From: an uncultured Clostridia bacterium
GTDB taxonomy: Bacteria > Bacillota > Clostridia > Oscillospirales > Ruminococcaceae
Assembly (NCBI GenBank): GCA_945910815.1
Contig: CAMDZD010000006.1
Location: 10,785 to 74,784, forward strand
Length of the DNA: 64,000 nt
Direction of reading: 5' to 3'
Under the pieces are notes generated by a model. It searched no databases and had not been told where the DNA came from. It was given only the letters and a program-made list of their open reading frames with translations. Of this stretch, positions 1-64,000 are shown one piece after another. The translations under genes and the position numbers were made by a program. Every line of letters begins with the position of its first letter. The first letter of the stretch is position 1.

Positions 1-1
1 T

Positions 2-58
2 ATGGAAAAAAACAGAAAATCATCATATGATTATTTGAAAAAATCATTGGAAAAGTAA
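2..58 (+). CDS. 3' end of an upstream CDS (partial), probably part of the polysaccharide locus
   Basis: Frame reads MEKNRKSSYDYLKKSLEK* to TAA at 56-58, just before the RBS (GGAG) of the next gene. The tail resembles polysaccharide pyruvyl transferase C-termini but is too short to be sure. Confidence 0.4.
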   Translation: MEKNRKSSYDYLKKSLEK

Positions 59-76
59 TTAAAGCGGAGCTGAAAA

Positions 77-1303
77 ATGAGAATTTTAATAGTTAATACT
101 TTTTATTATCCTAATATGCAGGGCGGTGCAGAACAGAGTGTCAAGCTTCTGGCTGAAAATTTTGTTAAAAGCGGACATGAAGTCGGCGTTTTCTGCATAG
201 ATTCCAAAGAACCTGACGGTAGTATTGAGGAATATAACGGAGTTAAAATATTCCGTCACGATTCGGGCAACTTTGATTTATACGGTTTCAGCTACAATAA
301 AAAGGGATTAAGCAAATTTCAGAAAGTCAGACAGAAACTCATCTGTTATTATAATAAAAAAACACTTGATTGCTTTGATAAATTTCTGAAAGATTTTAAG
401 CCCGATGTCATACATACAAATTCTACTTATGGAATGTCAACGCTGATTTGGAAAACGGCATATAAAAATAATATTCCTGTTGTCCATACAATAAGAGATA
501 CCGCTGTTATCTCTCCGGTAATATACGGACATAAGGTTAATAATGCTGTTCTGAAAATGCACAGAATATATGTGAAGTATACAAGCAAGTTTGTTTCAGG
601 TGTAACTTCACCTTCAAATTATACGTTAAATACATCTCTGATTAACAATAATTTCAGAAATGCTGATGTAAAAAAATGTATTTTTAACAGTGTTCAAATC
701 AATATGGAACAGCTTGATAAAATAATCAGTCTTAAAAGCAACAGAAATTCTGATTTTTATAAGTTCTTTTTTGCGGGCAGGCTTATTGAAATAAAGGGAA
801 TCGTTCATCTGATAGAATCATTCAATGAACTTGGTATGGAAAATACAGAACTTCATATATGCGGAACAGGTTCTCTGCTGGATTATGTTAAAAAGGAATC
901 CGAAAAAAACAACAGAATAATTGTACATGGAAAGCTTGACAATGCAGAATTAAGCCGTGTTTATGATGAATGTGATGTTGCGGTAGTACCTTCAATATGG
1001 CCTGAACCTTTTGGAAGAGTTGTTATTGAGGCAAATCTGCATGCACTTCCCGCAATTGTTTCCGACTGCGGAGGTATGCCCGAAATTATCAGCAACACAA
1101 AAGCCGGAACTGTCTATAAAAACGGAAATAATTCCGAATTAGTCAAAGTTATGAGGGATTACTGCAACAGGGAAAAAATAAAGGAAAGTTTTGAAAATAT
1201 AAAGAATAATATCGAAATATACAGCATAGAACGTCAGATTGAAAGTTTTGAGAAAGTTTATCAGATACTTATAAATAAGGTGAAAAAAAATGAAAACATA
1301 TAA
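77..1303 (+). CDS. GT-B fold glycosyltransferase family 4
   Basis: N-terminal MRILIVNTFYYP..GGAE, KPDVIHT, C-terminal FFFAGRLIEIKG and EPFGRVVIEA (EX7E) motifs. Confidence 0.92.
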   Translation: MRILIVNTFYYPNMQGGAEQSVKLLAENFVKSGHEVGVFCIDSKEPDGSIEEYNGVKIFRHDSGNFDLYGFSYNKKGLSKFQKVRQKLICYYNKKTLDCFDKFLKDFKPDVIHTNSTYGMSTLIWKTAYKNNIPVVHTIRDTAVISPVIYGHKVNNAVLKMHRIYVKYTSKFVSGVTSPSNYTLNTSLINNNFRNADVKKCIFNSVQINMEQLDKIISLKSNRNSDFYKFFFAGRLIEIKGIVHLIESFNELGMENTELHICGTGSLLDYVKKESEKNNRIIVHGKLDNAELSRVYDECDVAVVPSIWPEPFGRVVIEANLHALPAIVSDCGGMPEIISNTKAGTVYKNGNNSELVKVMRDYCNREKIKESFENIKNNIEIYSIERQIESFEKVYQILINKVKKNENI

Positions 1304-2498
1304 TAAGTTCTTTTTCTATCTGGCATGGACAATCTATCTGATTTATTATATTGTTGTAAACGACAGCAGTTATAAAAATATACTTGATTATAACACTATC
1401 GATTCCGTTGTTAAGGCATCAACTGTATTATTGCTTCTTGTATCAGTCATATTTATAGAAAGATATTCTATGAAGTCAGTATTTGCTATAATTATTTCTG
1501 TGGGGATTTTTGCATTGTCGTCCATTAAGTCGGATTCACAGCAAATTCTGATGATTATACTTTTTGCACTTTCTGCAAAGGATAATATTAAACCGGAAAA
1601 ATTTATAAAATATGACTTGATACTGAGAACTTCTCTTGTTTTATTTGTTCTGCTTTCAGTTTTCCTCGGTATAATTGACAATGTCAAAGTTGAAATCAAC
1701 GGATATGAAAAATATTCCTTTGGCTTTAATCATGTTAATATTTTCGGAGTACTTATAGGCTCAATATTTGCTGAATTTATGATGCTGTTTTACAAAAAAA
1801 TTAAATGGTGGCATTCAATTATATTTTTTTCGGGACTGTTTGCAATTTATAAAATCGGTGTGAGCAGAACTTCAATTATTTCAATGGGATTTACATTTTT
1901 GCTGTTATTCCTGATAAAAAACAAGCGTGTCATTAAATTTATTAACAAGCATTATAAGCTTGTTTCATCATTTCCGCTGTTTATATCTTTCGGCTGTTGT
2001 TTTCTTGCAATTATTTATAAAAGAAGCAATTCTTTTTTAAGAATGATTGATACAATTCTTTCAACACGTCTTTACTGGGCTCACCATTTTTATGAAAAAT
2101 ATGGATTTTCTCTTTTTGGACACAAGATAGTTACAATAAGTACAGAAAGAGCAAAAATGCTCGGAATACAGGCTCAGATTTTTGATATGGGCTATGTAAG
2201 GCTTGCTGTTGAATATGGTATTCTGATATTTGCATTTTTTTTGCTTATATCAGTGCTTGGAAATAAATATGCTGTTCAAAGTAAAAATTATGGTCTGTTG
2301 CTTGCCTCTTTATATTTTTCATTGACTCTGATTGTAGAAACAGGCGGATACAATGTCATAAATAATATAACTCTGATATTATTCACCAAAGAATTATTGA
2401 ATTCAAATTATATATCAGAAAAAAGATATAAGCGTCTTATTCTGACTGAAAATATAAAAAACAGATTGCAGATTAATTTGAAGAAAGGTAAAACATAA
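1290..2498 (+). CDS. wzy: Wzy-like polysaccharide polymerase (multi-pass membrane protein)
   Basis: About 10 hydrophobic segments, SFGFNHVN, SRT and FDMGYVRL motifs typical of EPS polymerases; lies between a GT and a flippase. Confidence 0.7.
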   Translation: MKTYNKFFFYLAWTIYLIYYIVVNDSSYKNILDYNTIDSVVKASTVLLLLVSVIFIERYSMKSVFAIIISVGIFALSSIKSDSQQILMIILFALSAKDNIKPEKFIKYDLILRTSLVLFVLLSVFLGIIDNVKVEINGYEKYSFGFNHVNIFGVLIGSIFAEFMMLFYKKIKWWHSIIFFSGLFAIYKIGVSRTSIISMGFTFLLLFLIKNKRVIKFINKHYKLVSSFPLFISFGCCFLAIIYKRSNSFLRMIDTILSTRLYWAHHFYEKYGFSLFGHKIVTISTERAKMLGIQAQIFDMGYVRLAVEYGILIFAFFLLISVLGNKYAVQSKNYGLLLASLYFSLTLIVETGGYNVINNITLILFTKELLNSNYISEKRYKRLILTENIKNRLQINLKKGKT

Positions 2499-3946
2499 TG
2501 TCAACAGTATCAATAAAAAAAGCAACTCTGATAAATGCTGTATCAAAATACGGCAAAGTTTTGATGAACCTTGTTTTTACAGCAGTTTTATCCAGATTGT
2601 TATCACCGAATGATTACGGCGTTGTTGCCATAGTTACAGTATTTACATCCTTTTTTAATATTCTTGCGGATATGGGACTTGGAAGTGCTGTGGTTCAGAA
2701 TAAGGAACTTACAGATGATGAAGTCAATGATATATTTTCATATTCATGCTATCAGGGAATAATGCTTGCAGTTTTTTTCTGTATACTCTCTGTTCCGATT
2801 TCATTTTTCTACAAAAATAAGGTATATCTTTCAATATGCAGTATATTGTCTGTTTCAGTGCTGTTTAATACTCTGAATATGATTCCGAATGCTGTTCTGA
2901 TGAAAAACAAGAAGTTTGTGACAGTTGCCATAAGAAATATTATTTCTACGCTTGTAACGGGCGGAGTAACAATTTTACTCGCTTTTATAGGATTCAAGTA
3001 TTATGCACTTGTTCTTCAGTCAGTAACTTCAGCATTTATTCTGTTTTTATGGAATATGAAAAGCGTTAATTTAAAATTTCATTTAAAATACAATAAGTTA
3101 AGCATAAAGAAAGTTATGGGATTCAGTACATACCAGTTTGGCTATAATCTTGTGAATTATTTTTCAAGAAATACTGATAATCTGTTGATTGGCAAGTTAA
3201 TGGGAAATGAATCTCTTGCATATTACAGCAAGGGATATACACTTATGCTTTATCCTGTTCAGAATCTTACATTCGTTATATCTCCGGTTCTTCACCCGAT
3301 TTTGTCAGACCATCAGAATGATAAAAACTATATATATAATAAATATATAAAAGTTACTAAGCTTTTATCATTGTTAGGTGTTTTTGTTTCTGCGTTCTGC
3401 TTTTTCTCATCACGAGAAATTGTGCTGATAGTATTTGGAAATCAGTGGGAAGCATCTGTTCTTAGCTTCCGGATACTAAGTATATCAGTATGGTCTCAGA
3501 TGGTATCATCAACAGCCGGTTCAGTATTCCAGAGCCTTGGAAAAACAAAACTGATGTTCAATTCGGGAATTATTCAGATGATAGTTACAGTTTCAATGAT
3601 AATTATCGGCTGTCTTTTCGGAAAAATTGAATATGTTGCATTTTTTGTAACCTTCGGACTTATTGCAAAATTTTTTATTGAATTTTTCTTTCTGATAAAA
3701 AAAGCATTTGAATTTAAATTCACTTACTTTCTTAAAAACTTTTTGCCGGACTTGTTGATTTTTGTAGTATTAATAGCTGTTTCTGTACCTGGTATTTATT
3801 ATATAAATATTTCTAATATTGTAATCTCAGCTTTAGTCAAGCTTGCAATTATATCAGTTGTTTACATTATAATGCTGTTAATTCTGAAACAAACTAATTA
3901 TCTGTTTGTCATTTTGCCTAAAAAGTTAAGAAAACATAAAGTTTGA
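2498..3946 (+). CDS. wzx: Wzx-type oligosaccharide flippase
   Basis: LSRLLSPNDYGVVA..ADMGLGSAVVQ motif, 12-14 TM segments, DNLLIGK..LAYYS motif. Confidence 0.9.
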   Translation: MSTVSIKKATLINAVSKYGKVLMNLVFTAVLSRLLSPNDYGVVAIVTVFTSFFNILADMGLGSAVVQNKELTDDEVNDIFSYSCYQGIMLAVFFCILSVPISFFYKNKVYLSICSILSVSVLFNTLNMIPNAVLMKNKKFVTVAIRNIISTLVTGGVTILLAFIGFKYYALVLQSVTSAFILFLWNMKSVNLKFHLKYNKLSIKKVMGFSTYQFGYNLVNYFSRNTDNLLIGKLMGNESLAYYSKGYTLMLYPVQNLTFVISPVLHPILSDHQNDKNYIYNKYIKVTKLLSLLGVFVSAFCFFSSREIVLIVFGNQWEASVLSFRILSISVWSQMVSSTAGSVFQSLGKTKLMFNSGIIQMIVTVSMIIIGCLFGKIEYVAFFVTFGLIAKFFIEFFFLIKKAFEFKFTYFLKNFLPDLLIFVVLIAVSVPGIYYINISNIVISALVKLAIISVVYIIMLLILKQTNYLFVILPKKLRKHKV

Positions 3947-3959
3947 TTGGAGTATTATC

Positions 3960-4421
3960 ATGTCAGAAATTATGAAAAAATTAAAAATAAAAAGATGCGT
4001 GTCTTGCAGTAAGGGTTCAGAGTTTCAGTATGACGGAAATTTGAATTTAAATTCGGGTTGCTGTATAAGAGTAAGGAAGAATGCAAAGCTTAAGATTGGA
4101 AAAAATGTTTTTTTTAATAATAATTGCGTTCTGACATGCAGAGAATCAATCACAATAGGAAATAATGTTATATTCGGCCCCAATGTTTTGATATTTGATA
4201 ATGACCACGACTACAAGGATAACGATTTTATGCATAAATTTGTAACAAAGCCTATTATTATAGAGGATAATGTCTGGATAGGAGGAAATGTAACTATTCT
4301 GAAGGGTACTCATATATGTAAAGGTGCTGTAATAGGTGCAGGCTGTGTTGTCAGAGGGCGTATTGAACCTGATACCGTTATGTATACATCAAAGGATTCG
4401 TTTAAATTTAAATCAAAGTAA
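3960..4421 (+). CDS. Hexapeptide-repeat (LbH) O-acetyltransferase
   Basis: IGKNVFF, IGNNVIFGPNV, DNDHD, IEDNVWIG..V.ILKG..I.KGAVIGAG repeats. Confidence 0.85.
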   Translation: MSEIMKKLKIKRCVSCSKGSEFQYDGNLNLNSGCCIRVRKNAKLKIGKNVFFNNNCVLTCRESITIGNNVIFGPNVLIFDNDHDYKDNDFMHKFVTKPIIIEDNVWIGGNVTILKGTHICKGAVIGAGCVVRGRIEPDTVMYTSKDSFKFKSK

Positions 4422-4427
4422 AAAAAT

Positions 4428-4463
4428 ACACTTCTGATTTTTTATGAATCAGAAGTGTTTTTT
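4428..4463. terminator. Intrinsic terminator between convergent genes, probably bidirectional
   Basis: Perfect 12-bp stem ACACTTCTGATT/AATCAGAAGTGT, with an A-tract before and a T-tract after. Confidence 0.8.
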
Positions 4464-4494
4464 GGCTTTTCGGGGCTATGACACCCCCCTTTTA

Positions 4495-6654
4495 TTAAAG
4501 TTTTGTTATAACCTTTGCGAGATACTGCTGAATAGCAAGTGCATCATTTGCGTTAAGACCGTTTCCGGAGTTATGAACGTCACCGTTAATTATACCCTGT
4601 TCGGTAAGTTTATTTTCTTCGGGATTTCCGACATATGAAGCAATTGCGACAACATCGGCAATATCAATATTTCTGTCATTGTTTGCATCTCCGGCAAGTT
4701 CAGATACAGCATTTTCATCAGAAATACTGTCTATTTTCCATATTCCGTCATTGAGAATGACATTAAGTGTCATATAATCAGTAGCTCCGTAATTGTCGTA
4801 TTCTGCAACTATGTCAAAGGAAGTATCTTTTATGTTTTTGATTTCCGGAGTTTTATCCGCCCACGCAAATCCGCAACCTCTTGCGGAGGTTTTTCCATAC
4901 AGTACGCCTTTATAGTCGATATATCGGGGGTCATCAGTACCGATAATGCCGGAATAGCGTTTTGCAATCATCTTGTCAGTGAGATTTTTCTGCATAAATT
5001 CTCTGACCGTTGCCGTACTTACAAATATTGATTTTACTACCTGTGCAAATTCATTTCCGTTTTCATCGGTGAAAGCAGTGGATTTATCAAAGTCAACGAA
5101 ACTTCCTCCGAGCCATTCAATATCATTTAAAGCTGTGAGGAGTTCCTTAGCCCTTGCAATATAAGCGGATTCTTCACCTATTGAATTGATTTTCCATGAG
5201 CCTTTGTCAAGAATTACATTAAGCGTTATATAGTCAACAGCACCGTAATTGTCATATTCTGCGACTATATCAAAAGAAGTATCTGTGATGTTTTTAATTT
5301 CGGGAGCTTTTGAAGTCCAGGCAAATCCGCAACCTCTTGCGGAGGTTTTTCCGTAAAGTACGCCTTTATAGTCGATGTATCTGGGGTCATTTGTATCGAG
5401 TATTCCCGAATATCTGTAATTTATGAATTTTTTCGTGAGAACAGATTCCATATATTCACGCAAATCGGAAGTAGTGGAAAACTGTGTTTTAGCTACCTTT
5501 GCGAACTCCTCACCATTATCATTTGTGAAAGCAGTAGTCATATCAAAGGGAATATTTCCACCGCCTATCTTGTCGATGTAATCCAATGCACCCATAAGAC
5601 TGGAGGCTTTCTGACTATAATCAATTTCTGAAATTGAATTGATTTTCCATGAGCCATTGTCAAGAATTACATTAAGCGTCATATAGTCAACAGCACCGTA
5701 ATTGTCATATTCTGCGACTATATCAAAAGAAGTATCTGTGATGTTTTTAATTTCGGGAGCTTTTGAAGTCCAGGCAAATCCGCAACCTCTTGCGGAGGTT
5801 TTTCCGTAAAGTACGCCTTTATAGTCGATGTATCTGGGGTCATTTGTATCGAGTATTCCCGAATATCTGTAATTTATGAATTTTTTCGTGAGAACAGATT
5901 CCATATATTCACGCAAATCGGAAGTAGTGGAAAACTGTGTTTTAGCTACCTTTGCGAACTCCTCACCATTATCATTTGTGAAAGCAGTAGTCATATCAAA
6001 GGGAATATTTCCACCGCCTATCTTGTCGATGTAATCCAATGCACCCATAAGACTGGAGGCTTTCTGACTATAATCAATTTCTGAAATTGAATTGATTTTC
6101 CATGAGCCATTGTCAAGAATTACATTAAGCGTCATATAGTCAACAGCACCGTAATTGTCATATTCTGCGACTATATCAAAAGAAGTATCTGTGATGTTTT
6201 TAATTTCGGGAGCTTTTGAAGTCCAGGCAAATCCGCAACCTCTTGCGGAGGTTTTTCCGTAAAGTACGCCTTTATAGTCGATGTATCTGGGGTCATTTGT
6301 ATCGAGTATTCCCGAATATCTGTAATTTATGAATTTTTTCGTGAGAACAGATTCCATATATTCACGCAAATCGGAAGTAGTGGAAAACTGTGTTTTAGCT
6401 ACCTTTGCGAACTCCTCACCATTATCATTTGTGAAAGCAGTAGTCATATCAAAGGGAATATTTCCACCGCCTATCTTGTCGATGTAATCCAATGCACCCA
6501 TAAGACTGGAAGCTTTCTGCTGATAATCAACAGCTGTTTTTTCAGTTGAAACTGATACCGGCTGAAATTCAACAGCAGATACTGCCGGAACATTCAGACT
6601 CAGAGTCATCATCAGAGCTGATGTGAAGATACAAAAATTTTTGAATTTTTTCAT
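4495..6654 (-). CDS. Secreted protein with 4 tandem IseA-like (DL-endopeptidase inhibitor-like) domains and a C-terminal dockerin
   Basis: Start refined to ATG 6654 (RBS GAAAGGAAG; signal peptide MKKFKN..PAVSA). Four ~151-aa repeats; C-terminal GDANNDRNIDIADVV...GDVHNSGNGLNANDALAIQQYL dockerin. The IseA resemblance is a by-eye alignment to B. subtilis IseA. Confidence 0.75.
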   Translation of the reverse strand: MKKFKNFCIFTSALMMTLSLNVPAVSAVEFQPVSVSTEKTAVDYQQKASSLMGALDYIDKIGGGNIPFDMTTAFTNDNGEEFAKVAKTQFSTTSDLREYMESVLTKKFINYRYSGILDTNDPRYIDYKGVLYGKTSARGCGFAWTSKAPEIKNITDTSFDIVAEYDNYGAVDYMTLNVILDNGSWKINSISEIDYSQKASSLMGALDYIDKIGGGNIPFDMTTAFTNDNGEEFAKVAKTQFSTTSDLREYMESVLTKKFINYRYSGILDTNDPRYIDYKGVLYGKTSARGCGFAWTSKAPEIKNITDTSFDIVAEYDNYGAVDYMTLNVILDNGSWKINSISEIDYSQKASSLMGALDYIDKIGGGNIPFDMTTAFTNDNGEEFAKVAKTQFSTTSDLREYMESVLTKKFINYRYSGILDTNDPRYIDYKGVLYGKTSARGCGFAWTSKAPEIKNITDTSFDIVAEYDNYGAVDYITLNVILDKGSWKINSIGEESAYIARAKELLTALNDIEWLGGSFVDFDKSTAFTDENGNEFAQVVKSIFVSTATVREFMQKNLTDKMIAKRYSGIIGTDDPRYIDYKGVLYGKTSARGCGFAWADKTPEIKNIKDTSFDIVAEYDNYGATDYMTLNVILNDGIWKIDSISDENAVSELAGDANNDRNIDIADVVAIASYVGNPEENKLTEQGIINGDVHNSGNGLNANDALAIQQYLAKVITKL
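5181..6530. repeat. Three near-identical 453-bp intragenic tandem repeats, plus a diverged fourth copy at ~4728-5180
   Basis: TTGAATTGATTTTCCATGAG recurs at 5181, 5634 and 6087 (period 453). Units differ at only a few positions near their ends. Confidence 0.97.
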
Positions 6655-6668
6655 AATAAAACTTCCTT

Positions 6669-8633
6669 TCATCGTTGAAATTGACATATATCAAGCGTTT
6701 CACAGTTTTCTATACTGAATGATATAAACTGTTTTCCACAAATTATATATATATAATCATCTATATATAAAGCCCTGTTCATTCCATAACAAAATTCGTT
6801 TTCATAGTCCGAAACATTTCCGATGTAATTGAACGAATTGTTTTCAAAGGAATAAAGTTCATATACGAGTGTCACAAATTCATCAGAATAATTCTGCAAA
6901 TAATATGGTATGCCTATAATATTTTTTTCCGGAACGGTCAGCATAGACTGACTGTCCTCAAGTGCAGGAGAGCCTGACATTGCCAAATCATCAGACTTGT
7001 CTGTAAGCTCTGCTGTGATATTTATATCTTTATTTTCAATCATAGAAATTTTAAAGATATTTTGATTCTGCAATGAATTAAAACTTAAAATAAGACTGTC
7101 ATTCCATCTCTGCATATAACCGCCGTAGATAAGCTTTAAATCATCATTTAATAAAGGATTTTCGGGGTTGCTTAAATCTATTGCGAAAGTGGGTTCGGAC
7201 TGTTCAGAATATGTGAAAGCATATGCAGTATCTTCAAAAAATCTGAAATCATTTATATCCTGCTGAATATTGTTGAAATCATCAAGCAAGCCGACTGTAT
7301 TCATATCCGAATCAAGTACATATAAGGCATATTTTGTATTTACAATCTGAGTATCGGGAATATACATTACTGCAATTGCAAAATAGTCATTGTATTCATT
7401 CATAGACATCTGACTTATGGGTATTCCTTTTACATTTGCGACTGACTGCTGAATAATATTTCCGTCCGAAAGTGAAAATTTAAGTATATCTGTATTTTCA
7501 GTATATGCATTTGTATAGTTGCTTACTGTTACATAAAGATTATTTTCACTGCAGTAAACAAATTCGGCAGATTTCGCAAAGGCTTTTATATCTGTTTCAA
7601 TAAATATATCGCCGTTGCGGTCAGTATTGATATTTCCGTAATCCTGATTGATTTTTAATGCTCCTGCTGTTGTAAATCCCGTATTCAGTTCCTCGGAATT
7701 AAGTTCATGCAAATCTGACGGAATATATATATTTTCGGGTTCGGGATAATATTTTTCACCGTTTATATAATATTCGGGGAGATATTTTTCATAATCCTCT
7801 GAATTTATTTCTGAGGAAAGGTCTTTTGTTTCTGAGGTTATAATATAGATATAATCATCGTTGATTTGTATATCGCTGAAATTTCCGTTTTGAGAATATT
7901 CTCCGAGATATGCAAGCACAGGCTTTTCATTCTGATAGGCTATATTATATGCTAGAATGGTTGTTACAGTGTTTCTGTCATTTATAATATTTTCGGATAT
8001 TACAATAAGCTTATTGTCTGTTATATACATTCCGCACACTTCTGACTGTAAAATTTCGGAAAAATCTGCAATTATATCCATTGAATACCTATAAAGAAAT
8101 TCTCCGTTTTTAACACTTGCTATATTTACATATGAACTGTCACCGTCAACGCTGAATATTGATTTACCGTCTGTTACGGCTCTATTGAGTTTCTTAGTGC
8201 CCAGCTGATTATATGTTTCAGAAGTACTTTCCTGTTCGGCATTGTAAAAATTATTGTAATTCTTTGAAACTTCAGAGAATATTTCATAAACTTCGTCATA
8301 GTTTTCAGCACCTTTAATAGAAGAAAGACTGTTTTGCGAATTTTTATTAATATCCGTGAATCCTGCTGTATCTGCTGATTTTGAAAAGCTTTCGGAAGTT
8401 TTTTCATATGCGGGAGCTTTTTTTTCTATTGCATAAATTCCCACTGTACTGAACATCGCACACACTGCAAGCCCCACAACAATTTTTATATACTGATTTC
8501 TGAAAGATTTTCCGGAATATTTAACATTTTGCTGTCTTTTTGATTTAATTATCAGGTCAATATTTTCGGGGCGGAGCTGTACAGGAATTTCTTCTGATTC
8601 AAGTATTTTTTTAATTTTCTCTCTGTCGTTCAT
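6669..8633 (-). CDS. Single-TM protein with extracytoplasmic beta-propeller domain; putative anti-sigma factor
   Basis: Start refined to ATG 8633 (RBS AAAGGAGA). Short cytoplasmic N-terminus, one TM (IVVGLAVCAMFSTVGIYAI), Beta_propel-type motifs (RAVTDGKSIF, ISQMSMNEYNDYFAIA, IDLSNPENP, RALYIDDYIY). Directly downstream of an ECF sigma gene. Confidence 0.7.
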   Translation of the reverse strand: MNDREKIKKILESEEIPVQLRPENIDLIIKSKRQQNVKYSGKSFRNQYIKIVVGLAVCAMFSTVGIYAIEKKAPAYEKTSESFSKSADTAGFTDINKNSQNSLSSIKGAENYDEVYEIFSEVSKNYNNFYNAEQESTSETYNQLGTKKLNRAVTDGKSIFSVDGDSSYVNIASVKNGEFLYRYSMDIIADFSEILQSEVCGMYITDNKLIVISENIINDRNTVTTILAYNIAYQNEKPVLAYLGEYSQNGNFSDIQINDDYIYIITSETKDLSSEINSEDYEKYLPEYYINGEKYYPEPENIYIPSDLHELNSEELNTGFTTAGALKINQDYGNINTDRNGDIFIETDIKAFAKSAEFVYCSENNLYVTVSNYTNAYTENTDILKFSLSDGNIIQQSVANVKGIPISQMSMNEYNDYFAIAVMYIPDTQIVNTKYALYVLDSDMNTVGLLDDFNNIQQDINDFRFFEDTAYAFTYSEQSEPTFAIDLSNPENPLLNDDLKLIYGGYMQRWNDSLILSFNSLQNQNIFKISMIENKDINITAELTDKSDDLAMSGSPALEDSQSMLTVPEKNIIGIPYYLQNYSDEFVTLVYELYSFENNSFNYIGNVSDYENEFCYGMNRALYIDDYIYIICGKQFISFSIENCETLDICQFQR

Positions 8634-8652
8634 AAAAAAAATTCTCCTTTCA

Positions 8653-9204
8653 TCAGTCTGATTCTTCAAGATTCAGCCTTAATTTTTTCTTTATTCTCAT
8701 AAGCCTTGACCGTACTGTTGCCGGATTTATTCTGCATATTTTAGCAATTTCAAGGCTTGTATATCCGTTTATCACTGACATTGAAAGAATCATTTTTGAT
8801 TTTTCGTCAAGACTTTCGAGAGCTATTTTCAAATCATGATATTCATAGTTGAAATTCTCGGATTCTGAAACAGTTTCCTCATATTCGCATGTATTATCGT
8901 TTAAATATTCTTTCTGTTTTTTCTTTATCTTAGCGGAAAGAATTTTCATAATCCAGCTTCTGAAAGCCTTTTCATTGCGGAGATTTTTAATGGATTCAAA
9001 GGCGTCTGCAACGGCATCGCTGACCGCATCGCTTGCATCGTGACTGTTCCGGAGATTATATCTTGCTATGTGATACATGTCTTTATATACAAGGGAATAA
9101 AGGCGTGAAAATGCATCAGTATCGCCTGCAACTGCAAGCCTCACATCTTTTTCAAAACTGCTGTCATCGTCATTTATATAGGATACTGCCGAAATATCAT
9201 TCAC
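8653..9204 (-). CDS. ECF RNA polymerase sigma factor (sigma-70 family)
   Basis: Region 2 (DAFSRLY, DASDAVSDA, FRSWIMKIL) and region 4 (GYTSLEIAKI..ATVRSRLMR) motifs; GTG start with RBS AAAGGGGG. Confidence 0.93.
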   Translation of the reverse strand: MNDISAVSYINDDDSSFEKDVRLAVAGDTDAFSRLYSLVYKDMYHIARYNLRNSHDASDAVSDAVADAFESIKNLRNEKAFRSWIMKILSAKIKKKQKEYLNDNTCEYEETVSESENFNYEYHDLKIALESLDEKSKMILSMSVINGYTSLEIAKICRINPATVRSRLMRIKKKLRLNLEESD

Positions 9205-9232
9205 AATAATTCCCCCCTTTTATAAATACAGT

Positions 9233-9257
9233 GTCGTAAATAGTATATTTTGTTGCA
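9233..9257 (-). promoter_or_regulatory. Putative ECF-type (autoregulatory) promoter TGCAAC-N15-CGAC
   Basis: Minus strand TGCAAC aaaatatactattta CGAC, ~30 nt upstream of the sigma start. Resembles the Bacillota ECF consensus TG(A/C)AAC-N16-CGwC, with a spacer one base shorter. Confidence 0.5.
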
Positions 9258-9317
9258 GTGATTTATTAAATTTGTAGGAATACACAAAAATTTTTGTTTC
9301 TGTATGTATATTATGAC

Positions 9318-9349
9318 AAAAAACGGGCGGATTTTTTAAAAATCCGCCC
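9318..9349 (-). terminator. Intrinsic terminator after the ANTAR gene
   Basis: Stem GGGCGGATTT/AAATCCGCCC followed on the minus strand by a T-tract. Confidence 0.75.
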
Positions 9350-9352
9350 TTA

Positions 9353-9922
9353 TTATCTTTCGTATCTTGAAAGTATATTCATAGCAACTTCTTTTCTTGT
9401 CTGACGGCTGTCCATAGCCTGTTTTTCTATATAGCGATGTGCCTGAGGTTCGGTAAGCTTCAAGTATTCCATTAATGCACATTTTGCACGGTTTATGAGC
9501 CTTAATTCGTCAATCTTCGTTAAAAGCTTGACATTCTCCCTCTTAAGTCCGAGCATTCTTGCTCTTGTAGCCTGAACGAGTTTTAATGACTGATGAAATA
9601 CTGAACGGTTAAGGGGTTTTGAAACTACGCATACACCAAATTCCCCGACTTTATCGGAAACATCATCTGCAATTTCCGCACGGCATATAAGAATTATTCC
9701 GGCTGTTGAGGATTCGGACATCATAACGGCAAGTTCGTGACCAAATTCGTCCGATACAGGAGTATTTATAATGATTATTTCGTATTCTGTCGTATCTATC
9801 AGACGACGAGCCTCACTTCCACTGTTGATTGCTGTAATTTGTGAATATCCGGCATTTTTCAGTAATTGTGCAACGGCATCAATTCCCTTTTCCGAACCTG
9901 AAACTATTAATGCACGTTCCAT
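9353..9922 (-). CDS. ANTAR-domain RNA-binding antiterminator with pseudo-receiver domain (AmiR/NasT-like)
   Basis: C-terminal INRAKCALM..LTEPQAHRYIEKQAMDSRQTRKEVA ANTAR motif. The receiver fold has SG in place of the acidic pair and N53 at the phosphoacceptor position; KP is retained. Confidence 0.9.
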   Translation of the reverse strand: MERALIVSGSEKGIDAVAQLLKNAGYSQITAINSGSEARRLIDTTEYEIIIINTPVSDEFGHELAVMMSESSTAGIILICRAEIADDVSDKVGEFGVCVVSKPLNRSVFHQSLKLVQATRARMLGLKRENVKLLTKIDELRLINRAKCALMEYLKLTEPQAHRYIEKQAMDSRQTRKEVAMNILSRYER

Positions 9923-9947
9923 AAAATAGTGCCTCCGTTTTTATTGA

Positions 9948-11195
9948 TTAGATGAATGGAAAATATCTTTTTTCTTCAAAATTATCTTTTGAGATTGTAT
10001 ATTCACGCCATGTATGCGAGATGTTATTCAGAATAAGAGTTCTTGTTTTTTCGTTTAAAACTGATTTTATAAAGTCGCTTTTGCAGGCGATTTCATAAGC
10101 TTCCGCAAGAGATAAGGGAAGTTTTATTTTTGTTTCGGATTCCGGAGGGAGTTCCTCTTTGTTTTTAATTCCCTCAAAGCCTGCGGAAAGTATCAGATTA
10201 AATGCAATATAGGGATTGCATGTTGCATCGGCTGAACGTACCTCAATAGTAGGTGATTCGCCGACAGCGTTTGAAATTCTTATAAGAGGCGAATTATTGC
10301 TGAAACTCCAGTTTATGTACTGCGGAGCATATCCGACTCCGAAACGCTTGTATGAATTTGTTGAGGGATTAAGAAAAGCAGTCATTTCGGGTATTCTGTT
10401 AAGTATTCCCGCTATGAAATAATTTCCCTCGTCAGAACCGATAATTTCAGTACCGTTTTTCTTTATGCCGAGGCATATATTCAGGATACTTCCGGGCTGA
10501 TTGCCGAGAGGTCTCGGCATAAATGATGCATAAAGACCGTTCTGCGATGCTATTGACTTTACGACTGTTTTATAGTGAACCATATTGTCCGCAGCGGTAA
10601 CAGGTTCGCTTTTTTTGAAGTCAATTTCATTCTGTCCCCAGCCATGCTTATGACATGAGCTTTTTGGATTAAGTCCCATTTCCTCAAGTGAAAGACAGAT
10701 TTCACGTCTTGTATTTTCGCACTTGTCAAGAGGTGCAACATCAAGATAACCGCCATGGTCATGCGGAATTTTAGTCGGTTCGCCGTTGTCATCAAGATTG
10801 AAAAGATAAAATTCGCATTTGGTAGCAAATTCGCATGAATATCCTTCCGAATTGAGTGACATTATTTTATTGTGGAGCTGTTTTCTCAAATCTCCGGAAT
10901 ATTCCGAACCGTCAGCGTTTTGTATATTGCAGAAAAATCTGACTACTCTGCCTGACTTTGGTCTCCAGGGGAGTACGGAAAGGGTTGAAATATCCGGAAC
11001 AAGCAACAAGTCCGAACATTCTCCGGTTATTCCGGAAGCGTCAAATGATATGCCGTGTTTGAAAGCTCTCGGGAGTTCCTTCGGCATAATTGCGATATTT
11101 TTCAGATTTCCGAAAATGTCGCAGAATGTGAGACGTATGAATTTAACATCATTTTCCTCTACAAAATTCAGTACTTCAATAGGTGAAAAGCTCAT
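9948..11195 (-). CDS. Glutamine synthetase type I homologue with degenerate active site (probable pseudoenzyme)
   Basis: Aligns end to end with GSI-alpha (VKFIRLTFCDIFG, FDASG, GGYLDVAP, GQNEIDF, FMPRP, NSYKR, EVRSAD..NPY), but several metal and catalytic residues are substituted (see findings). Confidence 0.85.
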   Translation of the reverse strand: MSFSPIEVLNFVEENDVKFIRLTFCDIFGNLKNIAIMPKELPRAFKHGISFDASGITGECSDLLLVPDISTLSVLPWRPKSGRVVRFFCNIQNADGSEYSGDLRKQLHNKIMSLNSEGYSCEFATKCEFYLFNLDDNGEPTKIPHDHGGYLDVAPLDKCENTRREICLSLEEMGLNPKSSCHKHGWGQNEIDFKKSEPVTAADNMVHYKTVVKSIASQNGLYASFMPRPLGNQPGSILNICLGIKKNGTEIIGSDEGNYFIAGILNRIPEMTAFLNPSTNSYKRFGVGYAPQYINWSFSNNSPLIRISNAVGESPTIEVRSADATCNPYIAFNLILSAGFEGIKNKEELPPESETKIKLPLSLAEAYEIACKSDFIKSVLNEKTRTLILNNISHTWREYTISKDNFEEKRYFPFI

Positions 11196-11223
11196 ATTAA
11201 AAAATCCTCCATTAAATTTATTT

Positions 11224-12027
11224 TTACAGAACTTTTTTTCTTAGTCTTTTAAGCTCCGAAAGGCTAAGGCAGTTCGGAAAGCTTTCATCATCTATTCTTG
11301 CGATACATTCATCAATATCTACCCAGCAGACTTCTGAAACTTCCGACTTATCAATTTTAATGTTTTTTATGTCAACGGGCTTTGTGTATATAAATACTGA
11401 TGCAAATTCCCTGTCAGTACGTTTTCCGAGTCTTGTATTGCATATCTTGAGTGACTTTTCCATTCCGATAAATTCAAGATTTCTGGGGTCGGCAGTAATT
11501 CCGAGTTCTTCCTGAAGCTCCCTTACTGCTGAATATCTTGATTCCTCACCGGCTGATGTGTGGCCTGCTGATGATACGTCATAGAAATCCGGAAAGAATA
11601 ATTTTTCCTTTGAACGTTTCTGCAAAAGTACGTATATTGACATATCAACACGGCGGATAATCCATATATGCGATGTAAGATGACCGTCTCCGTCACGATG
11701 TACGAGTGAACGTGGTTTTATACGGTTTGTAACATGTTCGTTTTCGTCTACTATATTCAGAAATTCCTCGTCATATACTGAAAAAGAAAAATTACTGTTT
11801 TTCTCCGAAACTTTATAGAATATATCAAGTATGCCGTCAATAGTGCTGTTGCTTATATTCTCATTGGAAATATATATATCAGCATTAAGTGATTTTATTT
11901 CATTAAGACAATCATAGAGTGCGTCAAGATTTTTTCCGTAATATTCGGGAAATCCAAGTTTTTCTGCAAGTTCCTTATGCAGTTCCGCCGGTGAAAAGCG
12001 TCTGCTCAGAAAAATTTCAGTATCCAT
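11224..12027 (-). CDS. Barstar-like RNase inhibitor fused to a Nudix/IDI-type hydrolase
   Basis: N-terminal LHKELAEKLGFPEYYGKNLDALYDCL (barstar signature); C-terminal LLQKRS..K..FP..YDVSSAGH..AGEE...AVRELQEELGI (Nudix box). Confidence 0.85.
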   Translation of the reverse strand: MDTEIFLSRRFSPAELHKELAEKLGFPEYYGKNLDALYDCLNEIKSLNADIYISNENISNSTIDGILDIFYKVSEKNSNFSFSVYDEEFLNIVDENEHVTNRIKPRSLVHRDGDGHLTSHIWIIRRVDMSIYVLLQKRSKEKLFFPDFYDVSSAGHTSAGEESRYSAVRELQEELGITADPRNLEFIGMEKSLKICNTRLGKRTDREFASVFIYTKPVDIKNIKIDKSEVSEVCWVDIDECIARIDDESFPNCLSLSELKRLRKKVL

Positions 12028-12053
12028 AAAAAAAGCTCCTTTAAACTTTGTAA

Positions 12054-12656
12054 TTAATATAGCTGTTCAAAAGTCTGATAATGGTCATTTGTATAGAAAA
12101 TAAGACCGTCATTTGAAAATATAATGCGTTCAGCACCTCTGAAACCGCCGTTATAGTTCACATCACATTCTGTCCATATTCTTCCTTCGGAATCGGGGAG
12201 AAGTCCCTCATAGTTTCCGAATCTGTCTCCGCCTATGCTCATACCGTCAGCGACTTCCCATAAATTGCCCTTTTTGCTGTCCCAGCCGAGTGCAATTGCA
12301 TCATCTTTTTTGATGAAATTATGTGGAAGTGTTCCGAATGTATGTATATATTCCGCAACATCTTCGGGAGTGGTATAGCTACCGGATTCGAGTATAATAT
12401 TATTGTCTGCCGTTATTGGTTCTGTTTCCGTTTCAGAATTATAATAACTGGTATCGGGTTTAGCGGAAGTGATAATTTCAGTTTCTTCGGAATATTCTTC
12501 CGTATCATTATCAGACTGGGGAATTTCTGAAATTTCACTTTCTGAAACAATGCTTTCTTCCGGAATAAATTCAAATGCATTGTCTTTAAGTACGATTCCG
12601 AGAACTATCAGAATTATCATACCGGCTATACTTAAAAATATTTTTTTGTTTTTCAA
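12054..12656 (-). CDS. Membrane-anchored barnase-like guanyl-specific ribonuclease
   Basis: Start refined to TTG 12656 (RBS AAAGGAGA). N-terminal TM, acidic S/E/T linker, barnase-like domain (LPHNFIKK, SIGGDRFGN, WTECDVNY, GFRGAERI, DHYQTF) with catalytic Glu and His retained. Confidence 0.92.
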   Translation of the reverse strand: MKNKKIFLSIAGMIILIVLGIVLKDNAFEFIPEESIVSESEISEIPQSDNDTEEYSEETEIITSAKPDTSYYNSETETEPITADNNIILESGSYTTPEDVAEYIHTFGTLPHNFIKKDDAIALGWDSKKGNLWEVADGMSIGGDRFGNYEGLLPDSEGRIWTECDVNYNGGFRGAERIIFSNDGLIFYTNDHYQTFEQLY

Positions 12657-12682
12657 GTCAAATCTCCTTTCCTGCACAATCA

Positions 12683-12711
12683 ATTATATACCCACTTTAA
12701 TGAAATGTCAA
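12683..12711 (-). promoter_or_regulatory. Consensus sigma-A promoter for the RNase / barstar-Nudix / GS-like / ANTAR operon
   Basis: Minus strand TTGACA (12711-12706) - 17 bp - TATAAT (12688-12683). Confidence 0.85.
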
Positions 12712-12722
12712 TCATTATTGCG

Positions 12723-12757
12723 AAAAAAATCGGGACAGATTAGCAAATCCGTCCCGA
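12723..12757 (-). terminator. Intrinsic terminator after amt-PII
   Basis: Minus strand TCGGGACGGATT-TGCT-AATCTGTCCCGA-TTTTTTT. Confidence 0.85.
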
Positions 12758-12775
12758 AATGTTGGAGAAATTTTA

Positions 12776-14518
12776 TTAATAGTCATCGCCCTGAAGTGCA
12801 TCATAGCCCTGCTCACCTGTACGAACTTTAACAACGTTTTCAACGTCATAGATGAACATTTTTCCGTCGCCGATATTTCCTGTATAGAGAGCCTCTTTTG
12901 ATGCCTCAATAACCTTTTCAACCGGTATCTTTGATACGACAGCCTCAACCTTTACCTTTGGAAGAAGTGTTGATGCCTCATCTTTAACACCACGGTAATA
13001 TACATCGTGACCTTTCTGTGTGCCGTATCCGAGAACCTGTGTTACTGTAATACCCTTTACGCCAACCTCCATAAGCTTCTGCTGTAAAGCCTCAAGCTTA
13101 TTCTGCTTGCATATGATACTGATTTTTGTGAGCTTTGCCTCTGTTCCGGAAGTTTCGGAAACTTTCTTGACAGCGGGAGCTTCAACGGGAATAGGCGGTT
13201 CAGGAACTTCAATTCCAGCCTTGTGAGCCTGCTTATCCATCTGCTTGATTGAATCAATAGACGGCATAAAGTCTGCATATGATGATGGAAGATTATGTTC
13301 AGTAGCGTCAAGACCGATGATTTCTTCTTCAGCTGATGCTCTGAGTCCGATTGTAGCCTTGATTACAAGGAATGTAATTGTAATTGTAACTGCTGTCCAC
13401 GCACCTACTGTAAAGATTCCGGCAAGCTGTTTGCCGAGGAGACCAAAACCACCGCCATAGAATAAACCGTTAAGAGTGTTTGAAGGTGCGGAATCTGTTG
13501 CAAAGAGACCTACTGCTATTGTACCCCATATACCGTTCATCATGTGAACTGCAACTGCACCTACCGGGTCATCTATATGGAGAACATAGTCAAGGAGCCA
13601 TACGCCGAATGGTACAAGCAGACCTGAAACGATACCAACAAATATTGCACCGACAGAGTTCATAACATCACAGCCTGCTGTTATACCTACAAGACCTGCA
13701 AGTGATGCGTTAAGACACATTGAAACATCAGGTTTGCCGTATTTAAGCCATGTGAAAATCATACATACAAAAGTTGCAACGGCAGGAGCGATTGTAGTTG
13801 TTACGAAAATTGAGCCAAGCTGTGGGATTGATGTTGCAGCTGCACCGTTGAATCCGTACCAGCCAAACCAGAGTATAAAACAGCCTAATGCACCAAGTGT
13901 AAGTGAATGTCCGGGGATTGCTTTTACTTTTATTACCTTGCCGTCTTTGTCAGTTTTGAATTTTCCTATACGTGGGCCAAGGATTTTTGCACCGATAAGT
14001 GCTGAAATACCGCCTACCATATGAATTGCACATGAACCTGCGAAATCGTGGAATCCCCATTGAGCAAGCCAGCCACCGCCCCAAATCCAGTGAGCCTCGA
14101 TAGGATAAATAAGTGCGGAAATTACTGATGAATATATACAATATGAAATGAATTTCGTTCTTTCTGCCATTGCACCTGATACTATTGTAGCAGTTGTAGC
14201 ACAGAATACAAGGTTAAAAACAAAACTTGACCAGTCGAAATTCTGATAATCTGTAATAATATCGAATCCGGGCTTGCCGAGAAGTCCGGCAACGTCCTCG
14301 CCTAAAAGAAGTCCGAAGCCTATAAGTATAAATACTACTGTACCTATGCAGAAATCCATAAGGTTTTTCATTATGATATTTCCGGCATTTTTAGCTCTTG
14401 TGAAACCGGTTTCAACCATTGCAAATCCGCACTGCATAAAGAATACAAGTGCTGCACCAATCAGAAACCATACACCGAATACTTCACCCGATACAGCTTC
14501 CATAATATTTTCATTCAT
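12776..14518 (-). CDS. amtB: Ammonium transporter (Amt) fused to a C-terminal PII (GlnK/GlnB-like) domain
   Basis: Amt motifs FMQCGFAMVETG, HWIWGGGWL, HDFAGS..IH, WFGWYGFNG, DDPVGAVAVH. Pro-rich linker, then PII motifs VKGITV..V.GYGTQKG...YRG, LPKVKVE, TGNIGDGKMF. Confidence 0.95.
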   Translation of the reverse strand: MNENIMEAVSGEVFGVWFLIGAALVFFMQCGFAMVETGFTRAKNAGNIIMKNLMDFCIGTVVFILIGFGLLLGEDVAGLLGKPGFDIITDYQNFDWSSFVFNLVFCATTATIVSGAMAERTKFISYCIYSSVISALIYPIEAHWIWGGGWLAQWGFHDFAGSCAIHMVGGISALIGAKILGPRIGKFKTDKDGKVIKVKAIPGHSLTLGALGCFILWFGWYGFNGAAATSIPQLGSIFVTTTIAPAVATFVCMIFTWLKYGKPDVSMCLNASLAGLVGITAGCDVMNSVGAIFVGIVSGLLVPFGVWLLDYVLHIDDPVGAVAVHMMNGIWGTIAVGLFATDSAPSNTLNGLFYGGGFGLLGKQLAGIFTVGAWTAVTITITFLVIKATIGLRASAEEEIIGLDATEHNLPSSYADFMPSIDSIKQMDKQAHKAGIEVPEPPIPVEAPAVKKVSETSGTEAKLTKISIICKQNKLEALQQKLMEVGVKGITVTQVLGYGTQKGHDVYYRGVKDEASTLLPKVKVEAVVSKIPVEKVIEASKEALYTGNIGDGKMFIYDVENVVKVRTGEQGYDALQGDDY

Positions 14519-14589
14519 AAAAAATCACCCTTTGCTTACTGATTTTGTCAAAACTGCTTTGAATTATTTTTAAGGAGGTACCTTCCCTG

Positions 14590-14648
14590 AAAATAATAAA
14601 AAGATGCCGAAAAGAAGTTTTCTTCAAACCCTTTTCAGCACCTTTGCT
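14590..14648 (-). promoter_or_regulatory. Leader attenuator: ANTAR-type hexaloop hairpin overlapping an intrinsic terminator
   Basis: Minus strand AGC-AAAGGT-GCT hairpin (14648-14637). Its loop and 3' side form the 5' arm of a ~20-bp stem (14645-14600) followed by TTTTTATTATTTT. Confidence 0.75.
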
Positions 14649-14660
14649 GTCTATGGTTAT

Positions 14661-14689
14661 ATTATATTCCCAAAAGGAAAAAAAGTCAA
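14661..14689 (-). promoter_or_regulatory. Sigma-A promoter of amt-PII
   Basis: Minus strand TTGACT (14689-14684) - 17 bp - TATAAT (14666-14661). Confidence 0.85.
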
Positions 14690-14847
14690 CTGTTATACTG
14701 CAAGATAATTTCTGCCCGAAACGGTAATTTTTTGTAAAATCCGCAGACCGGAAAAGTAAAATTCTGATTATACTTTGATTTTTAAAGCAAAAGGCTTTTC
14801 TGACTGATTATATTAAACTTATTTTGCCGAAAAACTTAACTGTATCG

Positions 14848-14875
14848 AAAAAAAGAGCAGTCCGCAGACTGCTCT
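14848..14875 (-). terminator. Intrinsic terminator after the aminotransferase
   Basis: Stem AGAGCAGTC/GACTGCTCT with 4-nt loop, followed by a T-tract on the minus strand. Confidence 0.8.
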
Positions 14876-14883
14876 GTGAATTA

Positions 14884-16158
14884 TTATTCGGCAAGAAGTT
14901 TTTCGGCACTTGCAAGCTTGACGCATATTACGAAAAGCTCCATAGCCTTCGAGAGTTCCTCAACAGTAGGATAAGACGGAGAAATTCTGATATTCTTGTC
15001 TTCTGGGTCTTTCTTGTACGGGAATGTTGCACCTGCACCCGTGAGAACTACGCCTGCATTCTTGCAGAGTTCAACAATTCTCTTAGCACAGTGCGGGAGT
15101 GAGTCAAAGGAGATGAAATAACCGCCCTTAGGGTCAATCCACGAGCCTATTCCGAGAGGTCTTATTTCCTTTTCGAGCATATTTATAACGCAGTCGAATT
15201 TCGGACGGAGTATAGCCTTGTGCTTTTTCATATACTTAACCATATTGTCAAATGTTCCGAAATATTTTACATGGCGGAGCTGATTTAACTTGTCATAGCT
15301 TATAGTACATACTGAAAGTGCTTTTTTAAGACTTTCGATATTTTCCTTGCTTGCACCAATCATTGCAACGCCTGCACCGGGGAAAGTAATTTTTGAAGTT
15401 GAACCGAATATATAAACAATATTTTCGTTTCCTGCCTTTTTCGCCTCGTCAAGAATATTAAGTATATATTTCGGATTATCGCAGAGGTGATGGATTGTAT
15501 AGGCGTTATCCCAGAAAATTCTGAAATCCTTAGCAGAGGGCTTGAGATTTGCAAAGCGTCTTACAGTTTCATCGGAATAGCATATGCCTTCCGGATTTGA
15601 ATACTGCGGAACGCACCAGATACCCTTTATTGATGAATCTTCTGCAACAAGCTTTTCAATCATATCCATATCAGGGCCATCGCTTTTCATAGGAACGGGA
15701 ATCATTTCGATTCCGAAAAATTCGCATATTCCGAAATGTCTGTCATATCCGGGGGAGGGACAGAGGAATTTTACATTGCCCTGTTTTGACCATGCAGGTT
15801 CGCCGAGTATTCCGTGAGTAAATGCAACCTGTACTGTCCAGTACATTATATTAAGGCTGGAATTTCCGCAAACAATTATTTCGTCCTCGGAAACTCCGAG
15901 CATAGGAGCGAAAAATTTCTTAGCTTCGGGGATACCGTCAAGAATACCATAGTTTCTGTAATCGTTTCCGTATTCGCTGGCAATTGTTTCTTCGTTAAGG
16001 ACGTTGAGCATACCCATACTCAAATCGAGCTGTTCAGAGGAGGGCTTTCCTCTTGACATATCGAGTTTAAGACCGAGTGCTTTAAAGTCATCGTATTCCT
16101 TCTGAACTTTGTTTTTAAATTCAAGAAGTTGATTTTTGTTCATCTGCTTTAATTCCAT
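14884..16158 (-). CDS. PLP-dependent class I/II aminotransferase (aspartate aminotransferase-like)
   Basis: Start refined to ATG 16158 (RBS AAAGGAGA). LDMSRGKPS, CPSPGYDRHF, WDNAY, STSKITFPGAG (PLP Lys), KGGYF and NIRISPS motifs. Confidence 0.9.
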   Translation of the reverse strand: MELKQMNKNQLLEFKNKVQKEYDDFKALGLKLDMSRGKPSSEQLDLSMGMLNVLNEETIASEYGNDYRNYGILDGIPEAKKFFAPMLGVSEDEIIVCGNSSLNIMYWTVQVAFTHGILGEPAWSKQGNVKFLCPSPGYDRHFGICEFFGIEMIPVPMKSDGPDMDMIEKLVAEDSSIKGIWCVPQYSNPEGICYSDETVRRFANLKPSAKDFRIFWDNAYTIHHLCDNPKYILNILDEAKKAGNENIVYIFGSTSKITFPGAGVAMIGASKENIESLKKALSVCTISYDKLNQLRHVKYFGTFDNMVKYMKKHKAILRPKFDCVINMLEKEIRPLGIGSWIDPKGGYFISFDSLPHCAKRIVELCKNAGVVLTGAGATFPYKKDPEDKNIRISPSYPTVEELSKAMELFVICVKLASAEKLLAE

Positions 16159-16432
16159 TGCTAATATTCTCCTTTGTGCAGTAATGCAGTTTTTACATTG
16201 ATAGTATATCACATATTTCACGCTTTTTCAAGTATTATTTTCACTAAATTATAATTATCGCATTAATCTAAAATTATGCTGATTATCAGAAAATTGCTTT
16301 GCAAATATGGAATAAGCAGGGGTAATATAACTATTTGTATAATTTTAATTGAATTTAGTCGTTATTATGCACAATTTAAACGTTTAAGGTTTATAAAAGC
16401 ATACAAATTTGTTGCGTTTTACGGATTTTCTC

Positions 16433-16461
16433 TTGACAAATTATACTTTTTGCAATATAAT
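16433..16461 (+). promoter_or_regulatory. Consensus sigma-A promoter
   Basis: TTGACA (16433-16438) - 17 bp - TATAAT (16456-16461). Confidence 0.8.
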
Positions 16462-16522
16462 ATAATCATAGAGAGAAATAAATTATTTATTAAGAGATTC
16501 ATTTTTAAAGGGAGGAATCGTT

Positions 16523-17836
16523 ATGAAAAATAATATAATATCAAAAATAATAACTTTCGCTATGACTACTGCTTTATGCTTTACAACCGTACCTTTTCAG
16601 GCTTCTGCATATGAACTCGCAACAGTTGATATTGAAAGCAATGAAGAAATAGTTGCTGAAGCTGATGAAGCTGAAATTATAGAAATTACTCAACAGCTTT
16701 CTATGAGCCTTTACGATTCCAACAGCTATGACGGATATTCATACAGTTCACTCCTCGATTCAAATAATATTACTGTTTATAATTCACTTGTATCTCTTGC
16801 AGACCCCACAGATAATCCTTTGAGAGTAAACCTCCCTGAAGAAGTAAGAGTTAATCTCGGTTCAAAAAATCCTGATGAACCTCTCACCGATGAAGAAAAA
16901 GATATAATCTCACAGCAGATTGCAACTGCAATTTATTCCGGATATGGTTTTCTCCTCCTTGACCACCCCGAAATTTTCTGGACAGCTCCTACTTTTACAT
17001 TCTCATATACAGGCATTTATGAAGTAAATAACCTTACAAATGAAACTGTATTCAAAGTAAAGGATATTACTTTCTATTTCCAGCTTGATACCGATTTTGA
17101 GGGCGACATGGATTATGCAAGAAGATGTAAAGACCAGCTTTTCCGTGAAATAGGCAATTTCCCGATAGAGGGCGAAACAAGATACGAAAAAATCAAGAGT
17201 ATTCACGACCACCTTATTCAGACAGTATCATACAATAAAGATGCAGTTTTTGCACACAGTGTCATCGGTTCTCTTATTTACGGCGAATCAGTATGCGAAG
17301 GCTATTCAGAAGCTTTCAAGCTTATATGCGACCGTGAAAATATCCCCTGTATAGTAGTTGTAAACGGTAACCATATGTGGAATCAGGTTAAAATGGAAGA
17401 CGGTAAATGGTACGCAATAGATGTTACCTGGGACGACAGAGATTTTGTTGAAGAACTTACCGGCAGTGACGTTGCATATGATTACTTCCTCAAAGGTATG
17501 AACAGCTTTATAATGAGTCATTTCCCGATATCAAGCTTATACGGAATAGCATACAAAACCCCTAATCTTTCAAGAAAAGATTATGATTGTGACCCACAGC
17601 CACCTGCACCTTTAAACAATGATAATAATTCAGATATTCCGGTTCTCCGTTCTCCCGAAGAAAATGCCGATTTGGACGGCGATGGTGTAGTAAGTATAGC
17701 TGATGCTGTTATATGTACTGCAACAGTTCTCTCATTTGATTCAGAACAGGAATGTGATATAAATAATGACGGTGTCACAAATGCATTTGATATTATCACT
17801 CTTAAAAGAATAATAAAGAGAAGCAGACAGGAATAA
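16523..17836 (+). CDS. Secreted transglutaminase-like (Cys-His-Asp) protein with C-terminal dockerin
   Basis: Signal peptide; VCEGYSEAFKLIC, NHMWNQV, WYAIDVTWD core; C-terminal ADLDGDGVVSIAD...DINNDGVTNAFDIITLKR dockerin. Confidence 0.85.
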   Translation: MKNNIISKIITFAMTTALCFTTVPFQASAYELATVDIESNEEIVAEADEAEIIEITQQLSMSLYDSNSYDGYSYSSLLDSNNITVYNSLVSLADPTDNPLRVNLPEEVRVNLGSKNPDEPLTDEEKDIISQQIATAIYSGYGFLLLDHPEIFWTAPTFTFSYTGIYEVNNLTNETVFKVKDITFYFQLDTDFEGDMDYARRCKDQLFREIGNFPIEGETRYEKIKSIHDHLIQTVSYNKDAVFAHSVIGSLIYGESVCEGYSEAFKLICDRENIPCIVVVNGNHMWNQVKMEDGKWYAIDVTWDDRDFVEELTGSDVAYDYFLKGMNSFIMSHFPISSLYGIAYKTPNLSRKDYDCDPQPPAPLNNDNNSDIPVLRSPEENADLDGDGVVSIADAVICTATVLSFDSEQECDINNDGVTNAFDIITLKRIIKRSRQE

Positions 17837-17910
17837 TTTAAATTCTGACAAAAAAATCTGAAAAATAACAACAGCAAGGGCGTCCTTAAAAAGAACGCCC
17901 GTATTTTTTG

Positions 17911-19080
17911 CTATTTAATCATTTGCAAAGTAACTTCAACGGCTTTATCAAGCTGAAAGTCATCGGATTCGCCCTCCGACTGTACAGCTATATAGTCGGG
18001 AGTAAGTCCTATTCCGTCAAAACATTCTGAAAGCGATGTCTGATATTCGGAAGTAGTAAGAGAAACAGCACTTCCGTCATCAAATTCGTGATATGTCTGT
18101 ATTACACCTTTTCCGTATGTCTGCTCGCCGACTATGGGAGAGCCTTTGAAATCACGCAATGATGCTGAAAATAGTTCCCCTGCACTTGCAGTATTTCCGT
18201 TGACTATGACAGTCATAGGAATATCAAGTTCCGATTCATCGGAATATACAAGAGTTTCAGTGTGACCGTCCTTGTATTTTTCGACAGCTATTACACCCTC
18301 GGGAAGAAGAGGGTCAAGGCATTTTTCAAGTGAATCCGCAAGACCTCCGCCATTGTTTCTCAAATCGAATATAATAGCCTTTGCACCGTTCATAGTAAGC
18401 TTTTCAAGAACGTTGCGGAACTGGTCGGGAGTATTTGCTCTGAATGATGAAATTCTGATATATCCTATGTAATCATCAAGCATATTTCCTGTTACGGAAG
18501 TTATTTCAATTGTCTGACGTGTAAATTTAAGCGGAATATCCTTTCCGTTTCGCCTTATGGTGATTTCGATGTCAGAACCAGCCGTTCCGCTCATAAGTGC
18601 AACTGATTCCTCCGCACCCTCCTCGAGTACGTCCTTTCCGTTGACGGCAACTATAATATCGCCTGTTTCAAGAATGGAATCAGATACAGGGGAGTCGGTC
18701 ATTATTGATGAAACTTTAATATATCCGCTTGAATCCTTTGATACTGTTATGCCGAGACCGATAACTTTTCCGGAATCCTCTGCAAGCATTTCCTGATATT
18801 CGTCCGGTGTGAGATACTGCGAATACTTGTCGCCCAGACCGTTTATATAGCCTTTAAGTATGCCATAGCCGAGTTTTTCCTCATCAATATCGTGAAGATA
18901 ATTTTCCCTGATATATGTATCCGCATTTTCAAGCTGTTTGTATTTTTCGGATTTTTCCTTTACATCGGCAACTTTTTTGTTAAAGCTCTGAAGTGAGAAA
19001 AAGGAGGTTAAAATAAATGTAATGGCACAGACTATTGCAGAAATACTTAATGCAAGCCCGAGGCTTATTTTTTTATTCAT
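17911..19080 (-). CDS. ctpA: S41 family carboxyl-terminal processing protease (CtpA-like, PDZ)
   Basis: IGYIRISSF, IIFDLRNNGGG, NTASAGE (catalytic Ser), TYGKGVIQ (Lys), GIGLTPD motifs. Confidence 0.9.
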   Translation of the reverse strand: MNKKISLGLALSISAIVCAITFILTSFFSLQSFNKKVADVKEKSEKYKQLENADTYIRENYLHDIDEEKLGYGILKGYINGLGDKYSQYLTPDEYQEMLAEDSGKVIGLGITVSKDSSGYIKVSSIMTDSPVSDSILETGDIIVAVNGKDVLEEGAEESVALMSGTAGSDIEITIRRNGKDIPLKFTRQTIEITSVTGNMLDDYIGYIRISSFRANTPDQFRNVLEKLTMNGAKAIIFDLRNNGGGLADSLEKCLDPLLPEGVIAVEKYKDGHTETLVYSDESELDIPMTVIVNGNTASAGELFSASLRDFKGSPIVGEQTYGKGVIQTYHEFDDGSAVSLTTSEYQTSLSECFDGIGLTPDYIAVQSEGESDDFQLDKAVEVTLQMIK

Positions 19081-19109
19081 ATTTCATTCGCTTTCCGAAT
19101 ATTTATGTA

Positions 19110-20837
19110 TCAGTTAAGATAATTCTGCGGGTCTTGTGCAACGCCGTCAATCCTTACTTCAAAATGGAGGTGATTTCCTGTTGAATGACCTGTACAGCCG
19201 ACAGCACCTATGGCTTGTCCCTGTTCGACATATTCGCCTACTGATACATATGCGGTTGAAAGATGTGCATACATTGTTGAATAGCCGTCGCCGTGGTCAA
19301 TAAGAACATAGTTTCCGTATCCGCCACCGCAACCGCAACTGTAATCCTTGGCATAGTCGTGCGAGCAGGAATTGTTTACCATAATGACAGTTCCGGCACG
19401 TGATGCAACGGCAGAAGTACCTCTGATACTTCCTCCGGCGATGTCTATACCCTTGTGAGTAGTACCCCATCTGGGACCGAACCCGCTTGAAATATAGTAA
19501 CCACCGGGAGCAGGCCAGATAAATCCTGATGAACTCTGCTGTTGCTGTTGCTGTTCCTGAGCGAGTCTGTCAGCTTCAGCCTTTTCAGCAGCGAGACGTT
19601 CAGCCTCTGCCTGTTCTTCGGCAAGACGCTGTGCTTCTTCGGCAGCAGCCTGTTCAGCGGCAAGACGTTCAGCTTCTTCCTTAGCAGCCTGTTCAGCCTT
19701 ACGCTTTTCTTCTTCCTTTTTAGCTTTTTCTTCAGCCTCTTTCTGTGCAGCGAGTTTTTCGGCAGCTTTTTTAGCTTCTTCGGCTTTCTTTTCAGCTTCG
19801 GCTTTTTCCTTTGCTATACGTTCAGCTTCAGCCTTGGCTTCCTGAGCCTTTCTTTCTGCTTCTTCCTTTTCTCTTGCTATTCTTTCGGCTTCTGCTTTGG
19901 CTTCAAGAGCCTTTTTCTCGGCAGCTGTTTTTGCTTTCTGAATAGCTTCTTCGTTAGCTTTCTGGAGCTGTTCCTCACGGGCTTTTCTTGCAGCTTCTTC
20001 AGCAGCTTTTATTTTTTCTTCTTCCTTGAGTTTTTCGTCATTTATGGCATTGAGGTTTTCAATATTCTGCTGTCTCTGGTTTGCCTCAAGCTTGAGAGTA
20101 TTTATATATTCCTCTGACTGTTCAAATGCTGTATTGTATTCTTCTTTAAGCGATTCAAATTCGGCACGCTTGTTTTCCTGTTCGGATTTTTTAGCCTCGA
20201 GAGTAAGTTTTTCGCTTTCGAGAGCAGATTTCTGAGCATCAAGAGTTTCGAGCTGATTTTTAAGAGTTTCGATTAAATCGGTATCGTGTTCAGCAATACG
20301 GTTTACCATTTCGACTCTTGAAAGCATATCATAGAAATCGGTAGCACCTATAATAGCAGATGCAAGGCTGTCGTTTCCTGTGACATACATAGCACGGAGA
20401 CGTTCTTTGAAAAGTTCAGTATTTTCAGAAATATCCTTTTCCTGCTGTGCTATGTCCCTGACGAGCTGAGTGATATTTTCTTCAGCTGTGGATATATCGG
20501 ATTTAATTCTGTTAAGTTCCTCATCAACGATAGTGATATTATTCTGCATAAGAATAATCTGGTCGGTGAGAGTATCCTGATAATCCTGCTGTTCCTTCAT
20601 ATCGTCATTGTACTGACTTAATTCTTTTTTGAGCTGTTCGATTTTCTTTTCATTTTCGGAACGTTCTTCCTGAAGCTCTGCAACGGTTTTTGCCTGAACG
20701 TTCTTTTCCTGTTTTACAGAATACGCAAATGTAAGGTTTAATGTAATTACTCCGCAGACTATGAATGTGAGGAGCTTTTTGATTTTAAAAAGTTTACTCA
20801 TTATATACGCAGATATTTTTTTTAGAAATACCTGCAC
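19110..20837 (-). CDS. Coiled-coil murein hydrolase with C-terminal M23 peptidase domain (FtsEX partner; CwlO/EnvC-like architecture)
   Basis: Signal/TM, PcsB/CwlO-type coiled coil (LFKERLRAMY, FYDMLSRVE), E/K/A-rich spacer, M23 motifs HKGID, GYGNYV, HLS, STGNHLHFEVR. The start may be ATG 20801. Confidence 0.88.
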   Translation of the reverse strand: MQVFLKKISAYIMSKLFKIKKLLTFIVCGVITLNLTFAYSVKQEKNVQAKTVAELQEERSENEKKIEQLKKELSQYNDDMKEQQDYQDTLTDQIILMQNNITIVDEELNRIKSDISTAEENITQLVRDIAQQEKDISENTELFKERLRAMYVTGNDSLASAIIGATDFYDMLSRVEMVNRIAEHDTDLIETLKNQLETLDAQKSALESEKLTLEAKKSEQENKRAEFESLKEEYNTAFEQSEEYINTLKLEANQRQQNIENLNAINDEKLKEEEKIKAAEEAARKAREEQLQKANEEAIQKAKTAAEKKALEAKAEAERIAREKEEAERKAQEAKAEAERIAKEKAEAEKKAEEAKKAAEKLAAQKEAEEKAKKEEEKRKAEQAAKEEAERLAAEQAAAEEAQRLAEEQAEAERLAAEKAEADRLAQEQQQQQQSSSGFIWPAPGGYYISSGFGPRWGTTHKGIDIAGGSIRGTSAVASRAGTVIMVNNSCSHDYAKDYSCGCGGGYGNYVLIDHGDGYSTMYAHLSTAYVSVGEYVEQGQAIGAVGCTGHSTGNHLHFEVRIDGVAQDPQNYLN

Positions 20838-20864
20838 TCCTTTCGTAAATTAAATTAATCAATG

Positions 20865-21770
20865 TTAAACATTAATATGCTTTCTTGTACACAGTACACT
20901 TCCAAGACCCCCGATGAAAGCACCTGCAAGAATATATGCACCCAGTACATAAAACTGAATTTTTCCGAACGGAATAATACTTCCCAGACCTATGACGTTC
21001 ATAACTCCGACATTTTCCGTCAGAATACTGAATGTTGAACGGTATGTGAGGAGAGTAAGCAGAAAAGCACCTGCTCCGGAAAAAAATCCCGTAATCATTC
21101 CCTCAATAAAAAACGGTATTCTTATAAATCCGTTTGTAGCACCAACGTATTTCATAATCTGAATTTCTTCACGTCTTGAAAATACGCTTGCTTTTGTAGT
21201 ATTTGAAATCATAATCATAGAAACTATTACAAGCCCGATTATAATAGCTGTTGCAATGAGGGTTACAACACGCCTTAATTCCATAAGAATATTGACAAAT
21301 TCCTGAGAGGCTTTTATATAATAGATGTTGTCCATTTTTTCGATTATGTCGATAATTTCGGTTACACGGTCAATATCGTGAACCCTGACCTTATAGCCGT
21401 TTACAAGCGGATTGTCGTTGCCGAGAGAATTAAAAATTCTTTCATATTCCGGCATAGACTTCATCATAGACTGAAAAGCCTCGTCCTTTGATTCAAAGAC
21501 AACTTCCGAAACGCCGTCTATTCTGGAAAGCTGATTTCCGAGTTCTTCAATCTGTTCCTGCGTTGCGGAGTCGTCAATAAATACGGCAATTTCATTTTTA
21601 TCACTTATTCCGCCGATGATTGAATCGATATTTATGTAAAACAGGACTGCCATTCCGACAAGCATAAGTGATATTAAAAGGACGCAGAATGTTGCAAAAG
21701 CCATCATTTTATTTTTCCATATATTTTCCGTGCCTTGGTCTATAAGATATTTTATACCGCTAAGCTTCAT
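20865..21770 (-). CDS. ftsX: Cell division ABC permease FtsX
   Basis: NKMMAFAT, VFESKDEAF..M, NPL, ISNTTKASVFSRREEIQIMKYVGATNGFIRIPFFIEG. Confidence 0.95.
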   Translation of the reverse strand: MKLSGIKYLIDQGTENIWKNKMMAFATFCVLLISLMLVGMAVLFYINIDSIIGGISDKNEIAVFIDDSATQEQIEELGNQLSRIDGVSEVVFESKDEAFQSMMKSMPEYERIFNSLGNDNPLVNGYKVRVHDIDRVTEIIDIIEKMDNIYYIKASQEFVNILMELRRVVTLIATAIIIGLVIVSMIMISNTTKASVFSRREEIQIMKYVGATNGFIRIPFFIEGMITGFFSGAGAFLLTLLTYRSTFSILTENVGVMNVIGLGSIIPFGKIQFYVLGAYILAGAFIGGLGSVLCTRKHINV

Positions 21771-22455
21771 CGTTTATACCCCCGATTACTTCATCAAAGA
21801 CAATTCGTCCGTCAGTTATATTGATTATTCTGCCTCCGAAATGTCTGACGAGGTCGTGTTCGTGCGTAACCATAAGAACAGTAGTTCCGCAGTCGTTAAT
21901 GCCTTTCAGCAGTTCGACTATTTCATATGAAAGTTCGGGGTCGATGTTTCCGGTAGGTTCATCGGCGATAATAAGTTTAGGGTCATTTACCAAGGCTCTT
22001 GCGATTGCAACACGCTGTTTTTCACCGCCTGAAAGCTCATCGGGATATGAGTTCATTTTTGACTGTAATTCGACAAGCCCGATTACATAAGGTACTCTTT
22101 TCTTAATGAACTTTCGGGGTGCATCTATAACACGCAGTACGAAAGCAATATTTTCGTATACGGTCATAGACGGTATAAGTCTGAAATCCTGAAAAACAAA
22201 GCCGAGAGTACGTCTGAATTCAGGAATTTGTCTTTTTTTAAGCTTGTTGAGGTTATAGCCGTTTACGCTTACAGAACCGCTTGTAGCGTCTATTTCCTTC
22301 AGCAGTAGCTTAATCATGGTACTTTTTCCCGCACCCGAAGAACCAACGACAAATGCAAAGTCGCCGTCATTTATTTTAAGGCTTACGTTGTTGAGAGCAT
22401 CAACACCGCTTGAATATTTAACGGATACGTTTTTTAATTCTACCATTTCAATCAC
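21760..22455 (-). CDS. ftsE: Cell division ATP-binding protein FtsE
   Basis: GSSGAGKST, GFVFQDFRLI, LSGGEKQRVAIARA, ADEPTGNIDP; upstream of ftsX. Confidence 0.95.
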   Translation of the reverse strand: MIEMVELKNVSVKYSSGVDALNNVSLKINDGDFAFVVGSSGAGKSTMIKLLLKEIDATSGSVSVNGYNLNKLKKRQIPEFRRTLGFVFQDFRLIPSMTVYENIAFVLRVIDAPRKFIKKRVPYVIGLVELQSKMNSYPDELSGGEKQRVAIARALVNDPKLIIADEPTGNIDPELSYEIVELLKGINDCGTTVLMVTHEHDLVRHFGGRIINITDGRIVFDEVIGGINDEA

Positions 22456-22508
22456 CTTCCTTTTTATTTTTTTTAAAATTCGGCTTTCGTTCAGGAGAGA
22501 ATGATTTA

Positions 22509-23594
22509 TCAGAATTTCATAGGACTTGCGGAGAGATATTTTTTAACCATAAGGGCGATTTTGAATATAATAGCGTGGTCAAATTCCCTTAAGTCAAGAC
22601 CGGTAAGCTTTTTGATTTTTTCGAGTCTGTAAACGAGAGTATTTCTATGGACAAAAAGCTTTCTTGAAGTTTCCGAAACATTGAGATTGTTTTCAAAGAA
22701 TCTCTGAATAGTGAAAAGTGTTTCGTGGTCGAGGGATTCGATACTGCCCATTTTGAAAACCTCATGCAGGAAAGTTTCGCAGAGAGTTGTCGGGAGATGA
22801 TATATAAGTCTTGCAATTCCGAGATTGTCATAGCTTACAATTACCTTGTCGGTATCGAATACCTTTCCGACTTCAAGAGCCATCTGAGCTTCTTTGAATG
22901 AGCTTGCAAGCTCCTTGACTCCTACAACGGGAGTTCCTATTCCGACATTTACTCTTGTATAGAATTCACTGCTTAAAGTATCGGCGATTGAACGTGCAAG
23001 CTTTTCGAGGTCTTTTGAATCAACAGTGCTTTTGAGTTCCTTTACAAGAACTATATCATTTTCGGTTATATTGAAAACAAAATCCTTGTTTTTATCAGGG
23101 AAAAGGTTCTGAATGACATCATATGCGGATATATCATTTGCAGATACGATTCTTATAAGGAATACGACACGGCTTATTTCAGCATTGAAATGAAGTTCCC
23201 TTGCCTTTATGATAATATCTCCGGGGAGAACGTTATCGAGAACGACATTTTTTATGAAATTGTTTCTGTCGTATTTTTCATCATAGTACTGCTTGATATT
23301 TGTGAGGGATATAGCCATAATGCTTGCATACTTTGCGGAAGCCTCGTCCACTCCCTCAACGAATACGGCATAATCGGGCTTGACTCTTGCACCGAACGGC
23401 TTGTATGTATATCCGTCTCTTATAAAAATATCGTGGGAATCTGTAAGGTCAAGCGAAACAAATTCGTTGGTAGTTCCTACTTTTGTGAGGTCACTGCAAG
23501 CGATAATAGTAGCGGTTTCGTCAACAACTCCTATTGTGCAGTCTATGGTCTCTTTCATCTGCTGAATGAGCCCCTGGAATAAACGGTTGGACAT
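22509..23594 (-). CDS. CdaR/PucR family transcriptional regulator
   Basis: GGDEF-like middle domain (VGIG, SFKEAQMAL) and C-terminal FFENNLNVSETSRKLFVHRNTLVYRLEKI HTH. Confidence 0.9.
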   Translation of the reverse strand: MSNRLFQGLIQQMKETIDCTIGVVDETATIIACSDLTKVGTTNEFVSLDLTDSHDIFIRDGYTYKPFGARVKPDYAVFVEGVDEASAKYASIMAISLTNIKQYYDEKYDRNNFIKNVVLDNVLPGDIIIKARELHFNAEISRVVFLIRIVSANDISAYDVIQNLFPDKNKDFVFNITENDIVLVKELKSTVDSKDLEKLARSIADTLSSEFYTRVNVGIGTPVVGVKELASSFKEAQMALEVGKVFDTDKVIVSYDNLGIARLIYHLPTTLCETFLHEVFKMGSIESLDHETLFTIQRFFENNLNVSETSRKLFVHRNTLVYRLEKIKKLTGLDLREFDHAIIFKIALMVKKYLSASPMKF

Positions 23595-23791
23595 AAAATC
23601 AAATCAATCCTTTCTTATATACGTTAAAAAGCAATCCTGATATATTACAAATTGTAACATATTTTTATAGCTGATTTGTGAACAAACTGTTAATTTTTTT
23701 CTGAGATTCCCGATATTCTGAATTTTTGGTTATATACCGGAAATTTCTGTTCATATTCTGTTAAAAAAGCTGTAACCGAAATGTAATTATA

Positions 23792-25558
23792 TCACATTTT
23801 TTCGGGAGCGTCAATCTTGAGAATTTCGAGGGCATTTTCGAGAACCTGCTTAACGCTTATACAGAGTGAAAGACGTGCGAGACGGAGTTCATCAGTTTCG
23901 GCATTTTTTACACTGCACGAATCATAGAACCTGTGGAAAAGCGTAGCAAGTTCAATGGCATATTTTGTAATCTTAGCAGGGTCATAAGTTCTTGCGGAAG
24001 CGTTTACAGTGCTTGGAAGTTCAGCAATATGGCGGATAAGCTCTATTTCGGAGGGCTGTGAGAGCAGTAAAAGGTCAGCTTCGGGAGTATATTCAATACC
24101 CTCTGATTTGAGATTTGCAATAAGACTGCAGATTCTTGCGTGAGCATACTGAACGTAATAAACCGGATTTTTTGAGGACTGTTCAACAGCAAGGTCAAGG
24201 TCAAATTCAAACTGAGAATTAGCCTCACGCATATTAAAGAAAAATCTTACGGCATCAATCGGAATTTCATCAAGAAGTGTTACAAGAGTAATAGCCTTAC
24301 CGCTTCTCTTTGAAAGTTTTACAGTTTCGCCGTTGCGGACGAGTCTTACCATCTGCATAAGAACGACATCGAGCTTGTCCGCATTTACTCCGAGTGCAGT
24401 AAGGGCGGATTTAAGACGTGGAACATATCCGTGGTGGTCGGCACCGAGAACATTTATAGCTTTGTCGAAATTTCTTGTTACAAGCTTGTCATAGTGGTAT
24501 GCAATATCAGGAACTACATATGTAGGAATACCGTTTGCACGGACAAGGACAAAATCCTTGTCAACTCCGAAATCAGTAGCCCTGAACCATACAGCACCGT
24601 CCTGTTCGTAAGTGTGACCTGTTTCCTTAAGTTTTTCAACGATACGCATAGTCTCACCGCTTTCGTGGAGCTTGCTTTCCCTGAACCAGTTGTCATAAAC
24701 TATACGGTATTTTTTGAGGTCACGTTCAAGACCTTCGATATTTTTAGGCAGAGCATAATCAACAAGAATCTGACGGCGTTCGGATTCTTCCTGACCGCTT
24801 AATACAGCACCGTATTCGTCAAAATAGTTTTTAGCGTGTTCGATGATATCCATACCCCTGTAAGAATCTTCGGGCATAGGAAATTCCGGAGAATTTCCGT
24901 CCTCTCCGTAAACAGCCTGACAGAAATCGTCCATACCGTAATTATTGAGACATATTTTCTGTCCCTCGTCACTGCAAATCTGCATATAGCGGAGTGAAAG
25001 GGATTTTCCGAATTTTTCAATCTGATTTCCGGCATCGTTGACATAAAATTCACGTTCGGTATAAAATCCAGCCCACTGGAGAACGCTTGCGAGACAGTCA
25101 CCGATAGCACCGCCTCTTGCGTTTCCTATATGCATAGGGCCTGTCGGATTTGCGGAAACAAATTCAACAAGTATTCTTTTACCTTTTCCGTAATCGGTTT
25201 TACCGTAATCCTTTCCCTCATCAAGAGAAGCTTTTACGACATCGGCGAACCATTTCGGAGACAGGAAAAAATTCATAAATCCCGCACCGGCAATCTCGCA
25301 TTTTTCAAAGCAGGAATTTTCGAGTACAAGCTCGGATTTTATAAGTTCAGCGATTTTACGGGGAGGCATACGGAGAGTTCTGGCTGATACCATAGCGATA
25401 TTTGTAGCAAAATCTCCGTGGGACTTGTCGGCAGGAATTTCCGTTTTGAAATCCGGAAGCGGAATTTCAGGTATTTCCTTTTTTGATACAAGAACAGCAA
25501 GGGAATTATAAATAAGTTCCCTGAGCTGTTCGGAGGCATTTTTTATAAGGTCAGACAT
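23792..25558 (-). CDS. argS: Arginine--tRNA ligase
   Basis: HGDFATN, VEFVSANPTGPMHIGNARG (HIGH), GADHHGY, KLSKRSG, YVQYAHARICS. Confidence 0.98.
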   Translation of the reverse strand: MSDLIKNASEQLRELIYNSLAVLVSKKEIPEIPLPDFKTEIPADKSHGDFATNIAMVSARTLRMPPRKIAELIKSELVLENSCFEKCEIAGAGFMNFFLSPKWFADVVKASLDEGKDYGKTDYGKGKRILVEFVSANPTGPMHIGNARGGAIGDCLASVLQWAGFYTEREFYVNDAGNQIEKFGKSLSLRYMQICSDEGQKICLNNYGMDDFCQAVYGEDGNSPEFPMPEDSYRGMDIIEHAKNYFDEYGAVLSGQEESERRQILVDYALPKNIEGLERDLKKYRIVYDNWFRESKLHESGETMRIVEKLKETGHTYEQDGAVWFRATDFGVDKDFVLVRANGIPTYVVPDIAYHYDKLVTRNFDKAINVLGADHHGYVPRLKSALTALGVNADKLDVVLMQMVRLVRNGETVKLSKRSGKAITLVTLLDEIPIDAVRFFFNMREANSQFEFDLDLAVEQSSKNPVYYVQYAHARICSLIANLKSEGIEYTPEADLLLLSQPSEIELIRHIAELPSTVNASARTYDPAKITKYAIELATLFHRFYDSCSVKNAETDELRLARLSLCISVKQVLENALEILKIDAPEKM

Positions 25559-25577
25559 TTAATTTAAATTCCTTTCA

Positions 25578-26006
25578 TCAGTTTTGATTAAAATTCTGTA
25601 TTCTGATAATAATTTCATTGTCGGAGAGATATGCTGAATTGAGGTCAAGAGTATATTTGAGAGCAAGTTCTCCGGAAGTTTCTATATTGTTTTTTATGAA
25701 CTGTGTCATAATTCCAATCTGAAAATCCCCGTAGGGAGTTCCGTAATGGCAGTAATGTTTTTTATCTTTTTCGAGCATAATATTTGAATTTGCAGTACCT
25801 GTTCTTACTATGCTTGCGGAATTGTTTCCGTCAACGGTTATAGTAGTAACAGAACCCTCAAAGCCTGTTGCGGGAGTATCTTCATATCTGAATGTATATG
25901 TATCATTCTGACGGTTATATAAAGCCTTTGTAAAGAGTTCGGTTTCACTTTTTTCGCCGTCCTGATTTATGATACTTCTTAGTGAAATCATAACATTGTT
26001 TTTCAT
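25578..26006 (-). CDS. DUF1934 family beta-barrel protein
   Basis: Y.TPYG motif (HYGTPYGDFQIG), all-beta pattern, usual position upstream of argS. Confidence 0.8.
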   Translation of the reverse strand: MKNNVMISLRSIINQDGEKSETELFTKALYNRQNDTYTFRYEDTPATGFEGSVTTITVDGNNSASIVRTGTANSNIMLEKDKKHYCHYGTPYGDFQIGIMTQFIKNNIETSGELALKYTLDLNSAYLSDNEIIIRIQNFNQN

Positions 26007-26021
26007 CTTTTCACCGCCGTT

Positions 26022-26825
26022 TTATTTTATACTGCTGAAAACGTCACCGGAAACATCGTGACCGAGGAATATTCTTGCAGTATCGCCGAAAAGTTCGGTG
26101 CTGTCACTGACATAGAAAGTATTTTTTCCCTTTTCGGTACTTCCGGAGAGAAGATTTTTTTCGCTCAGGCATTTTTTGGCATACTTTGCGGATTCCGCAC
26201 CGGTATCGATAAGAGTAACATTATCTCCCATATAGTCGGTAATTATTTCTTTTATGATAGGGTAGTGAGTACAGCCGAGAATAAGAGTATCTACACCGGC
26301 TTTTTTGATAGGTTCGAGATATTCTTCTGCAACGAGTTTAGTGACCTTATTCTGACGGTCGATATAGCCGTTTTCAACGAGATGTACGAAAAGCGGACAG
26401 GGATTTGCAAATACCTGCGTACCGGGACGCATAGCCTCAACAGTTTTTTTGAATGAACCGCTTCTGATTGTTGCGGGAGTGCCAATTATACCGATTCTGC
26501 CGTTTTTAGTGGCATTGCAGGCACTTCTTGATGCCGGAATAAGTACGCCTGTAAAGGGAATACCGTCAATATCGGATATATCGCCTATAACCGAGCTTAC
26601 AGTACCGCAGGCAGCAATAATCATTTTGATGTCGTGTTTTCTTAGAAATTCTATATCTTCATTTGCATATCGGAGAACGGTGTTCCGGCTTCTTGAACCG
26701 TATGGTATTCTCGCAGTATCTCCGAAGTATATTATATTTTCATTCGGAAGAATTTTATTGAGTTCCCTTACGGCAGTAAGACCGCCAAGACCGGAATCAA
26801 ATACGCCTATGGCATTATTATCCAT
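26022..26825 (-). CDS. murI: Glutamate racemase
   Basis: IGVFDSGLGGLT, GDTARIPYG, AACGT, LILGCTHYP. Confidence 0.97.
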   Translation of the reverse strand: MDNNAIGVFDSGLGGLTAVRELNKILPNENIIYFGDTARIPYGSRSRNTVLRYANEDIEFLRKHDIKMIIAACGTVSSVIGDISDIDGIPFTGVLIPASRSACNATKNGRIGIIGTPATIRSGSFKKTVEAMRPGTQVFANPCPLFVHLVENGYIDRQNKVTKLVAEEYLEPIKKAGVDTLILGCTHYPIIKEIITDYMGDNVTLIDTGAESAKYAKKCLSEKNLLSGSTEKGKNTFYVSDSTELFGDTARIFLGHDVSGDVFSSIK

Positions 26826-26837
26826 TCAAAATCTCCT

Positions 26838-27908
26838 TTAATAGTTTTTTTCGGAATTTTCAATAGCCTGTTCAATAAGCTTGTCAACGAGATATGACTG
26901 ACTCATTCCGAGATTTTCCATAAGCTTGGGGTACATGCTTATTGAAGTAAATCCGGGGAGAGTATTAATTTCGTTGAGATAGAGTATTCCGTCATCGGTG
27001 AGGAAGAAATCGACTCTTGAAAGACCCTTACAGCCGAGACATTTATAAGCTTTTATTGCAGTTTCACGTATTTCAGCCATTTTTCTGTCGTCAATTCTTG
27101 CAGGAATATAAAGCTTTGAGGGACTGTCATATTTTGCGTCATAGTCATAGAAATCGTTGCAGGCTTCAATTTCGCCGGCATATGATGCGAAAGGTGAATC
27201 ATATCCGAATACGGCAACTTCAAGTTCCTGACCTTTTATAAATTCCTCAACAACTACTTTATTGTCGTGAGAGAACGCAACTTTTACAGCTTCTTCGAGT
27301 TCAGAAAGGTTTGTAGCCTTATTTATTCCTATTGATGAACCGGCATTTGCAGGCTTGACGAAAAGCGGAAATCCGAGAGCGTGGGCAATTTCCTCGCATT
27401 TTTCCTCAAGATGATTTATTTCTCTCTGCGTGATTAGTCTCCATTTAGCTGTTTTTATACCGCAGTAGTCAAGAACGATATGCGTATGCGATTTATCCAT
27501 ACAGGACGCTGACGCAAGCAGTCCGCAACCGACATACGGGAGCTTTGCCATATCGAGAAGTCCCTGAAGTGAACCGTCCTCGCCGTTTCTTCCGTGGAGG
27601 ACAGGGAATACAACATCAATTTTTCTTACTGAAACGCTGTTGTTTTCGATAATAATTATACCCTTGTGAATCGGGTCGGGTGAAATTATAGCGGTGGTGC
27701 AGTCGGGATTGTATTCCCACTTACCGTTTGCAATAGATTCAACATCACCGGGGTAATAGAGCCATCTTCCTGTTTTGGTAATTCCGATACAGGTAATTTC
27801 GTATTTGTCTTTCGGAATACTTTTGATAACGTTTGTGGCAGATATAAGAGAAATATTATGTTCGCTTGAAGCACCGCCAAATAAAACCGCAACTTTAATT
27901 TTTGCCAT
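26838..27908 (-). CDS. ddl: D-alanine--D-alanine ligase
   Basis: FGGASSEH.ISL, FPVLHGRNGEDG, FVKPANAGSSIG, YDYDAKY, SRVDFF, NEINTLPGFT. Confidence 0.97.
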   Translation of the reverse strand: MAKIKVAVLFGGASSEHNISLISATNVIKSIPKDKYEITCIGITKTGRWLYYPGDVESIANGKWEYNPDCTTAIISPDPIHKGIIIIENNSVSVRKIDVVFPVLHGRNGEDGSLQGLLDMAKLPYVGCGLLASASCMDKSHTHIVLDYCGIKTAKWRLITQREINHLEEKCEEIAHALGFPLFVKPANAGSSIGINKATNLSELEEAVKVAFSHDNKVVVEEFIKGQELEVAVFGYDSPFASYAGEIEACNDFYDYDAKYDSPSKLYIPARIDDRKMAEIRETAIKAYKCLGCKGLSRVDFFLTDDGILYLNEINTLPGFTSISMYPKLMENLGMSQSYLVDKLIEQAIENSEKNY

Positions 27909-28198
27909 AAAAAATTACTCCTTTGGGAAAACATACTTTTTTGTATCTTGTATCAATAATTTTATCACATTTCACAAAAAACTTCAAGTATTTTTTGTGA
28001 AAATAAAATGAAACGTGTAAATTTTAAAAAATTACCCTAAAAACATAACAAGTTTCAACAGATTTTTTTGTTGATTTTCACATAATTCACGCAATGCTGT
28101 TTGTTGTCATTATATTATATTTATCAAAATAGCAGTATATTACAGGATTGACAAGCTGTATAAAAAAGCTATATAATAATTCGGGAGGGATTTTTTTT

Positions 28199-28987
28199 AT
28201 GAAAAAAATTATTTTTTTTGATATTGACGGTACACTTATAAGTGAGGACGAAAATGCATATCTTCCGGAAAGTACTCTGAAAGCGATTTCGCTTGCTCGG
28301 AAAAACGGCTGTTATACCTATGTAAATACCGGAAGAACAATATGCAATATCGAAAAGAGAATACGTGATATAGGTTTTGACGGATATATCTGCGGTTGCG
28401 GTACTTATATCGAACATCAGGGGAAAAATATATTCTATCATAAAACGCCGGATAATATTTGCAGACTGATTGAGAATACTATCAGAAAATGCGGAGCAGT
28501 TCCCGTATATGAGGGCAAGGACGCTTTATATTACGATGAAAAATTTCAGGGCGATGAAAGAATAATTATGTTTATGAGAGAATTTCTCAAAAGAGGTGCA
28601 TCGTTTCTTAAAACGGGAGAAAATCCTGATTTCGGATTTGATAAATTTATAGTATGGGCTGATGAAAATACTGACAGGGAACTTTTTTATTCTTCTGTAT
28701 CACAGTATTATACTATTATAGACAGGGGAAACGGTCTTTTTGAAAATGTTCCGAAAGGATTTTCGAAAGCTACGGGAATATACAGGATACTTGAAATACT
28801 CGGAATAGATATTTCAAACGCTTACGCAATCGGTGACAGTATGAATGATTTGTCAATGCTTCAGGCAGTCCCGAACAGTATAGCAATGGGACAGGGAAAT
28901 TCTGTTCACAAGTATGTATCATATATTACAGATGATATTTACAATGACGGAATATGGAATGCCCTTAAGCATTTTGAACTTATTTAA
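28199..28987 (+). CDS. Cof-type HAD-IIB hydrolase
   Basis: Start refined to ATG 28199 (RBS GGGAGG). FFDIDGTL, NTGR, SKATGI, AIGDSMNDLSML motifs. Confidence 0.93.
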   Translation: MKKIIFFDIDGTLISEDENAYLPESTLKAISLARKNGCYTYVNTGRTICNIEKRIRDIGFDGYICGCGTYIEHQGKNIFYHKTPDNICRLIENTIRKCGAVPVYEGKDALYYDEKFQGDERIIMFMREFLKRGASFLKTGENPDFGFDKFIVWADENTDRELFYSSVSQYYTIIDRGNGLFENVPKGFSKATGIYRILEILGIDISNAYAIGDSMNDLSMLQAVPNSIAMGQGNSVHKYVSYITDDIYNDGIWNALKHFELI

Positions 28988-28995
28988 AATATTTA

Positions 28996-29109
28996 ATGCA
29001 GAGTTTTGCAGGGTATGCATACTATTTCCAATAGATTATATATTTTTTATAAAAAAATTTTTCATATGATAAATATATAAAACTATGCAAACCCTGCATA
29101 ACCCTGCAT
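28996..29109. repeat. Imperfect 26-bp inverted repeat built from ATGCAGGGTT units, flanking a 62-bp AT-rich spacer
   Basis: Left arm ATGCAGAGTTTTGCAGGGTATGCATA (28996-29021). The right arm (29084-29109) reverse-complements to ATGCAGGGTTATGCAGGGTTTGCATA, 3 mismatches. Confidence 0.85.
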
Positions 29110-29127
29110 AACTTAAAAATACAGCTA

Positions 29128-29156
29128 TTGACAATCCTGTATATTTATGGTATTCT
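29128..29156 (+). promoter_or_regulatory. Sigma-A promoter of the PPi-PFK gene
   Basis: TTGACA (29128-29133) - 17 bp - TATTCT (29151-29156), with extended -10 TG. Confidence 0.7.
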
Positions 29157-29219
29157 AATTTTAATTATGATATGAGAGGAGGAAAGGAATACATAAAAAA
29201 AACTGTATTCCTGTTATTT

Positions 29220-30425
29220 ATGAATATTGCTGTTGCACAGTCGGGAGGTCCTACAAGTGCTATAAATGCATCACTTGCCGGAGTTTATCTCGAAGCAGTC
29301 GAATCCGGAAAATTCAATAAAATATATGGTTCTCTGAATGGCATTGAGGGAATTATAAAGCAGAATCTTATTGAACTTTCTGAATATCTTAAAACTCCGG
29401 AGGACGTTGACCTGCTTATACATACACCGTCAACGGTTCTTGGTTCTTGCCGTTATAAAATTCCCGAAGAAAATGCCGGTGAAGTATATGAAAAAATTCT
29501 CGGATGTTTCAGAAAATACGATATAGGCGTATTTTTCTATATAGGCGGTAATGATTCTATGGATACCGTTATGAAACTTTCAGAATACTTTGAAAAAAAT
29601 AATATTACTGATATAAAAGTTATAGGAGTTCCGAAAACTATCGACAACGATTTATGCGGTACTGACCACAGCCCCGGATTTGGTTCGGCTTCAAAATACG
29701 TAAATGCAACAGTTCAGGAAATTGCAAGAGACAGCAGGGTATACAGTGTTGATTCCGTTACTATAATCGAAATTATGGGACGTCACGCAGGCTGGCTTAC
29801 TGCGTCAACCTGTTGTTTAAGAGCTAACGGCGAAACTGCTCCGCATTTTATATATCTTCCCGAAGTTCCTTTCAATGTCGATAAGTTCGTTGAAGATGTA
29901 AAGAGAGTGCAGAAAGAACATAAAGCCGTTATAGTTGCCGTATCGGAGGGCGTTAAGCTTGAAAATTCTCATCAGTACCGTTCCGGAAAGACTGACGCTT
30001 TCGGTCATCAGTATTTATCGGGAATAGGAAAATATCTTGAAAATATTATTTCCGATACTCTTAAATGCAAAGTACGTTCCATTGAGCTTAATGTTATGCA
30101 GAGATGCAGTTCGCATATAGCATCAAAAACCGATATTGATGAATCAGTTGAAATCGGAAGATGTGCCGTTAAAACTGCACTTGCCGGAAATACAGGCTGT
30201 ATGATGTGCTATGTCCGTGACAGCTCCGAGCCTTACAGTATTCATATTGAAAGCGTTCCCGTATCGCAGACCGCCAACCACGAAAAATATTTCCCTATGG
30301 AATGGATTAATTCCGAGGGCAATAATATTTCCGATGAGGCAATAAAATATTTCCTCCCACTTATTCAGGGAGAAGTTCAGCAGAAAATGAAAAACGGTAT
30401 GCCGGTACATTTCGTAATCAAATAA
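29220..30425 (+). CDS. pfp: Pyrophosphate-dependent 6-phosphofructokinase
   Basis: QSGGPTSAINAS, GGNDSMD (Asp at the G104-equivalent), PKTIDND (Lys at the G124-equivalent), MGRHAGW. Start taken at 29220 from the family N-terminus; the ORF is open from 29172. Confidence 0.85.
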   Translation: MNIAVAQSGGPTSAINASLAGVYLEAVESGKFNKIYGSLNGIEGIIKQNLIELSEYLKTPEDVDLLIHTPSTVLGSCRYKIPEENAGEVYEKILGCFRKYDIGVFFYIGGNDSMDTVMKLSEYFEKNNITDIKVIGVPKTIDNDLCGTDHSPGFGSASKYVNATVQEIARDSRVYSVDSVTIIEIMGRHAGWLTASTCCLRANGETAPHFIYLPEVPFNVDKFVEDVKRVQKEHKAVIVAVSEGVKLENSHQYRSGKTDAFGHQYLSGIGKYLENIISDTLKCKVRSIELNVMQRCSSHIASKTDIDESVEIGRCAVKTALAGNTGCMMCYVRDSSEPYSIHIESVPVSQTANHEKYFPMEWINSEGNNISDEAIKYFLPLIQGEVQQKMKNGMPVHFVIK

Positions 30426-30451
30426 ATTTTCATATTTTTCAAAATAAAATT

Positions 30452-30480
30452 GCATAAATTTTCAGATACTTCACATAATA
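30452..30480 (+). promoter_or_regulatory. Forespore sigma-G/sigma-F type promoter of spoVT
   Basis: GCATA (30452-30456) - 17 bp - CATAATA (30474-30480) matches the GNATR...CATWMTA consensus. Confidence 0.75.
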
Positions 30481-30525
30481 CAAATACAAATCCGAAAAAA
30501 TTTGTATACGGAGGTATCAGGATAT

Positions 30526-31062
30526 ATGAAAGCAACCGGAATAGTACGTCGTATAGACGATTTGGGACGAGTTGTCATTCCAAAGGAAATAAGACGCACA
30601 ATGCGTATAAGAGAGGGTGACCCTCTTGAAATATATACAAACAGCGAGGGAGAAGTAATATTCAAAAAGTATTCGGCAATCGGTGAAATGACCGAAAGTG
30701 CCGGACATATTGCGGATATTATGAATAAGCTTGCAGGCTGTCCCGTTGTAATATTCGACCGTGACCACGTTGTCGCAACATCGGGCGTATCAAAAAAGGA
30801 GTTTTCCGAAAGACGTGTCAGCAATCAGCTTGAGGAACTTATGGAAAACAGAGGGCAGTATTACAGCAACAGCGAAAATTCAAGATTTGTCGTTGCCGAG
30901 GGAGTAGAAAAAAACGGTCTTGCAGTACTGCCGATAATTTCAAACGGAGATGTTACAGGTGCAGTTGCATTTATGGAAAACGGTACAAATAAAGTTACCG
31001 AACTGCAGAAAAGTCTTATTACTGCATCGAGTCAGTTCCTCGGAAAACAGCTTGAATGTTAA
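30526..31062 (+). CDS. spoVT: Stage V sporulation protein T (AbrB N-terminus + GAF domain)
   Basis: MKATGIVRRIDDLGRVVIPKEIRRTMRIREGDPLEIY; C-terminal PIISNGDVTGAV..FLGKQLE. Start refined to 30526. Confidence 0.95.
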   Translation: MKATGIVRRIDDLGRVVIPKEIRRTMRIREGDPLEIYTNSEGEVIFKKYSAIGEMTESAGHIADIMNKLAGCPVVIFDRDHVVATSGVSKKEFSERRVSNQLEELMENRGQYYSNSENSRFVVAEGVEKNGLAVLPIISNGDVTGAVAFMENGTNKVTELQKSLITASSQFLGKQLEC

Positions 31063-31069
31063 AAAAAGC

Positions 31070-31096
31070 AGGGCAATCCTTAAAAAAAGGGTTGCC
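31070..31096. terminator. Terminator between convergent spoVT and glgB
   Basis: Stem GGGCAATCCTT/AAGGGTTGCCC. Confidence 0.65.
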
Positions 31097-31105
31097 CATT
31101 AATTT

Positions 31106-32914
31106 TTATATCTGCTTTTCTGGTATAGATTCAAAATAGATTGCAGAGAATGGAGGAAGATTAAGCTTTATAATACCTTTTTTATCGGGTTTGAAGGTTT
31201 TTTTCCTGTAATCGGTTTTACCGCCGTATTTCGGTGAATCAGATGACATTATAAGCTTATAGCAGGCATCGTTTACGGCATTGATTTCAAAATCGGTCTG
31301 TTCTGCTCCTCCGAAGTTGAAAACGGCTGTAATCTGCTGTATAGGGCATTTTCTTTTCATAACATAAACGCATTTTTCTTCCTGATGACAGTCAAGCCAT
31401 TCAAATCCCTGAGGGTCATCGTCCCACATATAGAATGCAGGAGTATTGAGATAGAGTTTGTTAAGGTCTTTCATAAATTTATGGAATGAATCGTGTACTG
31501 GATATTTAAGCAGATTCCAGTCCTGTTCACGTTTTTCGTCCCATTCACGGAGCTGTGCAAATTCGTTTCCCATAAAATTGAGCTTTTTACCGGGGTGAGC
31601 ATACATATACATATACATTGCTCTTGCCTGAGGGAATTTCTGTTCATAGTCGCCGTTCATTTTCTGAACGATTGTAGCCTTTCCGTGAACTGTTTCATCG
31701 TGCGAAAGCGGAAGTATAAAATGCTCATTATAGAAATACATCATTGAAAAGGTAAGCTTATGGTATTCCTGCGTTCTAATCCAGGGGTACTGGCGGAAAT
31801 AGTCAAGAGTATCATTCATCCAGCCCATATCCCATTTATAATCGAATGCGAGACCGCCCTCGGAATATGGTTTTGTAATCATAAGGTAATTTGTTGAATC
31901 CTCTGCACATAAAATAGCAGTCGGGTGGAGTTCCTTAAGCTTTTTATTCATTTCACGTATGAACGCAACAGCATTGTTGTTTACACCTCTGTCGGGATTG
32001 CCCTGCCAGTAGATAATACGGCTTATAGCGTCCATTCTTATGCCGTCAAAGTGAAATACATCAAGCCAGAAGTTAGCTGATGACTGGAGAAAGCTTCTTA
32101 CTTCGCCTCTTGAATGCATAAAGTTATAGCTACCCCATTCGCTGTGGGTAACGGCATTGTGAGGGTATTCATAAAGGGGAGTTCCGTCATAATTTGCAAG
32201 AGCGTAGCCGTCTACCGCAAAGTGTACGGGTACGAAATCCATAATAACTCCGATATTATTCTTATGGCATTTGTTTACGAGTTCCATAAGCTGAACGGCA
32301 GTTCCGTAACGTGAAGTAGGAGCAAAAAATCCTGTATTCTGATAGCCCCACGATTCATCGCAGGGGTGTTCGCAAAGGGGCATAAATTCTATGTAGTTAT
32401 ATCCGTTTTCCCTGACGTATGGAATAAGCAGGTCGGCAATTTCGCTGTAATTATACCAGCCGTTTTCTTCATCATCGGGATTTTTTTTCCACGAGCCGAG
32501 ATGGACTTCATAAATATTAAGGGGCTGACCGTGGCAGTCCGTACGCTTTTCAAGCCACTTTTTATCATCAAATTTAAATTTTGACAAATCCCTTATTATT
32601 GAGGCGGTAGCAGGGCGGAGTTCCGTTCCGTAGCCGTATGGGTCGCAGTGGTCTACAAAATCCGTATTTGTATGGTAAATTCTGTACTTGTACATCATAC
32701 CTTCAACGGCATCGGGAATATGACATTCATAGAACTGACCGTTTTTTATTTTTTCCATAGGAACGTCATTCCATTCGCTGAACTCCCCTATAACAGATAC
32801 TTTTACGGCATTCGGTGCAAAGGTGCGGAAGGTTGTACCTGATTCTGAAACTTTAGCTCCGAGAAATTCATAGTCGGTAAAGGAAAGACCTCTGTAAAAA
32901 TCATTCAAATCCAC
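31106..32914 (-). CDS. glgB: 1,4-alpha-glucan branching enzyme (GH13)
   Basis: IYEVHLGSW, SWGYQ, DFVPVHF, DGIRMDA, AEDST, KWDMGWMNDTL, LPLSHDE, GKKLNFMGNEF. Confidence 0.96.
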   Translation of the reverse strand: MDLNDFYRGLSFTDYEFLGAKVSESGTTFRTFAPNAVKVSVIGEFSEWNDVPMEKIKNGQFYECHIPDAVEGMMYKYRIYHTNTDFVDHCDPYGYGTELRPATASIIRDLSKFKFDDKKWLEKRTDCHGQPLNIYEVHLGSWKKNPDDEENGWYNYSEIADLLIPYVRENGYNYIEFMPLCEHPCDESWGYQNTGFFAPTSRYGTAVQLMELVNKCHKNNIGVIMDFVPVHFAVDGYALANYDGTPLYEYPHNAVTHSEWGSYNFMHSRGEVRSFLQSSANFWLDVFHFDGIRMDAISRIIYWQGNPDRGVNNNAVAFIREMNKKLKELHPTAILCAEDSTNYLMITKPYSEGGLAFDYKWDMGWMNDTLDYFRQYPWIRTQEYHKLTFSMMYFYNEHFILPLSHDETVHGKATIVQKMNGDYEQKFPQARAMYMYMYAHPGKKLNFMGNEFAQLREWDEKREQDWNLLKYPVHDSFHKFMKDLNKLYLNTPAFYMWDDDPQGFEWLDCHQEEKCVYVMKRKCPIQQITAVFNFGGAEQTDFEINAVNDACYKLIMSSDSPKYGGKTDYRKKTFKPDKKGIIKLNLPPFSAIYFESIPEKQI

Positions 32915-33054
32915 TTTTTATCATCTCCGTTGACAAAAATTCATAATTATATTATAATCATATTATAATATATTTCCCCGCATTTTTCAACACCAAATTA
33001 TATAAAACAGTATAATAAAAGACGATTTTAAAAAAATGTCGTGAAAGGATAGTT

Positions 33055-33585
33055 ATGGATTTAAGAGTATTAAAAACTAAACAGAGCATAAGAAATGCAT
33101 TTATGGAACTCAGGAAAAAAAAGCCGGTTGAAAAAATTACCGTCAGGGAACTTTCAGAAATTGCAATGATAAACAAGGCAACTTTTTATCTTCACTATTC
33201 TGATATTTATGAGCTTGCCGATGAAATTGAAAACAGTATAATTCAGGAAATTTTCAACGAACTTACGTGCCTTAACAGTATTTTTGAACAGCCCTCAAAG
33301 CTTACAAGGGAAATAGTTACGGCTTTTTATAAAAGACACGAAATAATTTCAATACTCTTTTCGGATATACGTTCCGGAAAGCTTGTTGACAAAATCGAAC
33401 AGGAAATCAAAAAGCGTACTCTGAAAAGTGATTCATCAGTCCAGAAACAGATGATGCTTACATTTGTGATTCAGGGTTCTTTTCACACTGCTATAAAATA
33501 TAAAAATGAAAACGCTGAAACAGTTTATTCAACGCTTTCAAAGTTTGTCGAAACAGTCGTGAAATCTTATTTAAATTCCGATTAA
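33055..33585 (+). CDS. TetR/AcrR family transcriptional regulator
   Basis: DLRVLKTKQSIRNAF..ITVRELSEIAMINKATFYLHYSD HTH. Confidence 0.92.
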   Translation: MDLRVLKTKQSIRNAFMELRKKKPVEKITVRELSEIAMINKATFYLHYSDIYELADEIENSIIQEIFNELTCLNSIFEQPSKLTREIVTAFYKRHEIISILFSDIRSGKLVDKIEQEIKKRTLKSDSSVQKQMMLTFVIQGSFHTAIKYKNENAETVYSTLSKFVETVVKSYLNSD

Positions 33586-33642
33586 CATTTTTTAATGTAC
33601 TTTCATATAATATCATAAAAAAACAATGAGGTGATTTTTTAT

Positions 33643-33978
33643 ATGGACGGTGCATTGCTTACAGCTATACTGATTATTACAGTTATTGCGGTTGCGGAAG
33701 GTGTTTCACTTTTTGCGGAATGTATTTTCAGAAATCAGAAAGAGCATTACTATGCGGTTATACCTGTTGTTTCGGGTGATGACTCTTTAAGGGAACGCAT
33801 TTCCGGTACTCTTGAACAGACAGATGCAGATATTATTCTCCTTGACTGCGGTGCAGGTACAATACATAAGGATTTCTGTGAAAGATTCTGCCTTAATCAC
33901 GAAAATGCTGTTTTTCTTGCTCCCGATGAACTGAAAAAATATTTTTCCGAATCGTTTGCAATTATGCAGAAAAGATAG
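33643..33978 (+). CDS. Small membrane-anchored hypothetical protein
   Basis: RBS GAGGTG, ATG 33643, N-terminal hydrophobic helix followed by an alpha/beta segment; no family recognised. Confidence 0.65.
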   Translation: MDGALLTAILIITVIAVAEGVSLFAECIFRNQKEHYYAVIPVVSGDDSLRERISGTLEQTDADIILLDCGAGTIHKDFCERFCLNHENAVFLAPDELKKYFSESFAIMQKR

Positions 33979-34019
33979 TATAATATTGATATGATATATT
34001 ATTTCCGGAAGGGATTGCT

Positions 34020-36242
34020 ATGGAAGAAAAAGATATAAGGATTGAGGGAACTGTTGAAAGCGTTCTCTTTAAAAATGAATCAAACGGCTATATCGTTCTT
34101 GACCTTAATGCAGGTGATGAGCTTGTAACAGTTGTCGGGGAGCTTGGAGATATTGAATGCGGTGAAATTCTGACCGTTGAGGGAAACTATACTTTTCACC
34201 CCAGATTCGGAAAACAGTTCTGTGCAGTATACTGCGAGAGAAAGCTCCCCGATGATACTGTTAATATTGAAAAATATCTCTCCTCCGGAGCTGTCAAGGG
34301 AATAGGTCGTTCACTTGCAAAGCGTATAGTCAGCGTATTCGGAAAGGATACCCTTGAAATAATCGAAAAAACTCCGCAGAGACTTATGGAAGTCAAAGGC
34401 ATATCAAAAAACAAATACAACGAAATCAAGAACGACATCAAAAAGCTTTTCGCATTAAGAAATGTTGCATCATATCTTACGCAGTACGGAATAAGAACTC
34501 AGTTTGCAATGAGAGCCTATCAGCGTTTCGGAGAGCATACTCTTGAAACTATCCGGAAAAATCCTTATTATATGTGTCAGGAGGGAATAGAACTTGATTT
34601 TTCAAAAGCCGATTTGCTTGCCTCGGAACAGAATTTCAAAAGAAATGATTCAAGAAGAATTATTGCCGGAATACAGTATATATTGAGTCAGAACGCTTTA
34701 GGAGGTCATTCGTGCCTGCCGCTCGACAGAATATGCGAAAAGGCACAGGTGTTTCTTGATGTATCAGAAAGCGATTTCTATGATGCATACGGTCAGGCTC
34801 TTGAGGAAAGAGAACTTTTTGAATACTGTAAAAACAAGCGTGAATTTGTATATCTTCAGGAATACTATTCAGCAGAAAAATTTATAGCGGTACGCCTTAA
34901 TCTGTGCAGTAAATATATTTCAAAGCCTGATTGTGACTGTGATTTTCTTATAGATATTGAGGAATCCGAAAATAATATAAAATATGAATCCCTGCAGAGA
35001 AAGGCTATAAGCGAGGCAGTTTCAAAGGGAGTCCTTGTAATGACGGGAGGCCCCGGAACAGGTAAAACTACTTCTATAAATGCCATAATATCAATATTTG
35101 AGAAAATGGATTGCGAAGTAGCTCTGACAGCTCCGACAGGACGAGCCTCAAAGAGAATGAGTGAACTTACAGGCAGGGAATCAAAGACTATTCACCGTCT
35201 GCTTGAAGTCGAATTTGATTCAGCAGGCAGACATAAATTTATACACGATGCAAATAATCCTCTTTCCTGCGATGCTATAATAATAGATGAAATGTCTATG
35301 GTTGACGTTCAGCTCTTTTCATCACTTCTTTGTGCATTGCGTTTTGACTGCAAGATAATAATGGTAGGTGACAGCGACCAGCTCCCGTCAGTAGGTGCGG
35401 GAAATCTTCTTAAAGATATTATAGACAGCGGAGCTGTCCCCGTAGTTCAGCTTAAAGAAGTATTCAGACAGGCAAAGTCAAGCTGTATTATTACAAATGC
35501 CCATAAGATTATTAACGGGGAATTTCCTGACCTTAAACGTCACGACAATGATTTTTTCTTCTTTAAAAGAACTGACTGCAATAATATTCTTCAGCTTATT
35601 TCCGACCTTGCCGGAAAGCGTCTGCCTGATGCATATAAATATTCTCCTTTTGAAAATATACAGGTTCTTTCACCGTCAAAAAAGGGAATACTCGGAGTTA
35701 TTGAAATAAACCGTTTTCTTCAGAGACATCTCAACCCTCCCGAAGATTTCAAGCCCGAAATAAGAAATCAGCTCTATACGCTGAGACTGGGCGACAAGGT
35801 AATGCAGACTAAAAACAATTATAATATAGTATGGTATAAGGACGATGAAAGCGGTTCGGGAATATATAACGGCGATATAGGACGAATTGAAAAAATAAAC
35901 AGGAGTTCTATGGAGGTTACTGTTAATTTTGACGGCAGAACTGCCGTATATACTGCTGATATGCTCTCACAGCTTGAGCTTGCCTATGCCATTACGGTAC
36001 ATAAAAGTCAGGGCTGTGAATTTGATGCAGTTATAATGCCCGTTACGTGTGAATTTAAAAAGCTCTGTTACAGAAATCTTTTATATACAGCTGTAACACG
36101 TGCGAAAAAACTGCTTATTCTCATAGGAACTGAAGACGATATAAGAGAAATGACCGAAAATAGCAAAAAAACATCGAGATATACGTGTCTTGCGTATATG
36201 CTCCGCAGATATGAAAGGAAGATTGACGATGCCGAATGCTGA
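34020..36242 (+). CDS. recD2: ATP-dependent RecD-like DNA helicase
   Basis: HhH GAVKGIG, TGGPGTGKT, APTGRAS, TIHRLL, IIDEMSMVD, GDSDQLPSVG, LAYAITVHKSQGCEF, LLYTAVTRAK. Confidence 0.96.
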   Translation: MEEKDIRIEGTVESVLFKNESNGYIVLDLNAGDELVTVVGELGDIECGEILTVEGNYTFHPRFGKQFCAVYCERKLPDDTVNIEKYLSSGAVKGIGRSLAKRIVSVFGKDTLEIIEKTPQRLMEVKGISKNKYNEIKNDIKKLFALRNVASYLTQYGIRTQFAMRAYQRFGEHTLETIRKNPYYMCQEGIELDFSKADLLASEQNFKRNDSRRIIAGIQYILSQNALGGHSCLPLDRICEKAQVFLDVSESDFYDAYGQALEERELFEYCKNKREFVYLQEYYSAEKFIAVRLNLCSKYISKPDCDCDFLIDIEESENNIKYESLQRKAISEAVSKGVLVMTGGPGTGKTTSINAIISIFEKMDCEVALTAPTGRASKRMSELTGRESKTIHRLLEVEFDSAGRHKFIHDANNPLSCDAIIIDEMSMVDVQLFSSLLCALRFDCKIIMVGDSDQLPSVGAGNLLKDIIDSGAVPVVQLKEVFRQAKSSCIITNAHKIINGEFPDLKRHDNDFFFFKRTDCNNILQLISDLAGKRLPDAYKYSPFENIQVLSPSKKGILGVIEINRFLQRHLNPPEDFKPEIRNQLYTLRLGDKVMQTKNNYNIVWYKDDESGSGIYNGDIGRIEKINRSSMEVTVNFDGRTAVYTADMLSQLELAYAITVHKSQGCEFDAVIMPVTCEFKKLCYRNLLYTAVTRAKKLLILIGTEDDIREMTENSKKTSRYTCLAYMLRRYERKIDDAEC

Positions 36243-37248
36243 TATAGGAATAGATTTGGGAACTGCCAACATAGTTATGACTATGGGAAAAAGAGGCGTT
36301 ATCCTGAGTGAACCGTCTGTTATAGCCTATAATACATATACGGAAAGAGTTCTTGCGGTAGGCAAGGAGGCTTATAAGATGATTGGAAGAAATCCCGATT
36401 ATATTGCGGTAGTACGTCCCGTAAGTGAGGGAGTTATTTCCGATGACGACCTTGCTCACAGTATGATAAGGGAATTTATTCTCAAGGTTGCAGGTCATCA
36501 CCTTATAAAGCCAAGAATTATTATATGCATACCCTCATATATTACAGATGTTGAAAGCCGTGCCGTTGCCGATACTGCAAGAAGTGCCGGTGCAAGACAG
36601 GTATATATGATTCAGGAGCCTGTTTCCGCTATGATTGGAGCGGGAATAGATATTTCCAGAGCTAAGGGAAATCTCGTTGTAGATATAGGCGGAGGAACTA
36701 CCAACGTAGCTATTGTATCTATGAACGGCGTTGTAACTTCAAATACTATAAAGGTTGCGGGAAACTGTATAGACCGTGCAATTATAAAATACGTTCAGAA
36801 TAAGTACAAGCTACTTATCGGCGAGAGAACTGCCGAACATGTAAAGATACATCTTGCCAATCTCTATGACCCGAATGTCGAAATTTCTATGCCGGTAAAG
36901 GGTAAAAATCTTCTCAAGGGACTGCCCGAAACAATAAATCTTAATGAAACTGAACTTTATGAGGCTGTCGAGGACGAAATTTTTCAGATACTTGAGGCTA
37001 TAAGAAAGGTTCTCGGAGATACTCCGCCCGAACTTGTAAGCGATATACATTCAAACGGAATTATCCTTACGGGCGGAGGTGCATTGCTTGGCGGACTTTG
37101 TCCTCTTATCAAGAGAACACTCGGAGTTGAATGTCGTGTTGCCGATGATGCTATAAACTGCGTTGCAAAGGGTACCTGCGTTGCATTCAAGGAAATGAAT
37201 ACACTGCTTGACGGCTTTGAAAATGTTCCGGTATATAAATACAGATAG
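36229..37248 (+). CDS. MreB/Mbl family actin-like rod-shape protein
   Basis: IGIDLGTAN, EPSVIA, VDIGGGTT, IGERTAE, LTGGGALL. Start refined to ATG 36229; not followed by mreC/mreD. Confidence 0.92.
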   Translation: MPNADIGIDLGTANIVMTMGKRGVILSEPSVIAYNTYTERVLAVGKEAYKMIGRNPDYIAVVRPVSEGVISDDDLAHSMIREFILKVAGHHLIKPRIIICIPSYITDVESRAVADTARSAGARQVYMIQEPVSAMIGAGIDISRAKGNLVVDIGGGTTNVAIVSMNGVVTSNTIKVAGNCIDRAIIKYVQNKYKLLIGERTAEHVKIHLANLYDPNVEISMPVKGKNLLKGLPETINLNETELYEAVEDEIFQILEAIRKVLGDTPPELVSDIHSNGIILTGGGALLGGLCPLIKRTLGVECRVADDAINCVAKGTCVAFKEMNTLLDGFENVPVYKYR

Positions 37249-37260
37249 GAGGATTTTTAT

Positions 37261-37428
37261 ATGTCATTTGATTACATAATAACACGTATTGAGGGAGAAT
37301 ATGCTTATTTAAAGCGTCTGGACAGTGATGATGAAATTTTTATAGCTCTTGCACTTCTTCCTTTCGGGAGCGATGTCGGAACCAAGCTTCACTGGGAAAA
37401 TTTTGAATACAGCATTATTGAACAGTAA
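37261..37428 (+). CDS. 55-aa conserved small protein (DUF3006-like), absent from the supplied ORF track
   Basis: RBS AGGAGG then MSFDYIITRIEGEYAYLKRLDSDDEIFIALALLPFGSDVGTKLHWENFEYSIIEQ*, followed by a terminator. Confidence 0.8.
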   Translation: MSFDYIITRIEGEYAYLKRLDSDDEIFIALALLPFGSDVGTKLHWENFEYSIIEQ

Positions 37429-37460
37429 AAAAAGGCAGTTTACTTATGACTGCCTTTTCT
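37427..37460. terminator. Bidirectional intrinsic terminator
   Basis: Stem AAAAGGCAGT/ACTGCCTTTT between convergent genes. Confidence 0.75.
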
Positions 37461-37465
37461 GTATG

Positions 37466-39403
37466 CTATTTGTTTCCGGATTTTTTCAGATATTTTGACT
37501 GTTTCTTTTTCTTTTTCTTTTCATACATTATATGGTCTGCAATTGTGACAAGCTGGAAAATCTGTGAATCCTCATCGGGAATTTGTATATAGTGACCTAT
37601 ACTTGCCGTAAGTGTATATTCCTGACTGAGCCTGTCGGATTCTGCCTTTATATTTCTGTGTATTTTTTCGGTAAGAATAACGGCATCTTCTTCGGAATAT
37701 TCAGCTCCGAATACAATAAATTCATCTCCTCCGAAACGGCAGTATATTTCACCGTTTGTACAGGATTTTTTAATAGCCTCGGCAATGGCATGTATAGCGG
37801 AGTCACCTGATTTATGACCGTAATTGTCATTTATATGCTTGAGATTGTCCATATCTATGAACATCAGCATAACCGGCAGATGATTGCTTATGCAGTAGCT
37901 GAAAAGCTCGGAGGAATTGTTCTTAAAGCCGTTTCTGTTATAAATTCCTGAAAGCGTATCGACAGTATAAAGACAGTTCAGCTTTTTGACGGCATTGTCA
38001 AGACAGCCTATTTTACGGATATTTTCGAGGGAACTGCATATAGTAATGCTCCAGGTCTGAAACATTGAAGTTTTCATAGGGAAATCACTGTTCATTATTG
38101 CAAGATAGCCGAGACATCTTTCACGGAAATGCAGTGGCACAAAGTAATATATTTTGTTTCTGTCCGTACTGCTGAACATATCGGGAACAATATATTTTGA
38201 TTCAAACGATTCAAGTGACGAAAACCGTCCGTTTCTGAAAAGGCACGGGACAGTTACATTTTTCGTGTATCCTTCAACAGTAAAGTTATTATTAAGATGA
38301 AAATTATAATTATCGCTGTCATCAATATCGCTGTTCCAGTTATCGCAGAGACAGAGATAAAATTCCTCCGCCTTGATTTCATTTATAAAGGGCTTGAGCT
38401 TTTCGATATATTCCTCAAAGCTGTCGCAGTCGATAAGCTTGCAGGACATTCTGTTTATCATCGAACGGGAAACGGAATTGTTTTCAATCTTTTTATAGTT
38501 ATGCTTTTTAAAGCTTTCGGGAGTTTCGGAATTATAGCTTTCACAGCCACAGCTCTGGGTAAATCTCGGTTTCATATCAAGAATGAAACTTCTTTCATTT
38601 TTTCTGCCGTTTATATGTTCAAAAAGGAGCTTGCAGGAAAGTATTCCTGATTCCGCAAGCGGTCTCTGAACGGAAGTGAGTTCAGGGGAATAGTTTCTTG
38701 CATCATATATATTGTCGAAACCGGAAAAGCATACATCATCGGGAATTTTGATGTTGTTTTCTTCAAAGACATTCATTGCGGATAATGCCATAACATCATT
38801 TGCAGATATTACCGCATCGGGCAGGGAAAGTCCCGATTCAAGAAAGTATTCCGAAGCCTGACGACCGCTCATTGCACGGAAATCCCCGAAATATACACGT
38901 CTTTCATCAAAGGGAAGGCTGTATTTTTCAAGAACGTTCCGGAATGCCCTGTATCTCTGAACGCTTTCAGGATTATTCTGAGGGCCTGATATATAGTTGA
39001 ACGTTCTGAATTTATGGTGAACTATCAAATGTTCGACAATCTTTTTCATAGCAGATGAATTGTCTATTCCGATATGATAAAATTCCGGTATGTCACGGTC
39101 AATGCTTACAGCAGGTATTCCGGCATTTTTTATTCTTGATATTATACTGTCTGCAACGTATGACGATGAAATTGTATTTGCAAGCAGAATTGCTCCGTCA
39201 AATTCCGAAAAATCAGGTAGCGAAAATATATTATATTCTCCGGTATCGTGTTTTGAATCTTCCATAATTCCGCCGAATGCGATAAAATGTGCAAGATTGA
39301 TTCTGTGTTCACGTGCATACTTCTGAATACCCTCAAGAATACAGCTCTGATAATATTCATCGATACCCGAAACTATAACGGCAATATTTATATATTTTTC
39401 CAA
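37466..39403 (-). CDS. Diguanylate cyclase with N-terminal LacI/periplasmic-binding-protein-like sensor domain
   Basis: Start likely TTG 39403. N-terminal FDGAILL, IPAVSID, GIDNSSAM, AVISANDVMA, IPDDVCFSGFD (LacI-type ligand domain, no HTH); C-terminal DMDNLKHINDNYGHKSGD and RFGGDEF. Confidence 0.88.
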   Translation of the reverse strand: MEKYINIAVIVSGIDEYYQSCILEGIQKYAREHRINLAHFIAFGGIMEDSKHDTGEYNIFSLPDFSEFDGAILLANTISSSYVADSIISRIKNAGIPAVSIDRDIPEFYHIGIDNSSAMKKIVEHLIVHHKFRTFNYISGPQNNPESVQRYRAFRNVLEKYSLPFDERRVYFGDFRAMSGRQASEYFLESGLSLPDAVISANDVMALSAMNVFEENNIKIPDDVCFSGFDNIYDARNYSPELTSVQRPLAESGILSCKLLFEHINGRKNERSFILDMKPRFTQSCGCESYNSETPESFKKHNYKKIENNSVSRSMINRMSCKLIDCDSFEEYIEKLKPFINEIKAEEFYLCLCDNWNSDIDDSDNYNFHLNNNFTVEGYTKNVTVPCLFRNGRFSSLESFESKYIVPDMFSSTDRNKIYYFVPLHFRERCLGYLAIMNSDFPMKTSMFQTWSITICSSLENIRKIGCLDNAVKKLNCLYTVDTLSGIYNRNGFKNNSSELFSYCISNHLPVMLMFIDMDNLKHINDNYGHKSGDSAIHAIAEAIKKSCTNGEIYCRFGGDEFIVFGAEYSEEDAVILTEKIHRNIKAESDRLSQEYTLTASIGHYIQIPDEDSQIFQLVTIADHIMYEKKKKKKQSKYLKKSGNK

Positions 39404-39607
39404 CAATATCACTTCTTTCATATAAAATTAAGCCAAAACGAAAACACTCATTTAATTATAACATCTCCCGAAGTTTTTTTCAATAGTATTTCTGAAAAAT
39501 ATTTGCCGGACTTTTTAAATCCTTTATTTGCCAGTTTACAAAAAAATGCAAAATTCATAATAAATCTGTGTAAAATTATATTAGATTGCCGAATTTTTAA
39601 ACTCTTA

Positions 39608-39635
39608 TTGACAAATTCTCAAAAAATGATATACT
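39608..39635 (+). promoter_or_regulatory. Sigma-A promoter of ppa-prs
   Basis: TTGACA (39608-39613) - 16 bp - TATACT (39630-39635), with extended -10 TG. Confidence 0.65.
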
Positions 39636-39704
39636 ATTAATTATAAGGCTGTCCGTTTTTCTGATTCAGCCTGATATTTTTCATATAGAAAGAAGGATTT
39701 GATT

Positions 39705-40235
39705 TTGAATATCTGGCATAACATTGACCCGAAGCGTATTAGTCCCAATGACTTTTTTGCTGTTGTCGAAATCCCGAAGGGCAGTAAAGTCAAATATGAA
39801 CTCGACAAGGAAACAGGCTTTATAAAAATGGACAGAATTTTATACACTTCTACTCACTATCCTGCCAATTATGGTCTTATACCCCGTACATATGCTGATG
39901 ACAATGACCCTCTCGATGTACTGGTTATATGTTCCGAAGCCCTTTATCCCCATACCCTCGTAAGATGCTATCCCATAGGCGTTATAAGAATGATGGACAG
40001 CGGTAAGCACGACGACAAAATTATTGCTATCCCTTTCGATGACCCGAATTATAACACCTATACCGATATTGACGAACTCCCTAAACACGTTTTTGAAGAA
40101 ATGATTCACTTCTTCAAGGTATATAAGGAACTTGAAAACAAAACTACTGCTATTGACGAAATCGAAAACGCAGAGAGTGCAAGAAATATTATAGCCGGAG
40201 ATATAGAAAACTATATCAATAAATTCTGTAAGTAA
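39705..40235 (+). CDS. ppa: Family I soluble inorganic pyrophosphatase
   Basis: [48 protein letters not shown]. Start likely TTG 39705. Confidence 0.95.
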
Positions 40236-40259
40236 TTATTTTTGAAAGGAATTGTCATT

Positions 40260-41402
40260 ATGACTGCAAGTGAAGTTTTATTTAATCAGGAATCAAGTGT
40301 AGCTCCCGTTGGAATCATCGCTATGGAAAGTGCAAAGGAGCTTGGCGGAAAAATTAACGATTATCTTGTCGACTGGGCTAAAAAAGGCGGAAATAGTACA
40401 GATACATTTCTTATTGAAGCTGAATGTCCCCGCTTTTCATCAGGTGACGGAAAAGGCTACATCAAATCAACTGTCAGAGGAAAGGATTTGTATATCATAG
40501 TTGATGTAGGAAACTATAACTGTAAATATAAGCTCTTTTCACGTGAAAACTGTATGTCCCCCGATGACCATTTTCAGGATTTGAAAAGAATTATTCAGGC
40601 TGCAAGCGGTAAGGCTCACAGAATTACTGTTATTATGCCTATCCTTTACGGAGGCCGTCAGCACAGAAGAAATTACCGTGAATCACTTGACTGTGCGTGG
40701 GCTTTGCAGGAACTCGAAAGAATGGGTGTTTCAAATATAATTACTTTTGATGCTCACGACCCCAGAGTACAGAACGCTGTTCCGCTTATGGGAATTGACA
40801 ACGTTATGCCGACTTATCAGGTTCTCAAAAGCGTTATAAAAAATATCAAGGATATTCAGCTTACTAAAGACAAGTTTATGATTGTCAGCCCCGATGAAGG
40901 TGCTTTGAACAGAAATATGTACTATGCATCTGTTCTCGGTGTTGAACTCGGAATGTTCTATAAGAGACGTGACTATTCAACAATAGTTGACGGCAGAAAT
41001 CCGATTGTCGCTCACGAATATCTCGGAAATCCTGTTGACGGAAAGGATATTTTCATTGCTGATGATATTATTTCCTCAGGTGAATCTATGCTTGACCTTG
41101 CATATGCCCTCAAGAAAAAGAATGCCCGCAGAATTTTTGCAAATGCTACCTATGCAATATTTACAAACGGTCTTGAAAAATTCGACAAGGCATATGCTGA
41201 CGGCTATATTGACGGTGTATTTGCTACCAACCTCACATACAGAACTCCTGAACTTCTCAGCCGTGAATGGTTCAACGAGGTTGACGTTTCAAAATATATC
41301 GCATATTTCATAGCTGCAATAAATCACGATGTTTCAATAAGCTCCGTGATTGACCCTCACGAAAAAATCAAAACTTTGCTTGAAAACTATAATAAAAAGT
41401 AA
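40260..41402 (+). CDS. prs: Ribose-phosphate pyrophosphokinase (long clostridial type)
   Basis: RFSSGDGK, STVRGKD, PILYGGRQHR, FDAHDPRVQN, VSPDEGA, KRRDY, DDIISSGES. Start refined to 40260. Confidence 0.93.
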   Translation: MTASEVLFNQESSVAPVGIIAMESAKELGGKINDYLVDWAKKGGNSTDTFLIEAECPRFSSGDGKGYIKSTVRGKDLYIIVDVGNYNCKYKLFSRENCMSPDDHFQDLKRIIQAASGKAHRITVIMPILYGGRQHRRNYRESLDCAWALQELERMGVSNIITFDAHDPRVQNAVPLMGIDNVMPTYQVLKSVIKNIKDIQLTKDKFMIVSPDEGALNRNMYYASVLGVELGMFYKRRDYSTIVDGRNPIVAHEYLGNPVDGKDIFIADDIISSGESMLDLAYALKKKNARRIFANATYAIFTNGLEKFDKAYADGYIDGVFATNLTYRTPELLSREWFNEVDVSKYIAYFIAAINHDVSISSVIDPHEKIKTLLENYNKK

Positions 41403-41407
41403 AAATC

Positions 41408-41437
41408 AGGCGGACTTGAAAAAAGTCCGCCTTTTTT
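41408..41437 (+). terminator. Intrinsic terminator after prs (possibly bidirectional)
   Basis: Stem AGGCGGACTT/AAGTCCGCCT followed by TTTTT. Confidence 0.8.
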
Positions 41438-41438
41438 A

Positions 41439-41696
41439 TCATTCTTCATAGGGGTTTTCGCCGGAAATATCTTCAAGTCCGGAAAATCTGTCCGAAACCT
41501 GCATAATTTCATTATCCTGTGTGAGTATGTTATTCTGAAGAATTTTTGCATAGTCTGTTTTAAGAACTTCGGCAATATCATCATCAACATCTCCGAGTCT
41601 GCCTGTTATGCTGAATCCGTCATCGGATTCGTCATCGGAATCATCGGGAAGTATTCCCATTATATCAATATCTCTGAAATCTTTTTCTTCTGTCAT
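41439..41696 (-). CDS. Small, highly acidic hypothetical protein
   Basis: RBS AAGGAG, 85-aa Asp/Glu-rich ORF immediately downstream of pfkA. Confidence 0.65.
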   Translation of the reverse strand: MTEEKDFRDIDIMGILPDDSDDESDDGFSITGRLGDVDDDIAEVLKTDYAKILQNNILTQDNEIMQVSDRFSGLEDISGENPYEE

Positions 41697-41714
41697 AAAA
41701 AATCTCCTTTAAGG

Positions 41715-42797
41715 TCAGTCTCCGAATGATACTCCGAGGTCTCTCGCAATAAGTACAAGCTGGTCATCGGGACTGACGAATTTTGTCTTTCCGGCAATAT
41801 CATCAAGCTTGTTTGAAGTAATCTTTGAGCCTATCTGTGCAACGGTTCTGCCGTATTTTTCTTCTGCTATGAGCTTTGCAGCGTGAACGCCGAATTTTGT
41901 GGCAAGTATTCTGTCATATGCACTCGGACTTCCTCCACGGAGCATATGTCCCGGAACGCATACTCTCGCTTCAATACCTGTATTGCTCTGAATCTGCGAT
42001 GCAATTCTGTTTGTAGCAGTAGTTATTCCCGCTTCAAGACGTTTTTTTGCACGTTCTTTTTTCTTCATTTTAGCTTCTTCCGTATCGAAAGCACCCTCTG
42101 CTACTGCAAGGATTGAGAAAGTTTTTCCGGACGCACTTCTTGCAAGGACTGCCTCGCATACCTTTTCAATATCGTATGGAATTTCCGGAATAAGAATAAT
42201 ATCCGCACCGCCTGCAACACCTGCATTGAGAGTAAGCCAGCCGGCTTTGTTTCCCATAATTTCGCAGAGGATAATTCTTGAATGGCTTGCAGCGGTAGTG
42301 TGAAGTCTGTCAATTGCATCTGTTGCGATGTCTACTGCTGTATGAAATCCGAATGTTACATCAGTTCCGTATATATCATTGTCGATAGTTTTCGGCAGTC
42401 CGATTACGTTAAGACCTTCATCGGCAAGGAGCTTTGATGTTTTATGCGTACCGTTTCCGCCGAGTGTAAGCAGACAGTCAAGCTTCTGCTTTTTATAGGT
42501 TTCTCTCATATTTTTTACTTTGTCTATATTGTCCTCGCCTATAACGGTCATCATCTTGAACGGCTGACGCTTTGTGCCGAAAATTGTACCGCCCTGTGTG
42601 AGTATGCCCGAAAAGTCGGAGGGTTTCATATCCTTGCAGAGATTGTTTATAAGACCATAATAACCGTTTGAAATTCCGACAATTTCAACGTTATCCTCTC
42701 CGAAACGTTCAAAGCAGGCTTTTGCAACGCCTCTGATAGTGGCATTAAGTCCGGGACAGTCACCGCCACTTGTTAAAATACCGATTCTTCTTTTCAT
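41715..42797 (-). CDS. pfkA: ATP-dependent 6-phosphofructokinase (group III type)
   Basis: TSGGDCPGLNATIR, LGGNGT (Gly at 104-equivalent), PKTIDND, EIMGNKAGW, GHMLRGGSPSAYDR. Confidence 0.92.
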   Translation of the reverse strand: MKRRIGILTSGGDCPGLNATIRGVAKACFERFGEDNVEIVGISNGYYGLINNLCKDMKPSDFSGILTQGGTIFGTKRQPFKMMTVIGEDNIDKVKNMRETYKKQKLDCLLTLGGNGTHKTSKLLADEGLNVIGLPKTIDNDIYGTDVTFGFHTAVDIATDAIDRLHTTAASHSRIILCEIMGNKAGWLTLNAGVAGGADIILIPEIPYDIEKVCEAVLARSASGKTFSILAVAEGAFDTEEAKMKKKERAKKRLEAGITTATNRIASQIQSNTGIEARVCVPGHMLRGGSPSAYDRILATKFGVHAAKLIAEEKYGRTVAQIGSKITSNKLDDIAGKTKFVSPDDQLVLIARDLGVSFGD

Positions 42798-42815
42798 TTT
42801 TTTTATCCTCCTTAG

Positions 42816-43454
42816 TTAAACAATGGCATTGACTATTGAGAAATAGTGGAAAACACTTCCGGCTATTACAAAAAGATGCCATATTGAATGGAAATATTTA
42901 TATTTCTTCTTGATGTAGAAGAAAACGCCTCCCGAATAGCAAAGTCCTCCGGCTATAAGGAATACTATTGAAATCATCGTACAGCTTTCAATAAGAGGCT
43001 TTATTGCAAGTATTATTCCCCAGCCCATTGCGATATAGCAGACAGTAGAAATTTTTCTGAATTTTTCCAGATTTACCGATGAAAGAACAGTTCCGATTAT
43101 TGCAGATGCCCATATAAGTCCGAATATAACCCAGCCCAGAGCTCCCTGAAGTATGCAGAGAGTTATAGGAGTATATGTTCCGGCTATCAGGAGATATATT
43201 GTGTCGTGGTCAAGAATACGGAAAACTCTCTTGGCTTTTTCATTTGTTATAGCGTGGTAGAGGGTTGACATTGTATAAAGTATTATCAGAGATGCACCGT
43301 ATACTGAAGCTGATACGACTTCCATAGCACCTCCGTGAATAGCACACAATACTATAAGCACAACGCACCCTGCAACAGAAAGCAATGCACCTATGCCGTG
43401 AGATACGGAATTGAAAATTTCCTCACCCAGTGAATACCTTTTAACGTTAGTCAT
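42816..43454 (-). CDS. Hemolysin III / PAQR family membrane protein
   Basis: EEIFNSVSHG, STLYHA, LDHDTIYLLIAGTYTP, YIAMGW, HSIWHLFV. Confidence 0.92.
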   Translation of the reverse strand: MTNVKRYSLGEEIFNSVSHGIGALLSVAGCVVLIVLCAIHGGAMEVVSASVYGASLIILYTMSTLYHAITNEKAKRVFRILDHDTIYLLIAGTYTPITLCILQGALGWVIFGLIWASAIIGTVLSSVNLEKFRKISTVCYIAMGWGIILAIKPLIESCTMISIVFLIAGGLCYSGGVFFYIKKKYKYFHSIWHLFVIAGSVFHYFSIVNAIV

Positions 43455-43456
43455 AA

Positions 43457-45697
43457 TTAATACACCTTTCTTTCTTCAGTATTTTTTTTGAAAAATTCTT
43501 CAAGCTGTTCCGGAGGCATAGGCTTTCCGTAAAGATAGCCCTGTCCGAAATTACAGCCGAGTTCCCTTAAAATTTTTGCCTGACTGGGATTTTCAATGCC
43601 CTCTGCAATAGTTTCTATTTTTTTTGATTTTGCAATTCTGATTACAGCATTGACGATTTCAAAGGCAATGGGGTCAGTTTCGATGTCAACTATAAATGAA
43701 CGGTCGAGCTTAAGCAGAGTTATCGGGAGAATCTGTATATAGCTGAGTGAAGAATAACCCGTTCCGAAGTCGTCCATAGCAAGCTTGACTCCAAGCTCAC
43801 GGATTTGGTTCATCTGCGATACTGCATAGTCAACATCACACAGTGCAAGTCTTTCAGTCAGTTCAACTTCAAGCCACTTTGCATCGAGTCCAGAAGTTAC
43901 AAGAGCCTCAAAAATATGCTCCTTGAGATTTTTCTGATAGAAGTCATCAGAAGTAAAATTGATTGACATAACTATTTCAGGGTATCCGAGTTTCTGCCAC
44001 ATAACATTCTGACGGCAACCCTCTTTGAGTACAAATTCGCTTATTTTACCTATAAGGTGGGATTTTTCCGCCACAGGCACGAATATATTCGGTGAAATCA
44101 TAGTACCATCAGGCTTAATCCACCTTATAAGAGCCTCAACTCCCATTATTGCACCGGTCTGCAAATCGATTTTAGGCTGATAAAATAATTTAAGTTCATT
44201 ATTATCGATAGCATCGGCAAGAGATTTTTCAAGCTCGGAATTGTCAATAATTTCATCGTGCATATGGCTTTCGTATGCACAGATAGTGTTTCTTGAGCCG
44301 TCACTTGATTTCAGTGCAAATTCCGCATGTTCAAGAACTTCCGTAAAATTTGCCCCGTCAGCAGGCATTCTTGAATATCCTGCCGAACAGGAAAGCGACT
44401 GAAGTGAAAATTCATTTACAGCAAGCTTATGAAAATCAACCTGAATCTGTTCCGCAGTCTTTTTGGGGAGTTCATCGTCTCCGTAGTCCTTTATAATCAT
44501 AGCGAAATTATCACCGCTTATTCTTGCAACAAATCCGCCGAGTGATATATATTTATACAAGTTTGTGGCAAAGGCTTTTAATACTTTATTGCCGTTTGAA
44601 TAACCGCATGTATCGTTTATGATATGGAACTTGTCTATATCAAGAACCATTACCCAGTATGAAAAGCCGAGTTCCTTACAGCAGTTATAATTTTCCTGAC
44701 CGATTTTTACAAGCTTGTTTCTGTTCGGAATATCGGTTACTTCATCGGTAAAGGCAAGGCGTTCAATCATAATATCCTTTTTGCGTTCGGAGGTTATATC
44801 AATAATAGCACCGCCTATTATAGGTGAGCTGTCGTTTTCATCGGCAATTGTTTTAAGTCTCATTGAATACCAGCGGTATGTATTATCTGCTGAAAGCATC
44901 TGAAGTTCAAGATTTGTAACTTCGCCGGTATAGTTTTCAGAACCATAGTTTGCGGATATATATGATGCATATGCGTTGCGGTCATTCGGGTGAATAAGCA
45001 TTTTAAGTTCGCCGAATGATATGGTACTTTTTTCATATCCGAGCATACGTTTAAATTCCTCTGAAATCTGAAAGGATTTATCCTTACGGCTCAGTATAAA
45101 GCCTATTTCGGAGAGTTCCATAGAAAGATTGTATCTCTGATTGAATTTTTCAAGTTCTTTCTGAGTTTTTTTCAGTTCCGTAAAGTTAAAGCCTGTACTC
45201 ATATAAAGGCATATATTTTTCGCCTTTTTAATCAGAGACGTACTCCACGCTATATACATTTCGTTGTTATCATTATCATTGATATGACTTTCACCAAGTT
45301 CACCATTGACAAGAAGATTTATAGTTTCACTGTCGGTATCATTTATATCAAATACCTTTTTAATCATAGCCTGATTATCAAAGTCGAGCGATTCGATTCC
45401 GAGTTCCTCACGGAGCTTTTTATTCATAAATACGGCGGAACAGTCATTTGTCCAGAGTATTATTTCAGTATTAAGTCTTTCTGTTATATCTGAAAATTCC
45501 ATAATATCAATAGTGGGATTATTTTTCTTGTAAATTGAATTTGATATTCCTGAAAGCAAAAGCATAAGAATTACTGTTATTATATATACAGATATTATTA
45601 CAGTAGCCTCGTAAGGGTGCAACCACGCATAGACCAGTACAATAAGAGTGGCAATTGCAATAATAGACACAGATATTATAATTTGTTTACGTTTCAC
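43457..45697 (-). CDS. Membrane-anchored PAS-GGDEF-EAL protein, probable c-di-GMP phosphodiesterase
   Basis: Two N-terminal TMs, PAS-like segments, degenerate SGDNF, intact EAL, ELTE, DDFGTGYSSL, KLDRSF, AEGIE and QGY motifs. Confidence 0.88.
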   Translation of the reverse strand: MKRKQIIISVSIIAIATLIVLVYAWLHPYEATVIISVYIITVILMLLLSGISNSIYKKNNPTIDIMEFSDITERLNTEIILWTNDCSAVFMNKKLREELGIESLDFDNQAMIKKVFDINDTDSETINLLVNGELGESHINDNDNNEMYIAWSTSLIKKAKNICLYMSTGFNFTELKKTQKELEKFNQRYNLSMELSEIGFILSRKDKSFQISEEFKRMLGYEKSTISFGELKMLIHPNDRNAYASYISANYGSENYTGEVTNLELQMLSADNTYRWYSMRLKTIADENDSSPIIGGAIIDITSERKKDIMIERLAFTDEVTDIPNRNKLVKIGQENYNCCKELGFSYWVMVLDIDKFHIINDTCGYSNGNKVLKAFATNLYKYISLGGFVARISGDNFAMIIKDYGDDELPKKTAEQIQVDFHKLAVNEFSLQSLSCSAGYSRMPADGANFTEVLEHAEFALKSSDGSRNTICAYESHMHDEIIDNSELEKSLADAIDNNELKLFYQPKIDLQTGAIMGVEALIRWIKPDGTMISPNIFVPVAEKSHLIGKISEFVLKEGCRQNVMWQKLGYPEIVMSINFTSDDFYQKNLKEHIFEALVTSGLDAKWLEVELTERLALCDVDYAVSQMNQIRELGVKLAMDDFGTGYSSLSYIQILPITLLKLDRSFIVDIETDPIAFEIVNAVIRIAKSKKIETIAEGIENPSQAKILRELGCNFGQGYLYGKPMPPEQLEEFFKKNTEERKVY

Positions 45698-45824
45698 CCC
45701 ATACCAACCCCCATTGTAAAATTTATATTATTATAATTATATCAAATCTATACTTAAAAGTCAATGCTTATTGTAAATTTCAGAATAATATTTCATAAAA
45801 TAAAATCAAAAACTACGGATAATT

Positions 45825-45856
45825 TTCACATAACTAACACTTTCGGGGTGTATAAT
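45825..45856 (+). promoter_or_regulatory. Promoter of the two-component operon with tandem OmpR-type half-sites
   Basis: TTCACA-N5-AACACT-N9-TATAAT with no canonical -35. Confidence 0.55.
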
Positions 45857-45878
45857 ATTTCAAAAAGGAGGTTTTTTT

Positions 45879-46559
45879 ATGAGCAGAATTTTAATTGTTG
45901 ATGATGAAATAAATATCAGAAAGGTTGTAAGAGAATATGCCGAATTTGAAGGCTATGAAGTTGAAGAAGCCGAAAACGGTATGGAAGCTGTAAGCATTGC
46001 TAAGGAAAAGGATTTCGATATTATTATTATGGACGTTATGATGCCGAGACTTGACGGATATTCCGCTGTAAAGGAAATACATAAATACAAGCAGATTCCT
46101 GTTATTATGCTGTCCGCAAGAGGTGAGGAATATGACAAGCTTTTTGGTTTTGAAATAGGTGTTGATGATTATGTTGTAAAACCCTTTTCTCCAAAGGAAC
46201 TTATGGCAAGAGTTAAAGCTGTAATAAAAAGAAATACATCTTCTTCGTCAGGTTCAAAAAATTCGGACAGATACGTTTTTGAGGGTCTTGAAATTGATAT
46301 GTCCGGCAGAGAGGTATATGTCAATGGTGTCAGGGCATCTATGACTCCCAAAGAATACGATTTGCTTTTCTATCTTGTCCGCAACAAGAATATTGCCCTT
46401 ACACGTGACAAGCTACTTGAAGAAGTATGGGGCTATGACTTTTTCGGCGATGACCGCACTGTTGATACACATATTAAAATGCTCCGCAACAGTCTCGGAG
46501 AATACCGCAAATTTATCGTTACTTTGAGAGGAATGGGATATAAATTTGAAGCAAATTAA
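45879..46559 (+). CDS. OmpR/PhoB family response regulator
   Basis: ILIVDDE, IIMDVMMP, KPF, winged helix MTPKEYDLL..VWGYDFFGDDRTVDTHIKMLR. Confidence 0.96.
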   Translation: MSRILIVDDEINIRKVVREYAEFEGYEVEEAENGMEAVSIAKEKDFDIIIMDVMMPRLDGYSAVKEIHKYKQIPVIMLSARGEEYDKLFGFEIGVDDYVVKPFSPKELMARVKAVIKRNTSSSSGSKNSDRYVFEGLEIDMSGREVYVNGVRASMTPKEYDLLFYLVRNKNIALTRDKLLEEVWGYDFFGDDRTVDTHIKMLRNSLGEYRKFIVTLRGMGYKFEAN

Positions 46560-55913: not shown

Positions 55914-58358
55914 ATGGTATCAAAGAAAAAGGCTCTTACCGCTGGCGTTATGGCGGCTGCCCTTACTGCAAGCTCCGTACTTCCTGTCGCTGCTTCTGCT
56001 GCCGGTACAAGAACTAAAGAAGAAAAATTCGGCGATTCTACTTATGCTGAAAGATTTCTTTCACTTTATGATGATGTTATCACAAATGGTCAGACAAACG
56101 GCTATTTAAGTAAAAATAACGTGGCAAACGGTGGTTTCGGCGTTCCTTACCACGCTGTTGAAACTATGATTATTGAAGCTCCTGACTACGGTCACGAAAC
56201 AACTTCAGAAGCTATGTCATACATCGTATGGATGGCTGCTATGAGAGATGCTATTGCTGCATCAGGCAAGGTTGAAGGTGCTACAAATACTAATGACCTC
56301 GCTAAAGCTTGGAAAACTATGGAAATTATGATTCCTGACGTTCAGCCTAACTACTGGCAGCAGAGCGGTCTTTCAGCTCGTGTTGCTCCCGAATATCAGG
56401 ACCCGACACAGTATCCTGCTCCTCAGGACGCTAATAACACAGGTTCAAACCCGATTTATAATGAACTTAAATCAGCTTACGGCAATTCAGGCGATAAGGG
56501 TCTTTACCTTATGCACTGGCTCGCTGACGTTGATGACTGGTATGGCTTCGGCGGTGGTTCAGGAAAGTTCACTTTCATAAACACATTCCAGAGAGGCGAA
56601 CAGGAATCATGCTGGGAAACAGTTCCTCACCCATGTGTTGAAGAACTCACATACGGTATGCCCGGCAATTACGGTATGAAGGGTCTCTTTAACGGTACAA
56701 GCGAACCGGTTGCAAAGCAGTATGCTTATACAAACGCTCCTGACGCTGAAGACCGTGCTATTCAGGCTGTTTATGATGCCAACAAGTGGGGCGTTGGTGA
56801 TGCTTCAGTTTCTGCTCTTGCAGGTAAGATGGGTGACCAGTGCCGTAACAACATGTTTGATAAATACTATAAGAAAATCGGCTGTCAGAATATCCAGACA
56901 GATACAAACGGCGGTTCAGGACTTCAGGGTCAGCACTTCCTTATGTCATGGTATACATCATGGGGCGGAGCTCTTGACGGTACATGGGCATGGCAGATTG
57001 GTGCTTCACATATGCACGAATTCTATCAGAACCCGCTCGCAGCTTATGCTCTCCTCTACGACAGCGACATTAATGCCGGTATGAAATCTTCAAACGCTAA
57101 CAAGGACTATGAAGAATCATTCAAGAGACAGCTTGAACTCTATCTCTGGCTCCAGTCAGCTGACGGCCCGATTGCCGGCGGTTGTACAAACTCTGCACTT
57201 GGCAGATATGAAACATATGACAAGGTTATGACTGCTGATAACCCGACAAGCTGTGCTAACTCAACATTCTATGATATGGTATATCAGGAACACCCTGTAT
57301 ATGCTGACCCGGGTTCAAACGGCTGGATTGGTAACCAGGTATGGGCTGTACAGCGTCTCGCTGAACTCTATTATGATGTTAAGACTAACGGCTGTAAGTA
57401 TACAGGCAAGGTAGGCGGACTTTCTGTTGAAGAAGCTCTCGAAACTATCCTTGACAGATGGGTTAACTTCTTCCTTGAAAATACAGAACTCACAGATGAC
57501 GGCGATTATTCAATTCCTGCTACACTCAAGTGGACAGGTGTTCCTGCTAAATGGACAGGCACTTATGATGCAAATGCTAACTCCGGTCTTACATGCGAAA
57601 TCTCTGCAAGAGGTAACGCTGACCTTGGTTGCGTATCTTCACTTGCTAACTCACTCATCTACTATGCTGCTGCAAAGGGTGCTCCTTCATCTGATGCAAC
57701 TAATGCAAATGCTTCAACTCCTGAAGGCAAGGCTCTTTACCTCGCTAAGGAACTCCTCGACAGAGAATGGAATATCTGCCGTGATGATATTGGTCTTTCA
57801 AGACCTGACCATAATGGTAGCCTTATCCAGAGATTCTTTGACCAGGAAGTTTGGGTACAGCCTGAATACAACGGCAAGATGCCTAACGGCGACAGCATTT
57901 CAAACGGTGCTACTTTCTTCAGCCTCCGTACAATGTACGAACAGGACGAAAAGTATAAAGACCTCAAGTCTGCTTATGATTCATATGTTGCAGGCGGAAA
58001 GACAGATGCTGCTCTTGAAGAAGCTTCTGATTCCCTCGTACTCACATACCACAGATTCTGGCACGCAGGCGACATTCTTATGGCTAACGGTGTTATGTCA
58101 ATGCTCTATCCTGATGTAACTCCTGACCCGACTACAGAAGGTGATATCCTCTGGGGCGACGTAAACGTTGACGGTAAAGTTGATATTGCTGACGTTGTTG
58201 CTGCTGCTGCTTTCGTTGGTGACAGTGCTAACAATGCTGTTTCTGCTCAGGGTCTCAAGAACGGTGACGTTCAGAATACAGGTGACGGTCTTACTGCAAG
58301 CGATGCTCTCGCTATCCAGCAGTATCTCGCAGGTGCTGTTGAACTCCCTGTTAAGTAA
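55914..58358 (+). CDS. cel48A: GH48 cellobiohydrolase (cellulosomal exoglucanase) with C-terminal dockerin
   Basis: Signal peptide; GVPYHAVETMIIEAPDYGHETTSEA (catalytic Glu), HWLADVDDWYG, INTFQRGEQESCWETVPHP, YTNAPDAEDRA (Asp), HRFWHAGD; dockerin WGDVNVDGKVDIADVV...DALAIQQYL. Confidence 0.97.
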   Translation: MVSKKKALTAGVMAAALTASSVLPVAASAAGTRTKEEKFGDSTYAERFLSLYDDVITNGQTNGYLSKNNVANGGFGVPYHAVETMIIEAPDYGHETTSEAMSYIVWMAAMRDAIAASGKVEGATNTNDLAKAWKTMEIMIPDVQPNYWQQSGLSARVAPEYQDPTQYPAPQDANNTGSNPIYNELKSAYGNSGDKGLYLMHWLADVDDWYGFGGGSGKFTFINTFQRGEQESCWETVPHPCVEELTYGMPGNYGMKGLFNGTSEPVAKQYAYTNAPDAEDRAIQAVYDANKWGVGDASVSALAGKMGDQCRNNMFDKYYKKIGCQNIQTDTNGGSGLQGQHFLMSWYTSWGGALDGTWAWQIGASHMHEFYQNPLAAYALLYDSDINAGMKSSNANKDYEESFKRQLELYLWLQSADGPIAGGCTNSALGRYETYDKVMTADNPTSCANSTFYDMVYQEHPVYADPGSNGWIGNQVWAVQRLAELYYDVKTNGCKYTGKVGGLSVEEALETILDRWVNFFLENTELTDDGDYSIPATLKWTGVPAKWTGTYDANANSGLTCEISARGNADLGCVSSLANSLIYYAAAKGAPSSDATNANASTPEGKALYLAKELLDREWNICRDDIGLSRPDHNGSLIQRFFDQEVWVQPEYNGKMPNGDSISNGATFFSLRTMYEQDEKYKDLKSAYDSYVAGGKTDAALEEASDSLVLTYHRFWHAGDILMANGVMSMLYPDVTPDPTTEGDILWGDVNVDGKVDIADVVAAAAFVGDSANNAVSAQGLKNGDVQNTGDGLTASDALAIQQYLAGAVELPVK

Positions 58359-58379
58359 TTAATATAACTTACCTCTTTC

Positions 58380-58408
58380 AGGCACTCCTTCGGGAGTGCC
58401 TTTTTTTT
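58380..58408 (+). terminator. Intrinsic terminator after the GH48 gene
   Basis: AGGCACTCC-TTCG-GGAGTGCCT-TTTTTTT. Confidence 0.92.
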
Positions 58409-58418
58409 GTCAAAGCAC

Positions 58419-58447
58419 TTGCATTTTATATTATAAAGTGGTATAAT
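58419..58447 (+). promoter_or_regulatory. Sigma-A promoter of the yicC operon
   Basis: TTGCAT (58419-58424) - 17 bp - TATAAT (58442-58447), with extended -10 TG. Confidence 0.75.
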
Positions 58448-58478
58448 AATATATATTTTGAAATGAGGTATTTTTTAT

Positions 58479-59399
58479 ATGAGAAGTATGACAGGTTACG
58501 GAAAATCTCAGAGCATTATTGACGGCCGTGAAATTTCCGTTGAAATCCGTTCAGTCAATCACAGATATTATGAGTTCAGTTCAAGAATACCACGCAATTA
58601 CGCTTATCTTGAGGAAAAGCTTAAAAATCTTCTGCACGAAAAAATTTTCAGAGGAAAAGTTGAAATTTCAGTTTCAATAAATAACATTGAAGATTCCGAC
58701 TGCTCCGTTGAAATCAATAAGCCGGTTCTCGAAAGCTATTTCAATGCCCTTGCTGAACTTTCAGTGAACGGAATTTCAGTTGATGAAAAACTAAGTGATA
58801 TATATGGTAAAACTTACAGAATTGCTAATGACCTTACACTTTCCAAAATTATGAAAATTCCGGATATTTTCACCGTCGCAAGAAAACCCGATGATGAGGA
58901 AAAAATATGGTCTGCCGTTAAATCCGTTGCGGAAAATGCCCTCAAAAGCTTTATTTCCATGCGTGAGGCAGAGGGAGAACGCCTTAAATCCGATATAGCA
59001 ATAAAATTGTCGGTTATAAGCGGAATGGTCGGAAAAATCGAAGTGCTTGAACCCCAGTCAGTCGAGCTTTACCGTGAAAGACTTTACAATAAGCTCCGTG
59101 AAGTCCTTGAAAATTCAAATATCGATGAACAGAGAATTATTACTGAATGTGCTGTTTTCAGTGACAAGGTTGCTGTCGATGAGGAAACAGTCCGCCTTAA
59201 AAGCCATATAAATCAGGTTCTTTCGCTTATAAATTCAGACGAACCTTCCGGCAAGAAAATAGATTTCATTATTCAGGAAATGAACCGTGAAGTTAATACA
59301 ATAGGTTCAAAGTCGCAGAGTATCGACATTACAAGAATTGTTGTCGATTTGAAGTCCGAAATCGAAAAAATCAGAGAACAGATTCAGAATGTGGAGTAA
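58479..59399 (+). CDS. yicC: YicC/YloC family endoribonuclease
   Basis: MRSMTGYG, EIRSVNHRY, RGKVE, DEETVRLKSH, GKKIDFIIQEMNREVNTIGSK, EKIREQIQNVE. Confidence 0.95.
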   Translation: MRSMTGYGKSQSIIDGREISVEIRSVNHRYYEFSSRIPRNYAYLEEKLKNLLHEKIFRGKVEISVSINNIEDSDCSVEINKPVLESYFNALAELSVNGISVDEKLSDIYGKTYRIANDLTLSKIMKIPDIFTVARKPDDEEKIWSAVKSVAENALKSFISMREAEGERLKSDIAIKLSVISGMVGKIEVLEPQSVELYRERLYNKLREVLENSNIDEQRIITECAVFSDKVAVDEETVRLKSHINQVLSLINSDEPSGKKIDFIIQEMNREVNTIGSKSQSIDITRIVVDLKSEIEKIREQIQNVE

Positions 59400-59405
59400 A
59401 ATATT

Positions 59406-59654
59406 ATGCTTATAAATATAGGATACGGAAATATGATTGCCTCACAGCGTATAATTTCGGCTGTAAGTCCTGAATCTGCTCCCATTAAAAGGCTCGTTCA
59501 GGAGGCAAGGGATTCCGGTATGGTAATTGATGCCACATACGGCAGAAAAACAAGAACTGTTATTATTATGGACAGCGGTCATGTAGTGCTTTCTTCACTC
59601 GTTACCGAGACCGTTGCCCAGAGAGTCAACGAAAAGGAGGATAATGATGAATAA
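59406..59654 (+). CDS. remA: RemA/YlzA (DUF370) regulator
   Basis: [41 protein letters not shown]. Confidence 0.93.
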
Positions 59655-60252
59655 AGGCTTGCTTATCGTTGTATCTGCTCCGTCAGGTTGCGGAAAGGGT
59701 ACTATTCTTAAAGAAATTCTCAAAGATGAAAGATTCTATTATTCGGTTTCCGCTACTACCCGTGAACCAAGAGAGGGCGAAATCGACGGCGTTCATTACA
59801 GATTCTATTCAAGAGAAAAGTTTGAACAGCTCGTTTCCGAAAATGTTATGCTCGAACATGCCGAATACTGTAATAACTATTACGGCACAAGAGGCGATAT
59901 TGTCGAGGAAATGCGAAACAAGGGCAAGGATGTTATTCTTGAAATAGAAGTTCAGGGTGCTATGAATGTTATGAAAAAATGTCCCGATGCTGTAAGCATT
60001 TTCATTCTTCCTCCGTCTGTCAAAGAACTTGAAAGGCGTCTGCGTAAAAGAGGTACTGAAAAGGAAGATGTCATTGCCGAAAGACTTTCAAAGGCTCTGG
60101 ACGAAATCAGTCATGCAAATCAGTATAAATACATAATTGTTAACAATGCTCTTGAGGATGCTGTTGACGACTTCAAGGCTGTTATAAAGGCTGAAAGGCT
60201 TAAAGCCGAGTATGCCGGAGAAATTTTAGATGAGGTGGTTAAAAATGCTTAG
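59647..60252 (+). CDS. gmk: Guanylate kinase
   Basis: [39 protein letters not shown]. Start 59647 or 59644 after RBS AAGGAGG. Confidence 0.96.
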
Positions 60253-60445
60253 ACCTTCTGTTAATCAGATTATTTCAAAAAATGAAAGCTGTTACTCACT
60301 TGTAATTGCTGTCGCAAAAAGAGCAAGGGAAATTGCCGACGAACTCTATAAAAGCGGTAAAACTCTTGAGGAAAAACCCGTTAAAACTGCTGTTGAAGAA
60401 TTTGCAAGCGGAAAATATAAAATTATTGAAGCTCCGAAAAGATGA
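60245..60445 (+). CDS. rpoZ: RNA polymerase omega subunit
   Basis: MLRPSV..I, YSLVIAVAKRARE, KPVKTAVEEF; follows gmk. Confidence 0.9.
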   Translation: MLRPSVNQIISKNESCYSLVIAVAKRAREIADELYKSGKTLEEKPVKTAVEEFASGKYKIIEAPKR

Positions 60446-62706
60446 ATCTTATTGCAGATACAGCCGTAAGCGGTACATCTTATTCGTTTGATATGCTTTT
60501 CAGCTATGCAGTCCCCGAAAGTATGAACAGTACTTTAAATGAGGGTTGCCGTGTGATTGTACCGTTCGGCAGGGGCAACCAGAAAAGAACTGCTGTTGTT
60601 ATGAGAATAAGGGAGGGTGATTCCTCTAAACTGAAATATATTGAAATGCAGGCAGATGAAAAGCCTGTTATTTCTCCCGAACTTATAGAACTTTCATTCT
60701 ATCTTCATGACAATACTTTCTGCACTTATTACGATGCAGTCAGAACAATGCTCCCTTCCGGATATAATATAGTTATATCCGGAAATTCAGCACGCAATTC
60801 TGTCGGAATAGAATCACTCAGAATGGTTAAGTTTTCCGGTGAATATCTTGATAATCCCGAAAAATTTAGCCTTACTCCAAAGCAGAAAGCTGTTGCGGAT
60901 ATGCTTGAGGAATCCGCAAGTATGCCCGAAAGAGAACTTGCTTATCTTTGCGGTGTTACTGTTTCCGTAATAAAGCGAATGACTGAAAAAAATATTCTTG
61001 TAAGCTTTGAAAATGAAATTTACAGGGAAGTATATAGTTCAGATACTGAAAAAAGAAATATAAATGATGTTGTACTTTCGGCTGAACAGCAGAAAGCTTT
61101 TCAGGAAATATCAGCAAATTTTATAAAAAAATCTCCCGCTTGCTTTCTGTTGCATGGCGTTACAGGCAGCGGTAAAACACTGATTTTTGAAAAGTTAATC
61201 AATGAAGCTGTTTCAATCGGAAAAACCGCATTATTGCTTATACCCGAAATCGCTCTCACTCCGCAGATTCTTCAGCGGTTCAGAAGCCTTTTCGGAAAAA
61301 GAATTGCCGTTCTGCACAGCGGACTTTCTGCCGGTCAGCGTTACGACGAACACAGAAGAATTAAAAACGGTGATGCCGATATAGTTATAGGGACAAGAAG
61401 TGCTGTATTTGCTCCGCTTGAAAATATCGGTATTATCATTATGGACGAGGAGGGCGAACGCTCCTATAAATCCGACTGTTCGCCACGCTATAATACTGTT
61501 GATGTTGCAAAACAGCGTTGCAGATACCATAACTGTACACTGGTTCTTGCATCTGCAACACCGTCAATAGAAAGTTATTACCGTGCCGAGCGTGGAATAT
61601 ATAAACTTGTCGAACTTAAGGAGAGATACAATAATGCTCCTCTGCCGGAGGTTCATATTGTCGACATGAATATTGAACGTTCAAACGGAAACCGTACAGG
61701 TTTCAGTCACGTTCTTTCTGCCGAAATACAGAATAATCTCGACAGGGGCGAGCAGACTGTAATTCTTCTTAACAGGAGAGGCTATCACACTGTTATGAGC
61801 TGTATTGACTGCGGTCAGCCGGTTTACTGTCCGAACTGCTCCGCACCTATGACCTATCATAAAATTAATGATAAGCTTATGTGCCATTACTGCGGATATA
61901 TTTCGGATATGCCGGAAGTATGCGACAAATGCGGTTCTGCAAGATTCAGAATGACGGGAACGGGTACTCAGCGAGTCGAGGAGGAACTGGAAATGTTCTT
62001 TCCCTCTGCAAGAATACTCCGAATGGACGCTGACACGACTTTTTCACGCCTTTCCTATGAAAAAAGCTTTAAAGATTTTGCGGACGGCAAATATGATATA
62101 ATGCTTGGAACTCAGATGATTGGAAAAGGTCTTGACTTCCCTAATGTAACACTTGTCGGAGTAATTTCCGTTGACAATTCACTTTACAGCGGAGATTTCA
62201 GAAGTTATGAGAGAACTTTTTCCCTTATAACTCAGGTAGTCGGCAGGGGAGGTCGTGACGGCAGACAGTCAAGAGCTTATCTTCAGACATTTATGCCTGA
62301 CCATTATATTATAAATCTTGCGTCACAGCAGGATTATATCAGCTTTTACAATGAGGAAATACAAATCCGCAGAAGTACAATATTCCCTCCGGTATGCGAT
62401 TTATGCGTTATCGGTATATCGGGAACTGATGAGAAAAAGGTTATTTCTGCCGGAAACCGTATAATTTCCATAATCGGCAGTATGCTTGAAAACTGGAATT
62501 ATAAAACTCCTGTAAAGGTTACAGGTCCTCTGAAATGTTCAAGACTCAGAATAAATGGAAAATTCAGGCATAGAATTATAATAAAATGCAAAAATACTAT
62601 TGAAATCCGTGAATTTATAAGTAATGTTATAAAAAAATCAGCAAAGTGCAGGGAACTTTCAGACGTTTCCGTATATGCTGATATGAACGGAGATATTGGA
62701 ATTTAA
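60442..62706 (+). CDS. priA: Primosomal protein N' (replication restart helicase)
   Basis: HGVTGSGKT, IPEIALTPQ, IGTRSAVFAP, DEEGE, SATPS, LNRRGY, two CxxC pairs x2, GTQMIGKGLDF. Confidence 0.96.
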   Translation: MNLIADTAVSGTSYSFDMLFSYAVPESMNSTLNEGCRVIVPFGRGNQKRTAVVMRIREGDSSKLKYIEMQADEKPVISPELIELSFYLHDNTFCTYYDAVRTMLPSGYNIVISGNSARNSVGIESLRMVKFSGEYLDNPEKFSLTPKQKAVADMLEESASMPERELAYLCGVTVSVIKRMTEKNILVSFENEIYREVYSSDTEKRNINDVVLSAEQQKAFQEISANFIKKSPACFLLHGVTGSGKTLIFEKLINEAVSIGKTALLLIPEIALTPQILQRFRSLFGKRIAVLHSGLSAGQRYDEHRRIKNGDADIVIGTRSAVFAPLENIGIIIMDEEGERSYKSDCSPRYNTVDVAKQRCRYHNCTLVLASATPSIESYYRAERGIYKLVELKERYNNAPLPEVHIVDMNIERSNGNRTGFSHVLSAEIQNNLDRGEQTVILLNRRGYHTVMSCIDCGQPVYCPNCSAPMTYHKINDKLMCHYCGYISDMPEVCDKCGSARFRMTGTGTQRVEEELEMFFPSARILRMDADTTFSRLSYEKSFKDFADGKYDIMLGTQMIGKGLDFPNVTLVGVISVDNSLYSGDFRSYERTFSLITQVVGRGGRDGRQSRAYLQTFMPDHYIINLASQQDYISFYNEEIQIRRSTIFPPVCDLCVIGISGTDEKKVISAGNRIISIIGSMLENWNYKTPVKVTGPLKCSRLRINGKFRHRIIIKCKNTIEIREFISNVIKKSAKCRELSDVSVYADMNGDIGI

Positions 62707-62723
62707 ATAGACGGAGGATAAAA

Positions 62724-63188
62724 ATGGCTATAAGAAAAATTCTCACTCAGGAAGACGAAACACTTCATGCAGTCTGCAAGCCTGTCGAAAAATTCGATGA
62801 AAAGCTTGCACAGCTGCTTGACGATATGCATGAAACTCTTGACAAGGCTCAGGGCGTAGGTCTTGCAGCTCCGCAAATCGGTGTAAGACGCAGAATTTTT
62901 ATAATGCATGTCGATGACGAAAAAATTGAAGCTATAAATCCCCAGATTATCAGGGCAAAAGGAAAACAGAGAGTTCTTGAAGGCTGTCTGTCATGTCCGA
63001 ATCAGTGGGGATACGTTACAAGACCTCTAAAATGCGTTTTAAAGGCTCAGGACAGAAACGGTAACTGGTATGAAAAAAAGTTCTCCGACCTTGCCTCACA
63101 GTGTACATGTCACGAAAATGACCACCTTGACGGTCATTTATTTACCGAAATAGTAGAGGAATTTGTAGTTCCTGATGAGGAAGAATAA
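62724..63188 (+). CDS. def: Peptide deformylase
   Basis: GVGLAAPQIG, EGCLS, HENDHLDG motifs. Confidence 0.96.
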   Translation: MAIRKILTQEDETLHAVCKPVEKFDEKLAQLLDDMHETLDKAQGVGLAAPQIGVRRRIFIMHVDDEKIEAINPQIIRAKGKQRVLEGCLSCPNQWGYVTRPLKCVLKAQDRNGNWYEKKFSDLASQCTCHENDHLDGHLFTEIVEEFVVPDEEE

Positions 63189-64000
63189 TGAACAGACTTA
63201 AAATTGTATTTATGGGAACTCCGGATTTTGCAGTACCATGTCTTGAAACGCTTGTTAAAACCGAAGATGTAAAAGCTGTATTTACGCAGCCTGATAAACC
63301 TAAAGGACGTGGATTCAAAATGATTCCCACACCTGTTAAAGTATCGGCTCTTGAATATAATATTCCCGTATATCAGCCAAAGTCACTCCGAAAGTGTGAG
63401 GACGCTGAAAATTCTATGCAGATATTAAGGGAAATAAATCCCGATTTGATAGTTGTGACGGCATATGGTCAGATTCTTCCGAAAGAAGTTCTTGAACTTC
63501 CTAAGTATGGCTGTATAAACATTCACGCATCACTTCTTCCAAAATACAGAGGTGCTGCACCGATTCAGTGGTGCATACTCAACGGCGAAAAGAAAACCGG
63601 TGTAACTTCAATGCAAATGGATATAGGTCTTGATACGGGCGATATGCTTGTAAAGCGTGAAACCGATATAGGTGAAAACGAAACTTCAGCCGAACTCTTT
63701 GAAAGACTTTCCATAATGGGTGGAGAAGTTCTTGCGGAAACTATTGAAAAAATCAAATCCGATTCCCTTGAACCTGTTAAACAGGACGATTCTCTTTCAT
63801 CTTATTCGCCTATGATTTCAAAGGAAATGAGCCGTCTTGACTTTTCAAAGTCAGCACTGGAAATTCACAATATAATAAGAGGTATTACAGGCTTTACAAT
63901 GCTTGACGGAAAAAGACTTAAAATTTACCGTTCATCGCTCACAGGAGAATACTCAACGGCACAGAACGGTGAAATTGCTGATTTAAAAAATTTCGGAGTA
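63188..64000 (+). CDS. fmt: Methionyl-tRNA formyltransferase (partial, runs off the window end; not in the ORF track)
   Basis: ATG at 63188 overlapping the def stop: MNRLKIVFMGTPDFAVPCL..FTQPDKPKGRG..NIHASLLPKYRGAAPIQW..LDTGDM. Confidence 0.95.
   Translation, partial: MNRLKIVFMGTPDFAVPCLETLVKTEDVKAVFTQPDKPKGRGFKMIPTPVKVSALEYNIPVYQPKSLRKCEDAENSMQILREINPDLIVVTAYGQILPKEVLELPKYGCINIHASLLPKYRGAAPIQWCILNGEKKTGVTSMQMDIGLDTGDMLVKRETDIGENETSAELFERLSIMGGEVLAETIEKIKSDSLEPVKQDDSLSSYSPMISKEMSRLDFSKSALEIHNIIRGITGFTMLDGKRLKIYRSSLTGEYSTAQNGEIADLKNFGV

Follow-up and report, generated by a model that had tools for sequence, protein, structure and literature searches.

How do the nitrogen regulators of the NitR type measure the nitrogen status of the cell? 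In many Clostridia of the gut, the rumen and industry, these ANTAR proteins govern the uptake of ammonium as well as glutamine synthetase (GS) and GOGAT. They lack a kinase, and no sensor has been described for them. A locus of an uncultured Clostridia bacterium of the Ruminococcaceae (assembly GCA_945910815.1, contig CAMDZD010000006.1) brings this question into focus, since a GS-like gene with a damaged active site is followed there, on the same strand and after a gap of 25 nt, by the gene of an ANTAR protein with an asparagine at the phosphoacceptor position. The original prediction, made from the DNA letters alone, regarded the GS-like protein as a repurposed glutamine/glutamate sensor that gates the ANTAR antiterminator. 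The follow-up analysis covers this locus within a window of 64,000 nucleotides, the whole stretch of DNA under study, together with its relatives in other genomes.

Table. Features of the locus, with positions counted from the first letter of the window.
Feature	Position	Strand	Details
Intrinsic terminator	9325..9349	minus	11-bp stem, 6 GC pairs; ends the operon after the ANTAR gene
NitR-type regulator	9353..9922	minus	189 aa; pseudo-receiver and C-terminal ANTAR RNA-binding domain; profile and residue alignment
Putative GS-I-alpha-like pseudoenzyme	9948..11195	minus	415 aa; open frame, profile matches, residue alignment
Barstar-NUDIX fusion	11224-12027	minus
Barnase-like RNase	12054-12683	minus
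Consensus sigma-70 promoter	12683..12711	minus	TTGACA-17-TATAAT, 12/12
Terminator of the Amt-GlnK gene	12730-12757	minus
Amt-GlnK fusion	12776..14518	minus	580 aa; ammonium transporter and PII domain; predicted regulated target
amt-glnK leader terminator	14600..14645	minus	-22.7 kcal/mol, z -5.6; U tract at 14588-14599
Predicted NitR target hairpin	14636..14649	minus	CAGC-AAAGGU-GCUG; hexaloop with A1 and G4; amt-glnK leader
amt-glnK promoter	14661..14689	minus	TTGACT-17-TATAAT, 11/12

The GS-like protein and its ANTAR partner

The GS fold is kept in the GS-like protein, as indicated by Pfam matches to Gln-synt_N (PF03951, 72.5 bits) and Gln-synt_C (PF00120, 238 bits), and its score against the NCBIfam GlnA model TIGR00653 (295.6 bits) lies below the equivalog cut-off of 429.15. 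Individual residues were compared by HMMER alignment to the Bacillus subtilis enzyme (PDB 4lnf, E 7e-86), in which every substitution named in the original prediction could be found. The six metal ligands E132, E134, E189, E196, H245 and E333 of B. subtilis GS read K, E, K, E, N and E, which leaves three of them in place. The replaced ligands are K126, K183 and N239 in the protein's own numbering and stand in the motifs TKCEF (GPEPEF in B. subtilis), CHKH (HHEV) and GSILN (GSGMH), respectively. E304 of the Glu flap is deleted (GY-AP versus GYEAP) and the catalytic arginine R316 is replaced by N301 (NNSP versus NRSP). The equivalents of E134, E196, R298, R321, E333 and R335 are retained and the frame is open over its entire length, both as predicted. 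Two further changes were absent from the earlier list, a four-residue deletion that takes out FVRI including R62, the glutamine-feedback arginine, and the exchange H195N. The latter was rejected as an inactivating change, as E. coli GS likewise reads GQNE at this position and H195N is therefore harmless. The ATP site is largely replaced; the contacts E184 and Y201 are changed, and ribose and adenine contacts are among those affected. An AlphaFold2 monomer computed from a 17-sequence alignment had a mean pLDDT of 62 and a pTM of 0.71 with values below 50 in the catalytic core (127-238), and no conclusion was drawn from it.

The downstream gene is the sole ANTAR gene of the genome. Its product matches the ANTAR domain PF03861 with 59.1 bits (cut-off 27.3), and the Pfam Response_reg match of 29.2 bits falls just below the cut-off of 30.2. 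N53 at the phosphoacceptor position and the missing acidic pair, both noticed in the original prediction, hold up in the comparison; S-G-S takes the place of the pair and K102-P103 is kept. The phosphoacceptor column of 80 orthologues contains N in 59 cases, D in 9 and other residues in 12, and the acidic pair occurs in none of them. ANTAR proteins encoded beside intact GS are also pseudo-receivers without a phosphorylation site, unlike the EutV-type control (L136), which has DD and D. Since every NitR lacks the phosphorylation site, some partner is needed.

Conservation, repeated loss and gene linkage

The active-site changes are common to the relatives of the window protein and not strain-specific. 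Among 81 orthologues, position 132 is K in 63 and R in 14 (K or R in 77), position 189 is K in 73 and T in 6 (K or R in 74), E304 is deleted throughout and R62 is deleted in 80. The position of R316 is variable within this clade. Residues of the glutamate/amino-acid pocket persist, with E134, E196, G241, R298 and R335 in 81/81 and Y156 in 77/81. Long stretches of the protein are invariant, for example positions 159-174 over helix alpha-3, and neither a frameshift nor a stop was found in the 81 orthologues of the gene. A median dN/dS of 0.053 over 125 pairs (0.093 for the ANTAR gene) demonstrates that the GS-like gene is under strong purifying selection and not decaying. Because of this low ratio, the protein is best regarded as a conserved pseudoenzyme, and strain-specific decay, with a dN/dS near 1, is ruled out.

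Across lineages, the replaced positions hold K, R, S, D, A, T, N, C, L or I. The suggestion that the lysines stand in for the metal charges fits the window clade with its prevalent K or R at positions 132 and 189, but not the other degenerate lineages, which carry S, D, A, F, V, I or L there. A tree of 54 rows displays a stepwise series of active-site loss in the window protein's own clade and contains at least eight changes between intact and degenerate sites, at least six of which are forced by well-supported branches. Catalytic residues have hence been lost at least six to eight separate times in ANTAR-linked GS.

The GS-like gene is almost always linked to the ANTAR gene. The ANTAR gene lies 10-60 nt downstream of the GS-like gene in 80/80 related loci and adjoins GS in 6/6 distant representatives, be the active site intact or scrambled. 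It follows 33 of the 35 GS-I-type genes in 61 genomes from 60 genera (about one genome per genus), the two unlinked exceptions being canonical GS-I of 476-486 aa. The spacing of 10-60 nt has persisted through very deep divergence, even where all other neighbours change, and glnN, amt and GOGAT genes are often only a few kb away from the pair. Such adjacency could reflect shared operon ancestry instead of interaction. About 12 of 43 sampled ANTAR-bearing relatives possess a NitR-like pseudo-receiver without any GS-I-type gene, so that NitR is apparently able to work without a GS-like partner, and four of these GS-less genes stand directly after the gene of the GOGAT GXGXG subunit. A hidden divergent GS upstream of the orphan ANTAR genes was rejected, as their neighbours are purA, DUF3810, PPIase, Fe-ADH, EamA, GXGXG and EutP; the orphan genes are real.

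Operon layout and leader hairpins

The consensus promoter upstream of the RNase gene probably drives the RNase, barstar-NUDIX, GS-like and ANTAR genes as one unit. The first two are co-oriented with the pair and separated by gaps of 26-28 nt, and they do not belong to the conserved module, because other lineages lack them at this place. In the clostridial glnA-nitR module, glnA is itself nitrogen-regulated by an attenuator or an antisense RNA, whereas the window pair has a plain consensus promoter and no attenuator leader was found before its GS-like gene, just the 28-nt gap after the barstar-NUDIX gene. Most loci of the R. flavefaciens group contain a plain promoter about 30-40 nt upstream of the GS-like gene, and some relatives (L084, L094, L103, L122, L059) do have a leader at this place.

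A predicted NitR target could be located in the amt-glnK leader. The hexaloop hairpin alone folds weakly (-5.5 kcal/mol), and the 5' arm of the terminator consists of the 3' half of the hexaloop and the 3' stem of the hairpin, which makes the two structures mutually exclusive. In a first genome scan with the canonical two-hairpin ANTAR pattern, the asnB and glnN leaders were recovered and the amt-glnK leader was missed. As just one hexaloop hairpin belongs to the conserved element, the genome was rescanned for one such hairpin overlapping a terminator. The best two genome-wide matches were the glnN and amt-glnK leaders, and asnB has one too. In other genera, this element is also found in front of amt, glnN, GOGAT, GS-like and nitR genes. 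Its conserved part is one hairpin with an AANGRY loop that overlaps a terminator; the amt leaders showed no second one, in contrast to EutV, which needs two. A search of the whole window with Rfam at gathering thresholds returned no match. The glnN gene codes for a full-length type III GS (GSIII), the additional GS foreseen for this genome, and the type III enzyme is the working GS of the cell.

Candidate signal, mechanism and alternatives

All seven residues of the archaeal allosteric 2-oxoglutarate (2-OG) pocket, F19, R21, A35, R78, R163, R164 and S180, are present in the GS-like protein, their identities being taken from two studies of archaeal enzymes (PMC10799026, PMC11957540). The full set is seen when the protein is aligned to Methanosarcina mazei GlnA1 (PDB 8s59), whose contacts F24/R26/R87/R172/R173/S189 are all matched, as are F18/R20/A34/R88/R174/R175/S191 of Methanothermococcus thermolithotrophicus GS (PDB 8ooq). 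The window protein is about equally similar to 8s59 (E 2e-83) and to B. subtilis GS, which has Y20, E36 and T83 at pocket positions and is described as not 2-OG-competent (PMC10799026, PMC11957540). Within the clade, F19, R21, R78, R163, R164 and S180 are found in 81/81 orthologues and A35 in 78/81. The pocket extends to 51 diverse ANTAR-linked proteins (F19, R78, R163 and R164 in 51, R21 as R/K and S180 in 50), and among 111 cluster representatives F19, R78, R163, R164 and S180 are kept in 96-110, compared to 29-65 for E304, R316, H245, E132 and E333. In B. subtilis GS, R62 and E304 lock glutamine into the enzyme, and the absence of their equivalents abolishes glutamine inhibition in M. thermolithotrophicus GS (PMC10799026). 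Given the deletion of R62 and E304, the much replaced ATP site and the intact, invariant archaeal pocket, 2-OG is a more likely signal than glutamine, as judged from the sequences. What stands of the original sensor idea is the conserved pseudoenzyme tied to a non-phosphorylatable ANTAR protein, whereas glutamine or glutamate as its ligand is disfavoured. The pocket is also found in ANTAR-linked GS with intact active sites and may therefore simply be an ancestral site of enzyme regulation.

The window pair belongs to an already known type, the clostridial glnA-nitR module, of which it represents a degenerate variant. Two examples of the module are the nitrogen-assimilation cluster of Clostridium saccharobutylicum NCP262 (Stutz et al., 2007, as far as summarised in PMC6316151) and C. 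thermocellum, in which the type I GS gene Clo1313_2031 adjoins the ANTAR gene Clo1313_2030 (PMC4676874, PMC9888227). Both share with the window the order of a GS-I-alpha gene and a receiver-like ANTAR gene of about 190 aa and the theme of antitermination of GS, GOGAT and ammonium-uptake genes under nitrogen limitation, and C. thermocellum possesses type III GS enzymes alongside the type I gene, just as the window genome has GSIII. The GlnA proteins of these modules are treated as enzymes, whereas in the window protein three metal ligands are lost and neither the Glu flap nor the R62 loop nor the catalytic arginine is present. GlnA is not assigned as the sensor of NitR in the searchable literature on glnA-nitR and C. 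thermocellum, and no paper on a pseudo-GS sensor paired with an ANTAR protein was found in the open literature, that is, outside subscription journals.

Pseudo-receiver ANTAR proteins that are not phosphorylated and have a ligand-binding partner encoded next to them, as proposed here, are represented by AmiC-AmiR of Pseudomonas aeruginosa and NasS-NasT of Paracoccus denitrificans (PMC3795266). Their partners are receptors with a periplasmic-binding-protein fold for amides or nitrate, whereas the candidate partner in the window would be a dead enzyme of a dodecamer-forming type. The archaeal GS-I-alpha proteins are active enzymes switched on by 2-OG; the window protein has no catalytic site to switch on, and any response to 2-OG would therefore pass to another protein. 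B. subtilis GS is likewise a GS-I-alpha protein and conveys the nitrogen status by protein contact to the gene regulators TnrA and GlnR, a role that is proposed here for the window protein. The Bacillus enzyme is active, signals via its glutamine-locked state (R62, E304) and targets DNA-binding proteins, whereas the window protein cannot form that state and its candidate target is an RNA-binding antiterminator.

The reading preferred here, with a probability of roughly one half, is that the pair constitutes the ruminococcal form of the glnA-nitR module, in which a pseudo-GS, more likely responsive to 2-OG than to glutamine, controls the NitR-type antiterminator. When nitrogen is scarce, 2-OG would rise and bind to the subunit interface of the GS-like protein, whose conformation or oligomeric state would be altered as in M. 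mazei GS. The altered protein would free or activate the NitR dimer, which in turn would stabilise the leader hairpin and block the terminator, so that the genes of the ammonium transporter, of GSIII and of asparagine synthetase could be transcribed. In times of ample nitrogen, NitR would be kept inactive by the GS-like protein. Such a switch would follow the same logic as AmiC-AmiR and NasS-NasT, except that a dead enzyme would take the part of the ligand-binding protein. A wider proposal is tentative and somewhat short of even odds: all ANTAR-linked clostridial GS-I-alpha proteins, active or dead, may be 2-OG receptors in which a 2-OG-driven assembly or conformational switch directly controls NitR, and which have repeatedly been stripped to a sensor where GSIII performs catalysis.

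It is conceivable that the GS-like protein does sense nitrogen or regulate its assimilation but acts on a target other than NitR, such as GSIII, the Amt-GlnK fusion or GOGAT, and that its position is inherited from an ancestral glnA-nitR operon, with NitR being controlled independently. The NitR-like genes of some 12 sampled genomes without GS-I and the frequent proximity of the pair to glnN, amt and GOGAT genes would suit such a scenario, which is nevertheless unlikely in view of an adjacency that survives very deep divergence in changing surroundings and of a NitR that needs a partner. Gating of NitR through glutamine or glutamate bound to the remnant of the active site, after the manner of B. 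subtilis GS with TnrA and GlnR, can draw on the nearly invariant amino-acid pocket and on the established role of Bacillus GS as a glutamine-dependent regulator of transcription factors (PMC6316151). With both glutamine-locking residues deleted and the substrate-positioning metals largely unliganded, it is distinctly unlikely.

Catalysis of a different kind, by a ligase with altered substrate, metal need or chemistry that is co-transcribed with its regulator, has precedents in GS-like paralogues with new substrates, such as the gamma-glutamyl-polyamine synthetases. The protein retains the fold and half of its active-site residues, and the GGputSyn model matches with 170 bits, far below its cut-off of 650. 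Against this stand the damage to both metal sites, the replacement of the phosphoryl-transfer arginine R316, the Glu flap and the ATP ribose and adenine contacts, and the fact that replacements differ by lineage, unlike a new conserved chemistry, so a surviving enzyme appears improbable. A functionless relic, retained only because nitR behind it is not expressed unless the relic itself is transcribed or translated, would agree with the lost catalytic residues and the place of the gene directly upstream of nitR, yet it is hardly credible: selection acts on the whole gene (dN/dS about 0.05), with long invariant stretches and uninterrupted frames in all orthologues.

Since a dead GS keeps the 2-OG pocket and always stands beside a non-phosphorylatable antiterminator, the pair probably represents the nitrogen switch of the cell in this rumen or gut Ruminococcus. 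If the neighbouring GS or GS-like protein is a sensor that reads 2-OG, this would explain how these bacteria measure their nitrogen status, and the long-missing signal input of the NitR family would be identified. It would also account for the puzzling phenotype of C. thermocellum, in which deletion of the type I GS reportedly induces a nitrogen-starvation response despite high glutamine. In hundreds of genomes these genes are annotated as glutamine synthetase, with the result that metabolic reconstructions of rumen and gut communities count too many GS. The family would, moreover, illustrate the stepwise change from an enzyme to a receptor once a second isoenzyme takes over catalysis, and it would show how the scaffold of a dodecameric enzyme can be given a new use as the subunit that binds the ligand in an RNA switch.

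The degenerate glutamine synthetase and its locus

The window's GS-like protein, a 415-aa relative of type I-alpha glutamine synthetases (GS), and the adjoining ANTAR protein NitR, a candidate RNA-binding antiterminator, had been read from sequence as a crippled enzyme that senses glutamine or glutamate and the regulator that it gates. An HMMER alignment to Bacillus subtilis GS (4lnf, E 7e-86), whose numbering is used below, recovered all predicted changes (E132K, E189K, H245N, R316N and deletion of the Glu-flap residue E304) as well as the retained E134, E196, R298, R321, E333 and R335. Unlisted by the original prediction was a four-residue deletion that takes out R62, an arginine by which glutamine is held locked in the feedback-inhibited enzyme (PMC10799026). 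ATP contacts, with roles as described in PMC10799026, are replaced too: the ribose-binding Glu and the adenine-stacking aromatic each by K, the adenine Ser by G and the R331 equivalent by T. The NCBI GlnA equivalog model gives 295.6 bits, under the 429.15 cut-off. An AF2 monomer model was of insufficient quality to be used. The protein also has H195N, which is not disabling because the E. coli enzyme carries the same residue there.

Features of the GS-like/nitR region (window coordinates)
Feature	Position	Strand	Remarks
amt-glnK promoter	14689-14661	minus	
amt-glnK leader hairpin	14649-14636	minus	CAGC-AAAGGU-GCUG; -5.5 kcal/mol alone
Competing leader terminator	14645-14600	minus	-22.7 kcal/mol, z -5.6
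Amt-GlnK fusion	12776-14518	minus	580 aa; separate upstream unit, own terminator
Sigma-70 promoter	12711-12683	minus	perfect match, 12/12 consensus
Barnase-like RNase	12054-12683	minus	N-terminal hydrophobic segment
Barstar-NUDIX fusion	11224-12027	minus	
GS-like gene	9948-11195	minus	415 aa
Receiver-ANTAR gene (nitR)	9353-9922	minus	189 aa
Strong terminator	9349-9325	minus	closes the four-gene unit
ECF-type sigma factor	8653-9204		
Single-pass membrane protein	6669-8669		666 aa
Secreted repeat protein	4495-6687	minus	730 aa

The four co-oriented genes from RNase to ANTAR are separated by 25-28 nt, and the RNase and barstar-NUDIX genes are apparently co-transcribed with the pair from the sigma-70 promoter. 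The nearest related locus shows 72% identity, and the sequence relatives are named Ruminococcus. Among 80 related loci, the RNase/barstar-NUDIX neighbourhood recurs in the closest, L004, only; L007 has a barstar-NUDIX-like match alone, on the opposite strand. The upstream unit encodes ammonium transporter and PII (GlnK) as a single polypeptide, a fusion also found in several relatives (71-82% identity). The secreted protein has four tandem, nearly identical ~150-aa repeats and, by eye, a C-terminal dockerin; its gene lies downstream of the sigma factor and membrane protein genes.

Conservation and repeated loss of catalysis

The GS-like gene is neither decaying nor changed in one strain only. 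In 81 orthologues translated from genome loci, position 132 is K (63), R (14) or E (4), position 189 is K in 73 and T in 6, and position 245 is S in 50, H in 11 and N in 9; E304 is absent from all and the R62 loop from 80, R316 is variable, and E134, E196, G241, R298 and R335 are invariant. No stop or frameshift was found in any of them, and pairwise dN/dS (dS 0.1-1.5) had a median of 0.053 (125 pairs; 0.093 for the ANTAR gene); the GS-like gene evolves under strong purifying selection.

Adjacency to an ANTAR gene holds in 80/80 related loci. Six representatives (40-54% identity) are each followed by an ANTAR gene of 182-191 aa, in neighbourhoods with type III GS (GSIII), Amt-PII, GOGAT, AsnA, CTP synthase or CPSase; the active site is scrambled in three and intact in the other three, among them Enterocloster bolteae GS. 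An even sample of the window genome's family (61 genomes, 60 genera) has GSIII in 57 genomes and 35 GS-I-type genes in 33. An ANTAR gene follows 33 of these 35; the other two encode canonical GS-I of 476-486 aa with the sample's top Pfam scores. The window genome carries a single ANTAR gene and, besides the GS-like gene, one other GS-family gene. It encodes the additional synthetase whose presence was to be confirmed, a 699-aa type III enzyme that aligns over its full length with Bacteroides fragilis GSIII (E 1e-191). Two giant proteins of the representative library, P0121 (4424 aa) and P0184 (2757 aa), contain 11 and 6 separate stretches ~30% identical to the GS-like query.

Every catalytic residue is kept in 9 of the 33 ANTAR-linked genes; 11 are altered at the flap only, and 13, the window's included, have lost metal ligands in differing ways. 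A tree of 54 sequences, built after removal of the scored columns, requires at least eight intact/degenerate changes, six forced by strongly supported branches. Within the window's clade, decay ran from the flap through E189K and E132K/R to replacement of H245.

The NitR-type regulator and its predicted regulon

In agreement with the original reading, the phosphoacceptor position of the window's ANTAR protein is N53, and S-G-S stands where the acidic pair is expected; its receiver match falls slightly under the Pfam threshold. The acidic pair is missing from all NitR-like proteins examined, and their phosphoacceptor position is usually N, be they encoded beside intact GS, beside degenerate GS or alone; an EutV-type protein of the even sample has the normal DD...D...K set. 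Gating of NitR by the GS-like protein is a putative interaction. It is weakened by NitR-like pseudo-receivers in genomes without any GS-I-type gene, about a dozen of the 43 ANTAR-bearing genomes sampled. Four such genes (L127, L128, L129, L132) directly follow a GOGAT GXGXG-subunit gene in genomes with GSIII; the GS-like partner seems to have disappeared completely from these lineages. Genes upstream of orphan nitR genes were considered as hidden GS-like proteins, and none qualifies.

The genome was scanned for hexaloop (A-R-N-G-N-Y) hairpins in which the 5' arm of a terminator is made up of the loop and the 3' stem. The top two non-coding matches lie in the glnN (GSIII) and amt-glnK leaders, and a third stands before what looks by eye like a circularly permuted ATP-grasp gene; a preceding genome scan showed one at asnB as well. 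In other genera the element stands before amt-glnK, glnN, GOGAT and GS-like genes and also before orphan nitR genes, with stems ACAGC/GCUGU, GAAC/GUUC or GGAC/GUUC and loops AAAGGC, AAAGGU, AAAGAC, AAGGGC, AAUGGC or AAGGAU. A single hairpin is apparent per element, whereas EutV needs two. The ATP-grasp leader, with those of glnN, amt-glnK and asnB the fourth in the genome, lies outside the window (contig C5:34972-35006, minus); it has an AAGC-AAAGGU-GCUU hairpin overlapping a terminator and stands behind a TTGACA-17-TATAAT promoter, and an alpha-E domain gene, likewise identified by eye, also follows it. It suggests that the NitR regulon extends past classical nitrogen-assimilation genes.

No such leader was found before the GS-like/nitR genes in the window or in most R. 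flavefaciens-group loci, which suits a constitutively made sensor. In some genera the operon has such a leader (at 3886-3975 in locus L084; also in L094, L103, L122 and L059) and would be autoregulated; its presence shows no clean correlation with an intact active site.

The 2-oxoglutarate pocket and known systems

The allosteric 2-oxoglutarate (2-OG) pocket of Methanothermococcus thermolithotrophicus GS-I-alpha comprises F18', R20', R88', R174, R175 and S191 and requires a small residue at position 34; in B. subtilis GS, Y20 and E36 clash with 2-OG and T83 replaces the R88 equivalent (PMC10799026). In the Methanosarcina mazei enzyme the pocket is formed by F24, R26, R87, R172, R173 and S189, and helix 167-181 shifts upon 2-OG binding (PMC11957540). 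The window protein's counterparts, by HMMER alignment to M. mazei GlnA1 (8s59), are F19, R21, A35, R78, R163, R164 and S180. Six positions are kept in 81/81 window-clade orthologues and A35 in 78/81; 51 diverse ANTAR-linked proteins keep them in 50-51, with R21 as R or K and position 35 always A or S. Among 111 cluster representatives, F19, R78, R163, R164 and S180 occur in 96-110, R or K at 21 in 105 and A or S at 35 in 100. In the same set the tallied catalytic positions (metal ligands, flap, active-site arginines) survive in just 29-86. The longest invariant run of the family alignment, C159-G174, is the equivalent of the moving M. mazei helix.

The pocket is conserved while catalytic positions vary, and selection has therefore preserved it as the catalytic site was dismantled. 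This is taken as the strongest clue to the ligand and points away from glutamine or glutamate. The residues of the glutamate pocket are conserved as well, and a ligand bound in the active site is a less probable alternative; 2-OG is more probably the ligand than glutamine. ANTAR-linked GS with intact active sites also have the pocket, which weakens the sensor model: its first role may have been ordinary regulation of the enzyme.

Deletion of the C. thermocellum type I GS reportedly induces nitrogen-assimilation genes despite high glutamine, the outcome that would be expected from losing a negative controller of NitR. A 2017 paper says in its title that this deletion 'deregulates nitrogen metabolism'. 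C. saccharobutylicum has a glnA-nitR arrangement with NitR antitermination of GS/GOGAT genes, according to PMC6316151, and C. thermocellum has the same arrangement, type I-alpha Clo1313_2031 beside the ANTAR gene Clo1313_2030, plus three GSIII genes (PMC4676874, PMC9888227). A literature search that covered few subscription journals found no published description of a catalytically dead GS as ANTAR partner. The original interpretation is partly supported: it stands for the pseudoenzyme and the kinase-independent ANTAR protein, with 2-OG more probable than glutamine as ligand and the interaction of the two proteins putative. The pair is a variant of the described glnA-nitR arrangement.

Follow-up and report, generated by a model that had tools for sequence, protein, structure and literature searches.

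The leader of the amt-PII gene raises the question of how a transcript that meets an intrinsic terminator shortly after it has begun is carried through into an ammonium transporter gene, and by what. The gene lies on the minus strand of a 64,000-nucleotide stretch of DNA from an uncultured gut Clostridia bacterium of the Ruminococcus type (hereafter the window), and coordinates are counted from the first letter of that stretch. From the sequence we consider it likely that the leader carries a protein-dependent nitrogen attenuator of the ANTAR class, in a single-hairpin variant placed before amt-PII.

The regulated gene encodes an ammonium transporter-PII fusion of 580 aa (amt-PII, 12776-14518, minus strand), with Pfam matches to Ammonium_transp (E 7e-120) and P-II (E 3.5e-23), and is preceded by the ribosome-binding site AAAGGGUGA at 14533-14525. 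Upstream of it is a sigma-70-type promoter (14661-14689, minus strand), which comprises TTGACT (14689-14684), a 17-nt spacer and TATAAT (14666-14661), and which matched 11 of 12 consensus positions in a consensus scan. This is the promoter that the initial annotation had read at this place, and from it transcription is predicted to start near 14654-14652. About 11 nt past the end of the -10 box begins a small hairpin, CAGC-[AAAGGU]-GCUG (14636-14649, minus strand), whose 5' strand runs C14649, A, G, C14646, whose loop runs A14645, A, A, G, G, U14640, and whose 3' strand runs G14639, C, U, G14636. The initial annotation had given this hairpin a 3-bp stem (AGC/GCU) at the same coordinates; the stem lengthens to 4 bp with a C-G closing pair, and loop residues A1 and G4 were correctly called. 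A short stem thus displays a hexaloop with A1 and G4 (14645-14640), and the loop fits the class consensus AANGRN. By itself the small hairpin has a predicted energy of -4.4 kcal/mol (RNAfold). We presume it to be the binding site for the ANTAR protein of this genome.

The intrinsic terminator stem-loop that overlaps this hairpin (14600-14645, minus strand) was folded by RNAfold into 20 pairs with one bulge, its arms AAAGGUGCUGAAAAGGGUUU (14645-14626) and AAACUUCUUUUCGGCAUCUUU (14620-14600) being joined by the loop GAAGA, at -22.1 to -22.7 kcal/mol. It is followed by the U-rich tract UUAUUAUUUU (14590-14599, minus strand), which doubles as the 5' arm of the next hairpin, and the z-score of the amt-PII leader against shuffled sequences is -4.08. 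The end of the U-tract lies 72 nt from the amt-PII ATG (14518), so that the terminator of about 20 bp, with one bulge and a U-rich tract, previously placed some 70 nt ahead of the start codon, was recovered in all its parts. Its 5' arm starts at position 1 of the small-hairpin loop and takes in the 3' strand of that hairpin; the ANTAR-type hairpin therefore shares its 3' half with the terminator, and in relatives the offset between the two ranges from 0 to 4. Because the loop and 3' strand of the small hairpin lie within the terminator 5' arm, the two structures are mutually exclusive, as had been proposed, and the terminator is the default. When the small hairpin was enforced in RNAfold, a weaker AU-rich alternative hairpin still ended at the U-tract (-12.8 kcal/mol in total), which means that energy alone does not guarantee read-through. 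Given this alternative, a bound protein may have to cover more than 14 nt.

A second conserved hairpin is present in the predicted fold of the leader at 14563-14597 (minus strand; AUUAUUUU-C-AGGGA-[AGGUACC]-UCCUU-AAAAAUAAU). Among the three genomes of the window's clade the apical 15 nt (CAGGGAAGGTACCTC) do not differ, while the outer stem covaries. The 5' arm is the U-tract of the terminator, the 3' arm ACCUCCUU is similar to the anti-Shine-Dalgarno end of 16S rRNA, and no U-tract follows; the hairpin stands where other species of the genus have a second attenuator module. It is not a terminator. It is probably not an ANTAR site either, judged by its bases: as a candidate second site it would display GG-[AAGGUA]-CC, closed by G-C and not by the invariant C-G pair, with no terminator after it. 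The apical loop of the terminator was also considered as a second ANTAR loop and was rejected, since its length and sequence differ among relatives. Curated covariance models gave nothing that would place the leader in a riboswitch or other Rfam cis-regulatory family: the whole window had no Rfam matches at the gathering threshold, and the leader at E<=10 had chance-level matches only, for example to snoRNA families.

Hairpins with an A..G hexaloop are common under a loose definition (approximately 2400 in the genome). An unbiased scan of the 2.54-Mb genome for hexaloop hairpins of any loop sequence in which a strong terminator begins at the loop returned only 24 cases, of which three had AANG loops where about 0.4 would be expected. 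All three lie downstream of consensus promoters and upstream of nitrogen-linked genes, and the amt-PII site is the most stable overlap of its kind in the genome. A fourth site surfaced only with slightly relaxed terminator rules. The four modules, each of which sits just past a promoter, are CAGC-AAAGGU-GCUG before amt-PII, AUUGAAAC-AAUGGC-GUUUCGGU before glnN (type III glutamine synthetase), ACGC-AAAGAG-GCGU before an Lrp/AsnC regulator gene, and AAGC-AAAGGU-GCUU before an operon encoding CP_ATPgrasp, Alpha-E, transglutaminase and AstE proteins. The other sites were found only through this structure-based scan; a blastn search of the genome for paralogues of the leader gave chance 13-16-mers in coding regions and nothing else. 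Occurrence of the same one-hairpin module at amt-PII, glnN, Lrp/AsnC and the ATP-grasp operon points to a small nitrogen regulon. Such a scan near the glutamate and glutamine genes had been suggested at the outset, and its outcome was divided: a module is present at glnN, none is present upstream of gltB in this genome, and the gdh hairpin instead displays the start codon.

The CP_ATPgrasp/Alpha-E/transglutaminase/AstE-AspA operon (L063:619-4492; contig C5 of the window's genome, G000, minus strand) carries the attenuator in eight of the nine genomes in which it occurs, which suggests that this widespread ATP-grasp/Alpha-E/transglutaminase operon has a function linked to nitrogen.

Comparison with related genomes showed that the module is a conserved feature of these leaders, being present in 25 of 28 amt-PII leaders (relatives together with the window itself). 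Leaders from the same genus mostly have two modules in series, each with its own terminator, in the order CAGC-AAGGGA-GCUG and then CAUACAC-AAAGGG-GUGUAUG, and the position of the promoter is kept; in a genome from another family the amt-PII module is CGGC-AAAGAC-GCCG. Orthologous leaders of glnN and the ATP-grasp operon have the module with stems such as GAAC/GUUC, ACAGC/GCUGU and AGGC/GCUU, and loop position 3 may be any base. The glnN leaders of other families have AAGGC-AAGGAC-GUCUU, CGGC-AAAGGC-GCCG and others, often in tandem, and the Lrp leader of a more distant species has GCGC-AAAGUG-GCGC. Where the stems are altered in orthologous leaders they stay complementary, G-U pairs included. 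The module scan demanded at least three pairs and G4, so that stem pairing and G4 are in part given by construction, but it did not demand A1, A2, a purine at position 5 or the closing pair; in the 35 modules pooled, A1 was found in 34, A2 and G4 in all 35, position 5 was a purine, and every one of 11 stem types pairs. Cells changed on both sides of the stem numbered 33, whereas shuffled controls gave 10.5, and the pairing was lost when the partner strand was slid along.

A wider set of 80 amt-PII loci was drawn from named records of Ruminococcus flavefaciens, Lachnospiraceae, Oscillospiraceae, Eubacterium and some Treponema-labelled bins. It contained 67 modules with AANG loops and 28 with other loops, and the closing pair, which was not a requirement of the scan, is C-G in all 67 of the former. 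In 33 of these 67 modules a TTGAnn-N16-18-TAnnnT promoter ends 5-15 nt (mostly 10-11) ahead of the stem. Near-invariance of A1, A2, G4 and the C-G closing pair, covariation of the stems and equality with the GnfR consensus (see below) support the reading of the hairpin as an ANTAR-type hexaloop that the initial annotation had put forward.

Two further observations concern the distribution of the module. Species of the same genus mostly have two serial amt-PII modules together with two ANTAR genes, often with glnN right after amt (L004-L024), and the window's clade has one amt-PII module and one ANTAR gene; a rule of one module per ANTAR paralogue across the genus was considered and rejected, since two genomes depart from it. 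Contigs labelled Alistipes, Bacteroides or Treponema (L132, L144, L151, L152, L178, L190, L191, L202) also carry nearly identical amt-PII genes preceded by this attenuator, owing either to horizontal transfer or to mis-binning of the metagenome contigs.

The genome encodes a single candidate to read the hairpin. A REC-like/ANTAR protein of 189 aa (9353-9922, minus strand; Pfam ANTAR, E 3.6e-16) is the sole ANTAR match in the 2.54-Mb genome, its gene is nearby, 3 kb downstream of the attenuator, and it is the presumed antiterminator. Residues K149, E160 and Y164 of EutV hold G4, which is flipped out from the hexaloop (PMC8934654). An alignment with EutV, Rv1626, NasR and AmiR showed that the equivalents of K149 and E160 are kept and that Y164 is replaced by His, as it is in AmiR. 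The phospho-acceptor Asp of the receiver is Asn here (IIINTP) and is N, C, G, Y or V in most orthologues. Immediately upstream, on the same strand and 25 nt away, is the gene for a glutamine-synthetase (GS)-like protein of 415 aa (9948-11195, minus strand; Pfam Gln-synt_C and Gln-synt_N), and the two genes are adjacent in 27 of 29 relatives' loci. Aligned with Bacillus subtilis GS (4LNF), the GS-like protein has the changes E132K, E189K, H245N and R316N and lacks the flap Glu. It is presumed to be a nitrogen sensor and the partner of the ANTAR protein.

The genes that follow amt-PII are arranged, in order, as the amt-PII terminator, a promoter at 12711-12683, a barnase-like RNase gene, a barstar-NUDIX fusion, the GS-like gene and the ANTAR gene. 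The promoter is a perfect TTGACA-N17-TATAAT with a short leader, and no attenuator is found before this sensor operon, so the sensor genes look constitutively expressed. The membrane-anchored barnase-like RNase and the barstar-NUDIX protein that precede the GS-like and ANTAR genes (9353-12711, minus strand; gaps of 25-28 nt) make an odd linkage of an RNase/inhibitor pair to sensor genes.

The glutamate dehydrogenase gene, gdh, carries a further hairpin with the C[AANGRN]G signature of ANTAR sites, GGUUUUUUAAC-[AAUGGC]-GUUAAAAAAUC, which has 11 bp and holds the start codon in its loop (contig C10 of G000, 39095-39122, minus strand; L205:2829-2856). No base of it differs among the 22 same-genus genomes examined, even at synonymous sites within codons 2-7, although the sequence ahead of it and that from codon 8 on do differ; outside the genus the hairpin is absent. 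Such invariance leaves no covariation to be seen, and a genome that lacks an ANTAR match retains the hairpin. Translation of gdh may be repressed by the same ANTAR protein through this start-codon hairpin.

The best surviving alternative is that the switch is real but is read by something other than an ANTAR protein, be it a different protein that binds RNA, a small RNA, or a direct metabolite or kinetic effect. The genes for the barnase-like RNase and the barstar-NUDIX fusion share the sensor operon, and the gdh hairpin persists in the ANTAR-negative genome just mentioned, both of which give this explanation some footing. On the other side, a 14-nt hairpin is too small for a ligand pocket and matches no Rfam family, and the A1/G4 loop rules together with identity to the GnfR site indicate an ANTAR protein specifically. 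The distribution of the module also argues against a different reader, as among the genomes sampled it was seen only where an ANTAR gene exists. Since the sampled genomes are mutually related, the co-occurrence counts are supportive and do not amount to a statistical test: an ANTAR gene is present in 37 of the 37 relatives that have amt-PII; a module precedes glnN in none of eight ANTAR-negative genomes, compared with five of twelve ANTAR-positive genomes from the same batch (the other seven having no module before the glnN copy examined); and the Lrp module is missing from both orthologue-bearing genomes without an ANTAR match. We regard a non-ANTAR reader as improbable.

Still less probable, and in our view quite unlikely, is a canonical two-hairpin ANTAR leader whose true start lies further upstream and whose P1 hairpin was missed. 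The case for it comes from the literature, in which the dual hairpin is the defined ANTAR substrate; a single stem-loop bound EutV poorly and both hairpins were required in vivo (PMC3369931), so that a one-hairpin antiterminator runs counter to the EutV model. The leaders themselves speak against a second hairpin. Tandem P1 and P2 hairpins with a short linker were found at none of the four sites in the genome, where no other A1/G4 hexaloop hairpin occurs within 90 nt upstream, and among the 67 AANG modules such a hairpin lies within 45 nt upstream in only 10, where it is mostly the -35 box itself (ATTGAC), and is absent from the other 57. At amt-PII no other A1/G4 hexaloop hairpin fits between the -10 box and the stem, which bears out the caveat of the initial annotation that this would be a single-hairpin variant. 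The consensus promoters that end 5-15 nt before the stem in 33 modules tell against an upstream start in the same way: the promoter ends just before the stem and the hairpin is transcribed first, so that P1 would have no space. Nor do relatives conserve the sequence upstream of the promoter. In the crystal structure of EutV the dimer contacts one hexaloop with G4 stacked on Tyr164, and Walshe et al. (2022) redefined the minimal motif accordingly and called for a search for single-hexaloop sites (PMC8934654).

Two other explanations deserve very little credence. One sees here no more than a common leader terminator or a transcriptional insulator, with the upstream CAGC complementary by chance. 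It draws on the abundance of 3-4-bp hairpins with an A..G hexaloop noted above, but the loop is constant at positions 1, 2 and 4, as is the C-G closing pair, while the 5' strand covaries, at four loci and in several families, and the AANG overlaps are enriched over expectation and associated with nitrogen genes. The other makes the CAGC-N6-GCTG inverted repeat a DNA operator for a dimeric transcription factor at the start site, and the repeat does span roughly +3 to +19 of a strong promoter, where repressors typically sit. It is rejected because homologous sites use G-U pairs (AAGGC/GTCTT, GGCAC/GTGTT) that are non-palindromic as DNA, and the conserved loop is asymmetric and strand-specific while the stem sequences vary freely.

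Returning to the ANTAR-class attenuator, we propose the following mechanism. Transcription would start a few bases past TATAAT, and the first ~20 nt of RNA would form the weak 4-bp hairpin displaying AAAGGU on its C-G closing pair. By default and unaided, the loop and 3' strand of this hairpin would pair downstream to form the 20-bp terminator, and transcription would stop about 70 nt before amt-PII. Free ANTAR protein, as a dimer, would clamp the 5'-terminal hexaloop hairpin, and so withhold the GC-rich base of the terminator beside the U-tract and allow read-through into amt-PII. The same module would turn on glnN, the Lrp/AsnC gene and the ATP-grasp/transglutaminase operon. Binding of the amt-PII hairpin by the ANTAR protein is itself a presumption drawn from the conserved loop and stem. 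The GS-like sensor would sequester or release the ANTAR protein according to nitrogen status, following the logic of AmiC/AmiR or NasS/NasT; its role as sensor partner is suggested by the pairing of the genes. A pseudo-receiver next to a conserved GS pseudoenzyme makes sequestration and release likelier than phosphorylation, and control of this kind is the most likely arrangement. As the targets include amt and GSIII, we infer that the ANTAR protein is released under nitrogen limitation.

A joint reading would go further: that a single 5'-terminal hexaloop suffices across gut Clostridia, that the GS pseudoenzyme does the signalling, and that the same protein shuts off gdh. We put this forward tentatively and think it rather less likely to hold in full than to fail in some part. 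If it were true, the 'obligatory' P1 hairpin of the EutV model would not be general, and one regulator would activate high-affinity ammonium assimilation while repressing the low-affinity route.

Antitermination of nitrogen genes by ANTAR proteins is already established, and the question on which this locus bears is how much RNA the protein needs. Genetic analysis of EutV indicated two hairpins and the crystal structure shows a dimer touching one (PMC3369931, PMC8934654). The amt-PII leader and its relatives are natural candidates for single-hexaloop sites associated with a terminator, and their consensus, C[AANGRN]G, is sharply defined and lies 10-11 nt past the -10 box. Three things are distinctive here: a layout with strictly one hairpin at the 5' terminus, the wide occurrence of that layout in gut Clostridia, and the GS-like partner, a pseudoenzyme for which a role is proposed. 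To our knowledge, no nitrogen regulator has so far been defined for Ruminococcus or fibre-degrading gut Clostridia, and the arrangement described here provides a working model of nitrogen control for Ruminococcus and other members of this group.

Among known systems, AmiC/AmiR and NasS/NasT each comprise a ligand-sensor protein that sequesters an ANTAR protein. The system described here resembles them in having an unphosphorylated pseudo-receiver ANTAR protein and an adjacent, separately encoded sensor protein, and has in common with AmiR the His at the position that stacks on G4. The partner differs, having a GS fold and not that of a periplasmic-binding protein, and its interaction with the ANTAR protein is suggested by gene pairing. 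A closer genetic parallel is glnA-nitR of Clostridium saccharobutylicum, for which NitR was proposed to antiterminate nitrogen-assimilation genes under nitrogen limitation (Stutz et al. 2007, as cited in PMC6316151). In both clostridial hosts the ANTAR gene is directly downstream of a GS-family gene; in C. saccharobutylicum the upstream gene is taken as a working GS, whereas here key catalytic residues are lost and the GS under regulation is GSIII.

In the definition of Ramesh et al. (2012), an ANTAR substrate has two hexaloop hairpins, of which the second overlaps a terminator (PMC3369931). Most of the many sites that they predicted are at nitrogen genes, amt in C. thermocellum and PII in Ethanoligenens among them (Table S2, PMC3369931), and Ruminococcus is absent from the list (PMC3369931). 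The element described here has in common with the EutV, NasR and AmiR substrates an A1/G4 hexaloop on a short stem that overlaps the 5' arm of a terminator as P2 does, and the G4-contacting residues of the ANTAR three-helix domain are conserved in kind. It differs in lacking P1, in that 3-5 nt separate the single hexaloop hairpin from the predicted RNA 5' end, and in having A2 and the C-G pair as additional invariants. The paired hairpins of relatives are likewise distinct from the dual motif, since each has its own terminator and they are thus tandem attenuators.

The closest match to the amt-PII element is the GnfK/GnfR system of Geobacter sulfurreducens, through which nitrogen-fixation genes are antiterminated. 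Ueki and Lovley (2010) showed that GnfR binds RNA containing CAGGCAAGGGCGCC, and a conserved CAGGCAANGGCGCC, which reads as GGC-[AANGGC]-GCC, overlaps terminators before nifH, glnK and amtB; the site is backed by an RNA-binding assay and by deletion mutants (PMC2995071). The two systems have the same loop consensus, AANGRN, on a C-G closing pair, at the 5' side of leader terminators in a nitrogen regulon, and as a REC-type ANTAR protein prevents premature termination there, so we propose that one would here. The class consensus in our set is NNNC-[AANGRN]-GNNN, and several relatives, with AGGC-AAAGGC-GUCU or CGGC-AAAGGC-GCCG, have elements of the GnfR type. The systems differ in that GnfR is a response regulator that needs phosphorylation by the histidine kinase GnfK, whereas the protein here has no acceptor Asp and has a GS-like neighbour and not a kinase, and in that the Geobacter promoters are of the RpoN -24/-12 type, whereas those here are sigma-70-type and place the hairpin at the RNA 5' end. 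The host here is a Firmicute, and the targets are the amt-PII fusion, GSIII, Lrp and the ATP-grasp operon. The dual-hairpin, phosphorelay and RpoN features are thus absent, but the consensus equals that of the GnfR site, from which we infer that the element works in the manner of a GnfR/ANTAR attenuator.
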